This document shows positions 1 to 1,140 of a stretch of DNA of 1,140 nt, one piece after another. The notes under the pieces were generated by a model. It was not told where the DNA came from and did not search any database. It saw nothing but the letters and a program-made list of their open reading frames with translations. Where the stretch lies: NCBI RefSeq assembly GCF_003334315.1, contig NZ_QOWR01000122.1. The stretch is one strand, 5' to 3'. Position 1 is the first letter of the stretch, and the number at the start of each line of letters is the position of its first letter. Origin of the DNA: Escherichia coli (GTDB lineage: Bacteria > Pseudomonadota > Gammaproteobacteria > Enterobacterales > Enterobacteriaceae). A program made the position numbers and the translations under genes.

Positions 1-18
1 GGTTTAATGCGCCCCGTT

Positions 19-94
19 GCCCGGATAGCTCAGTCGGTAGAGCAGGGGATTGAAAATCCCCGTGTCCTTGGTTCGATTCCGAGTCCGGGCACCA
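19..94 (+). tRNA. tRNA-Phe, anticodon GAA at 52..54, 76 nt with encoded 3' CCA
   Basis: Read directly: the sequence folds as a canonical cloverleaf with a 7-bp acceptor stem (GCCCGGA/TCCGGGC), D-arm GCTC/GAGC, anticodon stem GGGGA/TCCCC with loop TTGAAAA, T-arm CTTGG-TTCGATT-CCGAG, then ACCA. I recognise it as identical to enterobacterial tRNA-Phe (pheV/pheU type); the two loci cannot be told apart from this window. Confidence 0.97.
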
Positions 95-103
95 AATTCA
101 TAT

Positions 104-131
104 AAACGGACCTCCACGGAGGTCCGTTTTT
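104..131 (+). terminator. Rho-independent terminator of the tRNA-Phe transcript
   Basis: Read directly: inverted repeat AAACGGACCT (104..113) pairing with AGGTCCGTTT (120..129) around a short CCACGG loop region, followed by a T-run (127..131, TTTTT, then CGTTT), about 10 nt after the tRNA 3' end. Confidence 0.8.
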
Positions 132-217
132 CGTTTCAGGGCGCCACGATTTAAGCGTTCTGCCTCCAAATCAATTCTACCGAACTCAACCAGATTCTCC
201 CCACATCAACCCCATTG

Positions 218-242
218 TGTGGGTATAATTGCGGGTATACCC
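218..242 (+). promoter_or_regulatory. Candidate sigma70 promoter for the integrase: consensus -10 TATAAT at 224..229 inside a repeat and palindrome cluster
   Basis: Read directly: perfect TATAAT hexamer at 224..229, 62 nt upstream of the integrase ATG. No convincing -35 (TTGACA-like) lies 16-18 bp upstream, and the TG dinucleotides at 217..220 are not at the extended -10 position. The assignment is motif-only. Confidence 0.35.
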
Positions 243-278
243 CAGTTCGACAGAATTTGTACCCTCTTTAACGCATTC

Positions 279-284
279 AGAAGG
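279..284 (+). promoter_or_regulatory. Ribosome-binding site (Shine-Dalgarno AGAAGG) for the integrase
   Basis: Read directly: purine-rich AGAAGG ends 7 nt before the ATG at 292. An in-frame TGA at 286..288 blocks any upstream extension of the ORF, so 292 is the first available start. Confidence 0.55.
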
Positions 285-291
285 CTGAACT

Positions 292-1140
292 ATGGCACTG
301 ACTGACGCAAAAATCCGGGCTGCAAAGCCCACTGACAAGGCTTATAAACTCACTGACGGGGCCGGCATGTTCCTGCTGGTTCATCCTAATGGTTCCCGTT
401 ACTGGCGTCTCCGTTATCGTATTCTGGGTAAGGAGAAAACCCTGGCACTTGGTGTGTATCCGGAAGTTTCTCTCTCCGAAGCTCGTACAAAACGGGATGA
501 GGCCCGAAAACTGATTTCGGAGGGGGTTGACCCTTGCGAACAGAAAAGAGCTAAAAAAGTAGTCCCTGATTTACAACTCTCTTTTGAACATATTGCACGA
601 CGCTGGCATGCCAGTAATAAACAATGGGCACAATCACACAGCGATAAAGTACTCAAAAGCCTCGAGACACACGTTTTCCCCTTTATCGGCAACCGGGATA
701 TCACAACACTCAGTACCCCGGACCTGCTTATCCCTGTTCGTGCTGCAGAAGCTAAACAAATTTATGAAATCGCCAGTCGTCTGCAGCAAAGGATATCCGC
801 TGTAATGCGTTATGCCGTACAGTCTGGCATCATCAGATATAATCCTGCTCTGGATATGGCTGGCGCATTGACCACGGTAAAACGCCAGCATCGCCCCGCT
901 CTTGACCTTTCACGCCTGCCTGAACTTCTGTCGCGTATTGGCAGTTATAAGGGGCAGTCTGTCACCCGGCTTGCCGTTATGTTGAATCTGCTGGTGTTTA
1001 TTCGCTCCAGTGAACTCAGATATGCCCGCTGGTCAGAAATTGATATTGACAATGCCATGTGGACTATTCCAGCCGAACGCGAACCTCTGCCTGGCGTAAA
1101 ATTCTCACACCGGGGCTCCAAGATGCGAACACCACATCTT
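292..1140 (+). CDS. int: Tyrosine-type site-specific integrase, P4-like family (N-terminal 283 aa; 3' end beyond the window)
   Basis: Open frame from ATG 292 to the window end with no stop (283 codons). My translation begins MALTDAKIRAAKPTDKAYKLTDGAGMFLLVHPNGSRYWRLRYRILGKEKTLALGVYPEVSLSEARTKRDEARKLISEGVDP, which matches the conserved N-terminal arm-DNA-binding domain (DUF4102 type) of P4-like integrases. It later reads LLVFIRSSELRYARWSEIDIDNAMWTIPAER..KMRTPHL, which fits tyrosine-recombinase box I. Position directly downstream of and co-oriented with a tRNA is typical for this family. Family membership is from recognition, not a database search. The supplied ORF track omits this frame, presumably because it has no stop inside the window. 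Confidence 0.93.
   Translation, partial: MALTDAKIRAAKPTDKAYKLTDGAGMFLLVHPNGSRYWRLRYRILGKEKTLALGVYPEVSLSEARTKRDEARKLISEGVDPCEQKRAKKVVPDLQLSFEHIARRWHASNKQWAQSHSDKVLKSLETHVFPFIGNRDITTLSTPDLLIPVRAAEAKQIYEIASRLQQRISAVMRYAVQSGIIRYNPALDMAGALTTVKRQHRPALDLSRLPELLSRIGSYKGQSVTRLAVMLNLLVFIRSSELRYARWSEIDIDNAMWTIPAEREPLPGVKFSHRGSKMRTPHL

Follow-up and report, generated by a model that had tools for sequence, protein, structure and literature searches.

A P4-type integrase next to tRNA-Phe in Escherichia coli: the probable attL junction of a genomic island of a known type

Background

The tRNA-Phe genes pheU and pheV are textbook hotspots for islands that carry a P4-type integrase. In the published accounts of these hotspots, the P4-type integrase is the sole conserved gene, the att repeats are 23 bp or 19 bp long, and the cargo is modular (PMC11537424, PMC6174562). 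Both in the GI-pheV/intP4 islands (PMC11537424) and at the pheU/pheV sites of STEC (PMC6174562), the P4-type int gene lies directly 3' of tRNA-Phe, the same layout that is found in the locus described here. Two further groups of elements are relevant for comparison, namely, the satellite phage P4 itself and the CP4-type cryptic prophages, which encode integrases of the same superfamily.

Here we analyze a stretch of E. coli DNA of 1,140 nucleotides (hereafter, the window) that very probably represents the attL junction of a genomic island site-specifically integrated into the 3' end of a tRNA-Phe gene. In such an element, the attP site would have borne its own copy of the terminal ~23 nt of the tRNA, and a P4-family tyrosine integrase would have recombined within this core, rebuilding an intact tRNA. 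The DNA of the element left right after the tRNA would then consist of a terminator, tandem arm-type repeats overlying the int promoter and, finally, int, with a 22-nt core copy (attR) marking the far end of the island. Given the published descriptions, the arrangement observed in the window makes this a known feature, real but ordinary: a junction of this kind, with its 23-nt att repeat and modular cargo, has been published before, and the locus matters little beyond annotation.

Results and discussion

The tRNA-Phe gene and its flanks

The window contains a single tRNA gene, which ARAGORN identifies as tRNA-Phe with the anticodon GAA (positions 19-94, + strand, with the CCA end encoded). Its sequence is the same as that of pheU of E. 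coli K-12 MG1655 and scores 68.3 bits against the Rfam tRNA family RF00005 (E = 1.6e-14; gathering score 29). The preceding positions 1-18 (+ strand) appear, by consensus match, to be the 3' part of the tRNA-Phe promoter and leader. They include a -10-like hexamer, TTTAAT (3-8), followed by the GC-rich GCGCCCC; the putative -35 element of the same promoter, TTGACG, is located 17 nt upstream of this hexamer, outside the window.

Downstream of the tRNA gene, a terminator scan and RNA folding predict an intrinsic terminator of the tRNA transcript (104-134, + strand), with an 11-bp stem and a 4-nt loop (hairpin part 104-129) followed by a U-run. The predicted fold energy is -18.4 kcal/mol (z = -4.77), and none of the 200 shuffled sequences folded as well. 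No RNA family other than the tRNA was detected in the window in an Rfam search with a permissive threshold; a minus-strand match to Plastid-ycf2 (E = 0.77), far under the gathering score, was dismissed as a chance hit.

A P4-type integrase

The int frame opens with the ATG at position 292, on the same strand as tRNA-Phe and 198 nt past its last base, and remains open for 283 codons, up to the end of the window (292-1140, + strand). Together with the ARAGORN and Rfam results, this frame confirms the arrangement in the original prediction, which had placed a same-strand integrase 198 bp after a tRNA-Phe gene. A Shine-Dalgarno-like GAAGG, read from the sequence, stands 8 nt ahead of the start codon (279-283, + strand) and probably belongs to int. 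Minus-strand open reading frames of up to 96 aa within int are antisense to this well-supported gene and were considered spurious.

The window covers the first 283 of the 420 codons of the gene, which in the E. coli strains ZF34 and HCP30S3_I2 spans 1263 bp and is annotated in RefSeq, with the same start, as a tyrosine recombinase. In the 420-aa protein from a genome identical to the window, Pfam detects the three domains of a P4-type integrase: Arm-DNA-bind_3 (aa 3-88, E = 2e-29), Phage_int_M (aa 98-192, E = 2.8e-27) and Phage_integrase (aa 211-383, E = 8.3e-17). The arm-binding and central domains are encoded inside the window, along with the first part of the catalytic domain, in which Arg238 and Lys277 are located. 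In PHROGs, the protein belongs to the integrase family phrog_1, and the solved structures homologous to its N-terminal and central domains are labelled "CP4-like integrase" (E ~1e-31).

A search of phage genomes identified the integrase of phage P4, with 54.9% identity over 97% of the length (E = 8e-153). In the pairwise alignment, R238, K277, H341, R344, H368 and Y378 are all identical in P4 Int; the last four of these residues were read from the ZF34 locus sequence (L001), R238 and K277 being the two that fall in the window. The match to the NCBIfam integrase domain PRK09692 (250 bits) is under the 434-bit cut-off of that family, so int appears to be a relative of this subfamily rather than an exact member. 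The P4-type designation in the original prediction holds, on the strength of the Pfam domains, the identity to P4 Int and the catalytic residues. The gene appears to be neither truncated nor degenerate, as judged for the C-terminal half from the identical public genomes: in ZF34, it is full length, with all catalytic residues. Taken together, the scores of the tRNA, the open frame, the domains and the P4 Int match rule out chance as an explanation of the observed arrangement.

Genomic location of the window

The window matches the chromosomes of three E. coli pig isolates, ZF34, ZF31 and HCP30S3_I2, over its entire length with 100% identity. In ZF34 and HCP30S3_I2, the gene order is dsbD-dicD(yjdC)-tRNA-Phe, which is the pheU locus, and the junction is located at pheU in all three of these complete genomes. 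Because every perfect match sits there, counting 100% matches alone, the window most probably comes from pheU, between dicD/yjdC and cadC.

Unlikely, in our assessment, is an origin of the window from pheV (in the context yqgA-pheV), at the head of a larger island of the GI-pheV type with other cargo. Virulence, metabolic or candidate defence genes are examples of such cargo. The ~48 nt before the tRNA, promoter included, are common to the pheU and pheV loci, so that positions 1-18 fit both equally well and the window by itself does not discriminate between the two. Moreover, strain TUM1880 encodes the identical Int protein (WP_063078140.1) at pheV, with the int sequence 100% identical over positions 292-1140. 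However, the TUM1880 copy of the window (99.6% identical) differs at 5 bases, all of them intergenic, within positions 104-198, whereas the three complete genomes that match the window perfectly all have it at pheU.

The island and its boundaries

In ZF34, the one identical genome in which the island keeps an intact right end, comparison with K-12 reveals an insertion of 11,558 bp, with a repeat of the tRNA 3' end on either side. On the left, the attL core comprises the 23 terminal nt of the tRNA, TTCGATTCCGAGTCCGGGCACCA (72-94, + strand), as delineated by the repeat in ZF34. A direct repeat of this end had been anticipated downstream and is indeed present: attR is 22 nt long, lacks one G and occupies positions 31630-31651 of the ZF34 locus sequence, 11,558 bp downstream of attL and just before cadC. 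A search for the tRNA 3' end that allowed for mismatches only retrieved the tRNA itself; attR, with its 1-nt deletion, was located by reading and aligning the sequence. Precisely this attR sequence, TTCGATTCCGAGTCCGG-CACCA, is listed for many GI-pheV islands, in which attL likewise consists of the last 23 nt of the tRNA (PMC11537424).

In K-12 MG1655, the gene order is dicD-pheU-yjdQ-cadC, without the 11.6 kb; the DNA in between has thus been inserted, with the tRNA 3'-end repeat at its borders. Thus, the comparison with an unoccupied tRNA-Phe locus, which the original prediction had proposed, defines the inserted DNA. It also shows that no core genes follow int: the genes at this position are missing in K-12 and differ between strains, including those that bear the same or a 98%-identical int. 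With such variable genes, a direct repeat at the far end and a full-length int, none of the three findings named in advance as speaking against the original reading was made, and that reading is supported.

The K-12 locus retains sequences related to the window. The segment between the tRNA and the vicinity of int (95-208, + strand), which we interpret, from the alignments with ZF34 and K-12, as the integrase-proximal att arm (P' arm), is nearly identical to the DNA that follows pheU in K-12. The same segment, terminator included, recurs with ~97% identity on the right side of attR in ZF34, and the sampled "empty" pheU loci all agree with the window as far as the end of this arm. In K-12, the first ~40 nt of an integrase gene come next and are followed by a C-terminal integrase fragment, the pseudogene yjdQ; unlike in the window, where the gene is intact, the integrase and all cargo have been deleted. 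In ZF34, where the yjdQ scar is found past attR, two elements are arranged in tandem. We conclude that the "empty" pheU locus of K-12 is the scar of an older, related element, with the ZF34 island inserted in tandem ahead of it.

At least 80% of the window is covered at a place in 3357 of the 5426 complete E. coli genomes (62%), and the dicD-pheU-int junction is found in 1311 of these 5426. The presence of int in 62% of complete genomes, along with a G+C content of the island equal to that of the core, might suggest that the integrase is a fixed chromosomal gene, adjacent to the tRNA without any integration and with no island behind it. The probability of this is next to nil. K-12 and many other strains lack int and carry only the scar; the tRNA 3' end is repeated at the borders of the insertion, both of which have arm-type sites; and the genes downstream differ between strains. 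Accordingly, the K-12 locus refutes the reading of int as a fixed gene, in favor of an integrated island. The composition of the ZF34 island shows no anomaly (G+C of 50.3% compared to 50.9% in the upstream core). Deviant base composition is a common feature of islands, not an obligatory one.

The ZF34 island is probably no longer mobile. Neither tblastn nor the annotation revealed a homologue of the excisionases Vis or AlpA in it, which leaves room for an excisionase of an unrecognised type, and attR has the 1-nt defect described above. Single mismatches in such repeats strongly reduce excision (PMC11537424). The combination of the attR defect with the missing excisionase suggests that mobility has been lost.

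Attachment arms and the integrase promoter

Two tandem 12-bp repeats, TGTGGGTATAAT and TGCGGGTATACC, were identified by repeat search between the P' arm segment and int (218-241, + strand). There are exactly 4 occurrences of their consensus, TGNGGGTAYA, across the 41 kb of the ZF34 locus, compared to 0.35 expected, and none of 100 shuffled sequences reached this number. These occurrences are arranged as two tandem pairs, one beside attL, ~50 nt ahead of int, and one beside attR, 50-75 nt leftward of its core. We infer that these repeats are the arm sites bound by the integrase, by analogy with P4 (see below). The sites expected for an Int-bound recombination complex appear to be kept at both ends of the island. 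A further, inverted copy of the arm-type repeat, with 1 mismatch, AGAGGGTACA, is located just upstream of int (258-267, - strand); given that 18 one-mismatch matches were found in total and 12.5 were expected, a lone match of this kind is weak by itself.

The first arm-type repeat contains the hexamer TATAAT (224-229, + strand), a candidate -10 element of the int promoter. A strict consensus scan detected no full pair of sigma-70 -35 and -10 elements in the window; the promoter assignment hence draws on the perfect TATAAT and on the analogy with P4. If this hexamer is indeed the -10 element, binding of Int to the overlapping arm site would make the int promoter autoregulated.

Comparison with P4 and the CP4-type prophages

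The similarity to phage P4 (NC_001609, X05947) extends from the integrase, which has the same domain architecture and all the catalytic residues, to the attachment region. Both elements have their core in the 3'-terminal part of a tRNA gene. In the attP site of P4, a tandem pair of 12-bp repeats is located 54-77 nt from one side of the core, and another pair ~112 nt from the other side, before int; the arm pairs described here are placed in the same manner, ~50-75 nt from one side and ~110-125 nt from the other. P4, too, has the int -10 element inside the first P' repeat and an inverted arm repeat by the int start. The arm consensus differs, however, being TGNGGGTAYA in our case and GGGGGCAYA in P4, and the target is tRNA-Phe rather than the attachment site of P4 itself. 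P4 integrates at leuX, a tRNA-Leu gene.

An integrase 55% identical to P4 Int, combined with att arms that mirror the architecture of the P4 attP, could be taken to indicate that the element is an integrated P4-like satellite phage, that is, a helper-dependent phage parasite rather than a generic island. The original prediction had pointed to such satellites as frequent occupants of tRNA-Phe loci. This possibility is very slight. The P4 proteins alpha, sid, delta, psu, epsilon, cII and vis produced no tblastn match with E <= 1e-3 in the ZF34 island, and the same proteins had no match in the first 20 kb of the islands of TUM1880 and of bovine strain 20.1, where int was again the only P4-like gene. 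The annotated cargo of ZF34 consists of toxin-antitoxin (TA) systems, IS elements and "yee" genes. We therefore rejected a P4 satellite: the tblastn search with the seven P4 proteins and K-12 AlpA left int as the only match, and with no P4 gene other than int, the island is not a P4-like satellite.

The CP4-type cryptic prophages share with the island the integrase superfamily (35.7% identity to IntA of CP4-57) and, in the case of CP4-44, the CbtA/CbeA (YeeV/YeeU) module in the cargo. They differ in that the island has no AlpA homologue and in that its int resembles P4 Int far more than IntA.

Cargo of the islands behind this junction

The genomic island marked by this junction carries its cargo, and attR, outside the window; the cargo was observed in other genomes. 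In ZF34, it includes transposase fragments, IS1, Phd/Doc, a fragment of a fimbrial gene, a YeeP-like GTPase, DUF905 and DUF932 proteins, an antirestriction protein, a RadC/JAB protein, a DUF987 protein, CbeA/CbtA, and DUF957 and DUF4942 proteins. This cargo is small, riddled with IS elements and decayed, with pseudogenes and without virulence genes. Its "yee" module matches the one described for islands at pheU, pheV and selC (PMC11537424, PMC6174562). With the GI-pheV/intP4 islands, the ZF34 island shares the modular, IS-bounded organization of the cargo and, specifically, the YeeP-like GTPase, YeeS, YeeT, YeeU/YeeV, KlcA and DUF957; it differs from them in that the matching genomes have it at pheU, and in being short (11.6 kb), decayed and devoid of virulence genes.

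HCP30S3_I2 shares the integrase-proximal part of the island with ZF34 up to the point where IS1 copies disrupt it. The cargo in this strain is rearranged, with several copies of IS1 and, beyond the shared start, fimbrial, glgS and yqiJ genes. At pheV of TUM1880, the cargo encompasses a malic enzyme, DcuC, a porin, an autotransporter and a PDDEXK protein, the last of which matches the candidate defence family PDC-S26 (E = 7e-34). In bovine strain 20.1, in which a 98%-identical int is located at pheU, EspL2, NleB, NleE and Efa1/LifA are encoded. Thus, as had been surmised from the window, the cargo lies beyond it and varies between strains; taken over the four genomes, it is rich in mobile elements.

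The suggestion that such cargo might include anti-phage or virulence genes is not borne out in ZF34. In this strain, PADLOC recognised no defence system among the 10 cargo proteins examined, yielding only weak partial matches, of Doc to PDC-M59B (E = 1.9e-07) and of the GTPase to LeoBC (E = 8.7e-09, over 100 aa); two hypothetical proteins matched nothing in NCBIfam or PADLOC. With the PADLOC matches weak and partial and nothing from NCBIfam, the interpretation of the ZF34 island as a defence island was rejected. In other strains, the cargo includes a candidate defence gene, that with the PDC-S26 match in TUM1880, and NleB, NleE and Efa1 in strain 20.1.

Implications

There is a small chance that more is to be found behind this junction, either because the genome from which the window derives has other cargo, such as an undescribed defence or virulence module, or because selection keeps int as a platform for capturing elements in tandem. 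Candidate defence genes close to int elsewhere, for example, that for the PDC-S26-like PDDEXK protein of TUM1880, are the basis for considering other cargo. As for the second option, int and both sets of arm sites are intact while the cargo decays, and the same protein is found at pheU and pheV, so selection may maintain int. If so, int would be a standing platform for the capture of new modules in tandem.

Two small additions to the published picture emerge from this analysis, neither of which would surprise a specialist. One is the dissection of the junction itself, with the P4-like geometry of the arm sites and a promoter -10 element that apparently lies inside an arm site. The other is that even "empty" pheU loci, such as that of K-12, carry the integrase-proximal arm of an older element. 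With this arm already in place, new islands land in tandem and become flanked by repeats of ~137 nt, which could also permit RecA-mediated loss.

Islands headed by the same or a near-identical integrase

A different island in E. coli TUM1880, at the pheV locus (L004), is headed by an integrase protein identical to that of the window. Its integrase-proximal genes (L004 21957-25040) encode two hypothetical proteins of 281 aa and 178 aa, neither of which was matched in PADLOC or NCBIfam, together with a PDDEXK-like protein of 407 aa, for which PADLOC gives a match to its candidate defence family PDC-S26 (E 7e-34). At the pheU locus of the bovine strain 20.1 (L007 20693-41201), a 98%-identical integrase heads an island with ISEc8, espL2, nleB, nleE and efa1/lifA; its virulence genes encode type III effectors and lymphostatin, whereas the cargo of ZF34 is harmless. 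Downstream of the same integrase and Phd/Doc genes in HCP30S3_I2 (L003 16848-26108), there are at least five IS1 copies, interspersed with yqi-type fimbrial usher and chaperone fragments, glgS and yqiJ. Because the yqi-type fimbrial genes, glgS and yqiJ are located elsewhere on the K-12 chromosome, this arrangement suggests that the right part of the HCP30S3_I2 island was disrupted by IS1-mediated rearrangement.

The ZF34 island itself encodes, according to the annotation, hypothetical proteins of 316 aa (L001 24084-25034, minus strand) and 225 aa (L001 26143-26820, plus strand), for which searches of PADLOC and NCBIfam yielded no matches. The G+C content of this island (L001 20095-31629) is 50.3%, the same as the 50.9% of the upstream core, and the cad region downstream is lower, at 46.4%; the island would escape composition-based island finders. 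It is flanked by direct repeats of ~137 nt that are ~97% identical (L001 20072-20208 and 31630-31766), longer than the 23-nt core alone, and therefore, homologous recombination could provide a second, integrase-independent route to its loss or exchange.

The pheU attachment region

The K-12 pheU locus, although nominally unoccupied, is not virgin: on the minus strand (L002 4150-4551), it retains the post-tRNA arm, including the terminator, as in window 95-208, along with the initial ~40 nt of an integrase gene and the integrase pseudogene yjdQ. The corresponding stretch in ZF34 is L001 31652-32010. Given the arm with its terminator in K-12, and similarity to the window that reaches position ~208 in every empty pheU locus sampled, the pheU terminator seems to come from element-derived DNA across E. 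coli generally.

Upstream of the tRNA, ~48 nt are common to pheU and pheV (window 1-18; L001 and L004 19971-20018), with a -35 TTGACG, a 17-nt spacer, a -10 TTTAAT and a GC-rich GCGCCCC. The two promoters are near-identical, and pheU and pheV are not separable from short windows.

An imperfect 14-nt inverted repeat, AATTCTACCGAACT / AGTTCGACAGAATT (window 173-186 and 244-257; 86% complementary), has the candidate integrase -10 and the tandem arm-type repeats between its halves and may represent a further protein-binding site in the att arm. There is also a weaker inverted match between window 194-205 and 218-229, resembling an arm site in reverse.

Follow-up and report, generated by a model that had tools for sequence, protein, structure and literature searches.

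The last 23 nucleotides of the tRNA-Phe gene analysed here are, with high confidence, the attL core, that is the left junction of an 11.6-kb P4-type island that was site-specifically integrated at the 3' end of pheU in Escherichia coli. The analysed window is a stretch of 1,140 nt (assembly GCF_003334315.1, contig NZ_QOWR01000122.1). The initial annotation had already proposed that an intact tRNA-Phe gene harbors, in its 3' portion, the core of attL for a P4-family element, and two approaches, the search for a downstream repeat and the comparison of occupied and empty pheV sites, agree with this proposal. The features of the window are the following:

19-94, plus strand: tRNA-Phe(GAA) gene, pheU in strain ZF34 (ARAGORN; Rfam RF00005 tRNA, 68.3 bits)
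72-94, plus strand: very probable attL core, the identity block common with attR, from the first base of the T-loop to the CCA end
88-94, plus strand: GGCACCA, the most likely strand-exchange (overlap) segment as inferred from natural variants
95-292, plus strand: P' arm, element DNA between core and integrase gene, which follows pheV in occupied sites and is absent from the virgin pheV of K-12
95-208, plus strand: stretch repeated to the right of attR with 93-97% identity (repeat family D1, 140 nt at 93%; alignments)
104-131, plus strand: element-borne intrinsic terminator (hairpin at 104-129 with an 11-bp stem and a 4-nt loop, followed by a T run)
218-241, plus strand: two tandem 12-nt candidate arm-type integrase-binding sites, TGTGGGTATAAT and TGCGGGTATACC, with GGGTAYA at 221 and 233
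256-267, minus strand: third, inverted candidate arm-type site, AGAGGGTACAAA, with GGGTACA at 258-264
293-1140, plus strand: 5' part (283 of 420 codons) of a P4-family tyrosine integrase gene that runs off the window

The tRNA-Phe(GAA) gene at 19-94 is the chromosomal target (attB) of the island. ARAGORN and Rfam agree that it is complete to the CCA end, and the sequence description given earlier for this gene was accurate. Positions 72 to 94 read TTCGATTCCGAGTCCGGGCACCA, which is the 3' 23 nt of the gene, and comprise the T-loop (72-78), the 3' strand of the T-stem (79-83), the 3' strand of the acceptor stem (84-90), the discriminator A91 and CCA (92-94). As the 18 nt preceding the tRNA gene are the same for pheU and pheV in K-12, the window on its own cannot separate the two loci, and a locus call based on these 18 nt was dropped. 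The assignment to pheU is based on the 100% identity of the window with E. coli ZF34; two other pig isolates are identical to the same extent. The ZF34 copy of the window lies between dicD and cadC, i.e. at the pheU locus, and the ZF34 annotation shows a tRNA-Phe gene between dicD and the integrase gene.

The direct repeat of the tRNA 3' end that was expected farther downstream is present in ZF34 at 11.6 kb. It is located at positions 31630-31651 of the ZF34 locus (L001), 11,558 bp downstream of window 72-94, reads TTCGATTCCGAGTCCGG-CACCA and differs from the core (22 of 23 bases matched) by a single indel, the loss of one G from the GGG run. Since the difference is an indel, the copy was missed by a search that allowed mismatches only, in which the tRNA itself was the sole match for the 23-mer in the 41-kb ZF34 locus; it was found by reading the sequence and by a repeat search. 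The mismatch-only search also returned no match in 100 shuffles of the 41-kb locus, and a chance repeat is ruled out by this control together with the population data. The DNA to the left of the attR copy is unrelated to the tRNA and the repeat therefore begins exactly at window position 72. Between the two core copies, the DNA beyond the integrase gene (about 11 kb) has a content typical of islands, with IS fragments, a Doc/Phd pair, IS1, transposase fragments, several pseudogenes and a GTPase-DUF932-antirestriction-RadC-CbeA/CbtA-DUF4942 module which directly adjoins the attR copy.

The other limit of the core is provided by pheV. In the virgin pheV site of K-12 unrelated DNA directly follows CCA, and it is at this point that the site diverges from the window. 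The sequence from window position 95 onwards, together with the integrase gene, follows pheV in 3055 of 5426 complete E. coli genomes. Comparison of virgin K-12 and occupied pheV sites shows that element and target have exactly 72-94 in common and that all bases from 95 on are island DNA. A synthetic attR query, assembled from the P arm of ZF34, the deleted core and the pheV flank of K-12, has matches of 100% identity across 710 nt in no fewer than 25 genomes and is covered to at least 80% in 658 genomes. In practical terms the island can be delimited precisely, its left end by base 72/95 and its right end by the G-deleted 22-mer. In PCN061 (pheV) no right-end repeat was present in the 20 kb fetched downstream, and this strain was set aside, as was E16 (pheU) for the same reason.

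The hairpin at 104-129 (-18.4 kcal/mol, z = -5.2) had initially been taken for the tRNA's own terminator. This assignment has to be revised, as the hairpin follows pheV in occupied sites only while the virgin pheV site has a different one (-18.1 kcal/mol) at the same offset from CCA. The island brings a like-for-like terminator replacement for the tRNA transcript, and this terminator also shields the integrase gene from tRNA read-through.

The integrase belongs to the P4 family of heterobivalent tyrosine integrases. Its full open reading frame is intact in ZF34 (L001 20292-21554, 420 aa), contains the Pfam domains Arm-DNA-bind_3, Phage_int_M and Phage_integrase and is assigned to PHROG 1 integrase. 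It shares 54.9% identity with P4 Int over 97% of the length in tblastn (55% in BLASTP, E = 9e-175), and the motifs RSSELR, HGFR, SHxERN and AAYIH (with the Tyr motif) are identical or conservatively replaced in the alignment of the two proteins; among the catalytic residues, the first Arg alone lies within the window. The integrases of the CFT073 pheV island and of strain M9 are 98% and 97% identical, respectively. Among the 5426 complete E. coli genomes the integrase occurs 3055 times at pheV and 1319 times at pheU. A simple scan did not find a sigma-70-like promoter for int.

GGGTAYA is present four times in the window, compared with an expectation of 0.15. The inverted candidate site comes after the tandem pair and ahead of the start codon of the integrase gene. 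On the opposite side of the island, the P arm contains two further tandem 12-nt GGGTAYA sites (L001 31559 and 31571, within 31553-31576), 54 nt left of the attR core, and all five candidate arm-type sites are intact in ZF34. Their spacing matches that of the repeats in the annotated P4 attP (L007), in which the core (718-737) has repeats to its left (641-664) and to its right (850-873), the latter being followed by an inverted one (889-900); the arm-site layout is conserved relative to P4. Since the same arm motif occurs at both ends, attL and attR of ZF34 belong together as halves of a single site. The P4 counterpart of the inverted site overlaps the start of int, which hints at autoregulation.

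Each end of the island represents one half of a P4-like attP, namely the P' arm at 95-292 and the distal P arm. As a working model, the integrase would pair the 23-bp attP core with the identical bases in the tRNA gene and exchange strands inside this block, thereby leaving core copies at both ends. The tRNA gene in attL would be chromosomal up to approximately base 87, the island would contribute the extreme 3' end and the replacement terminator, and the island's own, usually G-deleted, pseudo-3' half would end up in attR. The initial annotation was right in positioning a P4-type core in the tRNA 3' end; its proposal that the copy supplied by the island regenerates the tRNA probably does not hold, because the attR copy usually is without one G. 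Such an attR-type copy could not regenerate a working gene. The tRNA gene is intact, probably because strands are exchanged 3' of the G defect, as natural variants suggest.

A serious alternative for the present state of the site, which we would not quite favor, is that the core is a fossil, created by site-specific integration but no longer recombining at 72-94 in ZF34, with the island now being fixed. The attR core lacks one base, the island carries IS1, transposase fragments and several pseudogenes, no excisionase or AlpA-type gene is annotated in it, and imperfect repeats have been argued to stabilize pheV islands (PMC11537424). Against this stand the intact integrase reading frame, whose product is 97-98% identical to those of many other islands, and the intactness of all five candidate arm-type sites. 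Furthermore, an excisionase could act in trans, and the she island, which is bounded by the same kind of imperfect 22-bp repeat, is reported to excise precisely, as far as PMC1550401 relates it.

Within the attL core, strand exchange can be placed with moderate confidence in the last seven bases, GGCACCA (88-94), judging from natural variants. This segment is the sole part of the core that is invariant among attR variants, save for one derived allele (EC958; ST131); with the same exception, differences between the tRNA and the remaining published attR variants are confined to 72-83. The G deletion (at 87-89) accompanies the same P arm at pheU (ZF34, CFT073) and at pheV (hundreds of genomes). 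It is found with at least three P-arm lineages, which are 10-15% apart over the last 60 nt, and at both loci, and the 17 nt of the core left of the deletion are invariant across these diverged P arms. A module consisting of an EAL-domain gene and the P arm carries the deletion at pheU in 98198 and at pheV in APEC O1.

The chromosomal flanks follow a different pattern. Over 610 nt of the pheU flank, IMT5155 (deleted) and E2348/69 (empty, intact) show 4 differences, and ZF34 (deleted) shows 5 to CRE444 (intact) and 9 to K-12, whereas the flanks of deleted cores, compared with each other, differ at 20-32 positions (10 for the B2 pair CFT073/IMT5155). The pheU flanks of deleted cores thus group with undeleted flanks of the same background and not with each other. 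At pheV, a 300-nt flank is without any difference between CB9615 (deleted), K-12 (empty) and ET490 (perfect repeat), and the deletion also occurs with two other flank haplotypes. The G marker therefore behaves as a part of the element, which argues for exchange to the right of the marker, and at pheV only GGCACCA (88-94) is left for this. The same P arm is present with an intact GGG at pheV in at least seven genomes, and a related P arm with intact GGG is found at pheU in CRE444. As the G deletion exists at the ends of other element families and in many genera, it may arise repeatedly in place, and this would weaken the haplotype argument.

A second attR type, TTTCATTCCGATTCCGGGCACCA, has been described for CFT073-like islands (PMC11537424). 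At the right end of the CFT073 pheV island (L005 904-927, 979-1001) it is preceded by GGGGGCC-type arm repeats; the left end of PAI-pheV carries an integrase and a P' arm of the GGGTAYA type. Because the arm types differ, the two ends seem to stem from different elements, so that the integrase may not excise this island. For the same reason the CFT073-type attR probably derives from another P4-type element; given the GGGGGCC-like repeats in its P arm it was dropped as evidence on the present integrase and lends support by analogy only.

Strands might instead be exchanged at the same att site in the T-loop (72-78), with the island supplying tRNA bases 79-94 and attR representing a displaced chromosomal fragment that later lost its G. 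We regard this as rather unlikely, even though the first base of the identity block, window position 72, is exactly the first base of the T-loop. Such a start is the usual argument for a T-loop crossover, and attB begins in the T-loop for P4-like integrases that use phe, leu and asn tDNAs, both according to a preprint (10.1101/2020.11.02.365908); in the Williams 2002 scheme, as summarized in that preprint, the start of the block corresponds to the T-loop sublocation. The existence of islands with perfect repeats (ET490, CRE444) and of G-deleted empty pheV sites (EC2, NZ_OZ121069, MINF_8D and the metagenome contig L011), as predicted for exchange on the left side, also fits. However, a T-loop exchange requires independent deletions in at least three pheU and at least three pheV flank haplotypes, each of them near-identical to undeleted sites. 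Of the sampled junctions whose right flank is pheU-type (P'-like), about 13 of 14 show exactly this change and no other, as do about 99% of the pheV type-A junctions. The scar occurs in just 3 of 1529 empty pheV sites. In addition, the T-loop of the CFT073-type attR differs from the tRNA at two positions, and all three differences of this attR fall in 72-83 with none in the next 59 nt. Besides exchange at 88-94 and in the T-loop, the remaining weight belongs to mixed or other schemes.

Exchange on the wrong side of the deletion does appear to have occurred. In three complete genomes, out of the 1529 with an empty pheV site, the tRNA-Phe gene at this site is 75 nt long, having lost from its 3' acceptor strand the very G that is missing in attR (EC2, NZ_CP041955.1, L027 500-575; NZ_OZ121069.1; MINF_8D; accession NZ_LR890606.1 listed), and a metagenome contig (L011) shows an empty pheV site with the same deletion. 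PGAP still annotates the G-deleted pheV gene as tRNA-Phe. These empty sites are probably scars of island loss that left behind a damaged tRNA gene. Together with a fragment of an SPI-7-type ICE from a metagenome (L018), which bears the G deletion and has the same flank as the tandem strain M9, they are products of exchange to the left of the deletion. One and the same ICE left flank occurs with both GGG (M9, M19, LI60C3) and GG (L018). LI60C3 had been considered as an ICE fragment with the deletion and was rejected, as its GGG is intact and the deleted version is confined to the metagenome L018.

The recurrence of the deletion was followed by exact searches for the deleted 22-mer, the results of which are conditional on the deletion and come with no denominator. 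In metagenomes (L011-L022) the 22-mer is present in fragments starting at the anticodon stem, with several left flanks and in other genera. In species representatives it is found in 22 loci (L039-L060), mostly in Enterobacterales; the genera are Yersinia, Pantoea, Citrobacter, Erwinia, Budvicia, Pectobacterium, Xenorhabdus, Sodalis, Rouxiella, Limnobaculum, Edwardsiella and Brenneria. The left flanks include P arms with three types of arm repeats, ICE-type fragments and one full-length tRNA-like gene. Random decay would not be expected to make one specific single-base change recur so widely. Possible explanations are an attP/attB asymmetry that is old and conserved, a lesion left by the integrase where it cleaves the G run, and selection for immobilized islands. 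Tentatively, it can be put forward that a defective copy lacking one G is kept across lineages, loci and genera, that exchange is confined to the last approximately seven bases, that the deletion reflects a conserved asymmetry or an integrase lesion, and that rare exchange on the wrong side breaks tRNA-Phe. If true, the broken tRNA-Phe gene would penalize island loss. The defective copy, the recurrent deletion and the inherited scars would show where these integrases cut, and the same three points might explain why clean loss of pheU and pheV islands is rare. It is the recurrent G deletion and the tRNA scars, and these only, that merit follow-up.

At pheU, the repeat is considerably longer than the core. 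It encompasses core, terminator and leader, about 137 nt in total, and extends to approximately window position 208. In K-12, the "empty" pheU site has the same terminator and leader after the tRNA gene, followed by a stump of a P4-type integrase gene (the yjdQ pseudogene of the K-12 annotation), and in most genomes the homology of empty pheU sites to the window likewise ends at 208. The repeat is 137 nt long at this locus because the island was inserted directly before the yjdQ stump, which is what remains of an earlier, now decayed island from its own family. Left in this stump are a P' arm and the 3' part of an integrase gene, about 1.16 kb having been lost (L001 31652-32111; K-12, L002 2692-2854). 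The pheU islands are tandem accretions: what looks "empty" at pheU in K-12 and in most E. coli strains is the older stump, and no truly virgin pheU site was seen. A homologous duplication, i.e. unequal or homologous recombination between related islands in place of site-specific integration, is very improbable as the origin of the repeat: at 93-97% identity up to window position 208 the pheU repeat is long enough for RecA-dependent exchange, but it is fully explained by the yjdQ stump, which is present in empty K-12-type sites as well, and at pheV the same island ends are flanked by the 22-23-nt core alone with unrelated DNA on both outer sides.

Several related elements occupy the same tRNA genes. 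Strain E16 (NZ_CP119726.1, L008 4696-4875) contains another P4-family integrase at pheU that is 42% identical; its P' arm also starts at 95, right after CCA, and bears P4-like GGGGGC arm repeats. The E16 island is large, with genes for raffinose and sucrose utilization, type I restriction and a resistance region (floR, tet(A), sul2, aph), and no right-end repeat was present within the approximately 50 kb fetched downstream. In ET490 (NZ_CP100947.1; L026 25983-27507, L025 20337-20359), a pheV island with a perfect 23-bp repeat encodes an integrase of 77% identity. It combines Klebsiella- or Citrobacter-like cargo (sucrose genes, srfABC) with the usual yee module of E. coli at the right end and is probably a recent, mosaic acquisition. 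In the mouse E. coli strains M9 (NZ_CP010196.1; L023 5960-6012, L028, L029 4606-4627) and M19 (L024), an SPI-7-type element resides in pheV directly before an island of the present family: a 52-nt tRNA fragment is followed by P' arm and integrase gene, and two element classes are thus arranged in tandem in one tRNA gene.

The attL at tRNA-Phe is an instance of an already described system, given that its attR is tabulated in PMC11537424, that excision of she is covered in PMC1550401 and that the integrases of CFT073 and M9 are near-identical. Genes for tRNA-Phe are the commonest island hot spots in E. coli, and our finding re-identifies a textbook arrangement. A catalog of pheV islands has been compiled in which the conserved gene is named intP4 (PMC11537424; PLoS Genet 2024), and TTCGATTCCGAGTCCGG-CACCA is listed in Table 1 of that study as the 23-bp imperfect attR of many pheV islands. 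The ZF34 island shares with these GI-pheV/intP4 islands and with PAI-pheU/pheV, known from uropathogenic as well as other E. coli, the tRNA-Phe target, attL, the sequence of attR and the yee/CP4-44-like right end. Unlike GI-pheV, it is integrated at pheU with an older integrase stump behind it, is small (11.6 kb) and is devoid of virulence cargo. The position of exchange within the repeat is not addressed in PMC11537424.

The she island (SHI-1) of Shigella flexneri, which has a dedicated excision regulator, Rox, resembles the ZF34 island in its imperfect tRNA-Phe 3'-terminal repeat and differs in cargo. It is inserted at pheV and lies between the last 22 bp of that gene and an imperfect copy of them (PMC1550401); experiments showing its precise, integrase-dependent excision through the 22-bp repeats are reported there with reference to Sakellaris 2004.

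P4 itself, integrated at leuX, also has its core at a tRNA 3' end, ending in GGCACCA, with two tandem 12-nt arm repeats about 54 nt to the left and, to the right, two more in tandem and an inverted one ahead of int. P4 differs in its tRNA-Leu target, in its arm repeat (GGGGGCAY instead of GGGTAYA) and in its 20-bp core, which is a perfect match to the target and starts inside the T-loop; moreover, P4 is a phage satellite, whereas the ZF34 island is without phage genes. SPI-7-type ICEs use the same tRNA gene and, like the ZF34 island, have a partial 3' copy of it at the far end. They differ in that they duplicate about 52 nt from the anticodon stem, are large and conjugative, carry ParA/ParB/DnaB at the junction and employ another integrase.

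Follow-up and report, generated by a model that had tools for sequence, protein, structure and literature searches.

Predicted arm-type integrase sites between pheU and the integrase gene of a P4-family island in Escherichia coli

Results

The pheU end of an 11.7-kb island

The window, by which we mean the whole 1,140-nucleotide stretch of Escherichia coli DNA analyzed here, carries a tRNA-Phe gene, pheU (positions 19-94, plus strand), which was called by ARAGORN and gave the sole family match in an Rfam search of the window (tRNA, 68 bits). Downstream on the same strand lies the 5' part of a P4-family tyrosine integrase gene (292-1140), whose ORF starts at ATG 292 and leaves the window. The tRNA-int setting assumed in the initial annotation is thus confirmed. 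The E. coli ZF34 locus (L002), with the gene order dsbD-dicD-pheU...cadC, is 100% identical to the window; there the integrase gene is the RefSeq CDS at 20292-21554, and the full-length protein has 420 aa. Its Pfam domains are Arm-DNA-bind_3 (PF13356; residues 3-88, E = 2e-29), then Phage_int_M (PF22022) and Phage_integrase (PF00589). The arm-binding domain is complete.

The 3' end of the tRNA gene (72-94, plus strand) is the core-type att sequence TTCGATTCCGAGTCCGGGCACCA, which has been given as the 23-bp attR repeat of islands at pheV (PMC11537424). A second copy, with one G fewer, lies at the far end of the island (L002 31631-31652), and because the core is duplicated there we take window 72-94 to be the crossover region of attL. 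An 11.7-kb island occupies E. coli pheU, its integration target, and the window is the left junction (attL) of this island. The island is of the P4 family, CP4-type; its ZF34 copy looks decayed, with IS elements and pseudogenes, and its sites may no longer be in use in that strain.

Downstream of the core stands an intrinsic terminator hairpin for the tRNA gene (104-129, plus strand; 12-bp arms, then a T run). An identical hairpin lies 3' of pheV in CFT073 (L010 311-336); the terminator therefore travels with the island and is not chromosomal. Related islands at tRNA-Leu genes have a different hairpin and T run at the same position (columns 30-57 of alignment A3, described below), and the native sequence downstream of pheV (CTAATTCTTAAGAACCCGCC...) was found only past the far-end core.

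Two direct boxes and an inverted one precede int

The initial annotation had reported two tandem decamers in the intergenic region, TGTGGGTATA (218-227) and TGCGGGTATA (230-239), and both a direct look and a repeat search found them there: they are identical at 9 of 10 positions, with starts 12 bp apart. The count of two copies stands, but the repeating unit is 12 bp long (217-228 and 229-240), not a 10-nt motif. The first unit, GTGTGGGTATAA on the plus strand, holds the first decamer and aligns with the P4 arm repeat TTGGGGGCATAA; the second, TTGCGGGTATAC, on the same strand, holds the second decamer and half of a palindrome that we return to below. A third, inverted copy, absent from the initial annotation, lies about 16-18 nt past the pair. 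Its plus-strand core is TGTACCC (258-264), and the unit as a whole (257-268) reads AAGAGGGTACAA on the minus strand. We refer to these three predicted arm-type integrase boxes as P'1, P'2 and P'3. Between P'2 and P'3 is a TTCGA element (247-251, plus strand).

Could the pair have arisen by chance in so short a region, as had been allowed for? Judged from the window alone, the pair is borderline: a decamer repeat (at most 1 mismatch, offset 10-20 bp) appeared in 19% of shuffles when the whole window was shuffled and in 3.5% when only the 197-nt intergenic region was, and the 4 matches to TGYGGGTATA at up to 2 mismatches were equalled in 12 of 200 shuffles. The reservation is fair as far as window statistics go. 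It is answered by comparison, since the pair is clearly non-random only because of evidence from outside the window.

Two other elements were sought in the intergenic region. The IHF consensus WATCAANNNNTTR had 0 matches there at up to 1 mismatch. An inverted repeat that brackets the boxes (173-186/244-257) was rejected as a candidate, its complementarity not being kept in the S1 relative (alignment judged by eye).

The boxes lie in island DNA

Genomes that lack the window integrase still match window 1-208. Perhaps, then, window 95-208 is chromosomal flank, as the K-12-type match up to 208 might suggest? This was ruled out by the remnant of an older island and by the same sequence 3' of pheV in CFT073. 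The remnant, of a related island, lies between pheU and cadC in K-12-type genomes (strain 1FA, L001 1595-1951) and consists of the tRNA-proximal P' arm, a single arm box (its alignment with the window has a 12-bp gap), a TTCGG/AAAATTTG region and, between this region and cadC, a pseudogene of the 3' part of an integrase gene. It is because of this remnant that "empty" pheU sites match window 1-208 or 1-227. ZF34 keeps the same remnant beyond the 11.7-kb island (L002 31653-32008), and its island is therefore flanked by a long direct repeat, in which window 72 to about 262 matches L002 from 31630 on. At pheV of CFT073 the stretch 3' of the gene is identical, including the terminator, both decamers and the inverted copy. 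Since the same P' arm follows pheV in CFT073, we assign window 95-291 to the island, where it forms the P' arm of attL.

A second tandem pair at the far end of the island

One check set by the initial annotation was to look for the motif at the other end of the island. A GGGTAYA scan of the whole island gave a further tandem pair, TGCGGGTATAAT TGAGGGTACA, at L002 31557-31577. It shares motif, strand and 12-bp register with the P' pair, and the far-end core follows it after 53 bp. The 11.7-kb island has two instances of GGGTAYA-N5-GGGTAYA and no more, one next to each att core; among simulated (Markov) islands, 1 of 3000 contained any such arrangement. Islands at pheU and at pheV that differ in their cargo genes keep the far-end pair, varying at its spacer and Y positions.

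The pheV island of CFT073 ends differently. Its far end has a core variant, TTTCATTCCGATTCCGGGCACCA (L011 879-901), and a different tandem pair, ATGGGGGCCTCA TTGGTGGCCTCA (L011 804-827), in a 12-bp register and ~51 bp from the core. The int-proximal arm of the same island has GGGTATA boxes, unlike that far-end pair. Because the arm boxes of its two ends do not match, the sequences suggest that the ends came from different elements and that the island is a mosaic that cannot excise; the mismatch is a possible reason for poor excision. The CFT073-type far-end box had 0 matches in viral contigs.

The diverged pheU island of E. coli S1 (75%; L009 8212-21589) has two DUF262 genes and all of a BREX-1 defence system (brxA-brxL). 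IS1 has eroded its far end and the cad operon region is lost, so that this end is unusable as an independent test.

The boxes are the best-conserved block 3' of the core

Alignment A3 comprised the window, the 75%-identical E. coli S1 element, five tRNA-Leu elements (E. albertii, Citrobacter, Budvicia, Arsenophonus and Serratia; integrases 66-72% identical) and P4. The best-conserved block 3' of the core, common to P4, was TG.GGGTA.A..TG.GGGTAT ... TTCGA ... TGTACCC. Conservation in related tRNA-int intergenic regions, which the initial annotation had set as a check on both of its elements, thus holds for the decamer boxes and not for the palindrome. P'1 is invariant in 6 close E. coli alleles, as are TTCGA and the CCC of the third box; P'2 has single-base variants in O157 (GGGCATA) and TH9F11 (GAGTATA).

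The TTCGA element is invariant in 8/8 aligned elements including P4 (columns 172-176 of A3, also in A4; CTTCGATTAGAAATGTGCCC against GTTCGACAGAATTTGTACCC in the comparison of window and P4). It could be part of the promoter/start region or the site of another protein.

A genome scan with the pattern GNGGGTAYANNNGNGGGTAYA, covering about 100,000 species genomes (298 Gb), returned at least 120 loci. The number of matches calculated to arise by chance in 298 Gb is ~550, and most matches without a nearby integrase are therefore probably noise. At least 33 matches in at least 30 loci had the N-terminus of a P4-family integrase on the same strand 15-292 bp downstream; the integrases beside the listed matches are 24-73% identical to that of the window, and the listed loci with boxes span Proteobacteria. 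A tRNA or tmRNA gene on the same strand ended 112-134 bp upstream in 20 of the 33 listed matches, the corresponding gap in the window being 124 bp. Besides tmRNA, the genes upstream of listed pairs were those of tRNA-Leu, -Ser, -Val, -SeC, -Phe, -Gln, -Arg, -Tyr, -Pro and -Ala. Three further listed matches (Yersinia, Photorhabdus and locus L118) are far ends, in each of which a tRNA-Leu core fragment follows the pair after 53 bp. In 23/27 listed family members including P4, an inverted third box stands ~18-20 or 30 nt past the pair; as in P4, it often abuts the ATG. From the listed matches the 12-mer consensus is W-T-G-G-G-G-G-T-A-Y-A-W; neither the T at box position 2 (47/54) nor the G at position 4 (40/54) was imposed by the search pattern.

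Among the listed matches the gaps between tRNA end and pair are grouped into discrete classes: 112-114, 123-126 and 134 bp (loci L022-L125; window 95-218), with P4 at 114 by our own count. Because the steps between classes are about one helical turn, the spacings suggest a need for arm sites to stay in helical phase with the core.

Relatives also vary in how many direct arm boxes they have: one in the E. coli remnant, two in most, three in L066 (13351-13395), L057 and L101, and four in Shewanella (L088, minus strand 1757-1801). This variation is consistent with gain or loss of whole 12-bp units. In GPEC102 an annotated "tRNA-Ser" beside this integrase gene (L136 373-450) is in fact no more than the final ~50 nt of tRNA-Phe, starting at window position 45, fused to unrelated sequence next to a parA gene. 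ARAGORN found no tRNA at this locus, and the int module there, with its tRNA fragment, is probably an additional copy that has been displaced and mis-annotated.

The boxes overlap candidate int promoters

A TATAAT hexamer had been noted at the first decamer, and it is present at 224-229 (plus strand), inside and just 3' of P'1. It is a candidate -10 element of the int promoter and the positional counterpart of CATAAT in P4, whose best sigma-70 candidate has its -10 inside P'1. The weak candidate -35, CCCACA (200-205, plus strand; 3/6), lies 18 bp 5' of TATAAT. A position weight matrix gave CCCACA-N18-TATAAT 5.9 bits; the same alignment columns in P4 hold TTGAAA-N18-CATAAT, at 11.7 bits. A second weak candidate in the window, TTGCGG-N16-CAGAAT, scored 6.6 bits and also overlaps the boxes. 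A promoter scanner run on the window reported no full sigma-70 promoter. In 15 of 24 non-duplicate listed relatives a -35-like hexamer (at least 4/6) stands 16-18 bp 5' of the box-1 hexamer, against a calculated chance level of ~11%.

TATAAT is also part of the box consensus (GGGTAYAWW), because the far-end pair of ZF34 holds the same hexamer and the tRNA-Leu relatives have TACAAC where the window has TATAAT. A role as a -10 element is plausible. The position of the promoter, and hence the autoregulation step, is uncertain because the scanner was negative, the -35 matches at 3/6, the rival candidate scores slightly higher and tRNA-Leu relatives have TACAAC at this place. Either candidate, if real, would be covered by bound integrase.

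Repression of int through the overlap of boxes and promoter, in line with the autoregulation option of the initial annotation, is plausible by analogy. The N-terminal part of P4 Int is reportedly enough for repression, a result ascribed to Piazzolla and colleagues in 2006. Both Int and Vis of P4 act as repressors of the int promoter Pint (PMC7286903); IntI of PAI I536 in E. coli 536 likewise represses its own promoter (Chitto et al. 2020, PMC7286903). The P' arm sites of KplE1 IntS overlap the -10 of intS, and P4 Int self-regulates by binding DNA at similar positions (PMC2951348).

Upstream of P'1, the region between the terminator and the boxes (169-213) holds an imperfect 20-bp direct repeat (174-193/194-213) with recurring (A/C)TCAAC motifs. 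A CATCAA just 5' of P'1 is kept in the tRNA-Leu relatives (A3 columns 122-135); it does not match the IHF consensus and stands at the position of the -35-like TTGAAATCC of P4 and others.

Discussion

The decamers as probable cores of arm-type integrase sites

We conclude, with a probability that we put at about 0.85, that each decamer is the core of a 12-bp arm-type site, P'1 and P'2 standing in tandem, and that these sites together with the inverted P'3 form the P' arm of this P4-family pheU island. Arm-type integrase sites were one of several options in the initial annotation, and they are the option supported by the far-end pair, the annotated arm repeats of P4 and the conservation of the boxes across the family. 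The architecture, its duplication at both ends of the island, its homology with P4, its conservation in the family and the presence of an arm-binding domain are direct observations.

What we infer is physical binding, promoter position and repression. By homology with P4 and lambda, the N-terminal Arm-DNA-bind_3 domain of the integrase would bind the boxes and its C-terminal domains the core at 72-94. The far-end tandem pair, as the P arm 53 bp from the far-end core, would play the same role, and a bridged, bent intasome would carry out integration and excision. The boxes would cover the sole good -10-like hexamer (TATAAT) and the rest of the short int upstream region, and integrase bound to the integrated island would probably also repress int, as for P4 Int and KplE1 IntS.

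Might the boxes instead bind a recombination directionality factor (RDF), that is, an excisionase of the Vis/AlpA/TorI/Xis type that would bend attL for excision and repress int? We consider this unlikely. Tandem direct repeats about one helical turn apart are typical of Xis and TorI sites, the TorI sites in attL adjoin the -35 of intS (PMC2951348), and P4 has a precedent in Vis, which represses Pint in addition to Int (PMC7286903). However, the island has the motif pair on both arms and an inverted copy, the pattern of integrase arm sites and one for one that of the P4 arm repeats. RDF sites normally occur on one arm only, as in lambda and KplE1. The motif moreover tracks the integrase family over 24-73% identity and many hosts among the listed matches. 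It is because the motif lies on both arms with an inverted copy, and because no excisionase gene is annotated in the ZF34 island, that we set aside the RDF-site option of the initial annotation.

It is still less probable that the repeat has no current function, having arisen by chance or slippage and been passively inherited in a recently spread island lineage. The borderline window-only statistics would fit such a history, as would the decay of the island and the drift in copy number (one unit in the older remnant, 3-4 in other relatives). Against it, motif, register, orientation and spacings are kept where flanks are unalignable and integrases only 24-45% identical, and the motif is duplicated at the far end.

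The initial annotation had also made the perfect 10-bp palindrome GGGTATACCC (233-242; no strand), which consists of P'2 sequence plus three flanking C, part of the protein-binding architecture. The palindrome is perfect and located as reported, yet it is incidental. The window has 2 perfect 10-bp palindromes where dinucleotide shuffles of it gave 1.03 expected, and at least one occurred in 62% of shuffles. The other, TGGCATGCCA at 604, is within int, where a perfect 12-bp palindrome, CTGGCATGCCAG, spans 603-614 of the integrase ORF and is probably due to chance; the palindrome at 233-242 is accordingly not unusual. Of 5 close E. coli alleles, 3 (O157, TH9F11 and E70) do not keep it intact, nor do the 75%-identical relative (GGGTATAGTC), the older-island remnant (GGGCATATCC), any of the aligned tRNA-Leu relatives or P4. 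That it is the operator of a dimeric regulator, with the decamer repeat as a by-product, is the most improbable of the alternatives and was rejected: the dyad is perfect over 10 bp and stands just 3' of TATAAT, but about one such palindrome is expected per window, another lies inside the int ORF, and conservation follows the GGGTAYA of both boxes and not the dyad symmetry.

What the boxes mean for P4-type islands

The arm repeats of P4 have long been annotated, reportedly since their original description by Pierson and Kahn in 1987, and the predicted sites of the pheU island follow the same known design; no new mechanism is involved. We found no open-access description of the arm repeats of pheU or pheV islands, within an incomplete coverage of the literature, and the 2024 paper on pheV islands (PMC11537424) nowhere mentions arm sites or promoter.

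A broader proposition, on which we are evenly divided, is a family-wide att-site grammar for P4-type (Arm-DNA-bind_3) integrases, with a near-invariant box WTGGGGGTAYAW, helical-turn spacing and a built-in -10. Taken as one joint reading, it would hold that WTGGGGGTAYAW is nearly invariant over Beta- and Gammaproteobacteria, with integrases down to 24-45% identity; that the steps from core to arm are ~114, 124 or 134 bp on the P' side and ~53 bp on the P side, with ~19 or 30 bp to P'3; and that the box supplies a -10-like TAYAWT, with a -35 element 17-18 bp upstream, so that int autorepression would be built into the recombination site. As far as could be found, this grammar has apparently not yet been written down. 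If it is true, island ends and mobility competence would become predictable from sequence, the far end being recognizable as a pair, ~53 bp and then a tRNA 3' fragment, and mosaic or immobilized P4-type islands could be flagged. The box consensus, the helical-turn spacing and the box-borne -10 are modestly useful and not surprising.

Arm-type sites would also explain the conserved non-coding block that adjoins pheU or pheV in over 3,300 complete E. coli genomes, whose islands include carriers of LEE and of virulence genes of uropathogenic strains. P'1-P'3 and the far-end pair are concrete targets for asking why some islands excise and others are fixed.

Comparison with known systems

The closest counterpart is P4 (NC_001609), which has six annotated 12-bp "attP arm sequence repeats" with the box TTGGGGGCATAA. 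In both elements the core, a tRNA 3' end, has 12-bp units arranged as tandem pairs to either side of it, an inverted third unit stands just before int, and int directly adjoins the core. The P4 decamer TGGGGGCATA is identical to the island's TGTGGGTATA at 8/10 positions. Read in int orientation, the P pair is GTGGGGGCACAA AAGGGGGCATAT in P4 and CTGCGGGTATAA TTGAGGGTACAT in the island, 53 bp from the core in each. From core to P' pair the distance is 112 bp in P4 and about 122 bp to the 12-mer in the island (124 to the first conserved G), so that the P' arm spacing of the island is longer by about one helical turn. The P' pair itself reads TTGGGGGCATAA TTGGGGGCATCT in P4 and GTGTGGGTATAA TTGCGGGTATAC in the island; the inverted unit follows after 15 bp and about 16 bp, respectively, and then, in both, int. 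A -10-like hexamer inside P'1 is likewise common to the two.

The two elements differ in their target (tRNA-Phe for the island, tRNA-Leu for P4) and in the box, which is GGGTAYA in the island and GGGCAYA in P4. The inverted unit of P4 abuts the ATG; in the island P'3 lies 24 bp from the ATG, and a Shine-Dalgarno-like AAGG comes after it. The -35 of the island, CCCACA, is much weaker than the TTGAAA of P4. Finally, the island is a decayed CP4-type element and P4 a satellite phage.

In KplE1 (CPS-53) int also adjoins attL at a tRNA gene, the P' sites overlap the int promoter, with P'1 at the -10, and the integrase exerts negative autoregulation (Panis et al. 2010, PMC2951348). The KplE1 integrase belongs to another family, with the arm motif TAAA, and its RDF sites, transcription start and repression are experimental (PMC2951348), whereas the island is known here from sequence. 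PAI I536 offers a P4-like island integrase that represses its own promoter; that study (PMC7286903) makes no mention of arm sites and centres on an IHF site; the IHF consensus is absent at up to 1 mismatch from the intergenic region of our island.

Lambda Int is the general precedent for a heterobivalent integrase, which uses its N-terminal domain to contact repeats that lie away from the core in each of the two arms (P1, P2 and P'1-P'3; Ross & Landy 1982, cited in PMC2951348). The lambda arm sites are needed for intasome assembly. Lambda differs in the family of its arm-binding domain (PF13356 here) and in motif, site number and layout, and its int gene does not lie beside the att site in the way the island int does. 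Integrases of other islands have provided solved structures of such arm-binding domains: the first 88 residues of the window integrase match the arm-binding domains of the HAI7 island (PDB 3JU0; E = 4e-33) and of the Yersinia HPI (3JTZ/3RMP; E = 8e-26), and this N-terminal domain is the module expected to read the boxes.

Follow-up and report, generated by a model that had tools for sequence, protein, structure and literature searches.

The locus examined here raises the question of whether an integrase gene at the head of an Escherichia coli genomic island is still intact, and whether the enzyme and its attachment sites could still move the island. The window, i.e. the whole stretch of 1,140 nucleotides that was analysed, had been described from its letters alone as carrying an uninterrupted integrase frame of 283 codons, a good ribosome-binding site and, at codon 238, a candidate box I catalytic arginine. 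The original prediction suggested that the element may still be competent for excision or integration, and proposed that the 3' continuation be checked for an intact C-terminus including the catalytic tyrosine and that the protein be compared with phage integrase and DUF4102 profiles. On the evidence collated below, the window very probably comprises the attL of an island in tRNA-Phe together with the first two thirds of an intact P4-family integrase gene, the product of which is a heterobivalent recombinase.

The coding part of the window and its translation signal were located as follows:

292–1140, + strand: integrase open reading frame, codons 1–283 of 420, running off the end of the window.
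280–283, + strand: Shine–Dalgarno-like AAGG of moderate strength, 8 nt 5' of the ATG, read from the sequence.

Translation of the window gave a frame free of stop codons from the ATG at 292 to position 1140 (283 codons), as had been claimed. The chance of finding 283 open codons in a random frame is (61/64)^283, or about 1e-6, by our own arithmetic; the longest open reading frame in the other frames of the window amounts to 96 amino acids. An in-frame TGA (286–288) is located immediately 5' of the ATG at 292, which is therefore the sole possible start. The ribosome-binding site described as good is indeed present, but with AAGG at a distance of 8 nt from the ATG its strength is merely moderate; an AGGA-type motif is found at the equivalent place in the relatives from Providencia, Salmonella and Serratia. 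When the window was scanned for sigma-70 promoters, none passed, including upstream of int.

The continuation beyond position 1140 was taken from other genomes. Megablast of the window against 5,426 complete E. coli genomes returned 100% matches over all 1140 nt in three of them (ZF34, ZF31 and HCP30S3_I2), of which ZF34 and HCP30S3_I2 were examined in detail. In both, the open reading frame reaches 420 amino acids and encodes one and the same protein (WP_063078140.1). It extends for 137 codons beyond the window end with no stop and no frameshift, these last codons having been read from genomes with an identical window and not in the window itself. The count agrees with the 120–140 further codons that had been estimated, and the C-terminus is intact in both genomes. 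The tRNA-Phe gene is in both cases pheU, located downstream of dicD, between dicD and the integrase gene. A gene copy with a coverage of at least 80% was present in 3296 of the 5426 complete genomes, and any match at all in 3510; in some genomes of the species the copy is truncated (matches at 69% and 24% coverage).

Within the window, the following protein domains were delimited:

298–555, + strand: arm-type DNA-binding domain, residues 3–88 (Pfam, 9.6e-30 with the window part alone).
583–867, + strand: core-binding domain Phage_int_M, residues 98–192 (Pfam, 1.3e-27 with the window part alone).
922–1140, + strand: first part of the catalytic domain Phage_integrase, residues 211–283 of 211–383.

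With the full protein, Pfam returned Arm-DNA-bind_3 (PF13356, formerly DUF4102; residues 3–88, 2e-29), Phage_int_M (residues 98–192, 2.8e-27) and Phage_integrase (PF00589; residues 211–383, 8.3e-17); with the window part alone, the Phage_integrase match was marginal (E 0.095). The profile search proposed earlier thus assigned the protein to the integrase family. The arm domain matched PDB entry 3ju0, the HAI7 integrase (phmmer E 1.5e-31), as well as 3jtz and 3rmp, and the core-binding domain matched 2kkv (1.3e-31); the catalytic domain alone gave only chance matches when searched with phmmer against the PDB. An AlphaFold2 model of the integrase had a mean pLDDT of 94.7. Its best PDB matches in Foldseek were full-length lambda Int, Tn1549 Int and the HAI7 and HPI arm-binding domains, and a probability of 1.00 was obtained against lambda Int, Tn1549 Int, XerD and Cre. 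The integrase family is very large: at E ≤ 1e-3 it counts 48,319 representative clusters. A DUF4102 arm-binding domain assigns an integrase to the IntSXT subgroup, whose P4 cluster inserts downstream of tRNA genes (PMC8138268). Judged by these matches, the protein is a predicted heterobivalent tyrosine recombinase of three domains, and it is to be classed as P4-like (IntSXT subgroup, P4 cluster), not with the lambda group.

Two residues of the active site are encoded within the window:

1003–1005, + strand: catalytic arginine I of box I, R238, aligned with R212 of lambda Int.
1120–1122, + strand: catalytic lysine K277 of the beta2–beta3 hairpin, aligned with K235 of lambda Int.

Codon 238 reads CGC (Arg) and lies within FIRSSELRYARW / FIRSSELRYARWSEIDID; BLASTP alone already aligned R238 with R212 of lambda Int. 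A shallow profile of 10 sequences reached 12% for lambda Int in hhalign and barely touched the structures of catalytic domains. This profile was too weak, so one of 69 sequences was needed, made up of 50%-identity representatives that are 35–60% identical to the query. Aligned with lambda Int by hhalign (probability 97.3%, E 2.6e-11), the larger profile paired R238, K277, H341, R344 and H368 with lambda R212, K235, H308, R311 and H333, respectively. The nucleophile candidate Y378 follows H368 by 10 residues, whereas in lambda Int Y342 follows H333 by 9. R238, K277, R344 and Y378 were invariant in 69 of the 69 relatives, H341 was kept in 67 and H368 in 68, and the query departs from the consensus (at least 80%) at only four positions, all of them conservative (M/L, V/I).

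The assignment of codon 238 to the box I arginine was accordingly upheld by both alignments and by its invariance. The remaining catalytic residues had been placed outside of the window; this is correct for H341, R344, H368 and Y378, which were read from the window-identical genomes, but not for K277, which lies inside. With the catalytic tyrosine present, the full set of active-site residues of a tyrosine recombinase is found in this protein. A 12-residue insertion (residues 264–275, window 1081–1116, EPLPGVKFSHRG) directly precedes K277; P4 Int has it too, but IntA (CP4-57) and most of the 69 representatives do not.

Upstream of the integrase gene, the window contains a tRNA gene and the elements associated with it:

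19–94, + strand: intact tRNA-Phe (GAA) including the CCA end (ARAGORN; Rfam tRNA, 68.3 bits).
72–94, + strand: attL copy of the att core, TTCGATTCCGAGTCCGGGCACCA, made up of the 23 nt that end the tRNA; a second copy occurs at the opposite end of the island.
104–134, + strand: intrinsic terminator of the tRNA, a hairpin (104–129) followed by a T run (terminator scan).

The tRNA was the sole match in an Rfam scan of the window, and 197 nt separate it from the integrase start; the leader that follows the terminator accounts for about 160 nt of these. The second copy of the core, attR, was located in the ZF34 locus at 31631–31652, about 11.5 kb downstream, with one G missing. Past attR, ZF34 agrees base for base with the pheU–yjdQ–cadC region of K-12, which therefore represents the empty site, with yjdQ only. 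From the attR copy and the comparison with this empty site, the ZF34 island measures about 11.5 kb; it was inserted at pheU ahead of yjdQ, which in K-12 is a pseudogene and an older remnant of a related integrase. For GI-pheV, a 23-bp attL/attR repeat has been described (PMC11537424). With the core, the terminator and the three arm-type repeats described below, the window very probably holds a complete attL, the left junction of a genomic island in the 3' end of tRNA-Phe.

The helix of the terminator has a ten-pair consensus with 3 compensatory pairs among E. coli, Providencia, Salmonella and Serratia, and as the terminator is located beyond the att core, on the side of the island, tRNA-Phe receives it from the island. 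On the 3' side of attR (ZF34 31631–32030; K-12 NC_000913.3 4362191–4362626), a decayed copy of the leader and the yjdQ integrase remnant were observed, from which it follows that pheU has been struck by related islands at least twice. The direct repeat that results (about 165 bp, 93% identity) could allow loss of the island by the action of RecA. In a 3.2-kb contig from Providencia (GCA_043119525.1, 1210–1510), the integrase and leader are accompanied by a partial tRNA 3' end (TTCTGAGTCCGGGCACCA) and no tRNA gene; this junction could represent a secondary integration site or the junction of tandem islands.

Between the terminator and the integrase start, three putative binding sites for the arm-type domain were found:

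217–228, + strand: putative arm-type Int-binding repeat 1, GTGTGGGTATAA, of the pattern TGNGGGTAYA.
229–240, + strand: putative arm-type Int-binding repeat 2, TTGCGGGTATAC, directly adjoining repeat 1 as a tandem copy.
256–267, − strand: inverted arm-type repeat, reverse complement AGAGGGTACAAA, a match with one mismatch.

Repeat 1 aligns with an annotated arm repeat of the P4 attP, TTGGGGGCATAA, and repeats 1 and 2 form a tandem with a 12-nt register, as do the P4 repeats at 3942–3965. The inverted repeat is spaced 15 nt from repeat 2, is conserved in four genera and aligns with the inverted repeat of P4. In the 41-kb ZF34 locus, TGNGGGTAYA has 4 exact matches (0.35 expected), all of them at the two island ends; the second tandem pair lies at 31555–31578, about 52 nt inward of the attR core. 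The arm repeats are conserved across E. coli, Providencia, Salmonella, Serratia and P4, whereas the spacer between terminator and repeats diverges.

A perfect TATAAT (224–229) occurs inside arm repeat 1, with a weak −35 element (cccACA) at a spacing of 18 nt. In the relatives this position reads TACAAT, TATAAA or TACAAA; as TATAAT is not kept across the genera, it was assigned to the arm consensus rather than counted as a demonstrated promoter. If it were the int promoter, binding of Int would repress int. Control regions of int that overlap the arm sites of attL are known, for example for IntS of KplE1 (PMC2951348); for P4 Int, the same source cites Piazzolla et al. 2006. Because no promoter passed the scan of the window, autoregulation of int in the present case is something that we only infer.

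The closest well-described counterpart is intP4 of GI-pheV in EC958, which is the sole gene conserved in all GI-pheV islands (PMC11537424). It is 97% identical to the query integrase in amino acids and 93% in nucleotides, is likewise located directly 3' of tRNA-Phe and uses the same 23-bp att repeat. The two proteins differ at eleven amino acids, none of them catalytic or highly conserved, and in location: intP4 of EC958 is found at pheV, and the query allele, in the exact matches, at pheU. The ratio dN/dS between the two alleles was 0.05 (71 synonymous and 14 non-synonymous differences), which indicates strong purifying selection on the integrase gene. Their identity varies along the locus, from 96–100% over the first ~800 nt of the window to 84–93% in the 3' part of the gene, with dS values of 0.14 for codons 1–283 and 0.81 for codons 284–420. 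This unevenness suggests that the int alleles are recombinant mosaics, i.e. that recombination between integrase alleles has taken place.

P4 Int shares 55% identity over 410 amino acids (E 9e-175) and all three domains with the island integrase. The attachment sites correspond as well: the number and order of the arm repeats and their 15-nt spacing are the same in the P4 attP and in the island att, and the common layout consists of a tandem arm pair, about 53–61 nt, the core in a tRNA 3' end, about 112–122 nt, a second tandem arm pair, 15 nt and an inverted arm site next to int. The target of P4 is the tRNA-Leu gene leuX, and that of the island integrase is tRNA-Phe. The two systems differ further in the arm consensus (GGGTAYA in the island, GGGGCAY in P4), in the position of the inverted arm site, which ends 24 nt before the ATG in the island but overlaps the ATG in P4, and in that P4 possesses the Vis excisionase whereas the ZF34 island is without a detectable one.

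Compared with the model, the arm domains of the HAI7 integrase from Pectobacterium (3ju0; 64% identical in the Foldseek alignment) and of the HPI integrase from Yersinia (56% identical in the Foldseek alignment) both gave an rmsd of 0.7–0.8 Å; for these integrases (3ju0, 3jtz, 3rmp) the N-terminal domains alone have been solved. The HPI targets tRNA-Asn. Lambda Int shares the heterobivalent architecture of three domains and the catalytic residues at an identity of only about 16–18%, and relative to it the DUF4102-type arm-binding domain has an extra strand and helix (PMC8138268).

The remainder of the island was inspected in the same two genomes. In ZF34 it contains a doc/phd toxin–antitoxin pair, IS1, gene fragments and a yee-type module (GTPase, DUF932, antirestriction, JAB/RadC-like, YeeU/CbtA and DUF4942). 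In HCP30S3_I2 (locus 15740–29140), the identical integrase heads an island that has been heavily rearranged by multiple copies of IS1, and chromosomal pieces (glgS, yqiJ and the yqiH fimbrial genes) have been moved beside the integrase. Searches of the ZF34 locus by tblastn with P4 Vis, K-12 AlpA and lambda Xis gave no match better than E 0.14, and none better than E 1.4 inside the island, a level at which a very divergent RDF could escape detection. A complete excision module, i.e. integrase and RDF on one island, was thus not found in ZF34. The suggestion that the element may be competent therefore stands in part: the enzyme and both sets of att arms look intact, but the ZF34 island is without an excisionase and its attR core carries a deletion of 1 nt. 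Efficient excision of this island without help in trans is doubtful.

Three other explanations were weighed against an intact P4-family integrase gene at an island junction. The gene might be a pseudogene in the source of the window, broken just past position 1140; the truncated copies in some E. coli genomes (69% and 24% coverage) and the retention of only the remnant yjdQ in K-12 give this idea some footing. It is nevertheless very unlikely, as the window-identical genomes that were examined encode the complete 420-residue frame and as 3296 of the 3510 matching genomes cover at least 80% of the gene. That the protein is instead a housekeeping or other tyrosine recombinase, such as a Xer dimer resolvase, an integron integrase or an invertase, has practically negligible probability and was rejected on domain architecture and context. 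The catalytic fold is common to XerD, XerA, IntI and Cre, but simple recombinases lack an N-terminal arm-binding domain; moreover, identity to P4 Int amounts to 55%, and the gene directly adjoins that of a tRNA and is accompanied by attL/attR repeats as well as arm sites.

The third explanation accepts the gene as intact and questions the island: the integrase would be an orphan on an immobile, decaying island, and it may have been kept by its action in trans on other pheU or pheV islands or may have arrived recently. P4-family integrases, for their part, are capable of low-rate excision, or of excision aided by RDFs that co-resident elements supply, which speaks against such stranding, as do the intact state of both arm-site sets and the dN/dS of 0.05 of a protein under selection. 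In its favour are the lack of an RDF homologue in the ZF34 island, the 1-nt deletion in the attR core and the cargo of truncated genes and IS1 copies, rearranged in HCP30S3_I2. Cross-talk of integrases between E. coli islands, namely the PAIs of strain 536, and the role of RDFs have also been reviewed (PMC7545054). Taken together, a stranded island is a possibility to be taken seriously, although it is held with less than even confidence.

The coincidence of selection and allele recombination with decaying, excisionase-free islands raises the further idea that the integrase has a role beyond the mobility of its own island, which is considered unlikely. One possibility would be a trans-acting recombinase for other pheU or pheV islands; another would be a regulator bound at attL, where the arm sites are found in the stretch from the tRNA terminator to the int start.

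Under the preferred reading, an intact P4-family integrase gene at the attL of a tRNA-Phe island, the N-terminal domain would bind the GGGTAYA arm repeats at 217–240 and 256–267 plus the tandem pair at the other end of the island, and the central and C-terminal domains would bind the 23-bp core in the tRNA 3' end. R238, K277, H341, R344 and H368, together with the nucleophile Y378, would then cut and rejoin the strands by way of a Holliday-junction intermediate, in the manner of lambda Int and P4 Int. The integrase is probably functional, as far as can be judged from sequence, and as an active enzyme it would be able to integrate the circular form of the island into pheU or pheV. For the ZF34 island to be excised, either Int would have to suffice by itself, or an excisionase would have to be provided in trans, or RecA would have to act on the direct repeats of roughly 165 bp.

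In E. coli and in phage P4, this gene family is already well described, both as to where it is located and as to how it works. The additions made here are the presence of K277 within the window, a P4-style attL with its arm sites, the covariation in the terminator, the mosaic alleles and the excisionase-free island of ZF34; they refine the annotation and leave the current picture unchanged. The locus marks the boundary of an island at pheU, the integration machinery of which (enzyme, core and arm sites) looks intact, and the results may be of use for annotation and for judging whether such an island could still move.
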